DNA from: Escherichia coli
Lineage (GTDB): Bacteria > Pseudomonadota > Gammaproteobacteria > Enterobacterales > Enterobacteriaceae
Direction: 5' to 3' (one strand)
NCBI RefSeq assembly: GCF_041886205.1
Contig: NZ_CP169030.1
Length of the DNA: 64,000 nt
How positions within the stretch are numbered: position 1 is the stretch's first letter; each line of letters begins with the position of its first letter. This document shows, piece after piece, positions 1 through 64,000 of the stretch. The notes below the pieces were generated by a model. It made no database searches and was not told where the DNA came from. It was given only the letters and a program-made list of their open reading frames with translations. The position numbers and the translations under genes were made by a program.

Positions 1-11300: not shown

Positions 11301-13648
11301 CTGACGGAATGCCCGGGCGTTTCCACCCAGCCGTTCTCCAGCTTCAGTGCCGTGAACGGTGAATCGCTCACAGGCAGGGTGGCCGGTTCAGCCCGTCCCG
11401 GCACAACAACCGTCATCGTGTCCTCACTGACGGACGACACCTGCAGGCGGTCACCGCCGGAGACGCGGAGTCCGGGAATTTTCCCTGTCACCCTCAGACG
11501 CTCGCCGTCTGCCACCGGCATTTTTTCCGGCCGGAACAGCGACCAGCTGCTGTCCAGAGAAGAAATACGCACCACCTGCGTTTCGCCCTGCGCATCCCGC
11601 AGGGTCAGGCTGTGACTCTGCGCCGTCACCCGGTCTATCACATAGCGGTCATGACTGCGTGTCTCCGGGTTCCACTGCTCCATCACCATCCCCGGGCGGT
11701 ACATATCCCGCAGATAACGACTCCGGCTGTCCAGCCAGACCGGTGACAGCGCGGTCATGGTCACCTCCGGATGTCCGAGTACGCCCTGTGTTTTCAGCTC
11801 ACTGCGAATGGTCTGAGTCAGCATGGCCTGTTCCCGTACTCCACTGACCTGCGCCACGCTCTCTTCTCCGGCTTTCACGCTGACCGCAAAATCTCCGGCC
11901 AGCCGGGCATAGCGGACATTACGGTCCGGTTCACTGATGATGGTTGCCGGTCGCTGTTCTCCCCCCTGCCAGCGATATGTGTTCACTCCGGCATCCTTCA
12001 TGGCCATCAGCGCACTGCCGGTACCGGTCCGCTGCCCGCTGTCGATTATCAGGACCTGTACGTTATGCCGTGCGGCACCGTCCAGCAGAGTTAACGTCTC
12101 TTTCAGGGAGAGTTTTTCGCCCTGGTCGACGATAACGGTACTGCCCGGCGTGAAGGTCATGCCCTCCAGCAGCTGACGCCGCCCGGTTATCAGCTCACCG
12201 GACAGACGCTCATCCTGCTTCATGTTCATCTGCGAGCGACGGTCAGCAGCGATAATCTGCACCTCCCGCCCCTGCTCCCGGGCCATCATGACCAGTTCAG
12301 CCACCCGCTCACGCTGCCCGGCTGCACCGCCCTGCCCGGACACAATGGCCAGCGACGGGCGATCCTGTGCCAGCACGCTGACGGCATCGCTGTAACCGGC
12401 CGTCCGGGGAACACTTTTCTCCGGATGTACGGTCACCCGGTTCTGTTTCATGATGTCACGACTGAGTGCCCGGACTGACAGCTCATCGAGCACATGAATC
12501 CCGGACGTGAACAGCCCCTTCTCACGGTCGAGGGGGATAAGCTGCTCACGGCTGATGGCCTCATCGATACCGGCGCGTGCCCGTTCAATCACACCATTTT
12601 CCGGCGGCAGTATGCCGACCGTTCTGGCCAGTACGTCCGTGTACGTGAACTGCACTTTTCGTTCACTTAATCCGGCAATCGCCTGTGTCACCGCCTGCTG
12701 CACATCCGGCCCGTCCTGTGAAGCAGGCCCGGGCGTCAGCGTGCGGAGATCCGCACGCTGATCCGCCGCGTCACGATATGCCCGGATGTCGAACCCGGTT
12801 TCCTTCAGCGTCTGCATCCACTCGGCCATTTTGATCTCCGGATCGACATGCTGTTTGGATTTACGCGTATCCAGCGCCGCCACATCCCGGGATTTCAGCG
12901 AGGCGTCTTCCCCGACGGCCTCCCGGATAGTCTGTGAGCGTCCGGAAAAGGCCTCCACCGGTACACCCGGCATTTCCCACATACCGTGCTTACCAACCAC
13001 TTCAGTTTCATAGCCCAGCGCCTCAACCTGCTCTTTCAGTTTTTCCCGGTAGAGCCTGCCAAAGGCAATCTGATTAGCGTACACATTCTCAATGAACCCC
13101 GTTTTCCCCACTTTGTCACTGCTCAGTGTCTTCCATTCGCCATTATGCTGCGTGACATTAGCCACCACCGCATGCGTGTGTAACTGTGGTTCCTGATCGC
13201 GACTGGTGTCGTGGTTAAACAGTGCCATCACCAGATTACCGGTCAGCACCGTTTCTGACTGTCCGTCCGTCATCACCCGTGTGGAGGCCAGCGCCTCCAC
13301 CTGACGGACAGCAAAATCCACGGCCTGATTATGTGCATCAATCAGGCGCTTATCGCCACCTAACATGGCCATCATGGAGACACTTTTGGGGGCGGAGAAG
13401 GTCAGATCGTAGCCGGGACGATGCCTGTTACTGCCATCCTGCATGCGGCTTAGATCCGCTCCGTCCGGCAGCCTGCCCTCCAGAAGACGGGTAAAAACAT
13501 CCTTATCGACACTGCCCTGCAGCCCCAGCTGTTCAGCCCCCCTGCCGGCCCAGCGTTCTCCCATGCTGCCCAGCACATAGTAATTATCCTTGTCGGTATA
13601 ATAGTTCCCGGCACTTCCGGCCGATCTGACCTGCGCAATACTCATCAT
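8378..13648 (-). CDS. traI: TraI relaxase / DNA helicase I
   Basis: 1756 aa; N-terminus MMSIAQVRSAGSAGNYYTDKDNYY of F TraI; Walker A GYAGVGKT. Confidence 0.97.
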   Translation of the reverse strand: MMSIAQVRSAGSAGNYYTDKDNYYVLGSMGERWAGRGAEQLGLQGSVDKDVFTRLLEGRLPDGADLSRMQDGSNRHRPGYDLTFSAPKSVSMMAMLGGDKRLIDAHNQAVDFAVRQVEALASTRVMTDGQSETVLTGNLVMALFNHDTSRDQEPQLHTHAVVANVTQHNGEWKTLSSDKVGKTGFIENVYANQIAFGRLYREKLKEQVEALGYETEVVGKHGMWEMPGVPVEAFSGRSQTIREAVGEDASLKSRDVAALDTRKSKQHVDPEIKMAEWMQTLKETGFDIRAYRDAADQRADLRTLTPGPASQDGPDVQQAVTQAIAGLSERKVQFTYTDVLARTVGILPPENGVIERARAGIDEAISREQLIPLDREKGLFTSGIHVLDELSVRALSRDIMKQNRVTVHPEKSVPRTAGYSDAVSVLAQDRPSLAIVSGQGGAAGQRERVAELVMMAREQGREVQIIAADRRSQMNMKQDERLSGELITGRRQLLEGMTFTPGSTVIVDQGEKLSLKETLTLLDGAARHNVQVLIIDSGQRTGTGSALMAMKDAGVNTYRWQGGEQRPATIISEPDRNVRYARLAGDFAVSVKAGEESVAQVSGVREQAMLTQTIRSELKTQGVLGHPEVTMTALSPVWLDSRSRYLRDMYRPGMVMEQWNPETRSHDRYVIDRVTAQSHSLTLRDAQGETQVVRISSLDSSWSLFRPEKMPVADGERLRVTGKIPGLRVSGGDRLQVSSVSEDTMTVVVPGRAEPATLPVSDSPFTALKLENGWVETPGHSVSDSATVFASVTQMAMDNATLNGLARSGRDVRLYSSLDETRTAEKLARHPSFTVVSEQIKTRAGETSLETAISHQKSALHTPAQQAIHLALPVVESKKLAFSMVDLLTEAKSFAAEGTGFTELGGEINAQIKRGDLLYVDVAKGYGTGLLVSRASYEAEKSILRHILEGKEAVMPLMERVPGELMEKLTSGQRAATRMILETSDRFTVVQGYAGVGKTTQFRAVMSAVNMLPESERPRVVGLGPTHRAVGEMRSAGVDAQTLASFLHDTQLQQRSGETPDFSNTLFLLDESSMVGNTDMARAYALIAAGGGRAVASGDTDQLQAIAPGQPFRLQQTRSAADVAIMKEIVRQTPELREAVYSLINRDVERALSGLESVKPSQVPRQEGAWAPEHSVTEFSHSQEAKLAEAQQKAMLKGEAFPDVPMTLYEAIVRDYTGRTPEAREQTLIVTHLNEDRRVLNSMIHDVREKAGELGKEQVMVSVLNTANIRDGELRRLSTWETHRDALVLVDNVYHRIAGISKDDGLITLQDAEGNTRLISPREAVAEGVTLYTPDTIRVGTGDRMRFTKSDRERGYVANSVWTVTAVSGDSVTLSGGQQTRVIRPAKERAEQHIDLAYAITAHGAQGASETFAIALEGTEGSRKLMAGFESAYVALSRMKQHVQVYTDNRQGWTDAISKAVQKGTAHDVLEPGADREVMNAQRLFSTARELRDVAAGRAVLRQAGLAGGDSPARFIAPGRKYPQPYVALPAFDRNGKSAGIWLNPLTTDDGNGLRGFSGEGRVKGSGDAQFVALQGSRNGESLLADNMQDGVRIARDNPDSGVVVRIAGEGRPWNPGAITGGRVWGDIPDNSVRPGAGNGEPVTAEVLAQRQAEEAIRRETERRADEIVRKMAENKPDLPDGKTEQAVREIAGQERDRAAITEREAALPEGVLREPQRVREAVREIARENLLQERLQQMERDMVRDLQKEKTLGGD

Positions 13649-13729
13649 AAACGTATATCCCTTTGACATATCCCGGCATCAATCCCACAATGGATATACA
13701 CAAGACATATCCACATAAGGAGGCAAATA

Positions 13730-13957
13730 ATGGAAACCACCGTATTTCTCAGCAACCGCAGCCAGGCGGTCAGACTGCCAAAAGCGGTTGCATTGCCGGA
13801 AAACGTAAAACGCGTTGAAGTGATTGCTGTCGGACGAACCCGAATCATTACGCCTGCCGGAGAGACATGGGACGAATGGTTCGACGGAAACAGTGTCAGC
13901 GCTGATTTTATGGATAACAGGGAACAGCCTGGTATGCAGGAAAGGGAGTCATTCTGA
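13730..13957 (+). CDS. vagC: VagC / VapB antitoxin (AbrB/SpoVT-type)
   Basis: 75 aa; 1-nt overlap with downstream PIN toxin gene. Confidence 0.85.
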   Translation: METTVFLSNRSQAVRLPKAVALPENVKRVEVIAVGRTRIITPAGETWDEWFDGNSVSADFMDNREQPGMQERESF

Positions 13958-14355
13958 TGCTGAAGTTTATGCTCGATACCAACATCTGCATTTTTACGAT
14001 AAAGAACAAACCCGCCAGTGTCAGGGAACGTTTTAACCTGAACCAGGGGAGAATGTGCATCAGTTCGGTCACTCTGATGGAGGTGATATATGGTGCAGAA
14101 AAAAGCCAGATGCCTGAACGTAATCTCGCTGTGATCGAGGGATTTGTTTCCCGCATTGACGTTCTGGATTACGACGCTGCTGCTGCCACACACACCGGCC
14201 AGATAAGAGCAGAACTTGCCCTTCAGGGACGCCCTGTCGGGCCATTTGATCAAATGATCGCAGGTCATGCCCGCAGTCGGGGACTGATTATTGTGACTAA
14301 TAACACCCGGGAATTTGAACGTGTGGGCGGCCTGAGAATTGAAGACTGGAGTTGA
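13957..14355 (+). CDS. vagD: VagD / VapC PIN-domain toxin
   Basis: 132 aa, N-terminal MLKFMLDTNICI PIN motif, matches recalled VagD. Confidence 0.88.
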   Translation: MLKFMLDTNICIFTIKNKPASVRERFNLNQGRMCISSVTLMEVIYGAEKSQMPERNLAVIEGFVSRIDVLDYDAAAATHTGQIRAELALQGRPVGPFDQMIAGHARSRGLIIVTNNTREFERVGGLRIEDWS

Positions 14356-14363
14356 CCTGTTCA

Positions 14364-16517
14364 TCAGAAATCATCTCCCGGCTCAACATCCTCCCCGCGC
14401 TCCCGGTGCACATTAATGTTCACCTCTTCACGACGCTGCATCTGCTGCTGGATGTCCGGATGATTTTCCTGTTGCCATGCCTCATAAGCGGCCATATCCA
14501 CCACTTCACCGGATTCACTGATCCCGGGTGGCAGTTGCTGTTCCATCTCTTCTTCCGGTTTCATTTTCAGCTCCTGCTCGATCCCCCCTGCCGGAACATT
14601 CACACCTGAATCTGACTTCTTATCGTTGATGGCAGGAGACACCGGCTGTTGCGGCTGTTCAGCCTGAGTCACGTCTTCTCCGGAAACAACCTCCGGGACA
14701 TCCGGTTCGAAGAGGCTGGCCATCTGACGACCTTCTGCTTCCCTTGCGGCAAGTACGGCACTCAGACGGTTCTCCATTTCCGGGTTGATGTCACGCGGAA
14801 TAAACTCCGGAGCGACCTTCGGTCGTGTCTGATATTTCAGAGAGAGTTTTACTGCCGGATACGGTCCGGGCAGGGTGACATAACAGGTCAGATCCGGCAG
14901 AGACTGAATGTCGGAATAACTGACCAGCGTCTGGCGCTCCATATCCTTACCGGTCGATACCCCGTCACGTACCGGATCAGCACCGTAGGAATACTGCTCG
15001 CTGGCTTTCAGGTGCTCTTTCTCACCAATTTCACCGGCAGCGAACTCTGCAATCTTATGGCTGGGAGAACGGAAAAAGGCACGGGTGTTCATGACGTCAA
15101 ACAGCGAGGCAGCCGCTTTCTCACCGTAGATATCTTCCAGCTGGGCATAGGACTGGATACCAAACACATAACAGCCACCGAACTTACGGGCTTCCGGCAG
15201 GATCTCCACCAGGTCCGGCAGTTTGTGTAACGTGGGTAACTCATCACAGAAAAACCACACACGACGGTTACGGTTTTCTCCCATTGCCAGCAGACCACGA
15301 ATGGCAATGGACAGCCACATGGAGATCACCGGCTTCAGGGAGGCATGGGTGTCGGCATTCGACGAAATAAACAGCCAGCCGTTTTTCTGATCTTCCCGGA
15401 CACCACGCATCCAGTCACGGATGGTAAAAGGCTCACCGTTATGCTCAATCCCCTGCAGGTAACGGATGGCTTTCACGTAGTTGGTCAGCACAGCACGGAT
15501 GGAAATCGCCGTTTTCTCAATTTTCTCTTCCACCAGGTTGGCCGCCGGTGAATTACGCAGGTAGGTACGCAGTTTTTCAATTTTGATGGAAAGCAGTGTG
15601 TCCACCAGTTTGCTGTAGCTGCGGTTGGGGTCATTACGCATCAGATACGCCGCTTCCGCAAAAATGGTACGTCCTGAACCCTGCCAGAACGGGTCCTCTT
15701 TTGTACCCATCGGGATCAGAGTATTTGCGGTATTATCAAAATCCGGCTGTGTCAGGCACTCCTTCCACAAATCCCAGGCGGCACAGCGGGCATCCAGCGG
15801 ATTCAGGATTTTATCGATGGAGGGATCATAGTAACTTTTAACAAATTCCCCCGAACGGTCATAAATCACCACCATATCACCGCGCTGACGGGCGTAGTTG
15901 GCCAGACGACGGATAACTTCCGACTTACCGGCCCCGACCGTGCCGTGCAGACAGAAGTTCTGGATTTCGGAATCCCGGATAATCGGCAGGTCTCCAATCC
16001 GGATATCGGAGTCCTTGCCGTCTTTTTTCAGCATCCGGGCAACGTCTTTCGGATTGTCTGTCAGCTGACGACCACCTGTGACTTCATTTTCGCTCTGTTG
16101 TTTACCCTGACGCCCCAGAATCCAGGAGACAACAAAGAAGGTAATCAGGCAAATAACCAGTGCCACAACAGCAGCCAGCACGAAGGCGGACCATAACTGC
16201 TCACTGCACCAGATCATATATTTGTCATGCAGTACCTGAGCAGCGTTCATGCGGAAGGTTTTACCGTAATACTGGATCTCATAGACCGGCTGGGATTTGA
16301 TTAAATCCCGCATGCCTTCCAGCGTGGTACACCACCAGTAAATACAGCCGTTCACAAACGTCTGCCAGCTTATTTTTATCCATAAAACCAGACCAACGAG
16401 TATCCAGAAAAAAATAAACAGGCAGTAAAGCATGATATTGGCGATCTGGCTGAACATGCGGATACGCATGGACGCAATCTGACCGCCCTGGGTCATATCC
16501 TTTGCGTTAAAACTCAT
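14364..16517 (-). CDS. traD: TraD type IV coupling protein
   Basis: 717 aa, Walker [11 protein letters not shown]-rich C-terminal tail ending GDDF as in F TraD. Confidence 0.96.
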
Positions 16518-16769
16518 GATGATATTCCGAAGAAAAAAAGTCAGTCGGACTGATTATTAATGATGAAAAGATTAATAACCGTTAAATTCCGGCTTCGCCG
16601 GCAACACTTCACGGTCGCACAAAGAATTTGCACAACCGCTCAGTGTTTTCATATTTATTTCGGAAACGCCGGGGAGAAATAAAATTTATTTTATTTCTTT
16701 CCGGGGTTGGACAACGAGCAAAGCGAGGCGTCAGTCAGGAGGCCGGTCAGACCAGCCTCCGGAAGATAA

Positions 16770-17501
16770 TCAGAGAATATTTGCGATTGATTTGGCCAGC
16801 TGGTCTTCGAGAACAGGCTTCGCCTCTTCAAATTTCAGGTTAACCTTGTTCGCATTTGAGACCACACGGGTCTGGTATTTATGCTGGTTACCTGTTTCTG
16901 TACTGGTCTGAATTTTCGCACCTGATGTGCCCTGACGCAGGGCGGCAACATTATCCGTTGTCACCGTTGCCTTAGTACGCTCTGCAATCTGCACATCCGT
17001 GATCATGGTATAGTTCACATCTTCCACCATCGCATCTGCAGCCATACCCACCAGACCGGCAGCAAGGCCCACACCGAGTGTGGCACCGGCAGAATTGGAA
17101 TTATATCCGGTGATACCGGCACCTAACGCTGCACCAACTGCTGCGCCTTCATAACCACGGTTCAGCCATCCCTGAGACTCCCGCAGATCCATCTTATCGG
17201 CCTTCAGCACATTCGCCTGAATCCAGTAGTAGGCTTTATCCGGAGAAGTCACCACCTGATACCCTTTTGCTTTCACAGCATCAGCAATTTTGCCCTGCAG
17301 CCCACTCATGTCTTTATCAGACGTGTTTTTGATCTGCAGAAATACCGTGCGTTCGCTGGCGGGTTCAAGCCAGATGGTCTCACTCATCTGAGTCTTCACC
17401 TCAAGGTTACGCTTCTTGATTGCTGTGCTCATCGCACCACACCCTGAAAGGGCCAGAGTGGAACTGACCAGTGCAACCATCATTAGTTTTTTTGTTTTCA
17501 T
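16770..17501 (-). CDS. traT: TraT surface-exclusion / serum-resistance lipoprotein
   Basis: [21 protein letters not shown] lipoprotein signal; F TraT sequence. Confidence 0.95.
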
Positions 17502-17525
17502 CATATATTTACTCTCTAATATCTT

Positions 17526-18047
17526 TTATTTTACTCTTGATAACTTCTTGTTTTTGACGTAACTATTGATTGCATCAATAACACCAACAAATTGATATCT
17601 ACCGATATCTAATTGAATCAAGAACGCCATAATAACCGTCACTAAAATTGCGCCAAAACCGTATATAATCCCTCCACCTAAAAAAGACCATAAAAATATA
17701 ACTCCCATATACACAATGAAATACACTTTAAGTTTTGATGATATAACCCTCATTACGGATGATGTCTTTAGGAATTCTTCCGGCAGAGAGAAATATAACA
17801 TCCTAATCCTTGCCACAATAAACAGAATAATAAGTCCAAGCCATCCTCCGGCTAACACAGCAGTGAGTGTTTCACTTGTCTTTTGTGTTATTAGAAATGA
17901 CATTAGCAAGGGACAAAAAATCATCCACCCCATGATGATAAGCCCGGGTTTTAATCCCTGCCATAGTGACGGAATTCTAATATCTCCTGAGTCAATATGT
18001 TTCTTTAAAACTTCCAACTCACTACTGATAATTTGTTGTGTAATCAT
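17526..18047 (-). CDS. traS: TraS entry-exclusion inner-membrane protein
   Basis: Low-GC, multi-TM, position between traG and traT. Confidence 0.8.
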   Translation of the reverse strand: MITQQIISSELEVLKKHIDSGDIRIPSLWQGLKPGLIIMGWMIFCPLLMSFLITQKTSETLTAVLAGGWLGLIILFIVARIRMLYFSLPEEFLKTSSVMRVISSKLKVYFIVYMGVIFLWSFLGGGIIYGFGAILVTVIMAFLIQLDIGRYQFVGVIDAINSYVKNKKLSRVK

Positions 18048-18079
18048 GGTCTCTCCATACCCTACCCAACATGTTATGA

Positions 18080-20896
18080 TTATTCTTTATGCTGGTAACT
18101 CTTTGCTTTCTCTAAAAGCTCTTTCGGACTATCAGCACCAGGTATTCTTTCCTGAGCCAGCTTTTCTTCATTATATTTATTATTCTGAGTTAATGCTTCT
18201 GTTTTATGATGATTTTGTAGTTCAGAATACTGCCCTTTTACAATATTTTCCTCGCCTCGGATGCTGTTCTGAGTATCTCCGATATTACCTCGATATTCTG
18301 TGACCATATTATCAACCTGATGTTTTACATCATTACGGATATTACTGTCCTGCGTTCTTTGCTCAATAATGGCCTGATGTCCCTGATGATCAGCAATAAT
18401 ATCCTGGCTGCCACCACCCGAAGGTACGCTCTCCATTCCTTTACCTATATCTCTACGGGATTCACGCCAGGTGTTATCAACACCAGGCTGTACCTGTTCC
18501 TGCACAAAAGACCACGCCATAGCCCGACGGCGTTCTGCAATCTCCGGCGAACTGGTATTTGTCAGAATAGCTTCAACATCCTGCGGTGCGTTTTTCATCA
18601 CATACTGTGCAAACTGTTGCGACAGATCTTCACTCATCTGCCCACTCATACTCTCAGTACGGGATGCCATTTCAGCATATTCATGGCTGCGGGTCATATT
18701 CGTCGTGTACTGGTCGTAACTCTGTTTCGCTGAATTCAGGGCTGCAGACAACTGATCCACACGGGAATCAGCATTATTGTCAGTATGGCTGCCGGATTCA
18801 CTGACTTTGCGGCTGGTAAAGTAATCGCTGGCTTCTTTAAAGTCTTGTGTAGCTCTGGCATCGATATCATGACGAGCATCATGGCTGGCCCGTGAACCAC
18901 TACTGGCTTCATGTGAGTCAAGATCACTGCCATCAATGCTTGCCTTAGCTCCGGCCTGGAGACCAACCCCTCCACCGTTACCCAATACACTTATGCCTAA
19001 ATGCCCTTTAGCATAAGCATCACCGTAAAGGCCAAGCGACGCATTTGTACTTCTCGAGGCCAGTTCTCTCGTCGCCTGCTCATTACTGATATTATGCGCC
19101 TTCGCATAGCTTTCCACTGCACTGCGCATACGGCTGGCCATCATGGAGTCCTGAGCACTCATCGTGCTGTCAGCACCACCAGTGACAGAGTCACTGCTCC
19201 CCCGGTTAGAGCCAAACTGACTGAGTGTGTTCCAGGCACTGGCAATACTGCTGCTGAAACCATGCAGGGCACTTTCGGCTCTGTTCGACGCCTCCCGGGC
19301 CATTTCCTGTTGTGCCGCTGCAATCTGACGCGTTGCATTGATACCGACCGGTAACCGGGACATCGCTCCGCTTGCATCCATCACCATATTACCGTCACGG
19401 GTCTGTGTGGCGGTTGCGCCACTGCCGGTCTGGTACATCATCTGACCAAACGACGTGGTGCTGTTGGTGCTCCAGCTGAAGCCGTTCACGTTTTCCGTCT
19501 GCATGTTGCCGTAGGAGTAATTACCGTCAACCACACTGCCTGCTGCACTGGCCGTTGGACTGATAGATGAAGAGGCGAAGTGGCTGTACACGCTGGAAAA
19601 ACCTGCGCCAAGGCCTTTTACCATCATCCATGACAACGGGGGGATCATGGCTGAAAGATACCCGGCAGTGGAGGCCAGGTTAGAGTATTTCAGCTGTATC
19701 TGAGAGAGTTCAGACAACACGACCGGCGCACCATTCTGTTTCGCATAGAATGTCATGGCACTGTTCAGAATGGCATACAACAACGGCCAGGTCTGCAGCC
19801 ACATCAGGGCAAACACATACCCCTTTAATACAGACAATGTCAGCTTGTTAAAGACAGCCGCCAGTATCAGGAGCGGGAATATACCAATGGCAATCCCCGT
19901 CAGGATAGTCTGGACCATCGGCAGGTTTCGCATAGTTACATGACCAATGGAGACATGTGCCAGACGTTGTTTCTCCATCGATGACGTGGTGGCCAGACTT
20001 ACCAGGCTGGCGGTGTCACCGTTACGGGCTGCATTACTGGTGATACCCTCTTTCAGGGCATTCATGGTGACGTTCTGGCGCATAATCTGGCTGGCAGACT
20101 GACTGGAGCCGTAGAAATAACTGTAACTGTCACTGACCAGTTGTCTGAATAACAGGTCCGGGTCCGGTCTGCCGCCAAATATCTGCTGCACATAATAATG
20201 CCAGGTCTTGCCTCCCGTCTTTGTATCGAGATTCAGCCTGTCTTTCAGCGTGACCGACGCATCCTTACAAGTTATGAAATTATTATTGTTGTCATAAACG
20301 CCCCGTAGCGGGCTGGGGCGGGAAAAAATCAGCGTGTAGGGGTCAGCGGAGGCCATCAGGTCTTCCAGCGTGTATTTATGATTCAGGTAAATATCACCCA
20401 GCACGCAGTTCTGGACGTAGTCCTGGAACAGATTGATGATTTCCGGATTCCGGGACAGGAAATCGGTGCTTTTCACAATCAGATTCGCCCCGAACAGCAT
20501 CCCCGTTTTGCTGTAGGTGACGCTGTCCGGTTGCGTGAAGATCATCTCGTAACTGGCCACCATTGCATGCCCGATACGGGTCGTCAGTGAAAGTGGCATC
20601 GCCAGACCGACCGGCACATTATCCACCCGGTGAACTTTGACCAGGTCACTGTTATCAATAATCTGCACCGATGTGCGGACATTAACCAGCAGGCTGATAA
20701 GCACAAACACGGCCACCCAGCCCAGCAAATCCATCACGTTGTGCCGCTGTACCCACATTACGGCCACCGCGAGAACAGACAATGTGAGCGCAATTTTTTC
20801 AATGGAATCCCACGTCCAGGTTCCCATAAAGGCGGCAATGGCGTTCAGGTTATTCCGCAACCACTCACCACCGGCAATCACATAAACTTCATTCAC
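18080..20896 (-). CDS. traG: TraG mating-pair stabilisation / entry exclusion
   Basis: 938 aa, collinear with F TraG. Confidence 0.93.
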   Translation of the reverse strand: MNEVYVIAGGEWLRNNLNAIAAFMGTWTWDSIEKIALTLSVLAVAVMWVQRHNVMDLLGWVAVFVLISLLVNVRTSVQIIDNSDLVKVHRVDNVPVGLAMPLSLTTRIGHAMVASYEMIFTQPDSVTYSKTGMLFGANLIVKSTDFLSRNPEIINLFQDYVQNCVLGDIYLNHKYTLEDLMASADPYTLIFSRPSPLRGVYDNNNNFITCKDASVTLKDRLNLDTKTGGKTWHYYVQQIFGGRPDPDLLFRQLVSDSYSYFYGSSQSASQIMRQNVTMNALKEGITSNAARNGDTASLVSLATTSSMEKQRLAHVSIGHVTMRNLPMVQTILTGIAIGIFPLLILAAVFNKLTLSVLKGYVFALMWLQTWPLLYAILNSAMTFYAKQNGAPVVLSELSQIQLKYSNLASTAGYLSAMIPPLSWMMVKGLGAGFSSVYSHFASSSISPTASAAGSVVDGNYSYGNMQTENVNGFSWSTNSTTSFGQMMYQTGSGATATQTRDGNMVMDASGAMSRLPVGINATRQIAAAQQEMAREASNRAESALHGFSSSIASAWNTLSQFGSNRGSSDSVTGGADSTMSAQDSMMASRMRSAVESYAKAHNISNEQATRELASRSTNASLGLYGDAYAKGHLGISVLGNGGGVGLQAGAKASIDGSDLDSHEASSGSRASHDARHDIDARATQDFKEASDYFTSRKVSESGSHTDNNADSRVDQLSAALNSAKQSYDQYTTNMTRSHEYAEMASRTESMSGQMSEDLSQQFAQYVMKNAPQDVEAILTNTSSPEIAERRRAMAWSFVQEQVQPGVDNTWRESRRDIGKGMESVPSGGGSQDIIADHQGHQAIIEQRTQDSNIRNDVKHQVDNMVTEYRGNIGDTQNSIRGEENIVKGQYSELQNHHKTEALTQNNKYNEEKLAQERIPGADSPKELLEKAKSYQHKE

Positions 20897-22269
20897 AGCG
20901 TGCTCCCTCCGAAGTGATAGTTGTTCTGGTAACGACTGAGCATGCGGGCGGAAAGCTGCTGACGCATGTAGCTCATCTGACGATCGACAACCAGCAGCGC
21001 ATCCTGCTGTACCTGCACCTGTGACTGAAACGCCGCAATCTGCCGGGTGGCATCATTCATGTTGTCGTTAATATGCCCGATAACCGCTTCGTCATAATTT
21101 CCCGTGGCCACCATCGCCCGTGCCTGCTGTATCAGCTCCTGAATGTACTGCAGCAGGATGTCGTAACCGATATAGTCCGTCAGCTGGTAAATCATACTGT
21201 TGGAAACACCGAGCATCTGCGGGTCAACCAGGTATTTGAAGACGGGGATGGTGGTACTGGAAATAAAGCCTTTTTCCTTGTCATCCAGAGGCGTGTCACT
21301 GACAGCCTTGTTCTGAATGCTGGCCAGAAGTTTAGTAATCTGAGACTTCAGTGCATTATCCCGGCTGATGGTCACCGGTGTGTCTGCCACCACTTTCAGG
21401 CATTTATCAGAATCGTTGCAGTGAGAAATTTTTGCTGTGCCGCCTTCCATCATGGCCCGGATAATTGAACGGTCAGTGGTTCTGGCTGACAGCGGTGTGA
21501 TTTCGCCGTTGGGACCAAACACCAGTGAGCCGGTCAGCGTCATCACAAACTCTTTCAGCTCTTTGTTGCCGTCAAACATTCTGTTTTTGGAAAGCGCATT
21601 CCACATGATGTTGATGTTTTTGGTCACCCGCTCCTTATCCTTGTCGCTGGCTTTATCCCTGACGCTGTCAGATTTCCCGCCAACGGTACATCCCTGCCGG
21701 GAAGCCGCCCAGTCAGCAAAAATATTGCTCTCACCGGCAATGTCCTGACAGACTTTTTGCTGGGACACCTGCGTCCGGGGGAACAGCCCGCCGATAATCC
21801 CCTGTGCAGCCTGGCAGGAACTGAGGTTCATACTGTTAATGTCGCTTGCCATTTTCTGCAGGAAGTCTTTTGCGGTTTTTATTTCCGGCACCGTTGTCTG
21901 CAGGGCAAGGTCAAAAAAGTAACCGGCAGCATTGCTCATAATCTGCTTAACAAAACGCTGCAACTGCTCACCATTAATAAAACTGAACGAGCCGAGATAG
22001 GCGTCGATGCCGCCACATCCAGCATTGATATCCGGCAGCGTCATGGAAATTAGCTGAACATTTTTGACCTGAGTACGGGCATACAGGGAGCCACCGTAAG
22101 CATAGCCGGCGGCCTGCCCCTGCCAGACGCCCGGCTGTGTGGTATTGGAAGCAAATCCCAGCTTATTAAAGAACTGATTCATGTCGCTGTTCACATCCGC
22201 TGACGCTGCAGGCGTCACCGTCAGTAAGGCGGCACAAAGAACCAGAAGAGGTTTAATGCGTGGCATCAT
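20893..22269 (-). CDS. traH: TraH pilus assembly
   Basis: 458 aa with signal peptide; F order. Confidence 0.93.
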   Translation of the reverse strand: MMPRIKPLLVLCAALLTVTPAASADVNSDMNQFFNKLGFASNTTQPGVWQGQAAGYAYGGSLYARTQVKNVQLISMTLPDINAGCGGIDAYLGSFSFINGEQLQRFVKQIMSNAAGYFFDLALQTTVPEIKTAKDFLQKMASDINSMNLSSCQAAQGIIGGLFPRTQVSQQKVCQDIAGESNIFADWAASRQGCTVGGKSDSVRDKASDKDKERVTKNINIMWNALSKNRMFDGNKELKEFVMTLTGSLVFGPNGEITPLSARTTDRSIIRAMMEGGTAKISHCNDSDKCLKVVADTPVTISRDNALKSQITKLLASIQNKAVSDTPLDDKEKGFISSTTIPVFKYLVDPQMLGVSNSMIYQLTDYIGYDILLQYIQELIQQARAMVATGNYDEAVIGHINDNMNDATRQIAAFQSQVQVQQDALLVVDRQMSYMRQQLSARMLSRYQNNYHFGGSTL

Positions 22270-22646
22270 TCTTGCCCTCCCTTAATGTGTTCTCCCGGTG
22301 CATACGACATTTCAGCAGGAATATCTCGATATTTCCGTATATTAATTCGTACATTGGGGACAGAAAAAAATGTAACAAGAAACCCGGCTGCAAGCGCATA
22401 TAACGTATACGGAATGGCATATATCAGGATATTCCACATATAACTCGAATTATTTAATTCCGGGTCCGCTTTCCACGAATCAATACAGGCATCAAAAATA
22501 ATATCCATAACTGTCCATAAAACAATTCCGGCAGTCAGGAATACCAGAGACAATCCAGCATACCTGCCAGTAATTCTGGAAATGTATTTATAATCTCGTT
22601 CTGTACTTCTGATTTTGAGTTCAGGATTACTTTTATTTTCTCTCAT
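22266..22646 (-). CDS. trbF: TrbF
   Basis: 126 aa from internal Met; F order. Confidence 0.75.
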   Translation of the reverse strand: MRENKSNPELKIRSTERDYKYISRITGRYAGLSLVFLTAGIVLWTVMDIIFDACIDSWKADPELNNSSYMWNILIYAIPYTLYALAAGFLVTFFSVPNVRINIRKYRDIPAEMSYAPGEHIKGGQE

Positions 22647-22914
22647 TATAAGTTCCCTCTGATATTTCCGATGATTCATTCAGACCGGTCATGCGGCTGT
22701 AATATATTTCAGACACCGAAATCCATCCCACAATTGCCCCCACAAAAAACACAACAGAAACAGAAAAGGTAAGACTCAGCGAAACGACAATTTCTACAGG
22801 GCTGGCGGGATAAAAAAGCCCCTGACGGATAAAGGGGATATTCAGGCTGACGATTATTCCCGTCACGATGCCGGATATTCCGGCAATGAGTAACACCACC
22901 TGCTTATTTCGCAC
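22633..22914 (-). CDS. trbJ: TrbJ (GTG start)
   Basis: 93 aa starting VRNKQVVLLIAGISG; GTG at 22912-22914. Confidence 0.7.
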   Translation of the reverse strand: MRNKQVVLLIAGISGIVTGIIVSLNIPFIRQGLFYPASPVEIVVSLSLTFSVSVVFFVGAIVGWISVSEIYYSRMTGLNESSEISEGTYNERK

Positions 22915-23449
22915 CTTTTTTTCCTCCGTACATCTGCAAAACGGTATCCACCCGCGCCATAAAACCGGCGGCATCCGTTGCCCCCTGTAAAAGCGGTAAT
23001 GCCTCAAGCGTGTTGACGTTGACCAGGAAGGTGGTCGGTGTGGCCACCGGGATATTCGGGAAGAAGGTCTGCATCACGTCCGGTGGCACCGGTAATGCTT
23101 CAGGAAAGGCCGTATCCCCCTGACCATCCAGGGTGTAGGAAAAAACGGAAAAGCCGTACTGCTGTGCCAGCTGTTTCAGTACCGGGTCAAACTGGTGACA
23201 GTAAGGACAATGCCCCTGCATAAACAGCACCACCTTCCAGTCGGCCAAGTTAACCTGCCTGCCATTACTGAGACGGAACCAGCGGGGAGCCGGCTTTGCT
23301 GTCCTGGCTGACGTGCCTGCTGCCGGTTGTGCAGGCTGCGTAGCCATACCCTGCGGATTCCAGAGTCGCTCTATTTCATCCCGGGTGGAGGCCTGCACAG
23401 CAGCGGCGCTCAGCAACAGGGTGAACAGCAGTGATTTAGTGAGAGACAT
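22904..23449 (-). CDS. trbB: TrbB periplasmic thioredoxin-like disulfide isomerase
   Basis: CPYC active-site motif, signal peptide. Confidence 0.9.
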   Translation of the reverse strand: MSLTKSLLFTLLLSAAAVQASTRDEIERLWNPQGMATQPAQPAAGTSARTAKPAPRWFRLSNGRQVNLADWKVVLFMQGHCPYCHQFDPVLKQLAQQYGFSVFSYTLDGQGDTAFPEALPVPPDVMQTFFPNIPVATPTTFLVNVNTLEALPLLQGATDAAGFMARVDTVLQMYGGKKGAK

Positions 23450-23720
23450 GTCCGCCCTCCTGCTGCCCTTCCATCATGGCCTGTTGCCTGGCTTCCAGTG
23501 CCTCACGCTCTTCCCGGCTGACACGGGCAATCCATGCATCCAGCACCTGGTATGCGCCGAACAGTACGAGAATGGCCGCAATCAGCTCCGCCAGAAAAAA
23601 AGCCATCCAGGGTTTGCTGTAAACAAGACGGGCGACGATATGAAACCAGACACCCAGGGAAAATACCCACATTCCCGTAATATCAAGCCGGGGTAAAGAG
23701 AATCTGCGTTTACTTATCAT
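23436..23720 (-). CDS. traQ: TraQ pilin chaperone
   Basis: 94 aa membrane protein, F order. Confidence 0.85.
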   Translation of the reverse strand: MISKRRFSLPRLDITGMWVFSLGVWFHIVARLVYSKPWMAFFLAELIAAILVLFGAYQVLDAWIARVSREEREALEARQQAMMEGQQEGGHVSH

Positions 23721-23800
23721 GTTAAACTCCGGTTATTATTTACATGAGAGTATTCATGTCTGTAATATTCGCGTTTGTGTGATATTAATCAGAGGTACAA

Positions 23801-24115
23801 ATGGAAAAGCGATCTTTTAAAGAAAAACTGGAAATAATCAGAAACATAATAAGAGAGTCGTTACTGGGAAATACGGCAATTATTGCGCTGATATATGCAG
23901 CATCACATTCATTACCGGTCAATGCTTTCCCTGACTATCTTGTAATAAGTTTATTAAGTGTCGCAGCAGGCATCGTTGTATTATGGTTATTTTCAATTAT
24001 CTATATTTATTTTTGTGAGCTATTCAGAAGCCACTGGATTGCGGTATGGTTTATCATATGGTCTTCAGTAATCAACCTCATTATTTTGTATGGTTTTTAT
24101 GACCGTTTTATATGA
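23801..24115 (+). CDS. artA: ArtA (anti-sense to tra operon)
   Basis: 104 aa hydrophobic ORF on the opposite strand between traQ and trbA, as in F. Confidence 0.7.
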   Translation: MEKRSFKEKLEIIRNIIRESLLGNTAIIALIYAASHSLPVNAFPDYLVISLLSVAAGIVVLWLFSIIYIYFCELFRSHWIAVWFIIWSSVINLIILYGFYDRFI

Positions 24116-24116
24116 C

Positions 24117-24464
24117 TTAGCCTGTCATAAGCCCCCTTATAAAAAACCACATCACTCCGGACCATACCGATGACAACATAATACAGATAAATATTCTTCT
24201 GAACCTGTCGAAGCTCGTAACGTCCGGTAATGCGGCCGCAACTATTGAAACAACCAGTGCTGCGCCCTGACTCATAATTGCACCACACAGAAACCAGAGA
24301 CTGGCGGTAAGCACATATAAACACGCGATATTAACAACAAGGAAAACCAGTGAGCTCAGGAGAAACATTTTCCTGTCATTACGCTCAGAAAAGAAATAAC
24401 CGGCAATAATGACAAATATTAACAGAACAACACCTGTAAACATTTTCAAATAATCTTCACTCAT
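24117..24464 (-). CDS. trbA: TrbA
   Basis: 115 aa membrane protein, F order. Confidence 0.8.
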   Translation of the reverse strand: MSEDYLKMFTGVVLLIFVIIAGYFFSERNDRKMFLLSSLVFLVVNIACLYVLTASLWFLCGAIMSQGAALVVSIVAAALPDVTSFDRFRRIFICIMLSSVWSGVMWFFIRGLMTG

Positions 24465-24479
24465 AAATCAAATCCGCGA

Positions 24480-25223
24480 TTAAAAATTGGGTTTAAAATC
24501 TTCAGAAACGTTCAGGAACTGTTTTGCCAGGTCGTCCTGCGAAATAAAGCCGTATGATAACGGGCGAACACTGCCCTGTTTCGGGTCAACCAGCATCATG
24601 GCCGGGAAATATTTCACGCCGAGGCGCTGCGCCTGCCCCTGGTCAGTCCGGGAATCCGGCAACAGCGGATTAATCACGCCATCCACGGAAACGGGAATAA
24701 CACTCAGACCATACGTATCCCGGAAGCCATTAATGACCTGCGCCAGTTGCCCGTCGATGGGGTCCTGCCCCCGGTAAAAAAACATGATGCCGTAGTGTTC
24801 AGCCAGTTTCGCAATGGCCTGTCGCTGCTGCGCCTGGTCTGCTGCCAGCTGGTTCCGTACCGTGCCGTTGTAATGACTGTACTGCAGGTTATAGTCCAGT
24901 TCAGGATGTGCCAGCATGGCCTTTCTGGCGCTCATGGTGAAAAGCCCGGCCTGCTGAGCCCAGTAATTTTGCAGCCGGAAATATTTCACAAAATTATCCA
25001 CGCCGGGATACAGAATGGCTTCGTACAGCGCCCGCTTTGTTGCCGTCTGCAGTGCGGCCAGTTTCTGCATAATATCCGGTTCCTGACGGGGGGCTGCAGG
25101 TACAGGTTTATTTTCTTTTTCCTTCGGATTTATTTTCTCGTTATACCACTGCCAGCCTGCATCTTTTCCTGACGCCGGAAAAATAAAGCAGCAGAGTAAC
25201 AGTGGCAGTAATGCTTTATTCAT
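24480..25223 (-). CDS. traF: TraF pilus assembly (thioredoxin-like fold)
   Basis: Start MNKALLPLLLCC signal peptide; F TraF. Confidence 0.92.
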   Translation of the reverse strand: MNKALLPLLLCCFIFPASGKDAGWQWYNEKINPKEKENKPVPAAPRQEPDIMQKLAALQTATKRALYEAILYPGVDNFVKYFRLQNYWAQQAGLFTMSARKAMLAHPELDYNLQYSHYNGTVRNQLAADQAQQRQAIAKLAEHYGIMFFYRGQDPIDGQLAQVINGFRDTYGLSVIPVSVDGVINPLLPDSRTDQGQAQRLGVKYFPAMMLVDPKQGSVRPLSYGFISQDDLAKQFLNVSEDFKPNF

Positions 25224-25476
25224 CTTCATTCCTTTCATCACTTTTTCTTTCATCAGGTTTCTGCAGGTCAGTCAGGGCAGAAAAACAAAAATACAGAATA
25301 AACAGGAGCACACCGGAGTAAAGGATAACGAAAGCAGCGGCAAGCATCCCGTCTGCCGTGGTTTCTTTTACCGTATCCCACGACCAGATAATTACCGGAG
25401 AAATGACAATCGCTGTAATCAAAAGCCGGATAAGAAAATCAATAAAACGGTTCGACGTGAATATGACTTTCATCAT
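25216..25476 (-). CDS. trbE: TrbE
   Basis: 86 aa membrane protein, F order. Confidence 0.8.
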   Translation of the reverse strand: MMKVIFTSNRFIDFLIRLLITAIVISPVIIWSWDTVKETTADGMLAAAFVILYSGVLLFILYFCFSALTDLQKPDERKSDERNEDE

Positions 25477-25499
25477 TTCCCCCGGTTATTTCCCATACC

Positions 25500-27308
25500 T
25501 TACTGTCCTGCCTGTTTCAGCTGGTCAGCAATCTGCTCTTTCACTTTCTGCGTCAGAACGCCACTGTCCGGGATTTTCTGGTTATTCATCAGGTCTTCGT
25601 AGAAGTTAGTGAAATCCAGTCTGTTGAACTGAATTTTCTGCAGCTCATCAACCGTAATCCCCCGACAGTCAGGATGCTTCGCACTACCAAAACTGATACG
25701 CAACTGACCGTTGCGCCCCTGCTGCTGGACTATCTGCGCCAGCTTCGAATCAAACTGACAGTAGCTGCGTTTTTTCTCCAGACAGACACCCAGCACTTTC
25801 TTCGAACAGAACTCCCCGACGCTGACGGTCAGTTTGTTTGATTTTGCTTTAGCCAGGGCCTTTTCATCACTGCTGCATTTGGCCAGCCCGATATCCTGTC
25901 CCCAGCCGCTGTCCTTACAGCAGTTGCTGTATCCGGCTGCAGCCTTCTTACAAAATTTCGCCTGACCGGTGAAAGCACGGACATCCACCCCGTTCAGCGC
26001 CGCAACATCCTTACCTGCTGCGGCCAGTGCCGCCAGCTGAGAAACGGCTTCGGCAAAATCATTACTCTGCCCGCTCTGAGCCTTATCGCATTCGCCATCG
26101 AGACAGAAGACGTCTCCCCCACAGACCATCACTTTCCCGGATGTTTTTGACTCACAGGAGTACGTGGCATATTCATGCAGACAGGCACCTTCTTCGGAGT
26201 AAAAGGCACACTGGTGTGACACCAGGGTACAGGCAGGATTGTCGGTGTAGGTCTGACAGGTTCCCTTGTCTGCTGACTGCGTGACATACGTGTCCCGGTA
26301 TGCCCAGCAGCTCTGGTACATGCTGTATGACTGACCGTCTTTCACCAGCGTCCTATTCCCGCCAGCCTCCGTACATTCTGTTTTTGTCAGTTTCCCCAGC
26401 TCCTTGCTGAACGGGCAGCTTTCAGACCAGACAACATACGGGGTGTACGAGGCTTTTTTTACCCTGACAACCAGACGCAGCTTCATTGCCGTATGACGTT
26501 TGAATTTTGTATTCCCGACCCGGACGGGGTGAGATGACGTAAAAGCCACACCGGCAGTCAGTGTTTTCTGTACTGGTGTAAATGAGGCATCTGCTGAGTA
26601 TTTGGCATTCCAGCTCAGTGGGGTTCCCAGTACTGTAATTGTCATAGGTACACTCTTCTGCAAGTAAGTACGACTCCAGCTGTAATGCGCATCGACAATT
26701 TCACCGGTAACGGGAGAGGTCATGGAGACAACATACTGACCATTCACTTCACGTGCAGGTAGCTGACTCATTTCATACTCCAGCGTCCGGGTTTCCCATG
26801 TGGTACTCCCCTGCAGCTCCATACGGGCAGTTCGTGTGCAGTACTGCTCCACCTGTAAATCCCGCTCACAGGTGTAATTCGTGTATTCACTCCTGCTAAT
26901 CTCCTGCGCACTGCACTGCTGCCCGGTGTTTCCCACAATGCTGTCAGCCCGGTTCACCACATCCCTGCCGGTCTGGATAAACGGTGCATCCGGTGAAAGA
27001 ATGTCTTTCGGCTTGTTCATGAATGACTCTGTAATGGTTTTTCCGGTTTCACCGGTCGCCCATTCCGTGGTGCCGTCATTTTTCAGGCCGCCATCCCCGC
27101 CGGCAGTCACGCCACCGTAATATTTTGTCTCGTCCGGATTCGCGTTATAGCCGGGGATACTCTCCTGTGGCTTAAAGCCTTGAATACTGCTGCTTCCCTG
27201 CCCTTTGATCTGGTGAGCAAAATCAGAACCGGCCCGGTAATCACTGTTGCTGTCAGCCTGTGCCATGCCGGCAACCAGAGCCAGTATCAGAGGTAAAATA
27301 CGTTTCAT
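25500..27308 (-). CDS. traN: TraN mating-pair stabilisation outer-membrane protein
   Basis: 602 aa, Cys-rich, signal peptide. Confidence 0.95.
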   Translation of the reverse strand: MKRILPLILALVAGMAQADSNSDYRAGSDFAHQIKGQGSSSIQGFKPQESIPGYNANPDETKYYGGVTAGGDGGLKNDGTTEWATGETGKTITESFMNKPKDILSPDAPFIQTGRDVVNRADSIVGNTGQQCSAQEISRSEYTNYTCERDLQVEQYCTRTARMELQGSTTWETRTLEYEMSQLPAREVNGQYVVSMTSPVTGEIVDAHYSWSRTYLQKSVPMTITVLGTPLSWNAKYSADASFTPVQKTLTAGVAFTSSHPVRVGNTKFKRHTAMKLRLVVRVKKASYTPYVVWSESCPFSKELGKLTKTECTEAGGNRTLVKDGQSYSMYQSCWAYRDTYVTQSADKGTCQTYTDNPACTLVSHQCAFYSEEGACLHEYATYSCESKTSGKVMVCGGDVFCLDGECDKAQSGQSNDFAEAVSQLAALAAAGKDVAALNGVDVRAFTGQAKFCKKAAAGYSNCCKDSGWGQDIGLAKCSSDEKALAKAKSNKLTVSVGEFCSKKVLGVCLEKKRSYCQFDSKLAQIVQQQGRNGQLRISFGSAKHPDCRGITVDELQKIQFNRLDFTNFYEDLMNNQKIPDSGVLTQKVKEQIADQLKQAGQ

Positions 27309-27943
27309 TTCCCGGAATCTCCTTTCCCTGCCAGTAAATCATGAGCCACCTGCCGGCAGTCACCCGTGGCGGCCACTTTCTCCAGCGCCTGGCCGACCCG
27401 CAGGTTTCCCCGGATGATGTCGTATCCCTGACTGCAGAACACCACCAGTGCCGGTACAGTGCGAATGCCGTACTGTGAAAACAGCGTCGGGTCGATCTGA
27501 ACACCATCAGTCGCGCCGTCTTTCACCAGGGACAACACAGCTTCAGCGGTGGTCTTCAGGTCATTGTTCACCATGCCCCGCAGTGTGGCCGGAATACCGA
27601 AGTGCCGGGTTTCGCCCAGCATTCGTTTCAGCCCCTCTTCGGGAATGGAAAACGACACAAAATACAGAGCACCCTGCCGGGGTTTCCCGTCCTGCGAAGC
27701 CTGCTGTTTACGAACCAGCTCATCCAGGAAATGGTTATCTGAACGCTGAAGGGGGTTTTCCAGCACCTGTTTCTCCGCCCAGGCTTTCAGCTGATGGTCA
27801 GGTTTTTCACGCAGTTGTCTGCTTAAATTTTCCTGCTGCTTCAGGAACTGGCGGTTTTCAGGAGTGTTCACGTTTTCTGACGCCATAACCGCCCCGTTCA
27901 GCATCATCAGCAGTGCTGCCAGAGATTTCATACTCAGCTTCAT
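27305..27943 (-). CDS. trbC: TrbC pilus assembly
   Basis: 212 aa with signal peptide. Confidence 0.9.
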   Translation of the reverse strand: MKLSMKSLAALLMMLNGAVMASENVNTPENRQFLKQQENLSRQLREKPDHQLKAWAEKQVLENPLQRSDNHFLDELVRKQQASQDGKPRQGALYFVSFSIPEEGLKRMLGETRHFGIPATLRGMVNNDLKTTAEAVLSLVKDGATDGVQIDPTLFSQYGIRTVPALVVFCSQGYDIIRGNLRVGQALEKVAATGDCRQVAHDLLAGKGDSGK

Positions 27944-27951
27944 CATTCACC

Positions 27952-28944
27952 TCACAGGAAGACACAGTTACGTTTACGCCACATCAGGTAGCCGAAGTTT
28001 TTCTTTGTGTTGGGCGGATTTTTCCCGTTTTCCCAGCGGGTCACGCTGCGCCCGAACGGGTGGCACTGCCCGCTGTCCGGATACATATTCACCATCTGGT
28101 AACGCCAGCGTTCTTTGGGCAGGATTGGGGACGGATATTCATTACAGACGGCGTTATTTTTCCCGATGGTTTCCATAATCATGCCCTGACGGTGCAGCTT
28201 GAACGCCATGCGTTCACTGACCAGCAGGGAGGACTGCAACGGACTGGACTCATTACTCACCCAGCCATTGAACGGGTACATACTTCCCTGCGAACCGGCA
28301 CACCAGAACAGAACATCGAGAGGCATATTAAAGGCGCTGGCAATCGCATCTGCTGCGCAGGCTCCCTGTGCTATCGGATTGGCAAAGATGACAGCTTCCG
28401 GATTGAGAATGGTGGTCAGGCTGCTGTCCGTCCAGGTGGGGTCGATTTCAGAAAGATAAGCGATATCCATGTCACCACCTTCCAGACAGCCCAGCGATGT
28501 GATGATGTTCAGCCAGTACGTCAGCGGGTATTTGTACCAGTGAACGTGATAGAACGCCCCATTTACCTGCTTCTCATCCTTTTTCGCCGTTCCCTGTGCC
28601 GTTTTACCAAAAGCCGGCAGGCTGAAGCCCAGGTTCACCATGCATCCCGGTGACCGGGTGACGTCCGTCAACGCCATCGGCTCCCAGTAACCAATGGCCA
28701 GCCCGATACGCCTGAACAGCGGCGGCGGTGCCGGACAAATCTGAATGGGCATCGACGGGTTCGCCGTGTCGGGGACCTTACCCTGACTGACTTTGATACT
28801 GCCCAGCGAGAGCGGGAAAATACAGCTCCAGCAGATATCTGTGATCGGGTTTACAAAACGCCCCTCACAGGCAGAATCCGCAGACGCCGCAGGGACATGA
28901 CCGGCGAAAAGGAATAACATCAGCAGCCACAGCCTTCGCTTCAT
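27952..28944 (-). CDS. traU: TraU
   Basis: 330 aa, F TraU sequence. Confidence 0.95.
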   Translation of the reverse strand: MKRRLWLLMLFLFAGHVPAASADSACEGRFVNPITDICWSCIFPLSLGSIKVSQGKVPDTANPSMPIQICPAPPPLFRRIGLAIGYWEPMALTDVTRSPGCMVNLGFSLPAFGKTAQGTAKKDEKQVNGAFYHVHWYKYPLTYWLNIITSLGCLEGGDMDIAYLSEIDPTWTDSSLTTILNPEAVIFANPIAQGACAADAIASAFNMPLDVLFWCAGSQGSMYPFNGWVSNESSPLQSSLLVSERMAFKLHRQGMIMETIGKNNAVCNEYPSPILPKERWRYQMVNMYPDSGQCHPFGRSVTRWENGKNPPNTKKNFGYLMWRKRNCVFL

Positions 28945-29573
28945 TTTCTGCCCTCCTCTGCCGGAATAAATTCCACCTTCAGGAAGCGATCGCCGGGAAC
29001 GGCGCTCACCCGTGCCGGGACCTGATCAATGCCGAGGCGCTGGCAGAGCACACCGTTCTGGTCAAAGTAAACACGGCTGTCCAGAGACTTCTGCATCTCC
29101 GGGATACTGCCCTGCACGAGGATAATTTTGCTCTCCAGTGTGGGCGGCGTCTGGCGTTTCATCCAGGCCACCTGCGCCGGATCATCGCCATTGATGAAAT
29201 ACAGCGTCTGGTTAAAAGGAACATACTGCAGCGGATTCATCACTTCACCCTGACGGGCAAACACCCGCCCTTCGTTATCCCGGATATCCGCAGCCAGTCT
29301 GACGGACGGGTCAAACAACCGGCTGCCGTATTTCTCCGTGCGTCCGATACCGGGCACGGCAGGGGGCCGCAGACTGTTGCGGATCACCCGCTCCTTAAAG
29401 GCATCCATTTTCCGGCCCATCTCACCGGACTGCTCCAGTGCCGTCAGGCGCTGCATGATCACCGTCAGCATGTCCGGCTCCTTTACCGGCCACAGATCGC
29501 CCCAGGTACCAAGATCGGCGGCGGCCACACTCTGCCCCCATATCAGCAGGGCAATCAGCCCCCGGCATCTCAT
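28941..29573 (-). CDS. traW: TraW
   Basis: Start MRCRGLIALLIW; 210 aa. Confidence 0.9.
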   Translation of the reverse strand: MRCRGLIALLIWGQSVAAADLGTWGDLWPVKEPDMLTVIMQRLTALEQSGEMGRKMDAFKERVIRNSLRPPAVPGIGRTEKYGSRLFDPSVRLAADIRDNEGRVFARQGEVMNPLQYVPFNQTLYFINGDDPAQVAWMKRQTPPTLESKIILVQGSIPEMQKSLDSRVYFDQNGVLCQRLGIDQVPARVSAVPGDRFLKVEFIPAEEGRK

Positions 29574-29956
29574 GGTTCCGCCCTCATTCGCCGGGCAATA
29601 TCCTGCTGGATTTCCCGGGTGATATCCGGTGCCCCCTGTACCACAGCAGGCGACACCAGAATGACCGCGTGGTGTTTCTGCTGCCACGCCTGCAGGCTGG
29701 CTTCCAGTGCCGTGTTAAAACGCGCTGAAAGGGCTTTTGACTGCGCTTCTGACAGTTGTTTCTGACTGGCGCTGTCAAAAAACGCATCCACGGTCTGTTT
29801 CATGTTGAAGGCGACAGTCACCGGTGCGTTCAGTCTGACAATGCCGTAACTGACGGCTGCGTTCAGTAACACCATTGCCAGGCATCCCGGCACCGTCCAC
29901 CACCAGTGGCTGCGTCGTTCTGCCGTGACGTCGGCGGGTTTCTGCATTGAACTCAT
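29570..29956 (-). CDS. trbI: TrbI
   Basis: 128 aa, F order. Confidence 0.88.
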   Translation of the reverse strand: MSSMQKPADVTAERRSHWWWTVPGCLAMVLLNAAVSYGIVRLNAPVTVAFNMKQTVDAFFDSASQKQLSEAQSKALSARFNTALEASLQAWQQKHHAVILVSPAVVQGAPDITREIQQDIARRMRAEP

Positions 29957-32580
29957 GCCACACTCCTGTATTTCTCATGTTCTTCCAGCCAGGCTTCCAG
30001 CGAAGCCATTTCCGGCCCTGACTTCTTCCACGCCAGCTGCCACACTGCCTCATGAATACTCAGCCCCTCTTTACGCTTCTGCTGCACAAACTCAAAATCC
30101 GGGCCGTCAGAGCTGTACATGGCGCGGCTTAACGGGTCCACAAACAGACGGTGCCAGGAGGAATGGTTTTCCACCTGCAGCAGGAAGGAACTGAACCACT
30201 GGTCTTTGGCCGCACCAAACTTACCAATCATGTCGCGCTGCAGTGGCAGGAACTGGTCCGGATACAGTTGGTTGTATTTCGCGAACTCCTTCGCACTCTG
30301 TTTGAGGATAATTTTGTAGGAGGAGTTACCCCATGCCGCGCGGGCAGCACTGGAGGCCTTATCAGAGTCAAAGTCGACGATGTTCTGTGTGATGGTGATA
30401 TAGGCACCGGTATGACGGCGGGCCGTACGGTAGCCTTTCTCAATAAATTCACCGACCTTGTGATTTTTGAAGTCCAGCAGACGCCAGCCTTCATCAATAA
30501 CGTTCAGTTTCTTGAGGTTACGCGGCGTGCGGTACATCCTGTTCTCGATGTAGATAATCAGGGAGAACATCACCGCAACCAGCAGTGACGGACGGTCTTC
30601 CAGTCCGCCCAGCTCCAGCACCACCATTTTTGCGTCATCCCGCAGGGACGGCTCATCAGAGTTAAAATACTGGCCGTAAGTGCCGTTGGCAGTGTACTGG
30701 TCAAGCAGCACAATCATTTCGTCCAGACGGCTGCGGATAGTCGGTGACTCGGCATACTGCTCGCTGTCACTGGCGTTTTTCAGGAAATCCACCACGTCAT
30801 CAATACGTGCTCTGTTCTCTTTGGCCAGCCAGGAGGCTCTGACCGCCTGCAACAGCAGACCTTCATGCACTTCATCCAGGTTACCGTTGGGGCTGGCCAT
30901 CACTGACAACTGGTCACGGACACGCTCCGCTGACTGGTCAATATCGGTGATGTTCGCAAACGGGTTAAAACGCAGGGTTTCACCGTCCAGATACACCCCG
31001 CCCATGTTCTCACACAGGGACTTGTATCCATCCCCCATGTCGAACACCACGGCAAAGCCTCCGGAGTCCAGCACGCTGCGGATAAGTGGCTGTATCAGCC
31101 CGGTTTTACCGGCCCCGGAGGTGCCACAGACCGCCATGTTGTAGTTGGTGTTATTCATCCCCCGGAAGAAAATATCGATAAACGCCAGCTGGTTACGGTA
31201 GGTGGGTGCCAGCAGACCTGCCGGTGTCAGGGGGTTATCCGCCACTAACGGCATCAGGTTGGCAACATTAAAGCTCTCTGCGCGCTGAACCACTCCGGCC
31301 TCTTTCAGCTGTTTAAACAGCCCTTTCCCGGCCATAAAGGGCAGGCAGGTCAGGAAATTGCGCATGTGGTTAAAGCGCGGTGAAATCAGCTCAAAACCGT
31401 TTTTACGAAAGCTGTTCAGGATGTCCTGCTCCACTTCCAGCGCCGTTTCATTATTGTCCTTGCAGAATGCTGTGATGTTGAGGAAGTAGGACACCACGGA
31501 GGACTGACCGGAGCCCAGCCGCTGACGCAATTCCCCCCACTCCTTCGCCTCTTTCTCCACGGACGGAAACCATTTGGCATAGGAGGTCTTCGACTTTTTC
31601 TCCAGGTCCATGTACTTCAGGTTGGCTTCGCTGTGGGTTTTCACCTGGTCTTCCACCACCAGAGTCAGCGTCAGGATGAACGGACAGGAGATGGACAGTT
31701 CCGGGTTCAGCAGGTTGCTGTAGTTGTCGGCCACGTTCCACAGGAAGGCGATTTCCGGGTTACGGGCCAGATGGAAATTCAGGATGCGGGCCGTGCTGTT
31801 CCTGCCGTTCTCACGCAGGCCCAGCGTCAGGTAATCAGCCCGGACTTTCAGATCAAAACTGTCCTCCACACACTGATAATTCAGATCAGAATACGGGTCC
31901 AGCTGACGTCTTTTCGGGTACAGGGAGTCCGGGTTATGGTTAATCATCTCCCCGACAATATCGATAAAGGCCTGTGCATCCACCGTCTGTGTGGTGATAC
32001 TGGCCCCCTGTAACGACGCCCGGATGATTTTCACCAGGTTTTCCATTTCCAGAATGTCGGCCCGGCTTTTTTTCTTCGAAGGAGAACAGTACGAGATAAA
32101 CACCCGGTAATGGCGCAGGGTCAGGGGCAGATTCATCCCCTCCGGCAGCGGAAACTGTGTCGCTGCCGCTTTCATATAATAGGCCCGGGTAATGGCGTTA
32201 AACCGTTCAGCCTGTTCACCTGACCAGGAGAACTCACGCAGCCCGTATTCAATCCTGTCACCAACCAGCTGACTGGACATCAGATGGATACACAACGGAA
32301 TACCGCGCGGCAGTTTGGTGCGCAGCATGTGATCGAGGGCCTCCACAATGGACTCATTCGCCCCATTGATGGGGATGGCTTCCAGCATAAAGCCCATCGT
32401 GGTGTCATTCATGAACAGACCGGATTCCTGGTTGTAATCACGGTACGGCAGCAGACGGCTGAACTGCGGGAAGCTCATTTCGCCCAGAACTTCATTGGCC
32501 TTTGCGGATTCGTCAGGCAGTTTCAGTGCTGTGACGAGGGAGTTAACCGCCTGAGTGACGGCCTCAAGTGGGTTATTCAC
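29953..32580 (-). CDS. traC: TraC VirB4-family ATPase
   Basis: 875 aa, Walker A GTSGAGKT. Confidence 0.97.
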   Translation of the reverse strand: MNNPLEAVTQAVNSLVTALKLPDESAKANEVLGEMSFPQFSRLLPYRDYNQESGLFMNDTTMGFMLEAIPINGANESIVEALDHMLRTKLPRGIPLCIHLMSSQLVGDRIEYGLREFSWSGEQAERFNAITRAYYMKAAATQFPLPEGMNLPLTLRHYRVFISYCSPSKKKSRADILEMENLVKIIRASLQGASITTQTVDAQAFIDIVGEMINHNPDSLYPKRRQLDPYSDLNYQCVEDSFDLKVRADYLTLGLRENGRNSTARILNFHLARNPEIAFLWNVADNYSNLLNPELSISCPFILTLTLVVEDQVKTHSEANLKYMDLEKKSKTSYAKWFPSVEKEAKEWGELRQRLGSGQSSVVSYFLNITAFCKDNNETALEVEQDILNSFRKNGFELISPRFNHMRNFLTCLPFMAGKGLFKQLKEAGVVQRAESFNVANLMPLVADNPLTPAGLLAPTYRNQLAFIDIFFRGMNNTNYNMAVCGTSGAGKTGLIQPLIRSVLDSGGFAVVFDMGDGYKSLCENMGGVYLDGETLRFNPFANITDIDQSAERVRDQLSVMASPNGNLDEVHEGLLLQAVRASWLAKENRARIDDVVDFLKNASDSEQYAESPTIRSRLDEMIVLLDQYTANGTYGQYFNSDEPSLRDDAKMVVLELGGLEDRPSLLVAVMFSLIIYIENRMYRTPRNLKKLNVIDEGWRLLDFKNHKVGEFIEKGYRTARRHTGAYITITQNIVDFDSDKASSAARAAWGNSSYKIILKQSAKEFAKYNQLYPDQFLPLQRDMIGKFGAAKDQWFSSFLLQVENHSSWHRLFVDPLSRAMYSSDGPDFEFVQQKRKEGLSIHEAVWQLAWKKSGPEMASLEAWLEEHEKYRSVA

Positions 32581-32739
32581 ATGAATTCCTTAGTTGAAAA
32601 ATAAAGCGAGAAATGCGGTAGCCATGAAGGGAATACCTGTAATTAACGCGCCATTTCCCGGCGCATATACAAAGATTTCTGTTTTCTGAATATCCACTCA
32701 TGTTCATCCGGAATTAAATCACTATGTTCTGCGACTGAC

Positions 32740-32961
32740 TTATGCATAATGTTTTCTCTGTCTTTCCTGATACGCCTGACATTCAACGCACAACGTCACA
32801 CCGGGAAATATTTTCCGCCGGGCTTCCGGAATAGGATTTCCGCATGCTTCACAGAGATAAACAGGAATACCATGAGCATTTATTTTCTGGCGTATCCGGT
32901 TTATTCCTGTCATGGTCAGTTGTTCTGTCACTGAATATGCTTCATCGGCTTCATCACTCAC
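32740..32961 (-). CDS. traR: TraR (DksA/TraR C4 zinc-finger)
   Basis: 73 aa, CxxC…CxxC. Confidence 0.9.
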   Translation of the reverse strand: MSDEADEAYSVTEQLTMTGINRIRQKINAHGIPVYLCEACGNPIPEARRKIFPGVTLCVECQAYQERQRKHYA

Positions 32962-33095
32962 GGAATATTCCTCCCGACATGTTCTGACACGCTACCGCCC
33001 ATCCCTTTTCACGCACAGGGCACTCGTTTTACAGGCAGATTTTGAATACAGAAAGCCCGCCGGCATTGCCGGCTGATATACAACTTCAGGGCCAG

Positions 33096-33611
33096 TTAAT
33101 TAATACGTGGTTTTCCCCACGCAGACGGTTTAATAACAAAAAACACGCTGGATGGCTGATGATAAACATCCTGGTTATCAATATAAGGCGCTATCCATAA
33201 TGCTGCCGTCTGCTCACCCGTTCTTAGCGGACGAGGAGGTGTTACCGGCGTAACTGAACTGACCGGAACAACCGTTTTCACTTCCCGGGCAGCGGTAAAC
33301 AGCGGGCGAGGTGCCAGCAGTTTCTGCTCCGGATGTGCTGTCACCGCAGGTCTGCTGCCGGACGGAGTGGTCGCGGTGACGGTCTGCACCGGCATTGTCC
33401 GGAAGTTCCCTTCAGCCAGGCGCGGCAGTGATGCCGCAACCGGCTTTGCTTCTGAGGACCGCTCCAGTTTTTTGGCCTTCTCATTGGCCTGCTCCATCGT
33501 CATACAGGTATCGGATGTGGTGGCGTTACACTCAAATTCCGTACTGGTTCCGGCACAGCCGTAAAGTAATAAGGTCCCCAGCAGAGGAATAAAGAAAGAA
33601 ATCTGTTTCAT
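33096..33611 (-). CDS. traV: TraV outer-membrane lipoprotein
   Basis: Lipobox LLYGC; 171 aa. Confidence 0.93.
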   Translation of the reverse strand: MKQISFFIPLLGTLLLYGCAGTSTEFECNATTSDTCMTMEQANEKAKKLERSSEAKPVAASLPRLAEGNFRTMPVQTVTATTPSGSRPAVTAHPEQKLLAPRPLFTAAREVKTVVPVSSVTPVTPPRPLRTGEQTAALWIAPYIDNQDVYHQPSSVFFVIKPSAWGKPRIN

Positions 33612-33859
33612 TGTCCCTCACCTTTCTCATCGCAGTTCACAAAATCCTTCTTCAAATCCCTGACCGTACAGGTTTTTACAATGTCAGGATTTTCAAAAAC
33701 CGTACTCCGTGATGATTTATAAACATATGCCACAATGCGTTTCCCACCCGCATCAGGTTCTGGTGCACTGACTTCACATAACGGAGGTGTTATTCCGGAC
33801 TCATACAGCACCGGATAATTTATTTTTTTGACGCTGCCATCAGAAACCAGCTTATTCAT
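33608..33859 (-). CDS. trbG: TrbG
   Basis: 83 aa, F order. Confidence 0.8.
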   Translation of the reverse strand: MNKLVSDGSVKKINYPVLYESGITPPLCEVSAPEPDAGGKRIVAYVYKSSRSTVFENPDIVKTCTVRDLKKDFVNCDEKGEGQ

Positions 33860-33870
33860 CGAAGGGTTCC

Positions 33871-34068
33871 TTATATTTCTGAATTCTTCATCACACCGAC
33901 AGCAGTCATATTAAAATTGTCCGGCAATGACTCAGAACCGAATTTCTCCGGTGCAGGAAGTACGATTCTTGTGGCGCAGTTACTGAGAACAGCATGCATA
34001 AAATCATCTGACACGGTTTTACCCGGCACAGAGAGGGCTGTAATAACATTAATATTACGCATGTTCAT
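33871..34068 (-). CDS. trbD: TrbD
   Basis: 65 aa from MNMRNINV; F order. Confidence 0.75.
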   Translation of the reverse strand: MNMRNINVITALSVPGKTVSDDFMHAVLSNCATRIVLPAPEKFGSESLPDNFNMTAVGVMKNSEI

Positions 34069-34645
34069 TTTTATCTCCGTTGTTTCTGTTTGTTCTGTCA
34101 TCAGGAAGATAAACAGGGCATTTCCTGATTTTTCCCGGCAGGGAAGCGTCTTCCGTATAAACTTCCTTCAGATGTTCATCTGCGGTTACCACCCGGATAC
34201 ATTTCATTTTTCCGGGTCGCACCGGATATTTCCCGGTGATCGCTGCCAGCGAGACATACATCAGTGCCAGTGTTGCCCATAATGCGGTGACCAGTTGCAT
34301 CAGTGACCGGTCAGTCTCCCTGACATAATCTGCAGCATCAGCCGCGCGGTAATGGCAGATACCCTGTATTTCTGATCTGCCTGAAGAATCAGAGGAAGAA
34401 AACCAGCATTCACTGACCGGGAACTGTCCGGCAGGTGCTGTTTGTCTTACGAAGTTAATCTCCTTAACCAGTAATTTCCCCGGCGTGGTGTTGTCCTTCC
34501 ATAAAACAAACAGAGCCATCAGGGCCATTGTGGCCAGTGGCAGAATGACGGTGTACTTCAGACACCAGAACAGTCCTCGCAGAACCCGGGCGACAACATA
34601 CCGGGCGGCATGGCACGCCTGACGGGACGACATATTATTTGCCAT
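34055..34645 (-). CDS. traP: TraP
   Basis: 196 aa, F order. Confidence 0.88.
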   Translation of the reverse strand: MANNMSSRQACHAARYVVARVLRGLFWCLKYTVILPLATMALMALFVLWKDNTTPGKLLVKEINFVRQTAPAGQFPVSECWFSSSDSSGRSEIQGICHYRAADAADYVRETDRSLMQLVTALWATLALMYVSLAAITGKYPVRPGKMKCIRVVTADEHLKEVYTEDASLPGKIRKCPVYLPDDRTNRNNGDKNEHA

Positions 34646-36062
34646 CGTTGCCCCCTCCCTGGCTGCCGGACATAAACTGCTGCGGATTCAGGTTGCCCAG
34701 CTGCTTCAGCATCTGGTCAGTATTAAAGCCGTTAAGATGACTTTCAGCCGATGGCGGAACAGGAACCGGACTTTCCGGATTGTCTTCTTCCGCTCTGCTC
34801 TGCGTGCGTTCCAGCGCCATCTCTTCCACGGTTTTCAGCTGGAAGCCGTCCTGGAACACCACGGTCACTTCGTTGCCCGCACCAATCGGTATCACCGGGT
34901 GATACTGTTCGGCACGTTTGATGTAGTAGTCACTGAGCGTCTGTGCGGCTTTCGATGCGCCGCCACCGATACCCATTTTCAGGACATCACCAGCCCCGTA
35001 AGCGGCTGTGGCACCCAGCCCGACAGCCGGCTGGGAGGCGCGCTCCATTCCCTGACCGATACCGTCAACAAATCCCGCGCCCCATGCCCAGCCGAGGATT
35101 TTGCCGTTACGCATCACCACTTCGCCCTTGATACCGTTTTTACCCCGGAAGCTGACATGCCCCTTAATCGGCATATCAATAGTTTTGCCGTCCTTCAGGC
35201 AACTGATATTGCGGGTGCGTACAATGGCACGCTCACTGGACACATCCCCCCAGGCTTCCAGACCCACAAAACATCCCGTTGCGTCATACGTCTTGCTGTT
35301 CGGCATTTCCACCAGGCCGGTGATACGCAGCTGCATCGGCACCGTGGATTCATTACCGGTGACAGAGGCATTGGCATCCGCCCCTTCAATCAGCATGGCT
35401 TTCGCAAAACTTCCTGACGGAATGTACGGCAGTGATGGTCCCTGTTTTCCCTCATTACGGGTAAACACCTTACGCTGTATCCGGTTAGGCACCGGCACAG
35501 ACTGGTACGTCACCTGTGGTGGTGGCGTGACACCATTCCCGGGATAAAACGCCGTCGGCGGTGGAACAGCAACGCTGCCCTGCGGCGGGAAGGATACGGG
35601 GGTGTTTCCTGGCTGTGGTTCGCCTTCCGGGCCGGGCGGTGAGGCAGGCATCTGCGGTACAGGCTCACCGGTCGCCGTGACGGGATTAGCACCCAGGGCT
35701 TTTACCTGCTCTGCCAGGGCGGCATTGTCCTGTCCCAACTTTTCAATACGACGCTGGTCATCACCGCGCTGTTTGTTCAGAACATCCAGCTCACGACGGA
35801 TTTCCTCATACTGCTTCTGCATCTGCGCTGCCGTCACCTGCATCTCGGTGGTGGCATGCTGACGCACCTTGTCATCAAAGGTCGTATCCACCACACCGGT
35901 CATATCCGGCACAGGCTCCTGTTCAGCCACGGTTTCACCGTTACCGGACATGTCCACATCAGACAGATACAGTGCCCCACCAATCGCGGAGGCTGTACCG
36001 ACAACCACAATCCCCAGCCACAGGTACTGCTTGCGTTTCACAATGGTATTGATACTGGCCAT
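34635..36062 (-). CDS. traB: TraB (VirB10-like)
   Basis: 475 aa, Pro-rich linker. Confidence 0.95.
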   Translation of the reverse strand: MASINTIVKRKQYLWLGIVVVGTASAIGGALYLSDVDMSGNGETVAEQEPVPDMTGVVDTTFDDKVRQHATTEMQVTAAQMQKQYEEIRRELDVLNKQRGDDQRRIEKLGQDNAALAEQVKALGANPVTATGEPVPQMPASPPGPEGEPQPGNTPVSFPPQGSVAVPPPTAFYPGNGVTPPPQVTYQSVPVPNRIQRKVFTRNEGKQGPSLPYIPSGSFAKAMLIEGADANASVTGNESTVPMQLRITGLVEMPNSKTYDATGCFVGLEAWGDVSSERAIVRTRNISCLKDGKTIDMPIKGHVSFRGKNGIKGEVVMRNGKILGWAWGAGFVDGIGQGMERASQPAVGLGATAAYGAGDVLKMGIGGGASKAAQTLSDYYIKRAEQYHPVIPIGAGNEVTVVFQDGFQLKTVEEMALERTQSRAEEDNPESPVPVPPSAESHLNGFNTDQMLKQLGNLNPQQFMSGSQGGGNDGK

Positions 36063-36790
36063 CAGTTGCCCTCCCCGTCACGGATGACATACACATCCAT
36101 GCGCGCACCTGCCAGTAACTGGCTGGCAGGCTGGCTGAACATCACGGCACGGGTTCCCGGCTGCCAGAAGTCACTTTCCCGGATATTCAGGGCAGACAGC
36201 GTTTTATTTTCCACGGCAAAGCGGACCATCTTCAGGTGATTCCCCGTCCATACGGCATCTGCCACTGAAGACAGCCCCGCCGGGGCCTGCAGGGTTTCCT
36301 TTGTCACTGGGACCTGATACCAGCCTGCGGGTAATTTTCCGCCACGGACGGCCTGGCTGATGGTTACAAGCAGGGATTCGTAAGGCGTGGACGTTTCCCA
36401 CGCACCGGCTTCTTCTCCGGTTCCGCGCAGGTCACTGACCAGCTGAATGGTACGCCCCGCGCCTTCACGGGGAACGGCCTGAATGGAAAGATTCAGACCA
36501 CGTTCTGTTTCCAGAATGAACGTAAAGGGCTTTTTGTTGACGGTGGCAACCACCACACCGCCGGAGGCGGTCTGCTCATTATTGGTCAGGGCACCATCCA
36601 GACTGTTCACGGCGATAATCCGGTCACCGGGAACGGTAAACAGATTCGGGCTGGTATTGCTGATGGCAATACTGGCCTGACCACCGTTCACCATTGGCAC
36701 CACGGTGGGGGCCAGCGTACCGTTTGCGGCCATCACGCTGCAGGAAAAAAACAGGCTGCCGAATATTATTGCCGTATTATTTTTTCTCAT
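36062..36790 (-). CDS. traK: TraK (VirB9-like secretin-like)
   Basis: 242 aa with signal peptide. Confidence 0.95.
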
Positions 36791-37343
36791 CGTCTGTTTC
36801 CCCGAAATTATCCAGCCAGGTCACCCCGTTTTCCCGCTTCAGAATAAGGATGTAATGTTTGATATCAGTGAAAGGTTTTGAATCACCAATCCAGGTTTTA
36901 AGCACACCTCGAATTTCCACACGGCCATACTGAGGCCAGACACGAACACTGGTCTGGAAAAAGGCTGAGTTCACGTTATCGTTTTTAATACGCTTCGCTT
37001 CTTCAGCCAGAATAACTTTCATCTGGTTCTGTGCGCCCGGGCGGATATATTGCAGAAGCGCCTGATGTGAGGCATCGACGGTTTCTGATGAAACATTCAG
37101 ACGGAGGGCAATAAATGACAGCGCCATCTGCTGTAAATAAGAGGCGTCGGCACTGTTCTGTGACACGGCAAAGGGGGCATTAAATGCCATTGGCGTCACG
37201 GCAGTGCGTTGCTCATTCTGAAGACGGTAGTTATTCACCCCCTGAATGACGTTAACAGAGAGGCTGAGAACAATAAGCACTGACATAAATATAAAGGCGA
37301 TGGCCATTACACGACTGGTACTTAAACGGGCACCGTGTTCCAT
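36777..37343 (-). CDS. traE: TraE
   Basis: 188 aa. Confidence 0.95.
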
Positions 37344-37364
37344 ATAACAATCCTGGTATCAGTT

Positions 37365-37676
37365 CTATTTAATCCACTGCCGGAAACACGAATCGGGAAC
37401 ATTATGAAAAATACCGCGCAGCAGGGCTGTTGGCATATACCAGTAAATCAGGTCACGTAACCAGGAACTGCCCCGCCCTTTTTTCAGTTTTTTAATCCCG
37501 AAATAAACCAGAACCGCTGCACCAATACCGAACAGATATTTCGATGTTGTGATACCCCAGCCAATACAGATTGCTGCGGGGATCAGTTCATCCAGTGGCA
37601 GGCCAAACCAGCGGCTCTGGTTGGTCAGTGTTTCCGGGAAACGATATTTCTTAAGTTTATTCTCGTCTCCCGACAT
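37365..37676 (-). CDS. traL: TraL
   Basis: 103 aa. Confidence 0.9.
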
Positions 37677-37690
37677 CGTTTTATTTCCTG

Positions 37691-38056
37691 TCAGAGGCCA
37701 ACGACGGCCATACCCACAGCAATAAATACAGAGATGATGGCAAAACCGGCCAGGAACTTGACGTTTTTGGTCATCATGTACATGACAGCACCGACCAGAA
37801 CTTCAGCCAGAACAACCCATTTAACAACACTGGAGTCCTTACCGAAGGTCGCCTTAACCGTGGTGTTACCGCTTGCCATCAGGTCCTGACCACTGCTGCC
37901 GGCGGCCATCGCCAGCTGCGGGAAGAACATCATCAGAACAGCAGCCGGGATCACTGCGCGAGCCAGGCGAAGCATATTCAGACGAGTGAATTTGGAAAAA
38001 AACGACTTCTTTTTGACGGGCGCAGAAGCACCCTGAACACTTAAAACAGCATTCAT
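37691..38056 (-). CDS. traA: TraA propilin (F-pilin)
   Basis: 121 aa; mature pilin begins [29 protein letters not shown]. Confidence 0.97.
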
Positions 38057-38088
38057 AAGTTACCTCAATTTCGGATAAATGAATAAAA

Positions 38089-38490
38089 CTAGAGTGTATT
38101 AAATGTTATATCTTCCTCTTTATCTGCCTCCCTGAATATCTCCGAGTTATAAAAATCAGGAAACTTGATCAAATGATCAATAACTCTGTCTGCAGCCTCA
38201 TCTGTTTTACACCATCCACTACGATTTTTGGCTGCAATAAGTAGCTGGTTAGTTTCATCATCCAGACGCATTGTCAGATACTTAACCAGCGACTTACCAT
38301 AGATATTCCCTGCCCTGTTAAACTTTGGATAGCGGTGAAGATGATCTTTAAGTCTTATTACTGCCTCAAACGATCGACTTCTTCCGCTTCTGTTACTTGC
38401 CTCAATTAATAGACTTTCCACATCTACAGGTAATTTTAGTTTTACCATCTTACCTGTTGCAGAACGTGTACCAAATCTTTTCAATAACAC
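38089..38490 (-). CDS. traY: TraY (ribbon-helix-helix oriT-binding protein)
   Basis: F TraY sequence …RFGTRSATGKMVKLKLPVDVESLL…. Confidence 0.92.
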   Translation of the reverse strand: MLLKRFGTRSATGKMVKLKLPVDVESLLIEASNRSGRSRSFEAVIRLKDHLHRYPKFNRAGNIYGKSLVKYLTMRLDDETNQLLIAAKNRSGWCKTDEAADRVIDHLIKFPDFYNSEIFREADKEEDITFNTL

Positions 38491-38582
38491 CTCCCGCTGT
38501 TTATCTTCTGGTTACCACTTATGTTTGCAGAATAATCATAAAAGGTAAATAGACGGAAAGTCTATATTTTATTAACACCTTA

Positions 38583-39272
38583 TTAACGCGTATTTATGAT
38601 ACACATAGCCTTCTCGTATAAATAATAAATAAACTTTTTATTGTAGAGTAAGATAATTAACTCATCTTTATTAGAAACAGAGAAGTAGTCGCATATCAGA
38701 GATGCGTGTTTCTTTGATGTGGAGATGGATATATTTAATATTCTTGCTATAGCATTATGACTGATTCCGGTGCTATATAAGTAAAAGACATCATTTACAT
38801 ATGATGATACAGAAGAATCATCACTCATTCTTCTGATTATATTTCTGATATCATCACTGACAATCGTTTTTTGATTATAACTGTCTTTATGACGAACATG
38901 AGCAGCATCATAAAATTGCCACAGAATAATATTTCTGTGTCCATTAAGAAATGACTGGACAGATATTGTCCAGAATCTATTCTGAATAAAAACATCCTCT
39001 ACAAGATTAAGATGCGTATGCTCATTCCTATATGCTTCCATCTCTGTGACAGAGATCAATTCACAAAAATCTCTCTGCGACAGAAGCCATTTTTCAGCAC
39101 TTTGATCTTGTGTAAGAAATGACTCATGAAACAGCGTATTGCAAAAAATAAATTTTCCAGTTTCGTCCCTGATACAGGCTGGATTTGGATAATCCTGAAT
39201 AACTGCCGTCAGATTTTCCAGCAGATCTATTTGACGAGCATGTTTTTGTTGAATACGATCCATCGGATACAT
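38583..39272 (-). CDS. traJ: TraJ transfer activator
   Basis: 229 aa from MYPMDRIQQKHARQ; low-GC as in F. Confidence 0.93.
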   Translation of the reverse strand: MYPMDRIQQKHARQIDLLENLTAVIQDYPNPACIRDETGKFIFCNTLFHESFLTQDQSAEKWLLSQRDFCELISVTEMEAYRNEHTHLNLVEDVFIQNRFWTISVQSFLNGHRNIILWQFYDAAHVRHKDSYNQKTIVSDDIRNIIRRMSDDSSVSSYVNDVFYLYSTGISHNAIARILNISISTSKKHASLICDYFSVSNKDELIILLYNKKFIYYLYEKAMCIINTR

Positions 39273-39340
39273 AGGAACCTCCTCACAAAGGATTCTATGG
39301 ACAGTCGATGCAGGGAGTTCACGTCTCCCTGCATCGGCGA
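39262..39340 (+). ncRNA. finP: FinP antisense RNA (ends approximate)
   Basis: Antisense to traJ RBS; stem-loop GATGCAGGGAG…CTCCCTGCATC followed by GGCGATTTT. Confidence 0.6.
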
Positions 39341-39458
39341 TTTTCAATTTCAAATTTTAACGTGGCATTAACCACGTAATTAATATACTAATTATCTTTC
39401 GTACTGTCACCTTTTTAAATCATAAAAACTCTGATATTTGAACGAAGTCAAATTTCGT

Positions 39459-39842
39459 TTATTCATCATCATTTTTTGGAAAAAATCGTTCCATCTCAGA
39501 TGATACCTTCTCCCTGATATCTTCAACCATATTGGCATATTCAAACTTTGGATTTCCGGAGACATGAGGACTGAGAGACTCAATACCCAAAATTTTCGCT
39601 ACTGATGATTGTGTTTTTACAACGCATTCAAGAAGCAATTTATTAAACTCAGTCTGATTAAATGCAGACTCTTTACGCTCCATCTGAGCCTCATGTACAC
39701 GAAGCCCCAGTTCAAGAAGCATTGAAGCTGTTGCTGAAAAACTGACATCTTTTTCCCTTGCCCCTTCCTGTCGACGCTTCTCAATAATCGCATTTATTTT
39801 TTCATAGGCATCATTGCTGATATACAGGTTCACCTTAGCCAT
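39459..39842 (-). CDS. traM: TraM relaxosome accessory protein
   Basis: 127 aa, F TraM sequence. Confidence 0.95.
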   Translation of the reverse strand: MAKVNLYISNDAYEKINAIIEKRRQEGAREKDVSFSATASMLLELGLRVHEAQMERKESAFNQTEFNKLLLECVVKTQSSVAKILGIESLSPHVSGNPKFEYANMVEDIREKVSSEMERFFPKNDDE

Positions 39843-39849
39843 TAGAGAT

Positions 39850-40250
39850 TACCTTTTTTGAACATAAAATAAAGTTAATTTCGAAACACTAAAATTCATA
39901 ATGCAAACAGGGACGCACCGCTAGCAGCGCCCCTAGCGGTATCCTATAAAAAAACACACCGCGCCGCTAGCAGCACCCCTAATATAAAATAATGTTTTTT
40001 ATAAAAATAGTCAGTACCACCCCTACAAAACGGTGTCGGCGCGTTGTTGTAGCCGCGCCGACACCGCTTTTTTAAATATCATAAAGAGAGTAAGAGAAAC
40101 TAATTTTTCATAACACTCTATTTATAAAGAAAAATCAGCAAAAACTTGTTTTTGCGTGGGGTGTGGTGCTTTTGGTGGTGAGAACCATCAACCTGTTGAG
40201 CCTTTTTGTGGAGTGGGTTAAATTATTTCCTGATGACGTCACCAGAGGTG
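39850..40250. other. oriT: oriT, with F-type nic motif TTTGCGTGGGGTGT|GGTGCTTTTGGTGGTGAG (nic about 40164/40165) and TraM/IHF/TraY binding-region repeats
   Basis: Nic-site consensus of F; imperfect repeats GCACCGCTAGCAGCGCCCC at about 39915-39980; perfect 12-bp IR at 40036-40069. Confidence 0.85.
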
Positions 40251-40255
40251 AGAAA

Positions 40256-40765
40256 ATGAGAAAATGGCTTCTAACGATCTGCCTGATGTTTATAAATGTG
40301 ACCTGCAAGGCTGGTGATTGCTTTGATCTTGCAGGTCGGGATTACAAAATAGACCCTGACTTGCTGAGAGCGATATCATGGAAAGAATCCCGTTACCGGG
40401 TTAATGCCATTGGTATTAATCCGGTAACGGGATATGGCAGCGGATTGATGCAGGTAGACTCCCAGCATTTTAACGAACTGGCCCGCTACGGCATTAAACC
40501 GGAACATCTGACAACAGATCCCTGCATGAACATTTATACCGGTGCTTATTATCTGGCTATAGCCTTTAAAAAATGGGGCGTCTCCTGGGAGGCCGTTGGT
40601 GCATACAACGCAGGATTCAGGAAAACCGAACGCCAGAACCAGCGGCGTCTTGCCTATGCATCAGATGTTTACCGGATTTACAGCGGGATAAAAAACAGTA
40701 AGGGGATCCAGCTTCGTGCATCTGAAAAACCGCTTTCAAAAATGAACAGCTCGCAGAAGAATTAA
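40256..40765 (+). CDS. Orf169 / gene X lytic transglycosylase (P19/IagB family)
   Basis: 169 aa, signal peptide, SLT catalytic motif …AISWKESRY…. Confidence 0.9.
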
Positions 40766-41022
40766 TTTGATATACATTTTAAAAAACCGGTTATGCCGCA
40801 AACGCGGCATGGAAGGCCACACACAAAAATATCATATGAGTGATAATGCTGACTGGCCGAAGCCCCGCAAAGCGGGAACCCATCTTATATATATCCGGTA
40901 ACTGCGCAGCCTCCTGCCAGACCATTTTTCGCGGGCACAATATTTACAGACTACCGAAAAGCCAGTTGATGAAATTGAGGCATCTCAGACGACATATCAA
41001 TGCCGCATAATGATAATATAAG

Positions 41023-41050
41023 TAAAGCCCCGAAAATTTTTCGGGGCTTT
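41023..41050. terminator. Bidirectional rho-independent terminator AAAGCCCCGAAAATTTTTCGGGGCTTT
   Basis: Perfect hairpin flanked by A-run and T-run between convergent genes. Confidence 0.7.
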
Positions 41051-41060
41051 ACTTATATTA

Positions 41061-41882
41061 TCATGACTTCCACTCCCTGAACTGTTCGGCAATCATCCAT
41101 AATGCTTTGTTGATTCGGATATCACCATCAATACCCGTAATGGCTCTTGTCCTGGTATTTTTACCGGAGGCACTTCGCCCCGACAGTCCACCTTTTATCA
41201 TATTCTCCTGAACCCGCTGCCAGGTTGTCCAGAGATCGTTCTGTTTATCCTCCCAACGACGGGGAGTAATTATTTGTTCAGGCGTCACTGGTGTTTTATT
41301 TTCATCTTCATACCTGACCATCAATGCAGCTCTGCCAAATAAATGTTGCTCGTCACTGTTAAGATGTATTTCTTTCATCGCCTCCATATTATCAGTAACC
41401 TTATCAAAGACACCGAGCACTTCATACGCACCCTCGATAACCTGCCCGACAATATCACCTTTATGTGGAACGCGGATTTCGCCAAAATTATTTCCGCACA
41501 CCAGACCATTTGTGCAGACAAAACGAAAAATTCCGGGGATCATCTGATAACTGGATGAACCATCATGTGAATTAAGCAGGATAATTTCAGGAACTTCTTT
41601 CCCGTTAATATTCCCTTCCCTGCGAAGACGTAACATATGTTTACTGTATTCGCGGCGTCCCAAATCGCGAACCCGACTCTGACAGGCAAAGAACGGCTGG
41701 AAACCTTCATCACGTAACTTATTGATGATATTAATGGTTGGAATATATGTATAACGCTCACTCCGGGATTCATGTTTATCACCGGAAAAGACAGACGGCA
41801 CAAACTGCATTAATTCATCATCCGTTAAAGGACGCTCACGGCGAATGGAATTATACCGACCAAAACGGGAAGCTAATCGCAT
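41061..41882 (-). CDS. Orf273, conserved leading-region protein (DUF932-like), function unknown
   Basis: 273 aa, matches the recalled size and position of F orf273. Confidence 0.75.
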   Translation of the reverse strand: MRLASRFGRYNSIRRERPLTDDELMQFVPSVFSGDKHESRSERYTYIPTINIINKLRDEGFQPFFACQSRVRDLGRREYSKHMLRLRREGNINGKEVPEIILLNSHDGSSSYQMIPGIFRFVCTNGLVCGNNFGEIRVPHKGDIVGQVIEGAYEVLGVFDKVTDNMEAMKEIHLNSDEQHLFGRAALMVRYEDENKTPVTPEQIITPRRWEDKQNDLWTTWQRVQENMIKGGLSGRSASGKNTRTRAITGIDGDIRINKALWMIAEQFREWKS

Positions 41883-41992
41883 AACAGTAACTCCTTTATG
41901 AAGGTATAAAATTAATAAAAATTTTTTCGCGTAATATCATCCTCCCTCGGTTATCATTAACAATAAGATAACAATTCCGAGGGAAAGGACCA

Positions 41993-42289
41993 TCAAATCA
42001 GGTCAGTTCGGGACTGACCAACCTGCCGGGTGAAAAGCAGTAACAGCGCGATCAGCTCATCAGCGTTTTTTCTGACAAGAGGGGTATGATTCTCCAGGCT
42101 ATCCAGTAAGTCATGCAGCTCATTATTGACCTGGTGGAGCACCTTAAAAAGCGCCCCTGAATCCTGGTTGCTCTGATAGGCGAGACTGGCCTTAACAGCG
42201 TTATTCTGCATGATCCCGATTTGTGCGATTGCGTCTTTCTGCTGATCGCCTGTTGGCTGATAAGTGGTGTTAAAAGAAAATGCGCTCAT
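41993..42289 (-). CDS. Conserved leading-region small protein (orf95-like), function unknown; first gene after repeat A
   Basis: 98 aa; SD AGGAG; paralog of 43829-44074 (shared GDQQKDAIxQIxIMQ motif). Confidence 0.7.
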   Translation of the reverse strand: MSAFSFNTTYQPTGDQQKDAIAQIGIMQNNAVKASLAYQSNQDSGALFKVLHQVNNELHDLLDSLENHTPLVRKNADELIALLLLFTRQVGQSRTDLI

Positions 42290-42309
42290 GTTTCATTCTC
42301 CTGTGTCTG

Positions 42310-43030
42310 ATGTTTTCAGCCCCCATCATCTGTTGAGTTTCGGGAGCCGCGGTTTTGACGTTTTGCGGGGACCTGCTCTTTGCTCCCTCCGGTATTCACC
42401 ATCACCTGTTTGAGAACCTTCGCCGCATGGGGCATCACTGCCACGGCCGGAAACGACTGTCCGGGGGCAGACCGCAAAAGTTTTTGCCTGCTTTTGGGCA
42501 AAAAGTTTTGCGGGATGTGCATTTCACCCCTGGACTGGCGGAGACGGTTGTGGCTGTCTATGCCCCCGGCGACAGGGGCTTAAACAGGTGAATCGCACCG
42601 GACAGAACAACGGGCAGGGACCCGCCGCAACGACGTGAAGCGCGGTTTGCGAAACGGCGTTGCTCCTTACATCCCGGCGTCTTTTTGCCGGGATGCCGGG
42701 AGCGCAGGTCACGGCGCGACAAGGGTGGCGCGACCGTTCCGGTCGCTGAAAACCCGGGTTTTTGCGTCAGGGATGGAAGCCGCCAGGGCGGAGACAGCTC
42801 CGCTGGCTCCGTTCACGACAGCCCGCCCCGCCAGGGGGACGCCCGGAAAAGGCACTGCCAGGAGAACAACAAAACAGAGAGTAATCAGAGCAGCAGAAAA
42901 AAGAAGAACAGTAGCAGGAACCGCAACATCATCAGTAACAGACAAATGACAGGTCTGAAAAGACAGAAGCCCACAGCAGAACGTCCGCGTAATGAAAGGG
43001 GCGGCGCGTCAGCGCGGCCTTTTTTACCAG
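42310..43030 (-). repeat. Leading-region structured repeat copy A (candidate ssDNA promoter, Frpo/ssi-like)
   Basis: One of four direct copies; extensive dyad symmetry; abuts RBS of 41993-42289. Confidence 0.6.
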
Positions 43031-43066
43031 CACTGACACCGTGTGCCAGTGCAGCCTCTGGCGACG

Positions 43067-43381
43067 CTACAGCGCTGCCAGTTCATTCAGGATATGGGGG
43101 TTTCGCTCAACCATTTTCATCAGCAGGATGGCTTGTTTATTAGGTTTAGCCAGTCCCTGCTCCCAGTTCTGCAGGGTAGTGACGCCGGTATGTAAATACT
43201 GTGCGAAAACAGCCTGTGATAGCTTCAATTTTTCGCGTACCGCTTTCACCTCATCGGGCGTCATAGTGACGGGTTTTGCGCTGACCTTGTGTGTTCTCAA
43301 AGTTTTTTTGCCAGCATTAAACTCTCCCCACGCAGCCATGCCTTCCTGCAATTCGCTAAAAATATCACGATCTTTCATCAA
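43067..43381 (-). CDS. HigA-like HTH (XRE-family) antitoxin
   Basis: 104 aa with C-terminal HTH; 4-nt overlap (ATGA) with upstream toxin gene. Confidence 0.75.
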   Translation of the reverse strand: MMKDRDIFSELQEGMAAWGEFNAGKKTLRTHKVSAKPVTMTPDEVKAVREKLKLSQAVFAQYLHTGVTTLQNWEQGLAKPNKQAILLMKMVERNPHILNELAAL

Positions 43382-43716
43382 CGCCCCCTTCGTCTGGCCT
43401 GTTCAAGCATTTCGCGTAAAATATCGCGCTGTGCTTTCGTCAAATCATCTTTCTGGTCTTTGTCATACAGGGTGAACAACAGAAAGTGGGATTTTTCCAG
43501 ATACCAGTAGTAAATCACTCTGATGCCGCCGCGTTTCCCCTTGTTACGCCTTGCATCCCCAAACCGTACCTTGCGCAATCCCCCGGTATGCTGGATAACA
43601 TCACCGCATAACGGATTTTTCAGCAACATCTGCTGAAACTCCCGAAACTCATCATCCGTGAAATATTCAGCACGATGCCGCTCGAACGGCGGCAACTCGA
43701 CAAATAGTGCTTCCAT
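43378..43716 (-). CDS. HigB/RelE-superfamily toxin (addiction-module killer protein)
   Basis: 112 aa with …KGKRGGIRVIYYW…LLFTLYDKDQKDDLT… motif typical of HigB-like toxins; toxin-first gene order. Confidence 0.75.
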   Translation of the reverse strand: MEALFVELPPFERHRAEYFTDDEFREFQQMLLKNPLCGDVIQHTGGLRKVRFGDARRNKGKRGGIRVIYYWYLEKSHFLLFTLYDKDQKDDLTKAQRDILREMLEQARRRGR

Positions 43717-43828
43717 AACACCTCACAAAATCCCCTTTACTTGGGGATATTATACCCCCCAACATGGGGACTCTTCAATTGAGTTCAGACAAAACCTCCT
43801 GCTTTAGCAAGCGTTTCATAGTGCCCAA

Positions 43829-44074
43829 TCAGAAGTTCCAGCCCATCCGCTTTTTTTTGAAAACGGCTGTATGTGAAACCATCGCATCGATCAGTGCATC
43901 AAGCTCTGCGCGGAGCTCCAGTATCCTGGTTGTAAACGTATTTTTGCCCTGGCTGGTCATCCAGTTTAAATATGCCTGTACCGCGCGTTCCTGCATGATT
44001 TCGATTTGGGTAATAGCATCTTTTTGCTGATCGCCAGCAGATTTAAAATTTTTTCTGAAAACAAATGCCCCCAT
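43829..44074 (-). CDS. Hypothetical small protein, paralog of 41993-42289
   Basis: 81 aa sharing GDQQKDAI(A/T)QI(G/E)IMQ motif. Confidence 0.55.
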   Translation of the reverse strand: MGAFVFRKNFKSAGDQQKDAITQIEIMQERAVQAYLNWMTSQGKNTFTTRILELRAELDALIDAMVSHTAVFKKKRMGWNF

Positions 44075-44142
44075 TTTAATTTCTCCTGTGTTCTGTAATA
44101 CCTGGATATCCGGGTAAAGGGGCGTTTACGCCCCCCGCTGAT

Positions 44143-44475
44143 TTACATGTTCTGCTCGCTATGTATTCTTCTATTCACAATTGAAAATAAATGTTTTTTT
44201 TGCGATATCACTTTTCTTTTTATAATTCGCACAATTTCAGGCATCGACTTGTTCAGGGGGATCCATGCAGTATCCCCGTTCAGTTCATCATATACACACC
44301 CATAGATATGAAGCATTCCGTTCATTACAAAGCAGTACATTGAAAAATGTTCATATTTTTTCTCCGCACTGATTAACTGAAAATAACCTTTTATTAAACC
44401 CTGTTTCGGTGAAGGATTAATTAACCAGCCATTATCCAAAGATAAACAAATATGCTCAATTATTTTCTTTTCCAT
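44143..44475 (-). CDS. Hypothetical protein in low-GC segment
   Basis: 110 aa ORF, AT-rich island, followed by hairpin terminator at about 44100-44125. Confidence 0.45.
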   Translation of the reverse strand: MEKKIIEHICLSLDNGWLINPSPKQGLIKGYFQLISAEKKYEHFSMYCFVMNGMLHIYGCVYDELNGDTAWIPLNKSMPEIVRIIKRKVISQKKHLFSIVNRRIHSEQNM

Positions 44476-44529
44476 ATTTACTCCAACGAAAGCTTTATCC
44501 TAATTAATGGGGCATTGCCGCCCCTTGTG

Positions 44530-44799
44530 TTAAATGGCGTAGCCTCTTATCTGACTCAAAAACTGTTTGAAGTGATCAGCTTCCGCAATGTTGATATGGC
44601 GGAACTGCGTATCCACACCCCGGCTGAGCGCGTAGCTATAGCTGAAAGCCATCTTTTCCGGGTGGCTTTTGCGATATTTTTTCAGCTCATTCAGACTGCT
44701 GAACTCCAGGAGGTCCCACTCTTCTCGGGTGTTTTTTTTCTTTTCGGCAACAAGAAGCGTGTACGACGCGGTGTTAACGTGGATATTTCGGGTACTCAT
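44530..44799 (-). CDS. Hypothetical protein, first gene after repeat B
   Basis: 89 aa; SD upstream abutting repeat B. Confidence 0.5.
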   Translation of the reverse strand: MSTRNIHVNTASYTLLVAEKKKNTREEWDLLEFSSLNELKKYRKSHPEKMAFSYSYALSRGVDTQFRHINIAEADHFKQFLSQIRGYAI

Positions 44800-44814
44800 C
44801 CTGCTTTCTCCTCT

Positions 44815-45420
44815 CTCTGGTTTTCAGCCCCCATCATCTTTTGAGTTTCGGGAGCCGCGGTTTTGACGTTTTGCGGGGACCTGCCTTTTGTTCCCTCCGG
44901 TATTAACCATCACCTTTTTGAGAACCTTCGCCGCAAGGGGCATCACTGCCACGGCCTGACGCACCTGTCCTGGGCAGAACGCAAAATTTTTTACCGGGTT
45001 CTGGGTAAAAAATTTTGTGGGCTGTTCATTTACCCTGGACAGTCAGTGCGGCAGGTTGTGGCTGTATCAGCCCCCGGCGACAGGGGCTTAAACAGGTGTA
45101 TGGCACCGGACACAACAACGGGCAGGGACCCGCCGCAACGACGTGAAGCGCGGTTTGCGAAACGGCGTTGCCCCTTACATCCCGGCGGCCTTTTGCCGGG
45201 ATGCCGGGAGCGCAGGCCACGGCGCGACAGAGGCGGCGCGACCGGAACGGTCGCTGCAAGCCCGGGGTTTCGCGTCAGGGATGGAAGCCCGCCAGGGCGG
45301 AGACAGCTCCGCTGGCTCCGTTCACGACAGCCCGCCCCGCCAGGGGGACGCCCGGAAAAGGCATAAGCAGGAGAACAACAAAACAGACAATAATCAGGGC
45401 AGCAGTAATCAGAGTCAGAA
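44815..45420 (-). repeat. Leading-region structured repeat copy B
   Basis: Direct copy of repeats A/C/D. Confidence 0.6.
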
Positions 45421-45697
45421 CAGGAGGAAAAAGAGAATAATCAAAGGGAAGGTGATGTGATTTCTGACAGGTCATAAACAGAGAAGGCGGGGGAAAAGAA
45501 CGGGCGCCGCAGGCGCACGTTCATCCCCGTTCCCGGAGGGAAACGGCCTTCCTGGCAGTCTGGTTGTTCATGCCCGTACAATGCCAGCAAGGAGAAAGGG
45601 GCCACCGGCGAACCAGCAGCCCCTTTATAAAGGCGCTTCAGTGCAGTCAGACCAGCATCAGCCCTGAAAAGGCGGGCCTGCGCCCGCCTCCAGGTTG

Positions 45698-45856
45698 CTA
45701 CTTACCGGATTCGTAAGCCATGAAAGCCGCCACCTCCCTGTATCCGTCTCTGTAACGAATCTCGCACAGCGATTTTCGTGTCAGATAAGTGAATATCAAC
45801 AGTGTGAGACACACGATCAACACACACCAGACAAGAGAGCTGCGTGGTAGTTTCAT
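45698..45856 (-). CDS. hok: Hok-family toxin (flmA/hok) with overlapping mok-like ORF to 45997
   Basis: 52 aa [52 protein letters not shown]; hairpin terminator 45668-45690. Confidence 0.9.
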
Positions 45857-46130
45857 GGCCTTCTTCTCCTTGCGCAAAGCGCGGTAAGAGGCTATCCTGA
45901 TGTTGTCTAAGCATGCAGGGGCCTCGTGGGTTAATGAAAAATTAACTACGGGGCTTTTGTCCTTCTGCCACACAACACGGCAACAAACCACCTTCACGTC
46001 ATGAGGCAGAAAGCCTCAAGCGCCGGGTACATCATAGCCCATATCCCTGCACGCTGACCACACTCACTTTTCCTGAAAATAACCCGCTCACTCAGGCTGT
46101 TTACGGGTAATCTGTGTGATTGTTGCCGCA

Positions 46131-46849
46131 TCACGCTGCCTCCCGGAGTTTGTTCGGCACCATCCACCGCTCCATCTCACGGACAGCGTGACCGGCCTCT
46201 CTTGCTGCAAGACTGGCTTCCGCAATAACCTGCCAGAACGGCATATCCTGCCACTGCCAGCGTTCCATTCCGGCCAGTGACGGAAAACGCTCGCCCCACT
46301 GCCAGAACAGGGTTTCCAGGTCATGCTCTGCCACCCGGTCACTCCAGCGTGCATGCCAGCTTCCGACTGTTTCCGGCGAATGGAATGCCAGTTCGATTTC
46401 AGCCTGAGCGACCAGCGCCTGGTACGCACGGGCTTTCTGCTCTGCCTCCCGTGCCTGCTGGCGGCTGTACTTCTGCATGACCAGCGCGGATTTATGGCGA
46501 CTGCGCTCCCTGACACGAAACCGCACCGACGGAAACAACCGCTCTGCTGCATCACCAGGAAGGGGAAGGAGGCAGACCTCGCCCTGTGTTTCAATCAGCA
46601 CATCGATGGCATACAGCCACTGAAGACGGTTGCCGTGCAGTTCTTCTGCGGTCAGGGACGGCATGAAAAATCGCAGGTCAGACAGCGATATCCTGCGGCT
46701 TCCGTTCAGACAGCGGAAAAACGCCCCCGCATACGGATATTCGCCAGCGTGTTACCCTGATGGCGGCGTTTTTCTGTCTCCGCCACCGCCCGCCATGCGG
46801 CCTGTTGCTCTGTGCTGAGGGGAACCAGTGCCTGTGAACGTACGCTCAT
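46131..46849 (-). pseudogene. psiA: psiA (plasmid SOS inhibition A), apparent frameshift near 46742
   Basis: N-terminal 36 codons ([43 protein letters not shown]) are in a different frame from the remaining PsiA body (from …EYPYAGAFFRCLNG…). Confidence 0.7.
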
Positions 46850-47280
46850 ACCTGACCTCCTTCCGCCATCAGGATATGGATGATGTCGTTAACGCTGTAC
46901 CCCTGCGTATCCAGTGACGCCGCCAGTGCCAGTGAATGACTGACGGCTTCCGGTGCAAACCGCCGCTGTACCTGAACCACCGCAAACGGCTCACCACCGG
47001 CATTCACCAGAACCAGCACCCAGACCTGAGAGACATCGCCCGGTGAACATAACGCCAGGTGAAAACGTTCGTGAGCAGGCGTGAAACGGACCTGGACGGG
47101 GGAAAAGCCGCCAAACTCGCTGCCATACTCGCCGTTCATCGTCCAGTTATCCGGCGCATCCAGCTCCCGCATCACGGCATGTGTGAGTTCACGACGTTCA
47201 TCACTTCCGACAGCCCGGATGTCTTCATATTCCTGTGCGCTCATGGTCTGTAATACATTCAGGGTCAGTTCAGTTTTCAT
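46846..47280 (-). CDS. psiB: PsiB, anti-SOS (RecA inhibitor)
   Basis: 144 aa [12 protein letters not shown]…; stop abuts psiA start. Confidence 0.93.
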
Positions 47281-47334
47281 CACGGTATCTCCCTTGCTGC
47301 CGCCCCGTCTCCGGCGGGGCGGTGTGGTTGTTCA

Positions 47335-49293
47335 TCAGGCGGCATCAGCCAGGTTATCGGTGCGTTCAGTGGTATCCGTCTGTGGATGTGGTGCACACAT
47401 CCAGCCAGGCACCCAGCGGTTGTCTTTCATATGGTGCTCTGCATGTTCAGCCGCATCGCTTTTCTTCATCTTCTCCGCGTCCCGTGCGGCACCGGACAGT
47501 CCGGCGTCATTCAGGGCGTCGATAATCTGCGGCTTTTTCAGGTGTCCGAAGAAGTTTGCTTTTGTCGGCTGCCACCAGTCACGCATGTGGAATCCGATAG
47601 CGGTTTCCAGCGAGTCAAGCGGACTGCGTGACGTGTGACCACACTCACGGGTCTGGACACCGTTAAGGCTGCATGCGGTGCAGAAACTGAGCAGGGACAA
47701 CAACACCTCCTGGCGGAGTGACAGGAACGTCGTCATGTCCCGTGACCATCCCTCCGCCAGCAGGGCTGCAAGACGGGCTTTTTCTGCCATCAGCGCCATG
47801 AATGCGGCACCTTCCTTCCCCGACGGCGCATCGCTGGTCAGCGAAGAATGCCCACATTCCAGACGAATTTTTGCGGGATTGCTGTACGCTCCGCTGCCAA
47901 ACACATTCAGGCAGAGCGTCCATGCCAGCAGTGCCAGGGATTTGTCCGGCTGCTGCATCAGTGCTGCCTGGACTGCCAGCGTGCGTTCGGAAGACATTTT
48001 CGTCAGCAGCGGCAGACTGATTTCCTCCACTGACGCTTTTTCCTGCACCTGTTCCGTGCGGTCAGCGTCGTCAGCCGCATCATCCTCACTGCGTAACTGC
48101 ACACCACGCTGGACACATACGTTTCCATAACGCCAGGACACCACCACGCCACTTCCGGCACGCATCTCCGGCGTCCACGCCCTGACCTTCGCCATGCAGT
48201 CAATCAGCTTCATTTCTGCTTCCGGCAGGTCGGATTCCTCACACTGGTTTTCCAGCGCGTCGTAACGAGCCATCAGTTCGTTCAGGCGTTCGTCTTCCGC
48301 CTCCGTCAGCACCGCTTCCGGCTCCGGCAGACTGCGGTATGCCCGGGCATCTTCACGGCACTCACCGACAGGCTCCATGCGTCCGGCGCACCATCCCCAG
48401 CCTTCGGCTTCCCGAAGGAACTCTGCGACAGCCTGGAGTTTTTCCAGCAGGGCAGCATCGAGCGCCACGCAGTCCACATAGCCACCCTCGTTGTCGCTGA
48501 ACAAATCGGTGCGCAGTTCATCTGGCGAGAAGGCATCAGCCCCCACGAAGCGGAATTTACTGTTCCCCGCCACCGCCACTTCACTTTCGGTCACCAGACG
48601 ACGAATGGTCTGTACTTCCGGTTTTCCGCCCCATCCCGACTGACAGGCAGCTTCAAACACCTGTACCTGACGCGCGGTGTCGTTCTCCAGCGCCAGCGCC
48701 TGACAGTGCTCTGTGGTGATGCGGTCTTCTGCCAGCGCATCGAGGATGACAGGCGCAAGGTCAGCCAGTTTCAGCATTCGCTGAACGTGGCGAGGCGAAT
48801 AACCCAGCAAATCACCGATTTGTGCAGGTGTTTTGCCTTCCTGCGCCATTGCGCGGAATCCGGCAATCTGTTCAGCAGGGTGCATATCCCGACGATGACC
48901 GTTCTCGGTCATCGATGCAGCCGTCGCCAGTTCCTGCGGAATAATTTTCACGCGGACAGGCCAGTCAGCCGGAATGATGCCACGTTCTGCCAGCATATTG
49001 AGTGCTGCCAGTCTGCGACCACCTGCGGCGACACCGTAGCGGTCACCAGGCAGGGCATGAACAACCAGATTCTGCAGCAGGCCGACACCTTTAATTGACT
49101 CCGCCAGTTCGCTGACGGACTCCACAGAATACGGCACCGTGCGCACATTCAGCGGTGATTTAATCAGTGAAGCCAGCGGCACGCTCACTTCCTCCGTCTG
49201 CGCCAGCAGGGCAGACAGTGCCGTTTCCTGTGTTTTTGACAGTTTACGGCTGGATTTACGCCCCGTTTTTGCCTTAGACTCTGTAACTGACAT
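47335..49293 (-). CDS. ParB-like nuclease-domain protein of leading region (orf652-like)
   Basis: 652 aa; N-terminal ParB/Srx-like motif (…GLLQNLVVH…GGRRLAA…). Confidence 0.8.
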   Translation of the reverse strand: MSVTESKAKTGRKSSRKLSKTQETALSALLAQTEEVSVPLASLIKSPLNVRTVPYSVESVSELAESIKGVGLLQNLVVHALPGDRYGVAAGGRRLAALNMLAERGIIPADWPVRVKIIPQELATAASMTENGHRRDMHPAEQIAGFRAMAQEGKTPAQIGDLLGYSPRHVQRMLKLADLAPVILDALAEDRITTEHCQALALENDTARQVQVFEAACQSGWGGKPEVQTIRRLVTESEVAVAGNSKFRFVGADAFSPDELRTDLFSDNEGGYVDCVALDAALLEKLQAVAEFLREAEGWGWCAGRMEPVGECREDARAYRSLPEPEAVLTEAEDERLNELMARYDALENQCEESDLPEAEMKLIDCMAKVRAWTPEMRAGSGVVVSWRYGNVCVQRGVQLRSEDDAADDADRTEQVQEKASVEEISLPLLTKMSSERTLAVQAALMQQPDKSLALLAWTLCLNVFGSGAYSNPAKIRLECGHSSLTSDAPSGKEGAAFMALMAEKARLAALLAEGWSRDMTTFLSLRQEVLLSLLSFCTACSLNGVQTRECGHTSRSPLDSLETAIGFHMRDWWQPTKANFFGHLKKPQIIDALNDAGLSGAARDAEKMKKSDAAEHAEHHMKDNRWVPGWMCAPHPQTDTTERTDNLADAA

Positions 49294-49356
49294 ATATTTC
49301 TCCTTTGACCGGGATGGTTGTATGTCTGCCGGACGCGTTCCCGTCCGGCACCTCTC

Positions 49357-49632
<276 letters not shown>

Positions 49633-49646
49633 TCACAATCAGTCGT

Positions 49647-50186
49647 TCAGAACGGGATATCGTCTGAAAACCCGTAATCCTCACCCTCTGGCGGTTGCGG
49701 CTGAGGCTCCGGCTGCGCGGCCTTACGTCCACGGCCTTTCGTTTTCGCGCCTCCTTTTTTCGTACCTGCCTCCGCCAGTGGTTCCAGCTGAGGCTGACCG
49801 CTGAACTGTTGCGCCTCTTCCGGCTGAGTCTGAGCACCTGCGGCACGTCCCAGCATCTGCATGGTGCCCGTGGTCTTAACAAGAATTTCAGTGACGTAAC
49901 GGGTGATACCGTTATCTTCCCAGCTACGGGTGCGAAGCTGGCCTTTGATGTAGACCTGCGCGCCCTTACGCAGATATTCACCTGCCACTTCCGCGAGCTT
50001 GCCGAACAGCACCACGCGATGCCATTCTGCCTGCTCCCGCATCTCCCCCGTCTGTTTGTCACGCCAGCTTTCTGACGTGGCCACCTGCAGGTTTGCCACT
50101 GCGCCCCCGTTGGGGATGTAACGGACTTCCGGATCTTTTCCCAGGCGTCCTACGAGAATGACCTTGTTAATGCCACGAACTGCCAT
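49647..50186 (-). CDS. ssb: Plasmid single-strand DNA-binding protein
   Basis: [23 protein letters not shown]… OB-fold and acidic C-terminal DDIPF tail; SD AGGAG. Confidence 0.95.
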
Positions 50187-50204
50187 GATGTGTCTCCTTC
50201 TGTT

Positions 50205-50930
50205 GATGTTTTCAGCCCCCATCATCTGTTGAGTTTCGGGAGCCGCGGTTTTGACGTTTTGCGGGAACCTGCTGCTGTATTCCCTGTGGTATGAACTTCA
50301 CCCGTTTGAGAACCTTCGCCGCAAGGGGCATCACTGCCACGGCCTGACGCCCCTGTCCTGGGCAGAACGCAAAATTTTTTACCGGGTTCTGGGTAAAAAA
50401 TTTTGTGGGCTGTTCATTTACCCTGGACAGTCAGTGCGGCAGGTTGTGGCTGTATCAGCCCCCGGCGACAGGGGCTTAAACAGGTGAATGGCACCGGACA
50501 CAACAACGGGCAGGGACCCGCCGCAACGACGTGAAGCGCGGTTTGCGAAACGGCGTTGCGCCTCACATCCCGGCGGCCTTTTGCCGGGATGCCAGGAGCG
50601 CAGGCCACGGCGCGACAGAGGCGGCGCGACCGGAACGGTCGCTGCAAGCCAGGGTTTCGCGTCAGGGATGGAAGCCCGCCAGGGCGGAGACAGCTTCGCT
50701 GGCTCCGTTCACGACAGCCCGCCCCGCCAGGGGGACGCCCGGAAAAGGCATAAGCAGGAGAACAACAAAACAGACAGTAATCAGAGCAGCAGAAAAAAGA
50801 AGAACAGGAGCAGTAGCAGGAACAACATCATCAGTAACAGACAAATGACAGGTCTGAAAAGACAGAAGCCCACAGCAGAATGTCCACGTAATGTAAGGGG
50901 CGGCGCGTCAGCGCGGCCCCTTTCACGCCA
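50205..50930 (-). repeat. Leading-region structured repeat copy C (immediately upstream of ssb)
   Basis: Direct copy; abuts ssb RBS. Confidence 0.6.
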
Positions 50931-50991
50931 CCGGCGCGCGGTCTCCCGGCGCGGGCAGACGGGCATTTATCCTCCCGCCTGCCCTGAGTCT

Positions 50992-51555
50992 TCAGGCACG
51001 CAGACGAATAATCATCGTCGAAGCATCGGTATAAGCAAACGTGCCGCGCGGCAGCTCCTCGCGGACGTCAGAAAACGGTAACAGCTTCTCCTGCTGGCGT
51101 GGCCCGTTGAGACAGACGGCGACCAGCACGCCACCCGGACGCAACAGGGAAAAAGCCCGCAGGATATGCCGGATATCCTGCCCGTGGCTGAACGGCGGAT
51201 TCATGATTATCCGGCTGTAATACTGCACCGGCTGCCATTCCATGAAGTCGCCACACTGTACCCTGACACCGTTAAAATTTTCCCGCAGATACCGGACCAG
51301 CCCGCTGTTAATCTCCACAGCATCACACATGGCCCCCGGCGCGGTATCCCGAATCGCCCGCAGTATGGCTCCGGTGCCGGCAGAGGGCTCCAGAATGTGA
51401 TCATGGTTGCTGATCTCCGCCAGCGTCACCAGGCGATCACAGACCGGGGCAGGTGTCACAAAGAGCTGAGATTCAGCCCGGATTTCAGCAACTGGCGCAG
51501 CGTTATCCAGCCTTGCGCGCATCAGCCGGATACGTTCTCTTAACTGACTGTGCAT
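50992..51555 (-). CDS. Orphan DNA amino-methyltransferase (motif I EPSAGTGA, motif IV NPPF)
   Basis: 187 aa with SAM-binding and (N/D)PP(F/Y) catalytic motifs; no adjacent restriction gene. Confidence 0.7.
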   Translation of the reverse strand: MHSQLRERIRLMRARLDNAAPVAEIRAESQLFVTPAPVCDRLVTLAEISNHDHILEPSAGTGAILRAIRDTAPGAMCDAVEINSGLVRYLRENFNGVRVQCGDFMEWQPVQYYSRIIMNPPFSHGQDIRHILRAFSLLRPGGVLVAVCLNGPRQQEKLLPFSDVREELPRGTFAYTDASTMIIRLRA

Positions 51556-51601
51556 GTCATTATCTCCGTCATACCCCGGGGCTTTTCCCCGGGGATAAGC
51601 C

Positions 51602-52963
51602 TTATTTCTGCGGGATTTCCGTGATTTTCATGTCGGTGATATACACATTCACCAGGCGGAAATTATTGTCCATTGTGCGGCGGTAACGATATGCCCCGTG
51701 GTCTTCTGCCTCTGCCACACTGCGCACGGCCTTACAGTCCCGGGGCAGGGCGGCCCACTGTGCCTTTGTCATTTCCCGGAAACCTTCTCCCGGATAGTTG
51801 ACTACCGGCGGACGCTTCGCGGCCTGTCTGGCGACGGCGGCCTCTTCTGCCGATGGTGCTTTGTAGTCCGTGATGCGATCGGGCGTCACTTTCATCGTGC
51901 CGCTGTACCCGAGAAAACTGTAATTTGGCGTTGTGACTGAACTCACTGCCCCGTTGCTTTTGTTCACGCGGATGATGGTCAGCCACTCGCCCCGGCTGAA
52001 AACCTGTCCTCCCGGCTCAAAATCCTGTGTCCGGGTAACCACGCCGACGCTTTCTTCCAGCATGGCACGCTCATAGATCAGGCGGTTCTGATAGTGGTTA
52101 ACCCAGCGTTGCTGATGCTGAATCTGCCGTTCATGGCAGCGGATCGCAATTTCGCGGGCCTGCTCCGTGGTGATGATGTCATCATCCAGGGCCGACCATA
52201 ACGATCGACTTCCTTCATACTGGCTTTTTTCTGCCGGGCGCGGATACGTATCCAGCGGGAAACAGGCACTGATACGGTCACAACTGCTGATGAGTTTTGC
52301 CATATTCAGATCCAGCGATTCAGCCCGCCACATCGTCAGATATTTCTGCGACTGCGCGATGGTCTTTTCAGACTTGCGCAAATCAGCTTCGATTTTTTTG
52401 ATACGACGCCAGCGAACGTCCGGACGTTCTTTATACTTCGCGTGAAGCAGTGCCGACCGCGCCCGCTCCTCCCAGTATTCCGCACGTTCAAAGAGCATCA
52501 CGGCACGTTTCATACCATTTTCAATACGCTGCGCATCACGACGGGCGCGGCGTTCGCTGTGATGCCCCACAAGGATCGGCTGACCGGGCGGGATCATCGC
52601 GGCCAGTCTTTCCACTTCCTCAAGTGCCTGTGCGGATTCACTGGCCCGCTTTCCGCTGTATCCGGTAAACCGCTCCGCCCGTGCTTCCTGACGTTCAGCG
52701 AGCGTGCTGTCTTCATCCTCAATCTCTCCGGCAAGTGAGAGGAGCACGTCTTCCCGGCCCGGTGTCCAGGCTGGCGCGACAAACAGCGTCTGTTTTGGTG
52801 CCCAGCGGAAACCGGCATCATGTACTTTCTTATACGTCTCCGGGTCAAGACGTGACGCGGCATACAGGCGCAGTTTGTTGTCATCCGGTGAGTAGGTCGC
52901 GCGGTACATCTGCACAGGGCTGGCAGCTTCCGGGGCGGTCATGGTGATTGCTGCTAATGTCAT
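51602..52963 (-). CDS. Hypothetical 453-aa leading-region protein
   Basis: Long ORF with coiled-coil middle region; family not recognised. Confidence 0.6.
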   Translation of the reverse strand: MTLAAITMTAPEAASPVQMYRATYSPDDNKLRLYAASRLDPETYKKVHDAGFRWAPKQTLFVAPAWTPGREDVLLSLAGEIEDEDSTLAERQEARAERFTGYSGKRASESAQALEEVERLAAMIPPGQPILVGHHSERRARRDAQRIENGMKRAVMLFERAEYWEERARSALLHAKYKERPDVRWRRIKKIEADLRKSEKTIAQSQKYLTMWRAESLDLNMAKLISSCDRISACFPLDTYPRPAEKSQYEGSRSLWSALDDDIITTEQAREIAIRCHERQIQHQQRWVNHYQNRLIYERAMLEESVGVVTRTQDFEPGGQVFSRGEWLTIIRVNKSNGAVSSVTTPNYSFLGYSGTMKVTPDRITDYKAPSAEEAAVARQAAKRPPVVNYPGEGFREMTKAQWAALPRDCKAVRSVAEAEDHGAYRYRRTMDNNFRLVNVYITDMKITEIPQK

Positions 52964-53014
52964 AAAATGTTCTCCTTCCGTCTGTTGCCGCCCCTCGCGG
53001 GGCGGCTCACCTCA

Positions 53015-53245
53015 TCAGTTAAAAGCGCGTTTCAGTTCGAGTGTGCGGAGCACCTGCCCGAAGGCCGTGTTTTTCATGGCGGGGATGTGTACACCACGCC
53101 CCCGGTGAAAACTCCTGGCAATGTGTCGTCCGAAGGCTTTCAGCACGGGGTCAATTTCCGGCGCGGGGATGTCTTCGCGTCTGAAACGGGGATGACGGCG
53201 GGGCTTTACAGCCGCTGCGGAAGGTGAAACAATACTTACTGTCAT
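53015..53245 (-). CDS. Hypothetical basic small protein, first ORF after repeat D
   Basis: 76-aa ORF. Confidence 0.35.
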   Translation of the reverse strand: MTVSIVSPSAAAVKPRRHPRFRREDIPAPEIDPVLKAFGRHIARSFHRGRGVHIPAMKNTAFGQVLRTLELKRAFN

Positions 53246-53479
53246 AATTTAGCCTCTTATGACGTTAATTAATGAAACCGTAAAGACTGTTCGTGCAGTC
53301 TCTGCGGTGTGGATTAAGCAGGTCCCTGACCTGCTTTTTTCATATCTGCATCTGACGCTTTCCGGTGTTTTCCTCCTTCTGTTCCTGCGTTCTCATTACC
53401 TGCCAGCCGGATGACTGACAGAACAAATAAATGCGTATTGCCGGAGCCTGAAATAAATCCTGATTTTTAAAGAACATCA

Positions 53480-54010
53480 CCCGTTGAGTTTCGGGAGCCG
53501 CGGTTTTGACGTTTCGCGGGAACCTGCTGCTGTATTCCCTGTGGTATGAACTTCACCCGTTTGAGAACCTTCGCCGCAAGGGGCATCACTGCCACGGCCT
53601 GACGCACCTGTCCTGGGCAGAACGCAAAATTTTTTACCGGGTTTTGGGTAAAAAATTTTGTGGGCTGTTCATTTACCCTGGACAGTCAGTGCGGCAGGTT
53701 GTGGCTGTATCAGCCCCCGGCGACAGGGACTCATACGGGTGTGTGGCACCCGGCAGGCAATGAGCAGGGACCCGCTGCAACGACGTGAAGCGCGGTTTGC
53801 GAAACGGCGTTGCTCCTTACATCCCGGCGGCCTTTTGCCGGGATGCCAGGAGCGCAGGCCACGGCGCGACAAGGGCGGCGCGACCGTTCCGGTCGCTGCA
53901 AGCCGGGGGTTTTGCGTCAGGGATGAAAGCCCGCCAGGGCGGAGACAGCTCCGCTGGCTCCGTTCACGACAGCCCGCCCCGCCAGGGGGACGCCCGGGAA
54001 AGCCATAAAC
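53480..54010 (-). repeat. Leading-region structured repeat copy D
   Basis: Direct copy (left end diverged). Confidence 0.6.
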
Positions 54011-54206
54011 AGGAGAGGAACGGAAAGAAGAGGAAGAAGAACAGTAACCACAGAAACATAACATCAGGAAAAAACATTCCGGACACATCACAAACGGGAA
54101 GGGAAGCGGGCGACGCGCCAGCGTGGCCCGCTTCCCTTCCGGCAGGCGCCAGCCTGCCAGGGGTTTTCGCGCGGGCTGACAGGCGGCCTCCACCGCCTGC
54201 CCTGTA

Positions 54207-54398
54207 TCACCTGTGCCTGCTGCCCTGAAGGATGTACTGACCACCCAGGAAAACCGCCTGCTGATTCGCCACAAAATCGCAGATTTCATCAACAATCTGC
54301 GCGGTGGTGAGCGGTTTCTGCCCCATTTCACGACGCCGCGCATTAATCACGGCCCTGTAATTACGCAGAATTTCGCGGGTTTCCGTGCTGATATTCAT
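54207..54398 (-). CDS. Hypothetical small protein
   Basis: 63-aa ORF, start overlaps stop of upstream gene. Confidence 0.4.
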   Translation of the reverse strand: MNISTETREILRNYRAVINARRREMGQKPLTTAQIVDEICDFVANQQAVFLGGQYILQGSRHR

Positions 54399-54817
54399 TA
54401 CCCGTTCTCCCCGTCCAGCGCCTGACGCATCACCCGCATAATCTCACGTTCTTCCCTGACAAATGCGTCACCGTCGCCCCCGTTCTCGCTCCCTACAGCA
54501 TGGAGGCGATAAATTTCACTACCAGCCATCACCATCACTTTTTCCAGCAGCACCGCAGGGACTGTTACAAGACGGTTTACGCGCTTTTCCTCCATCAGTT
54601 CACGAACAACGTCGTGAACAATGCTGACATCAGCACCATGCTCAAAGGCATCGTCCAGCCGCTGCATGACGGTTTCCAGCTCATCGTCTGTCAGACTCCA
54701 GTCCTGGGCTATGTGACGCACATCCCCACGGGTCAGCACCACGGCAAAAACGCATTCACTGTCCGGCACGTCTGTATCCAGCACTTCGCGGATAATTTCT
54801 TTAACAGTACAGTACAT
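54398..54817 (-). CDS. Hypothetical acidic protein, paralog of 56534-56968
   Basis: 139 aa, shared MYxT…SLxDxExxTVxxRLxD… pattern. Confidence 0.55.
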   Translation of the reverse strand: MYCTVKEIIREVLDTDVPDSECVFAVVLTRGDVRHIAQDWSLTDDELETVMQRLDDAFEHGADVSIVHDVVRELMEEKRVNRLVTVPAVLLEKVMVMAGSEIYRLHAVGSENGGDGDAFVREEREIMRVMRQALDGENG

Positions 54818-54863
54818 GTTCTCGTCTCCTTTACAGGGGCGGCATCGCCGCCCCGTCCGTTAA

Positions 54864-64000: not shown

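Follow-up and report, generated by a model that had tools for sequence, protein, structure and literature searches.

The vapBC module on the strand opposite traD and traI is that of the F plasmid, and the opposing reading frame trbH may be a translational bridge

What does a toxin–antitoxin module do inside a conjugation operon, between the genes for the coupling protein and the relaxase and on the strand opposite to both? The question is raised by a 64,000-nucleotide stretch of Escherichia coli DNA (contig NZ_CP169030.1; hereafter the window), in which two small genes separate traD from traI. Taken as a whole, the locus is, with high probability, best explained as the VapBC module of the F plasmid lying antisense in the tra operon, to which we add a putative bridge formed by the reading frame trbH.

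The relaxase/helicase gene traI (8378–13648, minus strand; RefSeq start MMSIAQ) follows the module downstream in the tra operon, and the coupling protein gene traD (14364–16517, minus strand; stop codon 14364–14366) precedes it upstream. Alignment with empty traD/traI junctions defines a cassette of 716 bp (13649–14364). Comparison of empty and filled junctions also reveals a TCAT duplication (13645–13648 and 14361–14364) that bounds the cassette. An earlier sequence-only reading had given the same length and an extent of 13649–14363, which is right within 1 nt. It had also placed a vapBC module here on the strand opposite to tra, and the open reading frames, Pfam, and NCBIfam all agree with this. 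The same reading had called the module convergent with or antisense to the tra operon. The orientation is indeed antisense, but the module is convergent only with traD and divergent from traI.

On the plus strand, vapB (vagC/mvpA, 13730–13957; assigned from the ORF listing, the sequence, Pfam, and NCBIfam) encodes an AbrB/SpoVT-type antitoxin of 75 amino acids, preceded by a Shine–Dalgarno motif read off the sequence (AAGGAGG, 13717–13723, plus strand), 6 nt upstream of the ATG. It is followed by vapC (vagD/mvpT, 13957–14355, plus strand; assigned from the ORF listing, Pfam, and NCBIfam), which encodes a PIN-domain toxin of 132 amino acids from the tRNA(fMet)-specific endonuclease family. The vapB stop and the vapC start share 1 nt in the sequence TGATG (13955–13959), and the small antitoxin gene thus lies directly upstream of the toxin gene, in one operon, with overlapping stop and start codons. 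VapB matches the Pfam MazE/AbrB-type family (MazE_antitoxin; 2e-5, 24.9 bits, cutoff 24.7) and NCBIfam NF040493 (112 bits, cutoff 60). VapC matches Pfam PIN (6.3e-21, 75.6 bits, cutoff 23.6), NCBIfam PRK13725 “tRNA(fMet)-specific endonuclease VapC” (286.9 bits, cutoff 143), and the VapCLeptosp equivalog (168.2 bits, cutoff 140). The acidic active-site residues D7, E42, D98, and E119, counted on the translation, are all present. Judged by its sequence, the locus is a VapBC (VagCD, MvpAT) type II toxin–antitoxin system of the enteric tRNA(fMet)-specific VapC subgroup, and no observation speaks against this identity.

The sequence-only reading had assumed that F has traD next to traI. This premise is wrong, because the reference F plasmid (NC_002483.1) carries the cassette at 100% identity. 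Positions 13300–14800 of the window (1.5 kb, module with flanks) are identical to NC_002483.1 in every nucleotide, both proteins included, and the RefSeq annotation of that record lists traI, vapB, a VapC-family toxin, and traD in this order. The locus therefore does not differ from F VapBC at all. The VapC sequence is 100% identical to chain A of PDB code 9h6a, and the VapB sequence is 100% identical to residues 22–96 of chain B; this entry (series 9h6a–9h6d) is the structure of the F-plasmid VapBC hetero-octamer (PMC11796401).

What the module does has been worked out on proteins identical or nearly identical to these, those of F and of Shigella pINV. Initiator tRNA(fMet) is the target of VapC, a PIN endoribonuclease; VapB binds VapC and masks its active site, and as a VapB4VapC4 hetero-octamer the two proteins act via two operators to repress the vapBC promoter (PMC11796401 and work cited there). 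In plasmid-free cells, degradation of VapB by Lon frees VapC and growth stops, which constitutes post-segregational killing (PMC11796401). F VapBC has been studied for antibiotic tolerance as well as for plasmid maintenance, and mutations in vapB of chromosomally integrated F lead to tolerance of antibiotics (beta-lactams) (PMC11796401). The position of the module between traD and traI was noted in 2015 (PMC4285173). Since F VapBC has been crystallized, its mechanism studied, and its location put into print, the module is, as its sequence identifies it, real but already known, and as first stated it adds nothing new to a crystallized system with known roles in maintenance and tolerance.

The closest described systems are found on other enteric plasmids. 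VapBC/MvpAT of Shigella pINV (PDB codes 3tnd and 6sd6) belongs to the same family and shares the layout, with a VapC that is 97% identical, and VapBC2 of Salmonella pSLT, with a VapC that is 95% identical, occupies the same position between traD and traI. A role in plasmid maintenance is documented for both (PMC11796401, PMC5065971); vapBC2 stabilizes pSLT, where its position is given as “encoded within the trbH gene” (PMC5065971). Whereas the tra genes of pINV are degraded, the F-type copy in the window lies within an apparently intact tra operon. In pINV, this degradation leaves the cassette with maintenance as its only role. In Shigella flexneri pINV (L009, 1611–3380), vapBC is flanked by a remnant of the traI 5′ end (97% amino acid identity) and a remnant of the traD 3′ end (94%), with an IS3 transposase beyond the latter. 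What Shigella keeps as a maintenance module is thus the remainder of an F-like traD–vapBC–traI region.

Outside the cassette and its flanks, the window is that of an F relative. We rejected the possibility that it is F itself, as the 100% identity is local to the cassette and its flanks. From traI to traT the window is 99.4% identical to F, with all 44 mismatches from position 11419 onward, whereas the leading and maintenance region (40000–64000) is 90–97% identical to F (L090). The two levels of identity point to a mosaic F-like backbone. Neither PLSDB nor the complete E. coli RefSeq genomes held a closer relative for the leading and maintenance region, the best matches reaching ∼94.5–94.7%. 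This region also contains a dispersed repeat of ∼550–600 bp in four copies (42297–42896, 44820–45374, 50208–50810, and 53475–54040; 85–96% identity), which in F is found at 58.0–58.6 kb and 63.4–64.0 kb, adjoining ssb and hok. VapBC had been counted as a third addiction system, and within the window this is correct: there are two Hok-family toxin ORFs besides vapBC, both on the minus strand (45701–45823 and 5352–5474). One of them matches, at 100% identity, the core of the Hok-family toxin that is annotated near psiB in F; the other, 39% identical, is probably srnB. No ccdAB homologue is present anywhere in the 64-kb window.

How common is the cassette at this site? The traD/traI flanks have matches in 4223 plasmids; in 1155 of these, at least 80% of the 1.5-kb query is covered, and the cassette (at least 80% covered) is present in 1269 PLSDB records; ∼27–30% of F-like plasmids carry it at this site. 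In the remaining ∼70%, the traD stop overlaps the traI start by 1 nt (TGATG). Comparison with other F-like junctions thus bears out the supposed adjacency of traD and traI for the plasmids that lack the cassette, but not for F. Plasmids with and without the cassette are alike typed as conjugative. In an Enterobacter-type F-like backbone, the junction is empty in a plasmid of the Enterobacter cloacae complex (H181, NZ_LT991959.1) and filled in L013 and H171, so that more than one backbone lineage is polymorphic for the cassette.

In about 22 plasmids (for example, L006 2442–3215 and L092 743–1516), a 77%-identical cassette occupies a second tra junction, which has a DUF2726 gene on one side and traD on the other. 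Its orientation is again antisense, and empty versions of this site exist as well. It seems that vapBC enters the distal tra operon repeatedly and in the same orientation. At the second-site position of a Citrobacter sp. TSA-1 plasmid (L091, 774–1430 and 1602–2101), vapB and vapC are fused, truncated, and decaying, and they adjoin a yefM–yoeB toxin–antitoxin pair. The region upstream of traD therefore looks like a hot spot for toxin–antitoxin systems.

The predicted signals for vapBC expression crowd against the start of traI. The predicted vapBC promoter (13663–13691, plus strand), a good sigma-70-like site, consists of TTGACA (13663–13668), a 17-nt spacer, and CACAAT (13686–13691); its hexamers match in 10 of 12 positions, and it points away from traI, whose start codon is 15 nt away. 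Operator-like repeats with ATATCC/GGATAT half-sites extend over 13653–13713. One pair is formed by GTATATCCCTT (13653–13663) and AATGGATATAC (13689–13699), the other by TGGATAT (13691–13697) and ATATCCA (13707–13713). The repeats cover both the −35 and the −10 hexamers, plus the ribosome-binding region of traI on the opposite strand. At the near-identical promoter of pINV, the VapBC complex binds two operator sites that overlap −10 and −35 (PMC11796401). At the other end of the cassette, the stop codons of vapC and traD are 8 nt apart. This leaves no space for a terminator between the two genes, and the sense and antisense transcripts must therefore overlap. A scan for a vapBC terminator gave only weak candidates within the coding sequence, none of them convincing, and an Rfam scan of 13000–15000 returned no RNA family (one sub-threshold snoRNA match, E = 0.19).

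On the tra strand, antisense to vapBC, an ORF of 239 codons spans the cassette (13645–14364, minus strand). It is the historic trbH of F, long listed as a tra-region gene without an assigned function. The ATG of trbH overlaps the stop codon of traD (TGATG), and its TGA overlaps the ATGATG of traI, so that the frame fills the gap exactly; it also runs in exact codon register with vapC. A Pfam search of the ORF found no domain. Stop/start overlaps of the type TGATG or ATGA are a general principle of translational coupling in operons. Empty plasmids show such a junction, with the TGA of traD over the ATG of traI, and trbH reproduces the overlaps at both of its ends. Unlike at ordinary coupled junctions, coupling across the cassette would be relayed via an ORF of 239–272 codons lying opposite two real genes and a promoter. 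To our knowledge, and within a literature search that was not exhaustive, relayed coupling through an antisense ORF has no described precedent.

We compared cassettes from a scan with F VapC (one genome per species, 80 loci), taken together with plasmid loci. The traD/traI junction is the site of six of them, namely those of F, pSLT, pINV, Edwardsiella, an Enterobacter MAG, and Pantoea, with VapC identities of 73–97% and nucleotide identities down to 69%. In all six, the antisense frame in vapC register contains no stop codon, and in all a bridging ORF of 239–272 codons starts with an ATG that overlaps the traD stop and ends with a stop that overlaps the traI ATG (besides the window, L005 646–1365, L007 2461–3279, L013 2656–3408, and L015 2492–3244). 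Across five lineages, the overlap with traD reads TGATG or TAATG, and that with traI reads TGATG or ATGATG. The non-coding flanks of the cassette vary in length (82–118 nt and 9–78 nt) and yet are open and in phase. Among homologous cassettes elsewhere, the frame is open in 1 of 74, the GC-rich non-tra cassette L019 (GC 0.63). The difference between the junction and other sites is significant (Fisher p = 2e-8; 3.5e-6 if four lineages are counted).

The open frame has a visible counterpart in the codons of vapC. Because TTA, CTA, and TCA read as stops on the other strand, an open antisense frame requires a vapC that lacks them. In the vapC genes of tra-context cassettes, they are 0 of 108 Leu/Ser codons; non-tra homologues with a similar GC content have 39 of 289. 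A codon-usage bias of the plasmids was considered as the cause of their absence and rejected, since traI and traD use them at 7.1% and the second-site cassettes on plasmids contain them. When vapBC of F alone is recoded synonymously, the frame stays open in between 20% of trials (weighted by codon usage) and 80% (permutation within genes); an open frame in F alone is therefore not significant, and comparative tests were used. In a conservative, phylogeny-aware test, confined to the coding part, in which only codons that changed between lineages were redrawn, the joint P was 3e-4 under family codon usage and 0.02 under tra-gene usage, the most lenient null.

The encoded protein behaves differently from the frame. 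Between lineages, amino acid identity in the TrbH frame is 49–54%, versus 73–85% for VapC from the same DNA. The fraction of synonymous differences in vapC is 0.53–0.57 in tra context versus 0.51–0.59 in non-tra cassettes of the same protein identity and is thus not depressed. By identity, by synonymous change in vapC, and by Pfam, TrbH gives no sign of purifying selection at the protein level. The TrbH protein drifts and synonymous change in vapC is unconstrained in amount, so only the openness of the frame is conserved. In this analysis, the historic trbH appears as a vapBC passenger of which only openness and phase are kept. The second-site cassette, in which the flanking genes do not overlap and which effectively represents one lineage, has six stops in the same frame and no bridging ORF.

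The Edwardsiella anguillarum plasmid (L007) has a traD that appears to be split into two overlapping ORFs (3854–5482 and 3279–3908; locus 3279–5482), and this traD is probably a frameshifted pseudogene. The 272-codon bridge ORF downstream of it is intact.

From these comparisons, we lean, by a modest degree, toward trbH being a bridge frame under selection: its openness and phase would be kept, it would have no function as a protein, and it would not be an artefact of annotation. As far as we could find in the literature, this idea for trbH is new. Insertion of the cassette would have split an overlapping, translationally coupled junction of traD stop and traI start (TGATG). Ribosomes that finish traD could then restart on the ATG of trbH, cross the antisense of vapC, of vapB, and of the vapBC promoter, and terminate on the ATG of traI, where they would re-initiate. 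In this way traI would stay translationally coupled to traD through trbH. Translation of the bridge would also keep the tra mRNA covered by ribosomes over 716 nt that would otherwise be untranslated, and so may guard against premature termination. Conservation of such a bridge suggests selection to neutralize interference of vapBC with traI, not to exploit it. The comparison behind this covers only three to five independent lineages, and the tra-context cassettes may share a single insertion. In 1993, Maneewannakul and Ippen-Ihler reportedly saw no impairment of F transfer upon insertion of a kan cassette in trbH; this would argue against a strict need for the bridge, unless the kan promoter drove traI.

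An unselected origin of the frame is the reading that competes most directly with the bridge. The antisense frame could be a passive by-product of the residues and codon habits of vapBC, inherited from one insertion; we regard this as unlikely, although with a chance that has to be taken seriously. The ease with which recoded F vapBC keeps the frame open fits it, as do the joint P of the most lenient null, which does not vanish, and the open frame of the GC-rich L019 outside tra. It accounts poorly for the concentration of open frames at the traD/traI junction, and for the lack of TTA, CTA, and TCA where synonymous sites are near saturation, 0.53–0.57 of the codons for the same amino acid being different. 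Nor does it lead one to expect that flanks of variable length stay open and in phase, or that every lineage keeps its stop/start overlaps with both traD and traI. That TrbH is instead a genuine Tra protein, forming a true overlapping gene pair with vapBC, is very improbable. Its length class, start, and stop are kept across lineages, it bears a historic tra-region name, and it served as a query in a comparative study (PMC5102898). Against a functional protein stand the missing Pfam domain, the divergence of TrbH relative to VapC, and the undepressed synonymous change in vapC, which is non-synonymous change in trbH. TrbH was also found in only 8% of MOBF12 plasmids (PMC5102898), and the ∼70% of F-like plasmids without it are still typed as conjugative.

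The sequence-only reading had seen in the cassette an unusual insertion relative to F, whose antisense transcription might modulate traD–traI read-through and thereby regulate conjugation. The geometry lends this some appeal: transcription from the predicted vapBC promoter would meet that of the tra operon head-on, the ribosome-binding region of traI is overlapped by the −35 hexamer and by an operator half-site, and the narrow space between the vapC and traD stops forces the transcripts to overlap. In addition, a 2025 preprint on Shigella names an antisense transcript, “as-trbH”, to which it assigns no role (bioRxiv 10.1101/2025.06.29.662172). Nevertheless, the cassette is no insertion relative to F, which has the same one, conjugative typing is indifferent to its presence, and a conserved bridging ORF would suggest that selection neutralizes effects on traI. 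We therefore hold a regulatory role of this kind to be improbable, if less so than a functional TrbH protein.

Annotators should bear in mind that trbH and vapBC occupy one and the same stretch of DNA. If the bridge reading of trbH is true, it would offer a testable answer to the thirty-year-old puzzle of why F carries trbH, a frame for which neither a product nor a phenotype is known. A reading frame would then be under selection solely to let ribosomes cross an inserted antisense cassette, which is unusual, and the codon choice of vapBC would then be constrained in conjugative plasmids, with no TTA, CTA, or TCA in vapC.

Follow-up and report, generated by a model that had tools for sequence, protein, structure and literature searches.

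The GC-rich inverted repeat at 40031-40066 of the window (the whole 64,000-nucleotide stretch of Escherichia coli DNA that was analyzed) is very probably sbmC, the nic-proximal TraM site of an F-type oriT, and would serve there as a palindromic site in ordinary duplex DNA. This assignment, which is made with high confidence, rests on sequence identity to plasmid F together with published footprints and structures. The element itself is already known, being the well-studied sbmC of the F oriT. Its position, its identity to F, its motif, its cognate traM and the comparative pattern among relatives were determined here; what is stated of footprints by TraM, of the structure and of the need for the site in transfer comes from the literature. 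Comparison with the maps of the F oriT, which the sequence-only reading had proposed as a check, places the repeat at the position of sbmC, a TraM-binding site.

Sequence and Geometry of the Inverted Repeat

The repeat was originally described as a perfect 12-bp inverted repeat, GGTGTCGGCGCG-N10-CGCGCCGACACC, and is found in that form at 40032-40043 and 40054-40065. The perfect arms are in fact one base longer, giving 13 bp each: CGGTGTCGGCGCG at 40031-40043 forms the left, traM-proximal arm and CGCGCCGACACCG at 40054-40066 the right, nic-proximal arm. Between them lies a 10-nt spacer, TTGTTGTAGC, at 40044-40053. The symmetry continues outward into an extended palindrome (40027-40043 and 40054-40070) with 17-bp arms and 94% complementarity, in which there is a single mismatch (A40030 versus C40067). 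The T-run that had been reported after the repeat is also present; C40067 is followed by T6 at 40068-40073, and the first three T of this run form the outer end of the extended palindrome.

The repeat is not a chance feature. In Markov-1 simulations with loops of 3-20 nt, the chance expectation per 64 kb was 0.01 perfect 13-bp repeats and 0.05 perfect 12-bp repeats. When folds were compared with dinucleotide shuffles, z-scores of -5.3 for RNA of the + strand, -5.2 for RNA of the - strand and -6.4 for DNA of the + strand were obtained. A simple terminator scan did not include the repeat in its list, only because that scan admits loops of 3-8 nt.

Several other repeats are found in the window. 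In the leading region, a repeat of about 200 bp occurs in three copies (about 44880-45120, 50268-50508, and 53523-53763) with a mean column identity of 96% in a three-way alignment, and each copy has a perfect inverted repeat of 13 bp, CAAAATTTTTTAC / GTAAAAAATTTTG, at its center. These three elements are presumably Frpo/ssi-type single-strand promoter elements of F. The window-wide count also returned a perfect inverted repeat with arms of at least 13 bp (GGAAGGGAAGCGG...) at 54097-54140. The coding sequence of orf169 contains an inverted repeat at 40387-40433 that is 23 nt long and 91% complementary, with a gap of 1 nt. Lastly, a perfect inverted repeat at 41015-41059, with arms of at least 21 bp and a 3-nt loop, starts 2 bp past the stop of orf273 (41061-41882, - strand). 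This hairpin is probably the orf273 terminator and would halt leftward transcription well before oriT.

Position of the Repeat Within oriT

The window carries an F-type plasmid whose 420-bp oriT/intergenic segment is 98.3% identical to that of plasmid F. The stretch from 39985 to 40175, which includes the repeat, is base-for-base identical to F (NC_002483, 100%). There is no difference from F within sbmC, and the window departs from F at only a few bases in the remainder of the 420-bp segment. The identity to sbmC of F (Di Laurenzio et al., 1992; Fekete and Frost, 2002; Williams et al., 2025, PMC12117103) covers the repeat and its flanks. Moreover, the site has the same position as in F, between TraY/IHF-A and IHF-B/sbmB, and is accompanied by the same cognate traM allele.

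As in F, the repeat is flanked by traM and orf169. The traM gene (39459-39842, - strand, 127 aa) is of the F allele and encodes the cognate binding protein, with residues 1-60 identical to the F traM product. On the other side, orf169 (40257-40765, + strand) encodes an SLT-domain lytic transglycosylase. Transcription of both genes leads away from the repeat. The + strand carries the nic sequence, GTGGGGTGT^GG, which is nicked between 40164 and 40165; it is therefore the strand that is transferred, and the leading region is to the right. In nic coordinates (+1 = 40164) the whole repeat spans +99 to +134, the left arm taking up +134 to +122 and the right arm +111 to +99. Its near edge is 98 bp and its center about 116 bp from nic, in agreement with the distance of about 100 bp given by the sequence-only reading. 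The repeat thus falls within oriT in the interval from nic to traM, with the IHF-A and TraY sites on its nic side.

The proteins of the F relaxosome have been placed in the same coordinates, with IHF at +23 to +60, three TraY at +61 to +90, and TraM on double-stranded DNA at +93 to +117 (PMC12117103). After conversion, the TraY train and IHF site A occupy 40075-40142 of the window. The TraM contact region converts to 40072-40048, which spans the whole nic-proximal arm together with the T-run and one half of the spacer.

Toward traM, the high-affinity TraM sites that precede the gene, sbmA and sbmB, are assigned to 39914-39981 from their motifs and the published description. This region contains 22-nt direct repeats 46 bp apart, as well as the hexamers ACCGCT (39917) and AGCGGT (39935). 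Between the sbmB region and sbmC there is an AT-rich block (39985-40012) which is nearly invariant across all alleles and which, judged by position alone, is probably IHF site B. A 13-nt direct repeat is also found in three copies, AGCAGCGCCCCTA at 39923-39935, AGCAGCACCCCTA at 39969-39981 and AGTACCACCCCTA at 40013-40025, spaced by 46 and 44 bp. The two earlier copies fall in the sbmA and sbmB regions. The third copy lies 5 bp to the left of the sbmC palindrome and, unlike the palindrome, is conserved in all TraM alleles compared; it may belong to sbmC or to IHF site B, or may be a point at which the spreading of TraM is nucleated.

A separate inverted repeat, GCAAAAACTTGTTTTTGC, is located beside nic at 40139-40156 and is part of the relaxase (TraI) recognition region. 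The role of a relaxase-recognition hairpin was considered for the repeat studied here and rejected, as it belongs to this nic-proximal repeat. Relaxase-recognition repeats (40139-40156 for F, and IR2 of R388) are likewise inverted repeats inside an oriT; however, they are found about 10-25 nt from nic, whereas sbmC, at a distance of about 100 nt, is the binding site of an accessory protein.

Recognition of sbmC by TraM

The motif recognized by F TraM is A(G/C)CG(G/C)T, and of the three TraM sites sbmC is the most important for conjugation (PMC3159463). In the window, ACCGCT at 40063-40068 is an exact F TraM hexamer, and its inverted partner is AACGGT at 40029-40034, with a 5/6 match. Both hexamers are positioned at the outer ends of the arms. 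Only three exact hexamers are present in 39850-40170, and the other two are in the sbmA region. Most relatives have AGCGGT where the window has AACGGT; the resulting G at 40030 makes the 17-bp repeat perfect, and this is also the commonest conjugative form.

Published data on TraM binding agree with this location. As reported in the citing paper, hydroxyl-radical footprints of TraM center on ACAACA amid inverted repeats (PMC9282650, citing Fekete and Frost, 2002). The spacer TTGTTGTAGC contains TGTTGT, so that its reverse complement contains ACAACA and matches the published footprint center. The cryo-EM study of the F relaxosome used a duplex from -27 to +143, which holds "the full sbmC site", and TraM was docked into low-resolution density, with F sbmC modeled as an extended duplex (Williams et al., 2025; PMC12117103). 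The text of its supplement gives no exact TraM boundary base pairs other than +93 to +117. The two contact descriptions differ somewhat, with the footprints centered on the spacer and the cryo-EM docking taking in the nic-proximal arm, half the spacer and the T-run. Removal of all TraM sites lowers transfer about 10,000-fold (PMC12117103). In addition, the crystal structure of pED208 TraM with sbmA has ribbon-helix-helix dimers on duplex DNA (PMC3159463). The sequence-only reading had suggested a cruciform binding site for relaxosome proteins. The protein site is borne out, as sbmC bound by TraM; the cruciform is not, since the published TraM complexes contain duplex DNA.

The sbmA site of F and pED208 (PMC3159463) has the protein, the hexamer type and the inverted symmetry on duplex DNA in common with sbmC. 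It has the highest affinity, overlaps the traM promoter and functions in autoregulation, and its four contiguous hexamers are bound by two tetramers. Conversely, sbmC has the lowest affinity, carries outer hexamers spaced by 34 bp about a palindrome rich in GC, and is used for transfer rather than repression.

From these features a mode of action can be proposed. The N-terminal ribbon-helix-helix dimers of a TraM tetramer would read A(G/C)CG(G/C)T hexamers that are set symmetrically on both arms, and binding at sbmC would be aided by cooperative loading from the stronger sbmA and sbmB before traM. TraM bound at sbmC would adjoin the TraY train and IHF on its nic side. The C-terminal tetramerization domain of TraM would contact TraI and the coupling protein TraD, leaving the relaxosome docked at the mating pore. 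Symmetry in the DNA would in this way mirror that of the protein, with no need for a hairpin.

Variation of the Site Across TraM Alleles

At the exact position of sbmC, plasmids with R100/R1-, pSLT- or CI5-type TraM carry a sequence that is unrelated to it. Their sites are again made of repeated, partly inverted motifs, either TAGGGTCG three times with CGACCCTA, or ATAGCGGTGC...GCACCGCTAT. The sbmC equivalents of R1/R100, pSLT and other F-like plasmids thus share the position and the nic distance and have allele-specific motifs; unlike sbmC, they are without a long perfect palindrome and without T6 after it. The AT-rich flank block and the nic region stay conserved across TraM alleles. As judged by these sequence comparisons, the TraM protein and its site change together.

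Metagenome contigs were scanned with a left anchor, AGTCAGTACCACCCCTA, and 120 anchor matches were long enough to read. In eleven of the 120, nothing oriT-like followed the anchor, and these were excluded; the other 109 continue as an F-type oriT and contain 28 distinct sbmC variants. Nearly all 109 copies have 145 bp between the left anchor and the nic region, and a few depart from this distance by 1-2 bp. Because this distance is fixed despite heavy substitution in between, indels there appear to be strongly selected against. Such a fixed distance fits what is expected of a protein scaffold with fixed phasing.

The palindrome itself is less constant. In ETEC1729-type sites (18 contigs, two commonest forms), which occur with an identical 47-residue TraM N-terminus, the longest perfect stem is 4 bp. 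RHB43-type sites have partly symmetric changes. The T-run also varies: F-type origins have TTTTTT, GCTTT or GTTTT, and R100-type origins have TATTTAAT. When covariation was examined in 22 distinct variants, 86% of cells pair and 2 of 17 pairs have changed on both sides; these values are not clearly above the shuffle control for the same 22 variants, as 30-53 of 500 shuffles reach them. A hairpin therefore appears not to be required, since ETEC1729-type sites keep the TraM N-terminus yet lose the palindrome and covariation is near the shuffle level. The comparative pattern fits a symmetric protein-binding site and not selection for a hairpin.

Spacer Inversion in Small Mobilizable Plasmids

In small plasmids that have an F-type oriT without traM, the center of the palindrome is found in both orientations. 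The isomers AAAAGCGGTGT-CGGCGCGGTGTTGTAGCTGCGCCA-ACACCGCTTTT and AAAAGCGGTGT-TGGCGCAGCTACAACACCGCGCCG-ACACCGCTTTT have a central 24 nt that are exact reverse complements of each other, with nothing else different. In a second pair of isomers, which has perfect 16-bp arms, the 12-nt spacer is exactly reverse-complemented. Among finished plasmid records at 99% identity or more, 62 have the F-like orientation and 188 the flipped one. Records 100% identical to the flipped form include NC_005018, a 4196-bp plasmid of Klebsiella pneumoniae which we take to be pKPN2.

pSe-Kan carries an oriT(F) identical to that of pKPN2, and pKPN2 is efficiently mobilized by F'; moreover, the spacer has been described as the stretch in which pSe-Kan and F are least conserved (PMC9282650). 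The F spacer matches the flipped small-plasmid spacer at 2 of 12 positions directly and at 10 of 12 when one of them is flipped. The apparent divergence of pSe-Kan from F at the spacer therefore arises because the spacer is flipped. With the flipped form present in pKPN2 and F' mobilizing that plasmid efficiently, these data suggest that spacer orientation does not matter. Such indifference fits what is expected of a symmetric site, and the flips say nothing in favor of a hairpin function. They do mean that the arms interact at some low rate in nature, and they show that short inverted repeats in oriT recombine or template-switch there. It is unlikely that the palindrome is more than a passive duplex site whose arms pair within one strand in vivo, either in the T-strand or during replication, and so cause the flips, with a possible role as a fold-back signal near the T-strand 3' end or as a weak two-way transcriptional insulator of nic. 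The flip is the only new observation made here and is a minor addition.

Alternative Explanations

A GC-rich stem and a T-run on the + strand are features that the repeat shares with Rho-independent terminators, and it had been proposed from the sequence that a terminator insulates oriT from orf169/traM transcription. That proposal is unsupported, as both genes are transcribed away from the repeat and the hairpin and T-run are not conserved among sites with the same TraM. A terminator in place of the TraM site, or besides it, is very unlikely and would mostly be a possible side effect. On the + strand, the 13-bp GC-rich hairpin and U6 would stop rightward transcripts before nic and orf169, and the predicted RNA hairpin of -27.6 kcal/mol (z -5.3) has a 13-bp stem and a 10-nt loop followed by C and U6. 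On the - strand, leftward transcripts would be weakly stopped before traM; there the predicted hairpin of -33.4 kcal/mol is followed by UUUUGUAGG, in which the U-run is only UUUUGU. A weak + strand promoter-like match at 39843-39870 (9/12) might give a short transcript ending at the repeat, but promoter-like matches are not above chance (6 found versus 3.6 +/- 2.0 expected). Since traM and orf169 both diverge from the repeat, there is no known transcript for a terminator to stop. FinP, the nearest RNA transcribed rightward, has a strong terminator of its own at 39304-39338, and leftward transcription from orf273, the nearest gene in that direction, would first meet the long perfect hairpin at 41015-41059. 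Furthermore, the hairpin is lost in ETEC1729-type relatives and the T-run is altered in others, half of T6 belongs to the palindrome, and T 40068-40072 are within the reported TraM contact region. The repeat also differs from Rho-independent terminators in its 10-nt loop, in having no co-directional upstream unit, and in a hairpin and T-run that are not conserved in relatives. A literature search returned no report of a terminator in the F oriT.

Known RNA families were considered as well. In an Rfam scan of 39000-41200 (E<=1), FinP antisense RNA (+ strand, 97 bits) and the traJ 5' UTR (- strand, 125 bits), both at 39266-39377, were the only matches above threshold; both are expected in an F-type transfer region. 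There was no real match at the repeat, and a known RNA family at this position was rejected.

Two further explanations would have the palindrome act as a folded structure in DNA. In one, the repeat extrudes as a cruciform in the supercoiled plasmid and relaxosome proteins read the four-way structure rather than the linear duplex. The perfect 13-bp arms, the AT-rich flanks, the stable single-strand DNA hairpin (-20.4 kcal/mol, z -6.4) and the spacer inversions in relatives, which show that the arms interact at least occasionally, are consistent with extrusion. However, a 10-nt spacer, as is present here, makes cruciform extrusion costly. In many contigs the palindrome is broken although the TraM N-terminus is the same, and the sites of other TraM alleles consist partly of direct repeats, which are unable to form a cruciform. 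TraM is moreover on duplex DNA both in the cryo-EM docking (PMC12117103) and in the pED208 TraM-sbmA crystal (PMC3159463), and recognition of a cruciform is extremely improbable. In the other, the hairpin would act in the single-stranded T-strand as a signal that folds back to bring about complementary-strand priming or the termination of transfer. The repeat is located 99-134 nt from the 3' end of the + (transferred) strand, the last part to enter the recipient, and its DNA hairpin is stable; the spacer flips are compatible with a single-stranded DNA hairpin and template switching, a link we infer. This role is highly improbable nonetheless: it has no direct support, and it is the repeat beside nic at 40139-40156 that forms part of the TraI recognition region. 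In addition, many conjugative relatives that appear intact have a degenerate palindrome, and covariation is not clearly above the shuffle control. The reading of the repeat as sbmC, a duplex site for TraM, is preferred over each of these.

Significance

The sbmC site is a textbook component of the F relaxosome, which has been footprinted, mutated, and now included in a cryo-EM model. Its appearance in the window provides a calibration point for genome scans, as a terminator-like GC-rich palindrome followed by a T-run may be the binding site of a symmetric protein. Gene orientation and comparison across protein alleles separate a terminator from such a protein site.

Follow-up and report, generated by a model that had tools for sequence, protein, structure and literature searches.

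Single-stranded DNA (ssDNA) promoters of the Frpo/ssi type have been described in the leading regions of several conjugative plasmids. Plasmid F has two units, Frpo1 (= ssiD = ssp1a) and Frpo2 (= ssp1b) (Masai & Arai 1997; Couturier et al. 2023, PMC9849209), and ColIb-P9/pESBL has three. Early expression in transconjugants is lost when either Frpo1 or Frpo2 is deleted (PMC9849209), and an Frpo-driven anti-CRISPR works on the leading T-strand only (PMC11541004). Transcription starts were mapped by 5' RACE for pESBL ssi1-3, with the F Frpo1/2 operons induced early (PMC12672017), while ssp1/Frpo transcripts prime strand conversion in vivo (bioRxiv 10.64898/2026.01.09.698686). A whole module can be deleted or inserted between repeats (PMC3817090). 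Class 2 (ssp2, 'Frpo3') and class 3 ssDNA promoters follow the same principle, with a hairpin on the T-strand ahead of genes for anti-restriction or methylase functions (Wen et al. 2025; Fraikin et al. preprint; Samuel et al. 2024, Frpo'4).

We analysed a 64,000-nucleotide stretch of Escherichia coli DNA (the window), which matches the leading regions of thousands of IncF plasmids. It contains four direct copies (A to D) of a 570-740 bp unit in one orientation (Table 1), and a search of the whole window found no fifth. When compared by blastn with the published F ssiD/Frpo sequence (D90178, from Supplementary Table 2 of PMC11541004), the copies were found to be 94.9% (A, 351/351 nt), 87.9% (B), 83.9% (C) and 79.7% (D) identical over 335-351 of the 351 nt. 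The two plasmid F units align with the copies over the whole ~600-nt unit, the core of unit B being 95.4% identical to F Frpo2. Homology to the class-1 ssDNA promoters (Frpo/ssiD/ssp1) thus extends to all four copies, and by sequence the repeats are Frpo/ssi-type units of F-like leading regions, a well-studied element, so that the finding is not novel. This bears out the Frpo/ssi-type identity suggested in an earlier note on this DNA, and the alignment to F Frpo proposed there runs end to end with each copy. The same note considered four modules striking; however, several copies, each ahead of an early-gene block, are the normal layout, a published and common architecture, and the arrangement is therefore ordinary. 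Unit number in related plasmids varies from 1 to 4 or more, and matching PLSDB plasmids mostly carry three units, some having four in the same layout (pHXH-4).

The F-type oriT nic core lies between traM (39459-39842, minus) and the SLT/orf169 ORF (40163-40765, plus). As it is located on the plus strand, the plus strand is the one transferred (the T-strand) and enters 5'->3' in the direction of increasing coordinates. All four units are located 2-14 kb to the 3' side of nic on the plus strand, and every headed gene is on the minus strand. The T-strand is thus the template for the downstream genes, as in the leading-region setting of class-1 ssDNA promoters. The minus strand had earlier been taken as the folding strand, but it is the plus strand that both folds and is template.

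Table 1 Coordinates of the repeat units, their parts and the adjacent gene blocks.
Feature	Position	Strand	Description
oriT nic core, F-type	40156..40166	+	GTGGGGTGT followed by GG; exact, single match in window
Unit A	42297..43030	+	734 nt; leader, Frpo hairpin, multi-hairpin extension, purine tract, terminator-like hairpin; heads orf98-DUF932 block
Unit B	44805..45420	+	616 nt; heads 89-aa/110-aa/81-aa ORFs and toxin/MqsA-family antitoxin pair
Unit C	50193..50930	+	738 nt; heads ssb-DUF905-parB-like-psiB-psiA-hok/sok; positional equivalent of F Frpo2/ssp1b
Unit D	53448..54021	+	574 nt; heads orf76-DUF3560-methyltransferase block across ~200-nt spacer
Hairpin A	42339..42653	+	Class-1 ssDNA promoter core; DNA-parameter MFE -102.6 kcal/mol; first pair 42339-42653
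Hairpin B	44845..45163	+	-99.9 kcal/mol
Hairpin C	50233..50551	+	-92.2 kcal/mol, weakest fold; lower stem a mismatched chimera, D-type left arm and B-type right arm
Hairpin D	53488..53805	+	-99.6 kcal/mol
Candidate promoter, A	42410..42438	+	TTGAGA-N17-CATCAC in 5' arm of hairpin A; putative, best candidate
Identical candidate blocks, B/C/D	44918-44946, 50306-50334, 53561-53589	+	
Extension, A	42668..42885	+	Run of short GC-rich hairpins: CATCCCGGC...GCCGGGATG; GCGACCG-NNN-CGGTCGC; others
Extension equivalents, B/C/D	45176-45395, 50562-50785, 53818-54035	+	
Purine-rich tract, A	42860..42919	+	80-83% purine on T-strand; sense strand pyrimidine-rich, G-poor
Purine-tract equivalents, B/C/D	starts ~45396, 50741, 53984	+	
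Block A genes	41061..42289	-	98-aa ORF 41993-42289; DUF932 protein 41061-41882; relatives' annotation
Block B genes	43067..44799	-	ORFs: 89-aa 44530-44799, 110-aa 44143-44475, 81-aa 43829-44074
Block B toxin-antitoxin	43378-43716; 43067-43381	-	Toxin; MqsA-family antitoxin
Block C genes	45441..50186	-	ssb, DUF905, ParB-like 47335-49293, psiB 46846-47283, psiA, hok/sok
Block D genes	50992..53245	-	76-aa ORF 53015-53245; DUF3560 protein 51602-52963; class I SAM methyltransferase 50992-51555

A repeat search recovered three families in register in A, B, C and D: one of 300 nt (starts 42402, 44910, 50298 and 53553), one of 264 nt (42608, 45116, 50504 and 53758) and one of 81 nt at the left end (42297, 44805, 50193 and 53448). 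This confirms the four same-orientation copies reported previously, both motifs quoted for them being present. A 139-nt stretch is common to only A and C (42889-43027 and 50788-50926). Alignment of the four units with MAFFT gives a mean column identity of 80% with long invariant runs, and, with copy B as the reference, core identity is 87.5% for A, 95.1% for C and 90.8% for D. Rather than near-identical, as had been claimed, the copies are segment-wise mosaics, 80-95% identical, with discordant segment identities. Their description as GC-rich stands only in part: the GC content of 58-60% does exceed the 54% of the surrounding 16 kb, hence they are just modestly GC-rich. The conserved left end (...GATGATGGGGGCTGAAAAC) is followed 12-17 nt on by an AGGAGA Shine-Dalgarno and ATG in A, B and C, in agreement with the earlier note. 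The adjacent start codons are at 42289 (98-aa ORF), 44799 (89-aa ORF) and 50186 (ssb, placed at 50225 by the mechanical ORF listing). Copy D is separated from its first ORF (ATG 53245) by ~200-235 nt, and both its position and a ~230-nt gap recur in pUC4224_1, pHXH-4 and NZ_CP083889. Rfam 15 at gathering threshold gave 9 matches in the window and none inside any unit, the nearest being AS-pc01 (53240-53339), inside the gap between copy D and its first ORF, and sok (45854-46025).

Unit A folds at -184.7 kcal/mol on the plus strand (z -9.9) compared with -165 kcal/mol on the minus strand (z -5.2). For each copy, the plus strand is predicted to form one imperfect hairpin of ~315 nt (315-319) at -92 to -103 kcal/mol, corresponding to the ~300-330-nt imperfect stem-loop that class-1 promoters form in the single-stranded T-strand. 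The ssDNA fold suggested earlier as a check therefore yields a stable hairpin in every copy, on the plus strand. The hairpin tip of A is F-Frpo1-like, while those of B, C and D are of the Frpo2 type. Across 16 homologues, 98.1% of cells are paired over 100 stem pairs, as opposed to 40-50% with the partners slid. Six pairs (28 cells) show compensatory alteration of both sides, against at most three pairs (at most three cells) in the slid controls, and the observed covariation exceeded that of all 500 shuffles; with 69 of the 100 stem pairs invariant, this evidence rests on few positions, from related sequences.

The promoter hexamers within the hairpin are less clear. The best candidate is probably TTGAGA-N17-CATCAC in the 5' arm, a block invariant in all four copies and lying in the segment with the highest identity between copies (95-100%). 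TTGAGA is invariant in 16/16 aligned homologues (alignment columns 91-96), relatives reading TTGAGA-N17-19-TAAACN, and the candidate -10 sits at a conserved internal loop. CATCAC matches 3/6 consensus positions, and the hexamer pairs of both arms all score below the level of a normal consensus. A published Frpo-acrIIA4 construct worked though the partner strand of the candidate -35 was absent (PMC11541004). A possible alternative pair of boxes (TTGYGG-N15-17-TGGACN) sits close to the tip in the 3' arm; within the hairpin part of the four copies, this stretch is all that BLAST could align with ColIb ssi. A TTGACG at the hairpin base lacks a usable -10. A scan of both strands for sigma-70 sites with 9 or more of 12 positions matching revealed none within the copies, which is in keeping with promoters that are silent in duplex form, although absence of a consensus does not equal inactivity as double-stranded DNA.

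A comparison with plasmid F reveals the same ~600-nt unit, including extension and purine tract, and the same T-strand hairpin. Unit A lies upstream of an orf95-like/DUF932 pair like Frpo1, and unit C upstream of ssb like Frpo2. In contrast to the two units in F, this plasmid has four, D heading a methyltransferase-DUF3560 block that is common in IncFII-like plasmids, and B a toxin-antitoxin-containing block that is uncommon. PLSDB records cover at most 53% of 41990-45480, and psiA in block C is apparently frameshifted. The order in pHXH-4 (NZ_MH257956.1) is the same (orf98, unit, small genes, unit, hok-psiA-psiB-parB-ssb, unit, methyltransferase-DUF3560-orf76, unit), but two small ORFs separate its first two units in place of the 89-aa/110-aa/81-aa ORFs and toxin/MqsA-antitoxin pair. 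ColIb-P9/pESBL ssi1-3 (IncI1 class-1) likewise comprise three direct repeats, dispersed and each placed at the head of a leading-region operon (Bates 1999; Nasim 2004; Wen et al. 2025, PMC12672017). In them, too, small hairpins follow a long T-strand hairpin, and they share with the copies an AT-rich palindromic tip and a TTGYGG...CCCTGGAC stretch, but differ in lower stem, leader and plasmid family (IncI1 as opposed to IncF). Just 77-118 nt around the tip of the 326-331-nt ColIb repeats align with the copies (75-82%), as does a 28-nt piece of the extension. The ColIb alignment that had been suggested thus supports a relationship around the hairpin tip but not over the full length, placing the copies outside the IncI1 ssi1-3 subgroup; judging from these alignments, the four units are related to it but form a distinct IncF subgroup. 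Class 2 and class 3 promoters are unrelated to the four repeats in sequence, and class 2 differs by a clear -10 (TACGAT) in the 3' arm, close to the hairpin base. Elsewhere in the window, at 55325-55562 and 57946-58170, there are hairpins that resemble the two classes.

Only the conserved ~220-nt multi-hairpin extension and the pyrimidine tract upstream of each hairpin are poorly explained, and F has both as well. The T-strand of the extension folds at -53 to -55.5 kcal/mol. It is present in both F units, a Citrobacter sequence has an extension hairpin in the same place with a T-A to C-G change, and small hairpins occur at this position in ColIb ssi1-3. The purine tract varies in sequence but keeps its composition in F and in pSLT, where it reads (AACAGG)n. 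One might read the units as encoding a small membrane protein in a minus-strand frame (...LLFSAALITLCFVVLL..PFPGVPLAGRAVVNGASGAVSALAGFHP, then stop), given that B, C and D keep this frame open and that PGAP annotates an 88-aa hypothetical protein in two pHXH-4 copies. We consider this very unlikely. A 1-nt deletion shifts the frame in A, and an in-frame stop in pSLT separates the hydrophobic tract from the conserved end, hence the region is not coding; the Citrobacter sequence has diverged, with indels. The near-invariant nucleotides account for the amino-acid conservation, and the CT-rich tract gives Leu/Phe/Ser in any frame. The earlier argument that ORFs change frame between copies is therefore right in its conclusion and for copy A, but B, C and D share one frame.

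The dispersed repeats with long internal inverted repeats could also be a non-autonomous, MITE-like mobile element, or remnants of one, spread within the plasmid. We rate this as even more improbable: the inverted repeat is internal (a single ~315-nt hairpin) rather than terminal, orientation is constant, and the position relative to the start codon is fixed and syntenic in pUC4224_1, F, pHXH-4 and NZ_CP083889. There is no transposase nearby, target duplications were not seen, and the sequence is that of the experimentally defined Frpo. Homology to a transposable element, raised previously as grounds for rejecting the promoter reading, therefore does not apply. More credible, though still unlikely, is that only some copies work as ssDNA promoters, with others, notably the extra B or the chimeric C, being passive recombination products carried along with shuffled modules. 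The copies are indeed mosaic, C combines arms of two types and has the weakest fold, and copy number varies among related plasmids, with a truncated copy in NZ_CP083889. However, identity among the four copies is 95-100% for both the candidate promoter block and the arm that pairs with it, and F Frpo2 is similarly chimeric (B-type left arm, D-type right arm) yet functional in vivo (PMC9849209). The leader/Shine-Dalgarno/ATG arrangement can be counted as kept in every copy (in D with the gap described above), and no headed block has its own consensus double-strand promoter in the unit.

We therefore favour, with a probability of roughly 0.9, the reading of each repeat as an intergenic cassette with a class-1 ssDNA promoter (Frpo/ssiD/ssp1) at its core, this promoter being homologous to ColIb-P9 ssi1-3 and working as follows. 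During conjugation, the plus strand would enter the recipient 5'-first from the nick at ~40164 and, while still without its complement, would snap back at each ~315-nt inverted repeat into an imperfect hairpin, a pseudo-duplex promoter for host sigma-70 RNA polymerase. With the T-strand as template, transcription would run towards lower coordinates into the adjacent minus-strand block (orf98-DUF932; 89-aa...toxin-antitoxin; ssb...psiB-psiA; orf76-DUF3560-methyltransferase). If TTGAGA-N17-CATCAC is the promoter, the 3' arm would be the first template, the RNA rounding the loop and running down to the gene. Single-strand activity, timing and priming are attributed here by analogy with the F and ColIb/pESBL work, and by the same analogy each individual copy may be active, with most caution for B, as the extra unit, and C, with its chimeric stem and -92.2 kcal/mol fold. 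Transcripts from the same hairpin promoters would prime complementary-strand synthesis and, with the DNA duplex again, the hairpins would be lost and the promoters switched off. The copies would also swap segments by homologous recombination, as suggested by their discordant segment identities, the shortened A-position copy in NZ_CP083889 and the module deletion or insertion described in PMC3817090, and such recombination between copies would explain both their mosaic nature and the gain and loss of gene modules, including the extra fourth. For the incoming plasmid, the outcome would be a burst of establishment, anti-SOS and anti-defence proteins.

A repeat search of the window identified three families of four-member direct repeats (300 nt, 264 nt and 81 nt) in perfect register, the 81-nt family marking the left ends of the units at 42297, 44805, 50193 and 53448. 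Only copies one and three (A and C) have a further 139 nt in common. Aligned with MAFFT, the four units (A to D, see table) have a mean column identity of 80% with long invariant runs, and include both motifs quoted in an earlier note on this DNA, which had described four repeats fitting the Frpo/ssi type, single-stranded-DNA promoters of conjugative plasmids. When the published element was compared with the 64-kb window by BLAST, exactly four matches were obtained; together with the register of the three families, this confirms that the repeats are real and lie where they had been placed. F ssiD (the original Frpo; sequences from Samuel et al. Supplementary Table 2, PMC11541004) aligns with copy A at 94.9% identity over 351/351 nt, and with B, C and D at 87.9%, 83.9% and 79.7%, respectively (BLAST), so the Frpo/ssi assignment was correct. 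The ColIb-P9 counterparts ssi1-3 could be aligned with the window copies by BLAST only over the central 77-118 nt (75-82%). In plasmid F (NC_002483), Frpo1 and Frpo2 each form part of a unit that is 600 nt or longer, and whose hairpin, GC-rich extension and purine-rich tract all align with the window units. The long repeat is thus not peculiar to the window plasmid. An Rfam search found no family inside the units, and a mobile-element reading of the repeats was rejected on synteny and orientation.

Coordinates of the repeat units, their hairpins and candidate promoters, and associated genes in the window
Feature	Position	Strand	Remark
traM	39459-39842	minus	
SLT/orf169 gene	40163-40765	plus	
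Unit A	~42297-43030		repeat search and alignment
Unit B	~44805-45420		repeat search and alignment
Unit C	~50193-50930		repeat search and alignment
Unit D	~53448-54021		repeat search and alignment
Hairpin A	42339-42653		MFE -102.6 kcal/mol
Hairpin B	44845-45163		MFE -99.9 kcal/mol
Hairpin C	50233-50551		MFE -92.2 kcal/mol
Hairpin D	53488-53805		MFE -99.6 kcal/mol
Candidate TTGAGA-N17-CATCAC	42410-42438, 44918-44946, 50306-50334, 53561-53589		hairpin 5' arm
ATG behind unit A	42289		98-aa ORF
ATG behind unit B	44799		89-aa ORF
ATG behind unit C	50186		ssb
Toxin (112 aa, phrog_5869) and MqsA-family antitoxin (104 aa)	43067-43778	minus	downstream end of second module

The 12.5-kb region around the repeats is approximately 94% identical to leading regions found in at least 5000 IncF-type plasmids. 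The hosts of these plasmids are Escherichia, Klebsiella, Salmonella and Shigella, and the annotations in the matches include ssb, psiB, psiA, a ParB-like protein, DUF3560 and a class I methyltransferase. The F nic core GTGGGGTGTGG has a single exact occurrence in the window, at 40156-40166 on the + strand, which identifies the + strand as the transferred strand (T-strand). Entering 5'-first toward higher coordinates, it serves as template for the minus-strand genes. The earlier note had proposed folding the minus strand; given the position of the nic core, this polarity has to be reversed. A homologue of ssiE, the other single-strand initiation site of F, is located just inside the leading region at 40760-40948 (91% over 190 nt, BLAST).

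Unit A folds at -184.7 kcal/mol (z -9.9) as the + strand and at -165 kcal/mol (z -5.2) as the minus strand. Folding with DNA parameters yields one long imperfect hairpin per core, matching the published Frpo stem-loop of 328 nt. The same hairpin was obtained by RNAalifold from an alignment of 16 homologues, comprising the four window copies, F Frpo1 and Frpo2, three copies from pUC4224_1, four from pHXH-4, and one each from NZ_CP083889, pSLT and a Citrobacter plasmid. Over the 100 RNAalifold pairs, 98.1% of cells are paired, compared with 40-50% when partners are slid by 1-3 columns. Six pairs (28 cells) are altered on both sides, whereas the slid controls yield no more than three such pairs and 3 cells. 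The sequences are related and 69 pairs are invariant; none of 500 shuffles matched the observed covariation.

A consensus scan of both strands of every unit found no sigma-70 site matching at 9/12 or more positions, which fits an element other than a conventional duplex promoter. The best promoter candidate that can be derived from the sequence is TTGAGA-N17-CATCAC on the 5' arm of the hairpin. The TTGAGA is unchanged in 16/16 aligned homologues, the candidate -10 (CATCAC) is located at a conserved internal loop, and more distant relatives carry TTGAGA-N17-19-TAAACN; no other part of the unit is as well conserved, identity between copies being 95-100% in this segment. Were this the promoter, the initial template would be the 3' arm, and the RNA would pass round the loop and follow the 5' arm to the gene, with a leader of approximately 270 nt. 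A working Frpo-acrIIA4 construct starts at ...GGCGACAGGGAC on the 3' arm (Samuel et al., PMC11541004), and thus the partner of the candidate -35 TTGAGA is missing from it. An alternative, tip-proximal candidate consists of an A-tract followed by TTGYGG-N15-17-TGGACN on the 3' arm, and falls in the sole stretch that BLAST aligned between the ColIb ssi elements and the window copies. The TTGACG at the stem base was also considered as a -35 and rejected: there is no conserved -10-like hexamer 16-19 nt downstream, and its pairing partner is missing from the working Frpo-acrIIA4 construct (Samuel et al., PMC11541004). A literature search for Frpo hexamers spelled out in text found none, the published boxes and transcription starts being shown in figures.

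In units A, B and C, an AGGAGA and the ATG come within 12-17 nt after the conserved ...GATGATGGGGGCTGAAAAC. Unit D is separated from its first ORF, of 76 aa, by a spacer of approximately 200-235 nt; the same spacing, approximately 230 nt, recurs in pUC4224_1, pHXH-4 and NZ_CP083889. This spacer holds an Rfam match to AS-pc01, the antisense RNA of pHK01 (53240-53339, + strand, 98.9 bits), which has a terminator-like hairpin of its own at 53316-53336; the unit D mRNA would carry a leader targetable by an antisense RNA. Within the block headed by unit C, psiA (46134-46849, minus strand) appears frameshifted near its 5' end: one frame matches residues 36-239 of a reference PsiA (99.5%), and another frame matches residues 1-49 (70.7%, with an insertion), which could reflect a pseudogene or a sequence error.

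The promoter hairpin makes up only about half of the repeated unit. To the right of each hairpin, upstream with respect to transcription, lies a conserved extension of approximately 220 nt that folds at -53 to -55.5 kcal/mol into a series of short GC-rich hairpins. One of these, CATCCCGGC...GCCGGGATG, is CACCCCGGC...GCCGGGGTG in the Citrobacter plasmid, a compensatory change from T-A to C-G; the equivalent place in ColIb ssi1-3 is occupied by a hairpin whose stem (CACACC/GGTGTG) is unrelated; and the loop of GCGACCG-NNN-CGGTCGC is flipped between copies (GAA versus TTC). These three features suggest that the structure of the extension is maintained. Next to it, farther from the hairpin, is a tract in which purines make up 80-83% of the T-strand, corresponding to a pyrimidine-rich, G-poor sense strand. 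Its composition is kept in F, the window plasmid and pSLT while its sequence is not, the pSLT tract being (AACAGG)n. A minus-strand ORF through the upstream half is open in B, C and D; its frameshift in A and interruption in pSLT rule out coding potential and bear out the non-coding call of the earlier note.

A search of the literature on Frpo/ssi elements found no function for the upstream half of the unit. One reading is that it is a functional insulator, either a Rho-loading/termination zone or a structural roadblock, as opposed to hitch-hiking sequence; we consider this unlikely, at roughly one chance in five. A Rho-loading/termination zone would halt polymerases arriving from the upstream module ahead of the next promoter hairpin, and a structural roadblock would likewise halt or delay synthesis of the complementary strand. 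Either process, unchecked, would straighten out the hairpin. The insulator reading is compatible with the composition kept by the tract, the compensatory change in one hairpin and the hairpin at the equivalent place in ColIb, and a roadblock role is established for a different class of ssDNA promoter, ssp2. If the insulator reading is true, each cassette would be a self-contained combination of terminator/roadblock, ssDNA promoter and leader. At the end of the 139 nt shared by A and C, a GC-rich hairpin (GGCGGCGCGTCAGCGCGGCC) precedes TTTTTT on the + strand (42985-43027 and 50885-50926), and the F Frpo2 and Citrobacter units each have a similar hairpin at their far end. The GGCGGCGCGTCAGCGCGGCC hairpin probably terminates transcription of the upstream block, or works in both directions.

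The description of the copies as near-identical is overstated: they are mosaics with identities of 80-95%. The tip of hairpin A is 88% identical to that of F Frpo1 and approximately 65% identical to those of B, C and D. Copy C has a D-like left base (92%) and a B-like right base (99%); F Frpo2 combines the two types the other way round, its left arm being B-type and its right arm D-type. These discordant segment identities point to recombination or gene conversion between copies; recombination would explain the gain and loss of modules, in agreement with the literature. In the relative NZ_CP083889.1, only 53 nt (4464-4516) remain of the unit upstream of the orf98 homologue, and at 10100-11071 an IS110-family element adjoins the ssb-proximal unit, examples of cassette decay and disruption.

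The earlier note regarded the four-copy modular layout as striking, but F, ColIb-P9/pESBL, pHXH-4 and PLSDB records all show a multi-copy arrangement. F Frpo1 and Frpo2 are 92% identical and approximately 5 kb apart, and early expression of the genes downstream requires the cognate element (Couturier et al. 2023, PMC9849209). Samuel et al. 2024 (PMC11541004) reported 13,089 Frpo homologues across 6,006 conjugative elements. ColIb-P9 and pESBL have three ssi repeats, one per operon, with starts mapped by 5' RACE (PMC12672017), and Venturini et al. 2013 (PMC3817090) described repeats R1-R3, between which a whole 9.7-kb module was lost. When the 350-nt core was searched against PLSDB, 13,414 places were found in the best 5000 records (mean 2.7 per record); among 60 evenly spaced records, 40 have three copies, 11 two, seven one and two four. 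With the full unit in sensitive mode the mean was 3.0 per record, with four or more in 7/60. The four copies of pHXH-4 are in the same order as in the window. The element and its multi-copy modular arrangement are thus already known and experimentally characterised in close relatives.

What is particular to the window plasmid is the content of the second module, which comprises 89-aa, 110-aa and 81-aa ORFs together with a toxin and an MqsA-family antitoxin. Coverage of 41990-45480 by any single PLSDB record is at most 53%. NCBIfam and PHROGs searches of the small ORFs of the blocks returned only the MqsA-family antitoxin, a methyltransferase fold and PHROGs of unknown function. The toxin-antitoxin pair has its own good duplex promoter (TTGAAG-18-TATAAT, 43778-43749), and its nearest DNA matches are on Klebsiella aerogenes and Salmonella plasmids (95-97%). 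The 81-aa and 110-aa ORFs (43829-44475, minus strand) gave neither a PLSDB megablast match nor an NCBIfam/PHROG hit; their place behind an ssDNA promoter makes them candidates for unknown establishment or anti-defence functions.

Two other kinds of T-strand hairpin occur in the window. At 55325-55562 (+), upstream of an anti-restriction (ArdB/KlcA-like) ORF (54864-55400), a large hairpin has 32-nt arms that are 91% complementary (-79.3 kcal/mol, z -5.8). Its arms resemble Frpo'4 of Samuel et al., the 'class 2'/ssp2/'Frpo3' ssDNA promoter, and its 3' arm has TTGCAA...TACGAT. The other, at 57946-58170 (+), has 30-nt arms that are 83% complementary (-95.4 kcal/mol, z -6.2), is located upstream of the next minus-strand block and is possibly a 'class 3' ssDNA promoter. 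Counting the four repeats, the window has six promoter-like hairpins, as many as reported for pESBL.

Elements of this type set the timing of the earliest genes expressed from an incoming conjugative plasmid (SOS inhibition, SSB, anti-restriction and methylation), and through this timing they matter for the spread of resistance plasmids. This role is already established for F and IncI1 plasmids; the window is one more example, with a less common four-module layout, and opens no new question. It illustrates how inter-cassette recombination can plug in a new early-expressed module, here with a toxin-antitoxin pair.

Follow-up and report, generated by a model that had tools for sequence, protein, structure and literature searches.

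The gene pair at positions 43067–43716 of the 64-kb stretch of DNA analyzed here (hereafter, the window) most probably acts as a functional type II toxin–antitoxin (TA, or addiction) module of the HigB-2/HigA-2 family, a reading to which we assign a probability of about 0.85. The pair is a real and ordinary TA of this family, well studied in Vibrio cholerae, and it occurs in the leading region of an E. coli IncF (F-type) plasmid, the part transferred first into a new cell, as the last cargo of an extra cassette with a Frpo single-strand promoter repeat on either side. The evidence for this reading comes from the homology of both partners to structurally solved proteins, from an intact promoter with a candidate operator, and from the conservation of the two genes across plasmids.

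According to the list of open reading frames (ORFs), the two genes lie on the minus strand at the positions given in the original prediction and in the toxin-first order that it described, with the higB2-like toxin gene (43378–43716, 112 aa, ATG start) directly followed by the higA2-like antitoxin gene (43067–43378), a layout that is the same in all relatives compared. Shine–Dalgarno sequences are present for the pair, the one preceding the toxin ATG being GAGGTG. Although the toxin-first operon was thus correctly anticipated, the 4-nt overlap proposed along with it most likely has to be reduced to 1 nt. The antitoxin ORF opens at an in-frame TTG at 43381, which would give 104 aa if counted from that codon, and the junction between the two genes reads ...CGT TGA TGA AAG.... 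We favor the ATG at 43378 because it aligns with Met1 of V. cholerae HigA-2 and because PGAP places the start at the same ATG in related plasmids (312-nt gene), so that the antitoxin product is likely of 103 aa, with a TGATG overlap of 1 nt between the two genes.

In a phmmer search of the PDB, the toxin matched V. cholerae HigB-2 (5ja8, 5ja9, and 8a0x; E 1.6e-27) over residues 1–108 of its 112, and BLASTP gave an identity of 50% between the two proteins; since this is a full-length identity to a crystal structure, we take the fold as settled. Four active-site residues of VcHigB2, namely R51, R64, Y82, and K84, have each been demonstrated by alanine substitution (PMC5416850), and all four are kept here, where they correspond to R51, R66, Y84, and K86 in the phmmer alignment. 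The family assignment rests on the PDB match and on a match to PHROG 5869 (E 5e-32), because the toxin returned no match among NCBIfam models and because its Pfam match, to PF06296, was marginal (E 4.9e-4). Judged on these alignments, the toxin is a RelE-fold ribosome-dependent mRNA endonuclease homologue of HigB-2.

The antitoxin is homologous to the cognate partner in the same way, its PDB matches by phmmer being to HigA-2 (5j9i, 5jaa, and 8a0w; E 3.2e-24) over residues 1–102, with an identity of 42%. This alignment includes the N-terminal 33 residues, which supports the division of the protein into an N-terminal toxin-binding segment and a C-terminal helix-turn-helix (HTH) domain of the XRE/MqsA type. 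Pfam recognizes the second of these, with PF15731 covering residues 31–100 only (E 4.3e-10) and HTH_3 matching at E 7.9e-7, and the antitoxin further matches PHROG 2104 (E 7e-26). The model TIGR03830 scored 53.5 for a cutoff of 61.8, and only over its positions 60–126, that is to say its HTH half. RefSeq labels the two proteins “toxin” and “MqsA family antitoxin”. The description of the locus as a HigBA-type pair, combining a RelE-superfamily toxin with an HTH antitoxin, is therefore borne out by the full-length PDB matches to HigB-2/HigA-2 and by the Pfam HTH domain; when the pair is compared to the HigBA and RelBE families as the original prediction had proposed, HigB-2/HigA-2 are matched full length and Rts1 HigBA and RelE are not.

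Upstream of the toxin gene, a promoter scan identified a sigma-70-type promoter on the minus strand (43749–43778), with 10 of 12 consensus matches, in which the −35 box TTGAAG (43778–43773) is separated by an 18-nt spacer from the −10 box TATAAT (43754–43749). The −10 box is invariant in 7/7 close relatives and the −35 box is kept in all of them but a decayed copy from Serratia proteamaculans. The spacer holds a palindrome, TCCCCA-tgt-TGGGG (43757–43770, minus strand), hereafter O1, which is the only site of its type in the 64-kb window and is placed like the VcHigA2 operator that has been footprinted (PMC11006873). We propose this in silico palindrome as a candidate operator for HigA2 autorepression. 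A second half-site, or imperfect inverted repeat, could form a further site O2 (43727–43751, minus strand; AATATCCCC-N7-GGGGATTTT), which overlaps the −10 box and the start region and whose arms of 9 nt are 89% complementary according to an inverted-repeat search. The symmetry of O1 is kept in relatives: it reads TATCCCCAataTGGGGATA in Erwinia and Salmonella Newport and undergoes a two-sided change in Serratia (ATACCCAAcTTGGGTAT), alongside which the O2 half-site ATCCCCAA becomes ATACCCAA in S. marcescens. This two-sided change coincides with a substitution in the antitoxin at the position that aligns with Arg68, a base-contacting residue of VcHigA2; this position is occupied by Thr here and by Lys/Arg in Serratia, a co-variation between operator and antitoxin that is seen in one lineage only. 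The operator cannot be the one of Vibrio, because three of the four base-contacting residues of VcHigA2 differ in the antitoxin, where T, Q, and L replace R, E, and R. As for a wider HigA2 regulon, it was dismissed, the half-site count being at chance level in the 64 kb.

Promoter, candidate operator, both genes, and a short 3′ tail together form a portable module of ~750 bp (43043–43792, minus strand) shared with other plasmids. Its limits are given by megablast matches to K. aerogenes, Salmonella, and one E. coli plasmid, which start from ~43000 or 43043 and all end at 43792, and by an alignment in which similarity to relatives is lost ~14 nt upstream of the −35 box. The exact proteins of the pair already occur in NCBI on hundreds of contigs, an identical protein being found on 224, and in 8/8 examined contigs with this identical toxin the pair occupies the same slot. 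Both genes are under strong purifying selection, with dN/dS values against orthologues of 0.02–0.16 for the toxin and 0.04–0.11 for the antitoxin, and the one relative lying outside a transfer context combines a decaying toxin with an intact antitoxin.

These observations bear on the alternative that the locus is an inactive remnant, with ORFs decaying or silent. That the module can decay is indicated by its relative on an S. proteamaculans plasmid, where a stop codon stands at the position of Arg66 and the −35 box is lost. In the window, however, ORFs, promoter, Shine–Dalgarno sequences, and catalytic residues are all intact, and neither the low dN/dS of both genes nor the distribution of an identical protein over so many contigs is what a remnant would display, so that we find this alternative hardly credible.

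If the pair is a functional addiction module, its mode of action can be proposed from characterized homologues. HigB2 would have the fold of RelE nucleases, enter the A site of the ribosome, and cleave mRNAs under translation. The N-terminal segment of HigA2 would wrap the toxin, displacing its C-terminal helix and turning the catalytic arginine, here Arg66, away from the active site, and the C-terminal HTH dimer would bind the palindrome between the −35 and −10 boxes of its own sigma-70 promoter and thereby autorepress the operon. With the antitoxin as the presumably more labile partner, loss of the plasmid or of the segment would leave leftover toxin to arrest the cell, which amounts to post-segregational killing. 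Christensen-Dalsgaard and Gerdes reportedly found in 2006 that the V. cholerae loci stabilize plasmids. Cleavage of mRNA has been demonstrated for V. cholerae HigB2 (PMC5416850), post-segregational killing for the HigBA system of the conjugative plasmid pYR4 (PMC11429247), and ribonuclease activity, autoregulation, and stabilization of an unstable plasmid for HigBA2 of A. baumannii, the deletion of higBA2 from pAB120 having nonetheless failed to destabilize that plasmid (PMC5906591). Here too the added stability benefit may be small, because the plasmid already has hok/sok and vagCD. These are distinct loci, as had been stated: sok is at 45854–46025 and the VagC/VagD-like pair, called from its translated sequence alone, at 13730–14355.

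The position of the pair within the plasmid was established from its distance to the origin of transfer. The nic motif of F, which we take to be GCGTGGGGTGT/GGTGCTTT, has a single exact match in the window, on the plus strand at 40154–40172 (0 expected by chance), and the same motif is found in the F oriT between gene X and traM in the record used here as F plasmid reference (NC_002483.1). Since the motif is on the plus strand, this strand is the transferred one and the direction of entry is fixed. On one side of nic are traM, FinP, and the traJ leader (39266–39842), and beyond it come DUF932, hok/sok, psiB, a ParB-like gene, and ssb. The pair is therefore located within the leading region, as originally predicted, at 2.9–3.55 kb into it, and the transferred strand is the template of its minus-strand genes.

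It is also located, again as predicted, between two copies of a direct repeat of ~730 nt that occurs four times in the window (42297–43027, 44805–~45535, 50193–50926, and 53448–54021). These repeats are homologues of F Frpo1/Frpo2 at 85–96% identity, and it is on this homology and on a hairpin that their identification as Frpo rests, because a simple consensus scan for −35/−10 boxes rebuilt in the Frpo stem gave nothing convincing. Copy 1 (42297–43027, plus strand) directly adjoins the TA pair on its downstream side and has the YgeA-like orf98 and a DUF932 (YgeB-like) gene downstream of itself; it is 92.9% identical to F Frpo1, with hairpin homology at 42337–42655. Copy 2 (44805–45535, plus strand; direct-repeat families D1–D3) lies upstream of the cassette whose last cargo is the pair, and its identity to F is 93.8% for the Frpo1 and 96.2% for the Frpo2 region. 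In a single-stranded DNA fold, its hairpin of ~320 nt in the plus (transferred) strand (~44845–45163) has a dG of −184 kcal/mol and a z of −7.7, and it would drive minus-sense transcripts.

Between this hairpin and the pair, over 1.13 kb, are three co-oriented small ORFs of the minus strand, orf89 (44530–44799), orf110 (44143–44475), and orf81 (43829–44074), the last being a YgeA paralogue 39% identical to orf98. Searches of PHROGs, NCBIfam, and PADLOC gave no match for any of the three or for the YgeA-like ORF. A megablast search of PLSDB showed orf89 to be common in IncF plasmids and did not find orf110 and orf81. A search for intrinsic terminators after higA2 or between Frpo and higB2 returned only a weak 5-bp stem with a short T-run (43798–43811).

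On this basis, the suggestion that the pair would be one of the first loci expressed in a new host is plausible. It agrees with the transferred strand being the template and with the lack of a convincing terminator below the Frpo hairpin, and has against it that the mobile unit, as conserved, includes a double-strand sigma-70 promoter of its own and that leading regions are not the only setting of its relatives, which also occur in an IncI-like plasmid (between trbA and excA), on a megaplasmid of Pantoea, and in Serratia amid metabolic genes. As part of the addiction reading, transcripts started at the Frpo hairpin while the entering DNA is single-stranded would probably cover the pair along with the three ORFs upstream of it; after second-strand synthesis, the pair would be maintained from its own autoregulated promoter, so that addiction would be set up very early.

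Such a timing could also give the pair an additional role, not exclusive of the former, as an insurance of plasmid establishment: in the first minutes after entry, the Frpo burst would load the recipient with the HigB2–HigA2 complex and, were the plasmid then destroyed by restriction, CRISPR, or failed replication, HigA2 would decay and HigB2 would arrest the recipient, a retaliation that penalizes rejection of the plasmid. Frpo gives early and transient expression in F (PMC9849209), and leading regions show an enrichment of TA genes, with coding on the T-strand, for which this mechanism was proposed in 2024 (PMC11541004); post-segregational killing, anti-defense, and abortive infection were all published there as hypotheses for leading-region TA genes, the retaliatory idea being printed in its Supplementary Discussion, and the same paper shows a higB–higA pair in a Salmonella island (Fig. 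2a). The constancy of the slot occupied by the identical module, the presence of close relatives in leading regions of plasmids from K. aerogenes and Salmonella, and a relative on an Erwinia MOBP plasmid that adjoins methyltransferase, antirestriction, and DUF932 genes all point in this direction. However, the only promoter in the conserved unit is a double-strand one, and in two contigs (L008 and L009) an IS66 element stands in place of the upstream Frpo with the TA pair intact; the relatives outside leading regions likewise fit this role poorly. Moreover, killing a cell once the plasmid is destroyed brings no direct benefit to the plasmid, only kin or population effects, and the literature searched contained no experiments in support of a type II TA from a leading region. 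We thus regard this added role as possible but rather unlikely. Somewhat less likely still is its most specific form, in which higB2–higA2 would be transcribed on the incoming strand by Frpo copy 2 in a matter of seconds to minutes, and recipients that later degrade the plasmid (restriction/CRISPR) or delete the cassette (Frpo-to-Frpo) would be shut down by HigB2.

The second of these outcomes can also be considered on its own. Copies 1 and 2 flank the cassette as direct repeats at a spacing of 2508 bp, and homologous recombination from Frpo to Frpo would delete it; since higA2 would be lost with it, the cell would be arrested and the cargo of the leading region locked in. The arrangement hok–Frpo–ygeA–ygeB without the cassette, found in F and many other IncF plasmids, is the expected remnant of such a deletion, although it fits equally well with a cassette that was never acquired. 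The V. cholerae homologue is itself located in the superintegron, and TA cassettes have been proposed to stabilize the array of the Vibrio superintegron. That a TA locus guards its segment between Frpo repeats was also argued by Couturier et al. for flmAB, which lies between Frpo1 and Frpo2 (PMC9849209). Yet the two copies are only 72–88% identical in ungapped register, which would lower RecA-mediated recombination, the three ORFs to be protected have no known value, and no deletion derivatives were identified, so that a guarding function for the cassette seems improbable to us.

Finally, the pair might serve in defense or competition, either as an anti-phage abortive infection system or as an anti-addiction device whose antitoxin neutralizes related toxins, be they from the recipient or from rival plasmids. 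Type II TA systems are indeed able to serve both phage defense and plasmid competition (PMC11541004), phages encode relatives of both proteins (PHROG 5869 and 2104), and HigB2-family toxins, present on 903 of 72,556 plasmids, would make rival carriers common. Against this, more distant members of the family are only ~40–45% identical, which would make cross-neutralization unlikely, no copy of the module was found by megablast in the chromosomes of 5,426 complete E. coli genomes, and no sensor or phage-trigger component is adjacent to the pair. As for a PADLOC defense system, it was set aside, the toxin having no match at E<=0.01 and the antitoxin just a pair of weak matches to HTH-type models (E 0.003 and 0.006). 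Altogether, we hold such a role to be very improbable.

With the addiction module retained as the preferred reading, the gain is first one of annotation, a vaguely labeled pair being placed in a family whose structures are solved and whose mechanism is known. From a broader perspective, the leading regions of IncF plasmids are seen to consist of exchangeable cassettes, each made of a Frpo repeat and its cargo, one of which ends here in a self-contained 750-bp addiction module; coming in addition to hok/sok and vagCD, this third addiction system bears on plasmid persistence in E. coli. The locus also offers a natural test case for the published idea that TA genes of leading regions aid establishment or punish rejecting recipients, for which tools already exist in the F plasmid (Frpo deletions and sfGFP fusions). 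If true, an insurance fired by Frpo would be the first type II TA demonstrated as a retaliatory anti-defense device in conjugation, the demonstration alone being new. Overall, the scientific payoff is modest.

As a matter of fact, the pair can be situated among known systems by what it shares with each of them. RelBE was rejected on the toxin-first order, on an XRE-type HTH where RelB is a ribbon-helix-helix protein, and on the absence of E. coli RelE from the PDB matches at E<=1. The MqsR/MqsA label of RefSeq finds an echo in the C-terminal HTH of the antitoxin, which resembles that of MqsA (PF15731 at 4e-10; PDB 3FMY at 3e-8), but this family was rejected as well: the antitoxin has no cysteine and so lacks the N-terminal zinc CxxC domain, TIGR03830 is below its cutoff, and the toxin is not MqsR-like, MqsR being absent from its PDB matches at E<=1. 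HigB/HigA of Rts1 (Proteus vulgaris) shares the toxin-first order, a RelE-superfamily toxin, an HTH antitoxin, and plasmid addiction; PvHigB nevertheless has no C-terminal helix, and the action of its antitoxin does not involve a disordered segment at the N terminus (PMC5416850). An Rts1-type HigBA was accordingly rejected, no PvHigB or PvHigA chain appearing in the PDB search at E<=1 for the toxin and E<=0.1 for the antitoxin. With flmAB/hok-sok of the F leading region, one locus of which is also in the window (sok), the pair has in common its situation as a TA locus between Frpo repeats, and flmAB has been proposed to safeguard the leading region of F (PMC9849209); these are however type I systems, in which the antitoxin is an RNA and the toxin acts at the membrane, unlike the pair in both sequence and mechanism.

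Closer are the plasmid-borne HigBA2Ab of A. baumannii pAB120 and HigBA of Y. ruckeri pYR4, which belong to the same toxin family at ~43–47% identity (tblastn), have had their toxicity and its neutralization demonstrated (PMC5906591, PMC11429247), and sit in maintenance or “stability” regions, whereas the pair sits between Frpo repeats beside oriT; both modules are more distant from it than the Vibrio pair is. V. cholerae HigB-2/HigA-2 (PDB 5JA8, 5JA9, 5JAA, 5J9I, 8A0W, and 8A0X) differs in being carried by a cassette of a chromosomal superintegron rather than by a plasmid leading region, and in its operator, TGTACGC-N5-GCGTACA as opposed to the candidate TCCCCA-N3-TGGGG. In other respects it is the system that the pair resembles most: both partners are full-length homologues of nearly equal size (112 vs. 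110 aa and 103 vs. 104 aa) in toxin-first order, the toxins share a RelE-like R/R/Y/K site and an IIYY-type beta-3 segment (VIYY here), the antitoxins share an N-terminal neutralizing segment followed by a C-terminal HTH, and in both a palindromic site follows the −35 box and reaches the −10.

The best-supported reading of the gene pair, in our analysis, is that of an ordinary HigBA2-type addiction module. The ORF listing places on the minus strand a 112-aa toxin gene with an ATG start (43378-43716) and, directly downstream, an antitoxin ORF opened by TTG (43067-43381); the original prediction had delineated both ORFs in this way, with a 4-nt overlap. At their junction (...CGT TGA TGA AAG...), an ATG at 43378 has one base in common with the toxin stop codon (TGATG). 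Because this ATG aligns with Met1 of Vibrio cholerae HigA-2 (MKDRDIF vs MSNRDLF), and because the annotated 312-nt antitoxin gene of related plasmids begins at the same position, the antitoxin most likely comprises 103 aa and overlaps the toxin by 1 nt, so that the ORFs stand as predicted and the 4-nt overlap probably does not. Both genes are preceded by Shine-Dalgarno sequences (GAGGTG and AGGGGG).

The search against HigBA/RelBE families that had been proposed as a check bore out the suspected HigB/HigA-like nature of the pair, both proteins returning full-length matches among Protein Data Bank sequences: the toxin to V. cholerae HigB-2 (5JA8, 5JA9, 5JAA, 8A0X; E 1.6e-27, residues 1-108, 50% identity), and the antitoxin to HigA-2 (5J9I, 5JAA, 8A0W; E 3.2e-24, residues 1-102, 42% identity). 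At E<=1, all chains matched by the toxin are HigB-2, and E. coli RelE, Rts1 HigB and MqsR are absent from these matches. The toxin has no match in NCBIfam and a marginal one in Pfam (PF06296, E 4.9e-4). The active site of HigB-2 was mapped by alanine substitution to Arg51, Arg64, Tyr82 and Lys84 (PMC5416850), whose aligned counterparts in the window toxin are R51, R66, Y84 and K86, while the sliding beta-3 segment reads IIYY in the Vibrio protein and VIYY here. As for the RefSeq label "MqsA family antitoxin", we consider it imprecise: the MqsA signal in Pfam and TIGRFAM comes from the C-terminal HTH alone, with a score under the curated cutoff, and the antitoxin contains no cysteine, which makes the MqsA zinc domain impossible. 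A role in phage defence, for its part, finds no positive support. Against the PADLOC defence models the toxin has no match and the antitoxin weak generic HTH matches alone. The toxin and the antitoxin also match phage-protein families (PHROG 5869 and 2104), both of unknown function.

The pair is preceded on the minus strand by a sigma-70-type promoter (43778-43749; TTGAAG, 18 nt, TATAAT; 10 of 12 positions matched), whose -10 box is identical in all seven close relatives. Between the -35 and -10 boxes lies a candidate operator, the palindrome TCCCCA-tgt-TGGGG (43757-43770), a single such site within the 64-kb window. This candidate operator becomes ATCCCCAtgtTGGGGAT in another E. coli plasmid and TATCCCCAataTGGGGATA in Erwinia and Salmonella Newport, both still palindromic, and ATACCCAAcTTGGGTAT in S. 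marcescens, where C-to-A in one arm is mirrored by G-to-T in the opposite arm and where a third half-site, beyond the -10 box, is altered likewise. Serratia antitoxins carry Lys or Arg in place of Thr at the residue aligned to the base-contacting Arg68 of VcHigA2, the Vibrio antitoxin. Autorepression of the pair through this palindrome thereby gains reasonable in silico support, from one co-varying lineage. In V. cholerae, the operator (TGTACGC-N5-GCGTACA) is placed likewise with respect to the promoter but differs in sequence (PMC11006873), which fits the fact that three of the four base-contact residues of VcHigA2 differ in the window antitoxin.

With regard to its setting, the pair is found on an IncF-type plasmid with tra genes on the minus strand and with FinP and the traJ leader at 39266-39377. 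The F nic motif, which is also present in F oriT, has one exact match in the window, on the + strand at 40154-40172; on this basis, the + strand is the one transferred. It enters 5' to 3', in the direction of higher coordinates, and is the template from which minus-strand genes of the leading region are transcribed. At 2.9-3.55 kb from the nick, the pair is in the leading region as anticipated, and between two repeats, also as anticipated. These belong to a ~730-nt repeat with four copies (42297-43027, 44805 to ~45535, 50193-50926 and 53448-54021), each of which shares 85-96% identity with the single-strand promoter regions Frpo1 and Frpo2 of F, a plasmid with two where the window has four. 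On the + strand, copy 2 is predicted to form a ~320-nt hairpin (dG -184 kcal/mol, z -7.7), and from there to higB2 the only terminator-like signal is a weak 5-bp stem with a short T-run. With the transferred strand as template, a measured distance to nic and an Frpo homologue upstream, expression of the pair from single-stranded DNA is plausible.

F is laid out as hok, Frpo1, ygeA, ygeB, and the window as hok/sok, Frpo copy 2, orf89, orf110, orf81, higB2, higA2, Frpo copy 1, orf98 (YgeA-like) and a DUF932 gene (YgeB-like), so that the window has one additional cassette and one additional Frpo copy. Two further roles are compatible with this anatomy and, if true, would be more interesting than plain addiction: the pair may penalise recipients that destroy the incoming plasmid, or it may protect the cassette from being deleted when the Frpo repeats on either side recombine, as Couturier et al. 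argue for flmAB (PMC9849209). Every Frpo copy ends in an AGGAGA ribosome-binding site followed by its own distinct cargo genes, and the leading region resembles a chain of interchangeable units that each join a promoter repeat to a cassette. Just upstream of the pair, orf81 (43829-44074, minus) has a paralogue at 39% identity in orf98 (41993-42289, minus), itself in the position of F ygeA, the deletion of which strongly reduces conjugation (PMC9849209); neither has a family match in PHROGs, NCBIfam or PADLOC. While orf89 (44530-44799) occurs in about 2,580 IncF plasmids, megablast did not find 43793-44545 (orf81 and orf110) in 72,556 PLSDB plasmids, and these two ORFs are rare leading-region cargo. 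[quoted passage not shown] The vagCD locus mentioned in the original prediction was recognised by reading the translation alone (VapBC-type, PIN-domain; 13730-14355, + strand), and the window holds at least three addiction systems (hok/sok, higBA2 and the VagC/VagD-like pair).

From a distribution perspective, DNA similarity to other plasmids is limited to about 43000/43043-43792, so that the portable unit is made of promoter, operator and both genes. Among the 72,556 plasmids of PLSDB, megablast found this module in only 5, and among 5,426 complete genomes of E. coli in 3, plasmid-borne every time, and identical proteins in NCBI occur on 224 contigs for the toxin ("toxin [Escherichia coli]") and 84 for the antitoxin ("MqsA family antitoxin"). 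In all eight contigs examined, the pair occupies one slot, adjoining DUF932, SLT, oriT and traM, with variable small ORFs upstream; one of them (AATCPR010000021.1, 81.7 kb, GCA_012715495.1) matches the window at 100% identity from 38000 to 49716 (11.7 kb). In two of the eight contigs, which carry the identical toxin, an IS66-family element directly upstream of higB2 has taken the place of the upstream Frpo and of all else in the leading region, and expression of the intact pair there has to come from its own promoter. Close relatives (82-97% nucleotide identity) are leading-region genes on an IncFII plasmid of K. aerogenes and on an F-type plasmid of Salmonella. More distant ones (~60-64% protein identity) vary in setting: on an Erwinia MOBP plasmid the neighbours are methyltransferase, antirestriction and DUF932 genes, on an IncI-like plasmid the relative lies between trbA and excA, and on a Pantoea megaplasmid it is surrounded by metabolic genes; the HigB2-type family overall spans 903 plasmids, small Acinetobacter plasmids being the commonest. 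As a mobile unit, the module is of general purpose, and leading regions are a recurrent but not exclusive home for it.

Comparison with orthologues from five further plasmids gives a dN/dS of 0.02-0.16 for the toxin gene and of 0.04-0.11 for the antitoxin gene. One relative, situated among metabolic genes of the S. proteamaculans plasmid NZ_MT039190.1, has a toxin pseudogene (7313-7651) in which TGA stands in place of the codon for the catalytic Arg66; its -35 box is lost as well, and its antitoxin is intact. Loss of the toxin first, with the antitoxin left intact, is the usual decay route of such modules, and this plasmid exemplifies an orphan antitoxin emerging outside a transfer region. By contrast with this decayed copy, the window copy is maintained.

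If the pair behaves like its homologues, the toxin would cleave mRNA in a ribosome-dependent manner, the N-terminal segment of the antitoxin would neutralise it, the HTH domain would autorepress the operon, and the outcome would be post-segregational killing. RefSeq already annotates the two genes as a toxin–antitoxin pair, and our literature search found no paper on this IncF HigBA2 orthologue. Its kind of context is known, as toxin–antitoxin genes are enriched on the T-strand of leading regions, beside Frpo promoters, a higB-higA pair being among the published examples and the three candidate roles being killing on failed establishment, mobile-element competition and host-toxin neutralisation (PMC11541004). 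Its family is known as well, from structural and mechanistic work on Vibrio HigB-2/HigA-2 (PMC5416850, PMC11006873), from an A. baumannii module with ribonuclease activity and autoregulation that stabilises an unstable plasmid (PMC5906591), and from Y. ruckeri pYR4, whose HigB-2-like pair mediates post-segregational killing (PMC11429247). The window pair is an uncharacterised addition to this family, of low surprise beside these known systems.

Follow-up and report, generated by a model that had tools for sequence, protein, structure and literature searches.

Two named copies of Frpo have been described in plasmid F, and PsiB is a leading-region SOS inhibitor that binds RecA (PDB 3nct). In F, ygeA and ygeB lie downstream of Frpo1, ygeB being a DUF932 gene that directly follows ygeA (Masai & Arai 1997; Couturier et al. 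2023, PMC9849209), and ygeA is driven by Frpo1 from single-stranded DNA. A YgeA-sfGFP fusion is seen in transconjugants before the plasmid becomes double-stranded, for which Frpo1 is required (PMC9849209; also PMC12672017). Deletion of ygeA brings conjugation of F to about 4% and is more harmful than deletion of Frpo1 itself, and ygeB is not deletable alone (PMC9849209). Transient repeat-dependent expression in transconjugants has been published for F ygeA only (PMC9849209), and induction on entry is not universal among leading-region genes (PMC12672017). More broadly, anti-defence genes with ssDNA promoters concentrate in leading regions, where higBA is often found as well (Samuel et al. 2024, PMC11541004). 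As a trend, these regions are reported to be GC-rich and codon-adapted (bioRxiv 10.1101/2025.04.03.647016).

The DNA considered here, a stretch of 64 kb that we call the window, is from an IncF-type, F-like (MOBF/MPF_F) conjugative plasmid. Its tra operon (minus strand) extends up to traM (39459-39842) and is followed by oriT (about 40,000), by an SLT gene on the plus strand (40163-40765) and, beyond it, by the minus-strand genes of the leading region. These are arranged in the order DUF932 gene, ORF98, repeat A, a HigA/HigB-like pair, ORF81, ORF110, ORF89 and repeat B and, past this repeat, hok, psiA, psiB, a ParB-like gene (HerB/YfjB type), DUF905, ssb, repeat C, a methyltransferase, a DUF3560 and a 76-aa gene, and repeat D. 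The locus of interest is therefore in the leading region, between oriT and hok/psiAB. The gene order agrees with those of plasmid F and of IncFII plasmids, the succession traM, oriT, SLT, DUF932 ... hok, psiA, psiB, parB-like, ssb being common to the window and F. Because of this agreement, the plus strand can be taken as the transferred strand, which would enter the recipient from about 40,000 rightwards and serve as the template for all the minus-strand leading-region genes listed. ORF89 and ORF110, close to oriT, are co-oriented with psiB and ssb and have this strand as their template. In these respects the window resembles the anti-defence islands (PMC11541004): it has small genes transcribed from the T-strand by oriT, Frpo-like promoters, psiAB, ssb, a methyltransferase and higBA-type TA genes, together with many uncharacterised leading-region families. 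A preprint on YfjB/HerB was discarded as a source on the locus, since it concerns the ParB-like gene and not ORF89-ORF110.

Four copies of a repeat family (600-730 nt, 70-98% identical) were found in the window, each directly upstream of one minus-strand gene block. Repeat A (42297-43027, plus strand) is a second Frpo-type copy located upstream of ORF98 and the DUF932 gene, both of which it would drive, repeat C (50193-50926) precedes the ssb-DUF905-parB-like-psiBA block, and repeat D (53448-54021) precedes the 76aa-DUF3560-methyltransferase block. Repeat B (44805-45400, plus strand) is the orthologue of the F Frpo1 class-1 single-stranded-DNA promoter. It is 96% identical to the F Frpo1 promoter region and lies within a block (44549-46200) that is collinear and 95.8% identical with positions 64.0-65.6 kb of F, a stretch that comprises the 95-aa gene, Frpo1 and flm/hok. 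Folded as ssDNA, repeat B gives a long hairpin with an energy of -162.6 kcal/mol (shuffles, -115; z = -11.2), so that the features of a Frpo/ssi class-1 operon, upstream homology to a characterised Frpo and a stable ssDNA stem-loop, are both present. As in F, repeat B and ORF89 lie between hok/flm and the DUF932 gene in the same orientation to oriT. Repeat copies of this kind could mediate the stacking or deletion of cassettes, and the recombination potential of Frpo copies was noted earlier by Couturier et al. (PMC9849209).

The first gene after repeat B is ORF89 (44530-44799, minus strand, 89 aa), with its start codon 6 nt from the repeat edge, and the second is ORF110 (44143-44475, minus strand, 110 aa). 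A first-pass annotation, which had placed both ORFs at these positions and directly downstream of the repeat, was right on this point. ORF89 occupies the same slot as a 95-aa protein of F (WP_000107542) and is 93% identical to it over 85 aa (residues 1-85), which places it in the F orf95 family; from gene order and the naming scheme, we infer that the F 95-aa gene is ygeA. The ORF89 region was present in at least 5000 plasmid records, and the family comprised 133 homologue clusters, mostly annotated as "hypothetical" and none of them with a Pfam domain of its own. A relationship to DUF905/YfjA, evoked by a few database names in the ORF89 cluster, was rejected (hhalign probability 3%), and the AlphaFold model of ORF89 (pLDDT 61) was too poor for a structure search. 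The composition of ORF89 is ordinary, with a GC content of 47.4% (GC3 61%) that corresponds to the 25th percentile of the window and is similar to that of neighbouring genes. Taken together, the 93% identity to F, the at least 5000 plasmid records and the ordinary GC content indicate that ORF89 is native to the Frpo1 operon as its first gene, a ygeA-like core gene and not acquired cargo.

The composition of ORF110 is very different. Its GC content is 33.0% (GC3 36%), 14 points apart from that of ORF89, in a window with a mean of 52.3% (SD 7.2%, 333-bp windows across 64 kb), where only 0.9% of the 333-bp windows are as low. Accordingly, the description of the two ORFs as one AT-rich segment of horizontally acquired cargo has to be divided. 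There is a low-GC trough, but it is ORF110 alone that falls in the lowest 1% of the window; likewise, the acquired character can be maintained for ORF110, an accessory gene with low-GC relatives in leading regions, but not for ORF89, which has its orthologue in F. The low GC and poor codon fit of ORF110 also set it apart from the leading-region trend to GC-rich, codon-adapted sequence (bioRxiv 10.1101/2025.04.03.647016) and point to either a recent foreign origin or a maintained composition. ORF110 is a real gene, since its dN/dS against four homologues (43-82% amino-acid identity) was 0.14-0.38, a GGAG is found 5 nt before the ATG, and a confident AlphaFold model was obtained from only seven sequences (pLDDT 91.8, pTM 0.83).

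ORF110 is also rare. By tblastn, homologues were found in 9 of 72,556 plasmids, and this rarity shows that ORF110 is dispensable for transfer. Among 5.8 billion proteins, a single-sequence search yielded 2 clusters and a profile search about 22 (90% identity), all of them from E. coli or Salmonella, and an exhaustive HMMER search of 1.84 billion representatives gave seven true relatives plus two spurious repeat proteins. A megablast of 44080-44530 retrieved one PLSDB record, an IncK2/Z plasmid, and did not find the window arrangement around ORF110 in complete E. coli genomes. All family members have a low GC content (30-40%) and are basic (pI 8.4-9.4; 9.2 for ORF110), and several relatives are truncated or disrupted by IS66 (P0123, P0127, P0129, P0130 and P0195). 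One of these homologues (P0123, L021:2560-2880) has the same 24-residue N-terminus, MSIKNDGHYFCRAGGNRPDGLNEP, as the ygeA homologue P0046, and it adjoins an IS66 element, so that at least this fusion probably resulted from IS66 insertion. This suggests that IS66 elements insert into this portion of leading regions. Elsewhere in the window, three consecutive minus-strand ORFs of 523, 115 and 225 aa (294-2909) resemble, by size and order only, IS66 tnpC, tnpB and tnpA (cf. loci L012 and L021).

We located the boundary of the ORF110 cassette by comparison with F and with the plasmid pECOED (NC_011754). The F-type homology ends at 44549, inside ORF89, which sets the junction at 44548/44549. The 5' flank of ORF110 (44476-44548, minus strand), formed by the last six ORF89 codons and the stop, a stem-loop (44509-44524) and the Shine-Dalgarno GGAG, aligns to the region 5' of the ORF110 homologue in pECOED, and both AGAGGCTACGCCAT and the GGGGCGG-AA-GCCCC hairpin fall within the alignment. 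The last 4-10 residues of ORF89 diverge from the F family: before the stop codon, ORF89 reads ...QIRGYAI and the F protein ...QIKRAGLDIRAIC, the F counterpart of the RGYAI end being ...KRAGLDIRAIC, and the ORF upstream of the ORF110 homologue in pECOED ends in ...RGYAM. The altered C-terminus is thus explained by the cassette junction. Considering the F breakpoint at 44549 and the pECOED alignment, which runs through the hairpin into the RGYA codons, the cassette came with its own 5' flank, which took the place of the six terminal codons of ygeA. The RGYAI form of ygeA (89 aa) was found on 84 contigs and ORF110 on 95, the longest contig being identical. In pECOED (locus L027), an unannotated 46-aa ORF (5794-5934) separates an ssi-like hairpin from the ORF110 homologue. 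It ends in codons (RGYAM and stop) that match the replaced ORF89 C-terminus and could be either a genuine small gene or a remnant.

Between the stop of ORF89 and the start of ORF110 there are 54 nt, a stretch with a folding energy of -12.9 kcal/mol (z = -1.3) and a stem-loop that lacks a U-tail. A promoter scan disclosed no sigma-70-like promoter between the two genes. With the 95.8% identity of the repeat B block to F Frpo1 and no promoter in between, the initial proposal that accessory DNA had been placed downstream of a leading-region repeat is upheld for ORF110.

Wherever the contig was long enough to judge, ORF110 homologues were in a leading region and they were always co-oriented with early genes (ssb, psiB, ardA or klcA), on IncF, I-complex (NikA/NikB relaxase) and Salmonella plasmids. 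In the I-complex plasmids, the homologue directly follows a Frpo/ssi-like hairpin (z = -9.5 and -11.1) with sequence in common with the window repeat, and has a 106-109-aa gene and an Rpn nuclease after it. In the Salmonella plasmids, it lies between klcA and a block composed of a 76-aa gene, DUF3560, a methyltransferase and ssb, and in locus L021 it is near nikA and a relaxase gene. None of the 106-, 109-, 125-, 76- and 46-aa neighbours was a conserved partner across these contexts, and the window lacks the 106-, 109- and 46-aa neighbours and has only the 76-aa family, at another place. Since the neighbours vary with the context, ORF110 has no obligate partner. This distribution indicates that ORF110 is exchanged between plasmid families as a single-gene leading-region cassette separate from ORF89.

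The 76-aa gene that follows repeat D in the window (53015-53245) is 78% identical to the gene directly 3' of the ORF110 homologue in locus L022 (L022:1277-1507). A 76-aa gene occupies the same position in the Salmonella loci L028 (8419-8649) and L029, a match by size and position only, and the same small genes appear to recur in varying order in leading regions.

Two intercistronic stem-loops (44099-44136, minus strand) follow the ORF110 stop, one with an 8-bp GC-rich stem (44117-44136) and a smaller one (44099-44116). On the coding strand, the former reads GGGGGGCG-UAAA-CGCCCCUU, and as RNA the two stems have a folding energy of -19.7 kcal/mol (z = -2.7). The first-pass annotation had interpreted a hairpin here as the terminator that closes the segment. 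The stem is real, but the tail after it is UUUACCC, with no U-run as expected for a Rho-independent terminator, it is not among the sites given by a terminator scan for the coding (minus) strand, and genes continue beyond. At most, these stem-loops might terminate transcription weakly or partially, or stabilise the transcript. ORF81 (43829-44074, minus strand) starts 45 nt downstream of the hairpin in the same orientation and with a good Shine-Dalgarno sequence. It is a divergent paralogue of ORF98 (39% identity, with a common GDQQKDAI motif), its closest plasmid homologue is 61% identical, and its family was present in 1755 PLSDB records; no match to Pfam, NCBIfam, PHROGs or PADLOC families was obtained for either ORF81 or ORF98.

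The next two genes overlap by 4 nt and code for a HigB/RelE-like toxin (43378-43716, minus strand; Pfam RelE E = 2.4e-4, below cutoff) and an MqsA/HigA-like HTH antitoxin (43067-43381, minus strand; Pfam MqsA_antitoxin 3.9e-10, NCBIfam MqsA family 2e-14, below the curated cutoff). They have their own sigma-70-like promoter (43778-43749, scan score 10/12). Judged by these matches, the genuine TA-like pair at the locus is this predicted HigB/HigA-like one (43067-43716). The HigBA block is 97% identical in plasmid CP182372, where it lies within another Frpo-punctuated multi-cassette array; this array includes an N6 DNA methylase.

Farther downstream, ORF98 (41993-42289, minus strand), an R100-type first gene after Frpo1, is 95% identical to a gene of the IncFII plasmid AP028096, and the DUF932 gene (41061-41882, minus strand) lies downstream of repeat A and ORF98, as in R100-type plasmids. 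The whole block (40901-42920) is collinear and 93.5% identical with AP028096. In F, ygeB comes immediately after ygeA; the window has ORF110, ORF81, the HigBA-like pair, another Frpo copy and ORF98 between the two, and a replaced C-terminus on ygeA. Most likely, recombination between Frpo copies stacked the block from repeat B to HigBA onto a unit of the R100 type (repeat A, ORF98 and DUF932), and the simplest reading is that "promoter plus cargo" units were stacked by homologous recombination among the Frpo copies of different plasmids.

Profile searches gave little insight into the function of ORF110. No Pfam, NCBIfam, PHROG or PADLOC family matched it, the only profile matches for ORF110, ORF89, ORF81 and ORF98 being sub-threshold noise (Cas6, E = 0.02; DRT, 0.017), and the ORF110 alignment profile matched no PDB sequence. 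ORF110 matches no annotated anti-defence family, nor any known defence, toxin or regulator family; in the supplementary text of Samuel et al., the files of which do not carry sequences, peptide strings or names corresponding to it were not found. The predicted structure consists of a helix, a five-stranded antiparallel sheet and two helices. Its best structural neighbours were Med14 (7.8), the FP dimerisation domain of Fbxo7/PI31 (7.2/6.4) and the YbjN-family AmyR (6.7), followed by CapZ (6.7), many class I type III secretion chaperones (5.4-6.7) and PsiB (5.0). Foldseek against PDB retrieved only Fbxo7 FP (E = 3e-3, TM about 0.5), and a BFVD structure search with the ORF110 model gave nothing. 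The similarity is weak, with identities of 5-14% to the T3SS chaperones, YbjN and FP domains, and the CesT/YbjN family HMMs did not match ORF110. Moreover, T3SS chaperones are acidic. ORF110 differs from them, as well as from YbjN and the FP domains, in being basic, and no secretion system or effector partner is found near it. It also differs from PsiB, which is conserved and GC-rich and with which it has no sequence or profile similarity; a PsiB relationship was rejected, as the hhalign probability was 0.2% and other unrelated folds scored higher. The family has no conserved catalytic motif, and its invariant residues are hydrophobic or Gly. Thus, the homology and structure searches proposed in the first-pass annotation identified ORF89 as an F orthologue and yielded for ORF110 no family and only a weak fold similarity (Med14, FP and chaperone-like). 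On the basis of the model, the ORF110 fold weakly resembles protein-binding or dimerisation modules.

We believe that these data are best accommodated by the following scheme. As the transferred plus strand enters the recipient, repeat B would fold into a hairpin used by RNA polymerase, and transcription would proceed leftward into ORF89, the ygeA-like ancestral first gene of the operon, and then into ORF110, with no intervening promoter or convincing terminator. Recombination would have put the AT-rich ORF110 cassette, along with the hairpin and ribosome-binding site that precede the ORF, within the ygeA 3' end. ORF110, a small basic protein of the alpha/beta type, would then be produced for a short time in the new host, where it may bind a host protein (a defence, stress-response or establishment factor) and neutralise or redirect it, as PsiB does with RecA. 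The early ssDNA-driven expression is drawn from the analogy with F, and the locus fits the zygotic-induction picture (PMC12672017; bioRxiv 2026.01.09.698686). From the predicted fold and the same kind of analogy, we infer a protein-binding function in anti-defence or establishment. An early-made binder of a host protein, comparable with PsiB, is our best guess for ORF110, and it is plausible as a candidate anti-defence protein. As a whole, the reading of ORF110 as an acquired cassette, driven by repeat B from ssDNA and coding for a predicted host-protein binder, is one that we hold with moderate confidence. A more specific version can be put forward only tentatively: the ORF110 family might be a new anti-defence or host-takeover protein, carried as a single-gene cassette from one ssDNA-promoter operon to another among unrelated conjugative plasmids (MOBF IncF, MOBP I-complex, Salmonella), made in the single-stranded entry phase only and disabling a specific E. 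coli/Salmonella immune or stress protein, to which it would bind directly through a chaperone/FP-like fold.

The same protein could instead be a small basic nucleic-acid binder that acts on the incoming ssDNA or the Frpo hairpin, as a regulator of transcription or translation or in a nucleoid-associated-like manner, and not an inhibitor of a host protein. The pI of the family (8.4-9.4) would agree with such a role, and conservation is highest in a Lys/Arg-rich pair of C-terminal helices (RKVISQKK..NRR). Weak fold matches include a ribosome hibernation factor and ThermoDBP, and other leading-region proteins act on DNA, as SSB and the ParB-like HerB/YfjB do (PMC13370423). Nucleic-acid binding would accord equally well with the basic character of ORF110. 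On the whole, we judge this explanation unlikely.

Alternatively, ORF110 could be a hitch-hiker, selfish or neutral, that plays no part in conjugation: a remnant of AT-rich foreign DNA spread by Frpo/ssi recombination. The leading region is a mosaic, and the rarity of the gene (9 of 72,556 plasmids), its foreign composition and the truncated or IS66-disrupted relatives are what would be expected of such a remnant. However, purifying selection has acted over 43-82% amino-acid identity, a full-length ORF and the fold are kept on three plasmid backbones, the early genes always share its orientation and it recurs 3' of ssDNA-promoter hairpins, all of which makes this origin improbable.

Finally, it is very hard to sustain the original suggestion that ORF89 and ORF110 are a functional pair (toxin/antitoxin or toxin/immunity) acquired as one two-gene cargo module, for, although they are small, adjacent, co-oriented and 54 nt apart, and the genetics of the F operon hint at unusual interactions (ygeA and ygeB deletions; PMC9849209), the ORF89 family, 93% identical to F ygeA, occurs thousands of times (at least 5000 plasmids) without ORF110, ORF110 relatives with varying neighbours occur without an ORF89 homologue on I-complex and Salmonella plasmids, so that the two genes do not co-occur across genomes, the junction between F-type and cassette DNA falls inside the ORF89 3' end, 14 points of GC separate the genes, and no toxin, antitoxin or immunity model matches either of them.

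Leading-region genes decide the survival of resistance and virulence plasmids in the first minutes in a new host, and for most of them a function has not been assigned. ORF110 is a new, uncharacterised member of these cargo genes, one of hundreds of orphan families, and, being one small gene with a confident predicted fold and under purifying selection, it is a tractable candidate for anti-defence screening. Should it have no measurable effect, the locus would be another case of the known mosaicism of IncF leading regions. If, on the other hand, ORF110 blocks a host defence, it would represent a new inhibitor family, and the locus would illustrate how Frpo repeats act both as promoters and as recombination joints for the swapping of cargo.

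Follow-up and report, generated by a model that had tools for sequence, protein, structure and literature searches.

psiA is a pseudogene, broken by a single-base deletion, in the leading region of an F-like plasmid of Escherichia coli

The closest described counterpart of the gene studied here is psiA of the F plasmid (PSIA1_ECOLI, 239 aa; PF06952), which follows psiB immediately, overlapping it by ATGA, and lies upstream of flm/hok-sok. In the IncFV plasmid pED208, an engineered psiA deletion left pilus production and transfer unchanged and did not raise mating-induced SOS, which showed a slight, statistically significant drop; SOS was raised only by the psiB and ssb deletions (Al Mamun et al. 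2021, PMC8406263). Historically, SOS inhibition had been obtained from psiB expression only, and the authors of the pED208 work proposed that PsiA may act against PsiB or SSB (PMC8406263). In F, the genes downstream of Frpo2, psiA included, reportedly appear not to be needed for conjugation (PMC9849209). These dispensability data concern pED208 (IncFV) and F in laboratory E. coli, and they bear on the plasmid described here by analogy.

We analysed a 64,000-nucleotide stretch of E. coli contig NZ_CP169030.1 (the window). It is a segment of an F-like plasmid and carries repA of the IncFII type, finO in intact form, the complete tra operon, oriT, the leading region, sopAB and repE. The psiA locus lies in the leading region next to oriT in the order ssb - yfjA (DUF905) - parB-like yfjB - psiB - psiA - flm/hok-sok; the order of ORFs in the window is that of the F annotation and was the same in a second contig, L015. 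Compared to nt 1-720 of F psiA, the locus showed 99.7% nucleotide identity with one gap, and homology extended over the whole gene length once a frameshift was allowed. A tblastn search with PsiA found no second psiA copy in the window. The features of the locus are listed in Table 1, together with lesions of psiA found in other contigs.

Table 1 Features of the psiA locus in the window and lesions of psiA in other contigs (positions are those of the window, except that nt positions of lesions refer to psiA).
Feature	Position	Strand	Contig	Description
Hok-family toxin	45698-45856	-	window	Pfam HOK_GEF; flm module
mok-like DUF5431 ORF	45702-45914	-	window	Pfam DUF5431; flm module
sok RNA	45854-46025	-	window	Rfam sok, 92.6 bits; flm module
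psiA 3' part	46131..46745	-	window	PsiA residues 36/37-239, -1 frame relative to the start, stop at 46131
Synonymous T	46557	-	window	CCC (F) to CCT, Pro; accompanies the G deletion and marks the haplotype
psiA 5' remnant	46706..46849	-	window	native start, 36 native codons and 11 out-of-frame codons, TGA stop; 47 aa
psiA frameshift site	46741..46743	-	window	single G at 46742 where F-type psiA has GG
psiB	46849..47280	-	window	144 aa, intact; its translation is coupled to the start of psiA
psiA lesion			L005	G lost from a G5 run
psiA lesion			L006-L008	A gained in an A5 run
psiA lesion	nt 129		L013	1-bp deletion
psiA lesion			L011	28-bp deletion between GCTGTCTGA repeats
psiA lesion	nt ~136-146		L010, L012	IS21-family insertion
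psiA lesion			L009	5' deletion

The start codon of psiA (ATG 46849-46847, minus strand) overlaps the psiB stop as ATGA, the end of psiB reading GTATGA, and is preceded at 5 nt by the Shine-Dalgarno sequence GAAGGAGGU (-12.3 kcal/mol against the anti-Shine-Dalgarno); start and Shine-Dalgarno are the same as in F. A sequence-only reading of this DNA had placed a canonical PsiA N-terminus with a good Shine-Dalgarno at 46849, directly after the psiB stop, and had proposed that the gene is frameshifted after about 36 codons, and both proposals were borne out. Alignment to F-type psiA from two plasmids revealed a 1-bp deletion at nt 108/109 (codons 36/37; GCGGAA to GCGAA), which agrees with the break predicted at about 46742, where GCGAATATCC stands in place of GCGGAATATCC. 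Over 801 nt, the window and F psiA differed only in this deletion and in the synonymous T/C at 46557, so that the 720-nt F gene is otherwise identical; this two-difference match was also the best match to the window psiA in PLSDB, and no record scored better.

The 47-aa ORF that remains at the native start encodes 36 native residues followed by NIRMRGRFSAV* (translation of 46706-46849, minus strand), and the early stop anticipated by the sequence-only reading was therefore correct, while its length of about 46 codons has to be amended to 47. When PsiA was searched against the window by tblastn, residues 1-49 and 36-239 were recovered in two frames, the second of them encoding residues 36-239 from 46745 to 46134 at 99.5% identity, as expected if the remainder of PsiA lies in another frame. 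The earliest start codon in this second frame, ATG 46664 (Met63), opens a 177-aa ORF (46131-46664, minus strand) beginning MPSLTAEELHGNRLQWLY, which matched Pfam PF06952 PsiA (1.6e-29) at model positions 81-236, whereas F PsiA covers positions 4-236. An intact PsiA is a single ORF of ~236-259 aa spanning model positions ~4-236; the window has a 47-aa and a 177-aa ORF in different frames, and no frame joins A17, A21, E26, P39, A43, R46 and the motif YPYA.AFFR to the C-terminal body. Residues 1-36 are encoded, but motif positions 38-46 give NIRMRGRFS in the wrong frame, and translation stops after residue 47. Compared to the 239-aa protein of F, the frame is thus broken at codon 37, and the predicted outcome is a peptide of 47 aa plus a 177-aa ORF that is translated poorly or not at all. 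We conclude that psiA is here a real and ordinary pseudogene allele of a known gene, and the two ORFs are best annotated as one psiA pseudogene and not as two genes. The gene is well known, and its fragments from this allele are already in public databases: the 47-aa product is deposited as EKI56240.1 ('protein psiA [Escherichia coli N1]'), and an exact-sequence look-up in a large protein collection found it in 26 contigs (34 index blocks) and the 177-aa product in 94 contigs.

The position of the lesion within the protein was assessed with homologues and a structural model. The 34 full-length homologues that were aligned, the most distant at 29% identity, all had A17 and A21, and at least 90% of them had E26, P39, A43 and R46; the frameshift falls directly ahead of the most conserved N-terminal motif (consensus YPYA.AFFR). 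Distant full-length homologues, down to ~30% identity, all span residues ~4-236. The AlphaFold2 model of PsiA (P0001; pLDDT 87.9) is confident and consists entirely of helices; those at residues 13-30 and 39-49 are predicted with confidence, and a long one of about 48 residues spans positions 107-154. No relative was found in the PDB by sequence, and Foldseek against the PDB returned nothing below E = 3.6. Upstream of the internal ATG at 46664, no Shine-Dalgarno was detected (+0.3 kcal/mol). Little or no functional PsiA is expected from this locus, because the rest of the gene is out of frame and lacks a ribosome-binding site of its own, and the allele is accordingly expected to be null. It would then be functionally equivalent to the engineered pED208 psiA deletion, which likewise leaves psiB and ssb intact and gives the phenotype expected here, i.e. 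normal transfer and no rise in mating-induced SOS (PMC8406263). The two differ in that pED208 is an IncFV plasmid with a clean laboratory deletion, whereas the window allele is natural and both gene fragments remain.

The G deletion was found in none of the 4,130 PLSDB records and none of the 3,218 complete E. coli genome records that matched a 61-nt stretch centred on it; all of them aligned to this probe at 98.4%, i.e. with the extra G present. The reference psiA genes, which the sequence-only reading had wanted checked for a shared deletion, are accordingly free of it. The exact 719-nt allele (deletion and T at 46557) was present in 11 contigs (L014-L024) that stem from no fewer than 10 independent assemblies or SRA runs, comprising the NCBI assemblies GCA_002229125.1, GCA_002228695.1, GCA_023162125.1, GCA_036886615.1 and GCA_000303635.2 and the Logan assemblies SRR36103916, SRR31764273, SRR33751223, SRR25913618 and SRR9913805. 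The NCBI accessions fall in widely separated series, suggesting that unrelated sequencing projects lie behind them, and the T at 46557 accompanied the deletion in all 11 deletion-carrying contigs. The only full match to the window was the draft contig NLMI01000008.1 (GCA_002229125.1), which was 100% identical over 20,144 bp; over the 14-22 kb surrounding psiA, the PLSDB and RefSeq E. coli records gave no match better than about 95%. Elsewhere the surroundings varied: L016 and L018 had internal deletions in the backbone, L017 carried other cargo downstream, and L022 was 95.7% identical to the window overall, with every difference upstream of 47500 and an identical psiB-psiA-flm block. The occurrence of the identical allele in differing backbones points to a single mutation that was then inherited vertically while the plasmids rearranged and recombined. 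The allele is rare and is carried by a small family of F-like plasmids, and the deletion with its linked SNP is a handy marker for tracking this plasmid sublineage.

A sequencing or assembly error that hides GG and an unbroken psiA might be suspected, since the change is an indel of one base in a short run of G and is missing from about 7,300 matching records of complete plasmids and complete E. coli genomes. We regard this as extremely improbable and rejected it, since an error would not be expected to recur as an identical allele with a linked synonymous SNP in 11 contigs from at least 10 assemblies or runs with differing structural contexts, which effectively answers the concern that resequencing might restore the extra base. 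A GG dinucleotide is, moreover, not a typical site of homopolymer errors, and the remaining window shows no scattered coding indels compared to F. The 34.8-kb tra block was 99.2% identical to that of F with five single-base gaps, none of them inside tra genes; some lay a few bases from the finO/IS3 junction, two compensated each other within a diverged stretch of the SLT transglycosylase gene, and others were close to the opposite end, and their confinement to the two alignment ends indicates that the assembly is not generally prone to indels. An alternative explanation is that the deletion is real and psiA is still expressed, either by -1 ribosomal slippage or by reinitiation at Met63 giving an active C-terminal fragment. 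The frame would be recovered by a -1 shift at any point from codon 37 to the stop (codon 48), a U5 run is found in that interval 20 nt downstream of the deletion, and slippage on CGU UUU U (psiA nt 129-133) would recover the frame with seven altered residues, while reinitiation could profit from the stop of the 47-aa ORF being only 42 nt upstream of ATG 46664. However, an X XXY YYZ heptamer is absent, a recent deletion leaves no time for a stimulatory signal to evolve, and the internal ATG has no Shine-Dalgarno. The Met63 fragment would moreover be without the six conserved residues from A17 to R46 listed above and without both confidently predicted N-terminal helices, which speaks against its activity, and other plasmids are broken in the same region by an IS insertion and by a 28-bp deletion, as fits plain inactivation. 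Continued expression of psiA is therefore very unlikely, only slightly less so than an error, though spontaneous slippage on the U5 run or reinitiation could yield a low level of full-length-like protein. A programmed ribosomal frameshift in particular was rejected, as no slippery heptamer lies between codon 37 and the stop and all relatives in two large collections have an in-frame GG, and the C-terminal fragment from the internal ATG, which the sequence-only reading had put forward for testing, was judged unlikely for want of a Shine-Dalgarno.

A different question is whether the loss of psiA was neutral or selected. Contigs encoding the same 177-aa fragment revealed at least six further independent lesions (Table 1), and protein searches found a 143-aa nonsense allele (P0116) on 657 contigs, 253-aa frameshift read-through products (e.g. 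P0069) and an in-frame deletion. These other natural IncF nulls (e.g. P0116, P0069 and the IS21-disrupted L010 and L012) resemble the window in that the same gene is inactivated and psiB retained, whereas their mutations are separate and of independent origin, the window allele being its own haplotype. If PsiA antagonises SOS suppression by PsiB and SSB, nulls could be positively selected in some hosts, and the statistically significant SOS reduction on transfer of psiA-less pED208 (PMC8406263), the many independent nulls and the persistence and diversification of the present lineage can be read in this way. Against it, psiA was a single unbroken match in 58 of 60 complete plasmids (~95%) sampled systematically from PLSDB by tblastn and split in two frames in the other 2, a figure that is only indicative since nonsense alleles escape detection in such a sample; this share and the full-length conservation down to ~30% identity argue for purifying selection overall, and the present allele is rare, with no occurrence among the 4,130 PLSDB plasmids. 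As a rule psiA is thus maintained, with null alleles in the minority, and because the gene is conserved in distant plasmids and mostly unbroken, it has some selected function, the loss of which may carry a cost. We consider adaptive loss unlikely, albeit less so than either error or continued expression. If true, recurrent and selected psiA inactivation would make these nulls an adaptive tuning of the plasmid entry programme and not neutral decay.

We are confident that the window carries a heritable loss-of-function allele of psiA, which arose once by loss of a single G and is tolerated. In the mechanism that we propose, an F-like conjugative plasmid (IncFII/IncFIA, FinO+) lost one G from the GG at codons 36/37 of its leading-region gene psiA; ribosomes entering at the native psiB-coupled start would halt after 47 codons, leaving the remaining 203 codons out of frame, and the mutation would have moved by descent and recombination through a small plasmid family. 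Mating-induced SOS suppression would be carried out by intact PsiB and the plasmid SSB. The psiB product is indeed well preserved (140 of 144 residues identical to F PsiB; full-length match to Pfam PF06290 at 3.9e-62), as the sequence-only reading had noted, and its suggestion that PsiB alone may keep the anti-SOS function agrees with the pED208 deletions, in which loss of psiB or ssb raised SOS and loss of psiA did not (PMC8406263). By analogy with pED208 and F, the loss would be tolerated because PsiA is needed neither for transfer nor for mating-induced SOS suppression. Downstream of psiA, the flm/hok-sok module (45698..46025, minus strand) is intact and, because it has its own signals, should not rely on psiA being translated. 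An F-like lineage with an intact transfer region would then circulate without PsiA, in agreement with the laboratory deletion data, and its members are natural knockouts for seeking the function of PsiA.

Further observations were made on related plasmids. The F plasmid of E. coli EMG2 (L002:3052-3814; NZ_CP099589.1 74035-74797) has psiA called as a 763-nt 'frameshifted' pseudogene by RefSeq/PGAP although its 239-aa ORF is intact, and for many other NZ_ plasmid records PLSDB listed no psiA protein under the match, which fits the same pseudogene call. This call on F psiA is likely an annotation artefact, with 253-aa read-through products (such as P0069, the C-terminus of which is the psiA +1 frame) as reference proteins. 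Two sister plasmids of the window with the same psiA allele, L016 (GCA_002228695.1, 9513-10004) and L018 (SRR36103916, 12900-14765), carry further deletions, one of which makes an SSB-PsiB fusion ORF and another of which fuses sequence adjacent to traK with traD; both plasmids appear to be decaying offshoots of the psiA-allele lineage that no longer conjugate.

Within the window, finO (6997-7608) is intact, with a full-length match to the FinO model and, unlike in F, no IS3 insertion; because finO is intact, the plasmid is expected to be transfer-repressed. Positions 42900-44550 are inserted in comparison with F, with the DUF932 gene/Frpo-like repeat on one side and flm on the other, and contain a weakly RelE-like ORF (43378-43716; Pfam RelE 2.4e-4, below the family cut-off) that overlaps an MqsA/HTH antitoxin-like ORF (43067-43381), and three small ORFs (43829-44074, 44143-44475 and 44530-44799) that had no family match. 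A repeat of ~550-600 nt occurs in four copies (42296-42896, 44820-45374, 50208-50810 and 53475-54040), compared to two in F, and matches the F leading-region repeats (F 72.7-73.4 kb and 78.1-78.7 kb) at the Frpo/ssi single-strand promoter regions of F. One extra 22-bp iteron-like repeat (AGGGCAATTTGTCACAGGGTTA) relative to F was found at 63430, adjoining repE, and the leading region also contains, at 53240-53339 on the plus strand, a match to Rfam AS-pc01 (antisense RNA to pHK01_035) at 98.9 bits.

Follow-up and report, generated by a model that had tools for sequence, protein, structure and literature searches.

Proteins of the ParB family carry a CTP switch that can serve ends other than DNA segregation. 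ParB/Spo0J works with a ParA partner, loads at specific 16-bp sites, and has a short C-terminal dimerisation domain; Noc, which also loads at specific 16-bp sites and has a short C-terminal dimerisation domain, is another ParB paralogue that has been repurposed away from segregation. KorB of RK2, which is plasmid-encoded, combines a ParB-CTPase fold with a helix-turn-helix (HTH) and serves gene regulation, not only segregation: it binds defined operators on its own plasmid, works with KorA, and represses transcription as a CTP-dependent clamp.

The closest described system is YfjB of the F plasmid, which has been given the new name HerB (Virolle et al., bioRxiv, 7 July 2026; PMC13370423) and which is called parB2 in pED208 (PMC8406263) and yfhA in IncI plasmids (PMC10104558). 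The Frpo1 and Frpo2 promoters of F act from single-stranded DNA, and deletion of Frpo2 abolishes the early expression of ssb and yfjA fusions (PMC9849209). Ahead of the ss-to-ds conversion, YfjB-sfGFP appears at the same time as Ssb, YfjA, and PsiB; none of these four proteins is seen in donors, and on the double-stranded plasmid the gene is silent (Couturier 2023; PMC9849209). Donor-depleted RNA-seq also reveals recipient-specific transcripts from the Frpo1 and Frpo2 operons (PMC12672017).

The F protein is a homodimer, whose D4 dimer appears by cryo-EM (3.6 A) as V-shaped and domain-swapped, and its D1-D2 part was crystallised with CTPgammaS and Mg2+ at 2.6 A (PMC13370423). In transconjugants, it forms nucleoid-associated foci that require D4, the HTH residues, R94, and E130 (PMC13370423). 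ChIP-seq identified 156 chromosomal regions of 346-2971 bp, with neither a consensus nor a parS-like motif, and only 20 of the peaks were reproduced in real matings; ectopic HerB represses 505 genes and induces 361, with proteomic and metabolic changes that agree, this transcriptome and the main ChIP data having both been obtained by ectopic expression (PMC13370423). Deletion of herB leaves the conjugation frequency unchanged and raises the acquisition cost by ~10%, as seen in early transconjugant growth, and the deleted plasmid is gradually lost in serial conjugation-competition (PMC13370423). This functional model comes from a single unreviewed preprint, and the fitness effect is small (~10%).

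Identity and Domains of the 652-Residue Protein

We analysed a 64,000-nucleotide stretch of Escherichia coli DNA, hereafter the window (assembly GCF_041886205.1, contig NZ_CP169030.1). It encodes TraI (8378..13669), a Rep3/RepE initiator (62575..63330), SopA, and SopB, and can thus be assigned to an F-like conjugative plasmid. The ORF finder returned an ATG-started frame of 652 codons whose size and position are those given by the first-pass annotation, and the ATG is preceded, at a distance of 7 nt, by an AAGGAG ribosome-binding site (Table 1).

Table 1. Coordinates of the features discussed, in window positions.
Feature	Position	Strand	Basis
oriT nic-region motif GGGGTGTGGTGCTTT	40158..40172	(+)	Exact match, once in window
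psiA, interrupted	46131..46850	(-)	1-bp deletion near 46742
psiB, SOS inhibitor, after herB	46846..47283	(-)	Pfam PsiB E 3.9e-62; NCBIfam equivalog E 8.3e-82
herB/yfjB, 652-aa ParB-like protein	47335..49293, incl. stop codon	(-)	ORF list, F orthologue alignment, RBS
D4, helical C-terminal domain (residues 418-652)	47338..48042	(-)	AF2 model
D3, mixed alpha/beta domain (residues 238-417)	48043..48582	(-)	Relative not found
D2, ParB helix-turn-helix	48589..48885	(-)	Pfam HTH_ParB, residues read, alignment to Spo0J 1vz0
D1, ParB N-terminal CTP-binding domain (residues 36-136)	48886..49188	(-)	Pfam, conserved residues, Foldseek
yfjA (DUF905), second in cluster	49357..49590	(-)	Pfam DUF905 E 5.9e-33
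ssb, first in cluster	49647..50186	(-)	Pfam SSB E 1e-36; NCBIfam PRK13732 E 2.9e-113
Frpo2-type ssDNA promoter repeat ('repeat C')	50193..50926	(+)	Repeat search, F identity, ssDNA fold
SopB	59850..60821		SopB_HTH E 2.8e-42
SopA	60821..61996		Scan; next to sopB

In a gap-free pairwise alignment, the window protein and F YfjB (WP_000117173) share 604 of 652 residues (93%), the 48 substitutions being spread across all domains, and the corresponding genes are 92.3% identical at the nucleotide level. The F copy (NC_002483, 59538..61496) is annotated as a 'ParB/RepB/Spo0J family partition protein'. Between the two alleles, dN/dS is 0.18 (less than 0.35 in each domain), with neither gap nor stop, so the gene is intact and subject to purifying selection. 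The homology to F YfjB is full-length and extends over all four domains, and phrog_7783 covers residues 37-644 of the window protein (E 6e-252). Judged by its sequence, the ORF is therefore an orthologue of F YfjB, i.e., of HerB; yubM is another name for the same gene.

The N-terminal half contains two domains that exceed their Pfam gathering scores, ParB_N (residues 43-131, E 3.5e-7) and HTH_ParB (residues 136-222, E 1.4e-8), and the generic TIGR00180 parB_part model is passed just over its cut-off (62.6 bits for 58.45). The first-pass proposal of a ParB/Srx-superfamily fold is borne out for the N-terminal part. Reading the translation, we found the three CTP-binding boxes of D1, namely Box I (N49/R51), Box II (GGRRLAA at G91-A97, including R94), and Box III (MTENG at 128-132, including E130 and N131), as well as the basic HTH residues R168, R172, and K175. 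Boxes II and III, with the residues that bind CTP and Mg in F HerB, and the three HTH residues, which contact DNA there, stand at the F HerB numbering (PMC13370423). When 102 full-length homologues with identities down to 28% were aligned, G91, R94, and N131 were invariant (102/102), while E130, S127, N49, and R51 were conserved in 98-99% of them.

Sequence and profile searches against the PDB matched Spo0J, ParB, Noc, and KorB over residues ~20-220. In an AlphaFold2 model (pLDDT 89.3), the top Foldseek neighbours were the CDP/CTPgammaS-bound ParB of M. xanthus, followed by Noc, Spo0J, C. crescentus ParB, KorB, and PadC. Noc and ParB/Spo0J are the best matches, in sequence and structure, for residues ~25-220, and share with the window protein the GxxR CTP box and the ParB HTH; KorB aligns to the N-terminal half with a Foldseek E-value of 2.7e-7 and a target-normalised TM-score of 0.60. 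By its boxes and its neighbours, this half is a CTP-switch ParB module.

The C-terminal half is of another kind. The HTH is followed by ~415 residues which, in sequence and fold, are unlike the C-terminal domains of ParB. Pfam gave zero matches for the ~430 residues that remain after its two domains (~240-652), PDB sequence and profile searches with the C-terminal half (~238-652) returned noise-level coiled-coil matches only, and no relative of D4 was found in the PDB. D3 and D4 are specific to the HerB family. In F HerB, cryo-EM and truncations show that D4 is the core of dimerisation and of non-specific DNA association (PMC13370423). Unlike Noc and ParB, for which specific 16-bp loading sites, short C-terminal dimerisation domains, and, in the case of ParB, a ParA partner are described, nothing of this kind was found for the window protein. 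HerB also differs from KorB in its unrelated, much larger C-terminal half and in its target, the host chromosome, where no site has been identified (PMC13370423).

Gene Cluster, Frpo2-Type Repeat, and Transferred Strand

The genes follow each other in the order of transcription ssb, the DUF905 gene, herB, psiB, and psiA, all on the (-) strand, with gaps of 29, 63, and 51 nt among ssb, yfjA, herB, and psiB. The start of ssb was set at M14 of a longer ORF, the PRK13732 match beginning at residue 14. F has a 234-nt DUF905 gene at the equivalent position, and the order ssb-DUF905-ParB-like-psiB is common to the window and F. A consensus scan revealed no sigma-70-like promoter on the (-) strand directly 5' of herB, and scanning the (-) strand within the cluster gave no convincing intrinsic terminator. 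The GC-rich hairpin that separates herB from psiB does not qualify as a terminator, since it lacks a T-run in the mRNA sense and has a z of -0.8.

We identified a repeat of ~600-700 nt that is present in four copies (42297-43027, 44805-45379, 50193-50926, and 53448-54021). The third copy, presumably the 'repeat C' of the first-pass annotation, adjoins ssb, directly upstream of it, and shows 92.9% identity to Frpo2, the sequence that precedes ssb in F. When the + strand is folded as ssDNA, a core of roughly 400 nt (~50226-50620) forms a single long hairpin of -109.6 kcal/mol, with z = -8.3 relative to shuffled sequences. The place of the gene in an ssb-psiB cluster behind a repeat, as had been proposed, is upheld. 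For co-transcription of the cluster, the support here comes from homology and anatomy, while in F it is experimental.

The F oriT nic-region motif, GGGGTGTGGTGCTTT, is located on the + strand, and in F it occupies the corresponding place, between the SLT gene and traM. The + strand is therefore the transferred strand and the template for the leading genes, which lie on the (-) strand; it enters 5'->3' toward higher coordinates. By this orientation, herB lies in the leading region, ~7-9 kb from nic, in a T-strand-templated ssb-yfjA-herB-psiB-psiA cluster behind an Frpo2-type promoter, which is the location of the HerB family.

The window shares with F the 652-aa length, the four-domain layout, the CTP-box and HTH residues, the place between yfjA and psiB, and the Frpo2-type promoter upstream, and differs by the 48 substitutions and by a frameshifted psiA. 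The reading frame of the latter meets a stop after ~32 codons; aligned to F, one G is missing, and the C-terminal 177 aa still match PsiA. The copy of the cluster in the window is, by this frameshift, not fully intact.

The partition genes of the plasmid are found elsewhere, sopB and sopA lying ~11 kb from herB. A pattern search of the window for the canonical chromosomal parS gave one locus, within sopA, which is at chance level and was rejected as a loading site; a divergent site could escape such a pattern.

Probable Host Reprogramming and Its Alternatives

We consider it probable that the ORF encodes a HerB orthologue in the functional sense, i.e., a transiently made, CTP-dependent ParB-like clamp that binds the recipient chromosome, reshapes its transcription, and eases plasmid establishment. 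By this mechanism, herB would be carried on the first DNA to enter the recipient and would be transcribed with ssb, yfjA, psiB, and psiA from the Frpo2-type hairpin promoter. This promoter would be active only on the single-stranded incoming DNA, giving a short burst of HerB in new transconjugants and none in established donors. The protein would act as a homodimer of four-domain chains, in which D1 would be the CTP switch, D2 the HTH, and D3 and D4 the family-specific part, with D4 providing the dimer core and the non-specific association with the nucleoid. Most likely, the CTP-dependent clamp would load on the recipient chromosome, and not on the plasmid or at a parS site, and would occupy many regions of a few hundred to a few thousand bp. 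It would alter host transcription both directly and via regulators, and this reprogramming would lower the transient cost of plasmid acquisition. We infer by analogy that the window allele, 93% identical, behaves like F HerB, and loading and sliding as a clamp would be, for F HerB as well, a deduced mode of association with DNA.

The role of the protein in establishment, which the first-pass annotation called unclear, has been overtaken by the chromosome-binding, host-reprogramming role described for F HerB (PMC13370423). That annotation also named what would refute it, a protein that is dispensable and not expressed during establishment, and on this the answer is split. Expression of the protein does take place at that stage, ahead of the ss-to-ds conversion (PMC9849209). 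The dispensability does stand as far as conjugation frequency is concerned, in F, in pED208, and upon Frpo2 deletion (PMC9849209, PMC8406263, PMC13370423), and the loss still costs ~10% of early growth and is a handicap in serial-transfer competition (PMC13370423).

Among the other explanations, the one that we give most weight, though we judge it improbable, is that the protein has a main role other than metabolic reprogramming: it could be an effector delivered by the T4SS, or an anti-defence or anti-competitor factor that, by binding the chromosome, would silence prophages, resident plasmids, or defence islands. The changes in the transcriptome would then be side effects. Several observations fit such a role. 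A Cre-ParB2 fusion of pED208 is translocated via the T4SS, yielding ~1e-3 recombinants per donor (PMC8406263), and 4 of the 20 HerB peaks found in matings are located in prophages (PMC13370423). In two IncI ESBL plasmids, loss of function of yfhA arose repeatedly in evolution experiments and increased transfer in one host strain, leaving it unchanged in another, and the authors suggest a genetic conflict with recipient loci (PMC10104558); these results imply that a HerB-type protein can be costly or conflict-prone, with a host-dependent benefit. Leading regions are also rich in anti-defence genes (PMC11541004), and distant homologues of HerB lie beside antirestriction, methylase, and ArdC genes: one, 34% identical, is sited between antirestriction/methylase genes and psiB-psiA, and another, 31% identical, near ArdC. 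On the other hand, the best match among the PADLOC defence models is sub-threshold (E 0.0086), and no anti-defence phenotype has been reported. When parB2 is deleted from pED208, transfer and the SOS response induced by mating both stay the same (PMC8406263), and the protein amounts observed in transconjugants require de novo synthesis (PMC9849209).

It is highly improbable that the protein is a ParB/Srx-fold nuclease or NTPase-nuclease, as reported for Osa of pSa, that would cut or degrade DNA within the recipient, such as competing elements or host DNA, or process the incoming strand. D1 does belong to the ParB/Srx superfamily, whose core fold it shares with Osa-type proteins and sulfiredoxin; the Foldseek matches to sulfiredoxin are weak (E 0.03-0.3). 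Osa-like proteins are also counted among the repurposed relatives of ParB (PMC13370423). However, Osa-type proteins and sulfiredoxin give no significant sequence match: all the significant PDB matches are ParB, Noc, KorB, and PadC, the strong ones, in sequence and structure, are all to CTP-switch ParB, Noc, and KorB, and no Osa chain is present among the profile-search matches listed at E <= 1. Moreover, the conserved residues are those of the CTP-binding boxes, and a complete ParB HTH domain follows D1. The F protein was crystallised with a CTP analogue and its foci depend on two CTP-box residues (PMC13370423), no DNase activity has been reported for YfjB/HerB (PMC9849209, PMC13370423, PMC8406263), and cells that make HerB grow, which argues against gross DNA degradation. 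The 'nuclease-domain' label of the first-pass annotation is thus not supported: the CTP boxes are kept, and CTP/CDP-bound ParB, Noc, and KorB are the nearest structures. On this sequence evidence, it is wrong or at best a legacy family name. The word echoes the older Pfam name of PF02195, whose current model is called 'ParB N-terminal domain'.

Finally, a second plasmid partition or centromere-binding protein, acting on a plasmid site at establishment, is scarcely credible: the ParB N-terminal domain and HTH are present, TIGR00180 is passed, and public records use the name 'partition protein', but there is no adjacent ParA-type ATPase (the neighbours are the DUF905 gene and psiB, and the only ParA-type gene scanned is sopA, beside sopB), the window has its own SopA and SopB, canonical parS sites do not exceed chance, the un-ParB-like C-terminal half lacks the short ParB dimerisation domain, the gene is silent after double-strand conversion (PMC9849209), and in F the herB deletion leaves plasmid positioning unaffected, HerB localises alike in cells devoid of F, and F itself is not enriched in ChIP (PMC13370423). 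The first-pass statement that this is not the partition ParB was right, since SopAB lies at 59.8-62.0 kb.

Distribution, Allelic Diversity, and Annotation of the HerB Family

Genes of the HerB family are widespread. A PLSDB search found herB on at least 5000 plasmids, and it is present in 3377 of 5426 complete E. coli genomes (62%). In a representative library of 1.8 billion proteins, 1233 clusters match HerB at E <= 1e-30, and the full-length relatives among the matches listed are mostly 600-700 aa long, with identities down to ~30%. The window allele is divergent: among the matches listed from PLSDB and the complete E. coli genomes, its closest records are 95.3% identical in nucleotides and 95.7% in amino acids, and it sits in a psiB/psiA backbone that is otherwise F-identical.

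It is conceivable, though doubtful, that this divergent allele has host-specific targets or an additional role beyond metabolic reprogramming, such as the silencing of recipient prophages, defence loci, or resident plasmids. If true, conflict with the genomes of recipients would underlie the diversification of HerB alleles. Such a reading would agree with two observations, namely that the effect of losing yfhA from IncI plasmids varies with the host strain and that ParB2 is translocated by the T4SS.

To return to the preferred reading, that of a host-reprogramming HerB orthologue, the gene, its control by an ssDNA promoter, its structure, and a function are already published for the F orthologue, to which the window adds nothing new. 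The practical value of the present analysis is an annotation correction, i.e., neither 'partition protein' nor 'nuclease', and thousands of records bear the partition name. The family itself matters biologically: most F-like conjugative resistance plasmids, and many others, carry it, and it is active during the minutes that follow the entry of DNA, a period which is poorly understood. HerB would also represent a case in which a CTP switch of the ParB type has been turned to the manipulation of the host chromosome.

Mosaic identity around herB

The herB gene (47335-49293), which encodes the ParB-like protein orthologous to YfjB/HerB of the F plasmid, displays 92.3% nucleotide identity to F, and its best match among PLSDB or E. 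coli records reaches 95.3%. By contrast, a 71-nt stretch that runs from the last part of herB across the herB-psiB spacer into the beginning of psiB is 100% identical to F (compared region, 47275-49293 versus 46600-47345), and the psiB-end/psiA-start region is near-identical as well (99% over about 300 aligned nt, apart from one missing G). Such a mosaic, in which a divergent gene lies against an almost F-identical flank, suggests either that a recombination event had its boundary close to the 3' end of herB or that this gene has diversified in an allele-specific manner.

The missing G changes F CTGGCGGAATAT into CTGGCGAATAT in psiA (alignment with F), and due to this loss the reading frame runs into a stop some 32 codons in; the remaining 177 aa are intact. 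Either psiA is truly a pseudogene here, or the missing G reflects an error in sequencing.

The herB-psiB spacer also carries a GC-rich hairpin, whose sequence is the same in F. No T-run accompanies it in the mRNA sense, and with a z-score of -0.8 its fold does not stand out, so this hairpin probably does not act as a terminator. It might influence the stability of the mRNA or the translation of psiB.

Frpo-type repeats and the genes that they precede

Four Frpo-type repeats (i.e., homologues of the single-stranded DNA promoters of F) are present in the window versus two in a 16-kb stretch of F (NC_002483 52000-68000). Because they are direct repeats with 85-95% pairwise identity, they could serve as substrates for recombination, like those behind the loss of this operon in IncI evolution experiments. 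The cluster behind copy D, templated by the transferred strand (T-strand), encodes a 76-aa ORF, a 453-aa DUF3560 protein and a 187-aa class I SAM-dependent methyltransferase; the latter may be the counterpart of the ssDNA-active methylases reported from the leading regions of pESBL and F. Between copies A and B, the RelE-like/MqsA-like pair comes in addition to hok (around 45.7 kb), and the three small ORFs that come next (43829-44799) have no Pfam matches.

Coordinates of the features around herB
Feature	Coordinates	Strand	Remarks
Frpo-type copy A	42297-43027		upstream of - strand DUF932 gene
Toxin-antitoxin-like pair	43067-43716	-	between copies A and B
MqsA/HTH_3 antitoxin-like ORF	43067..43381	-	overlaps RelE-like ORF
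RelE-like ORF	43378..43716	-	weak Pfam match, E 2.4e-4, below cut-off
Frpo-type copy B	44805-45379		upstream of - strand small ORFs
psiA, interrupted	46131-46850	-	1 G missing near 46742 vs F
GC-rich hairpin, 8 bp	47298-47324		herB-psiB spacer; CCGCCCCG...CGGGGCGG
Frpo-type copy C	50193-50926		upstream of - strand ssb-herB-psiB
T-strand-templated cluster	50992-52963 and 53015-53245	-	upstream of copy C, behind copy D
Frpo-type copy D	53448-54021		upstream of - strand 76-aa ORF, DUF3560 and methyltransferase genes

Naming of herB in public records

In thousands of public records, the herB gene is named "ParB/RepB/Spo0J family partition protein", and its product matches over its full length phrog_7783 (E 6e-252), a PHROG family of unknown function. 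Both the partition-protein name and the phrog_7783 entry could be updated.
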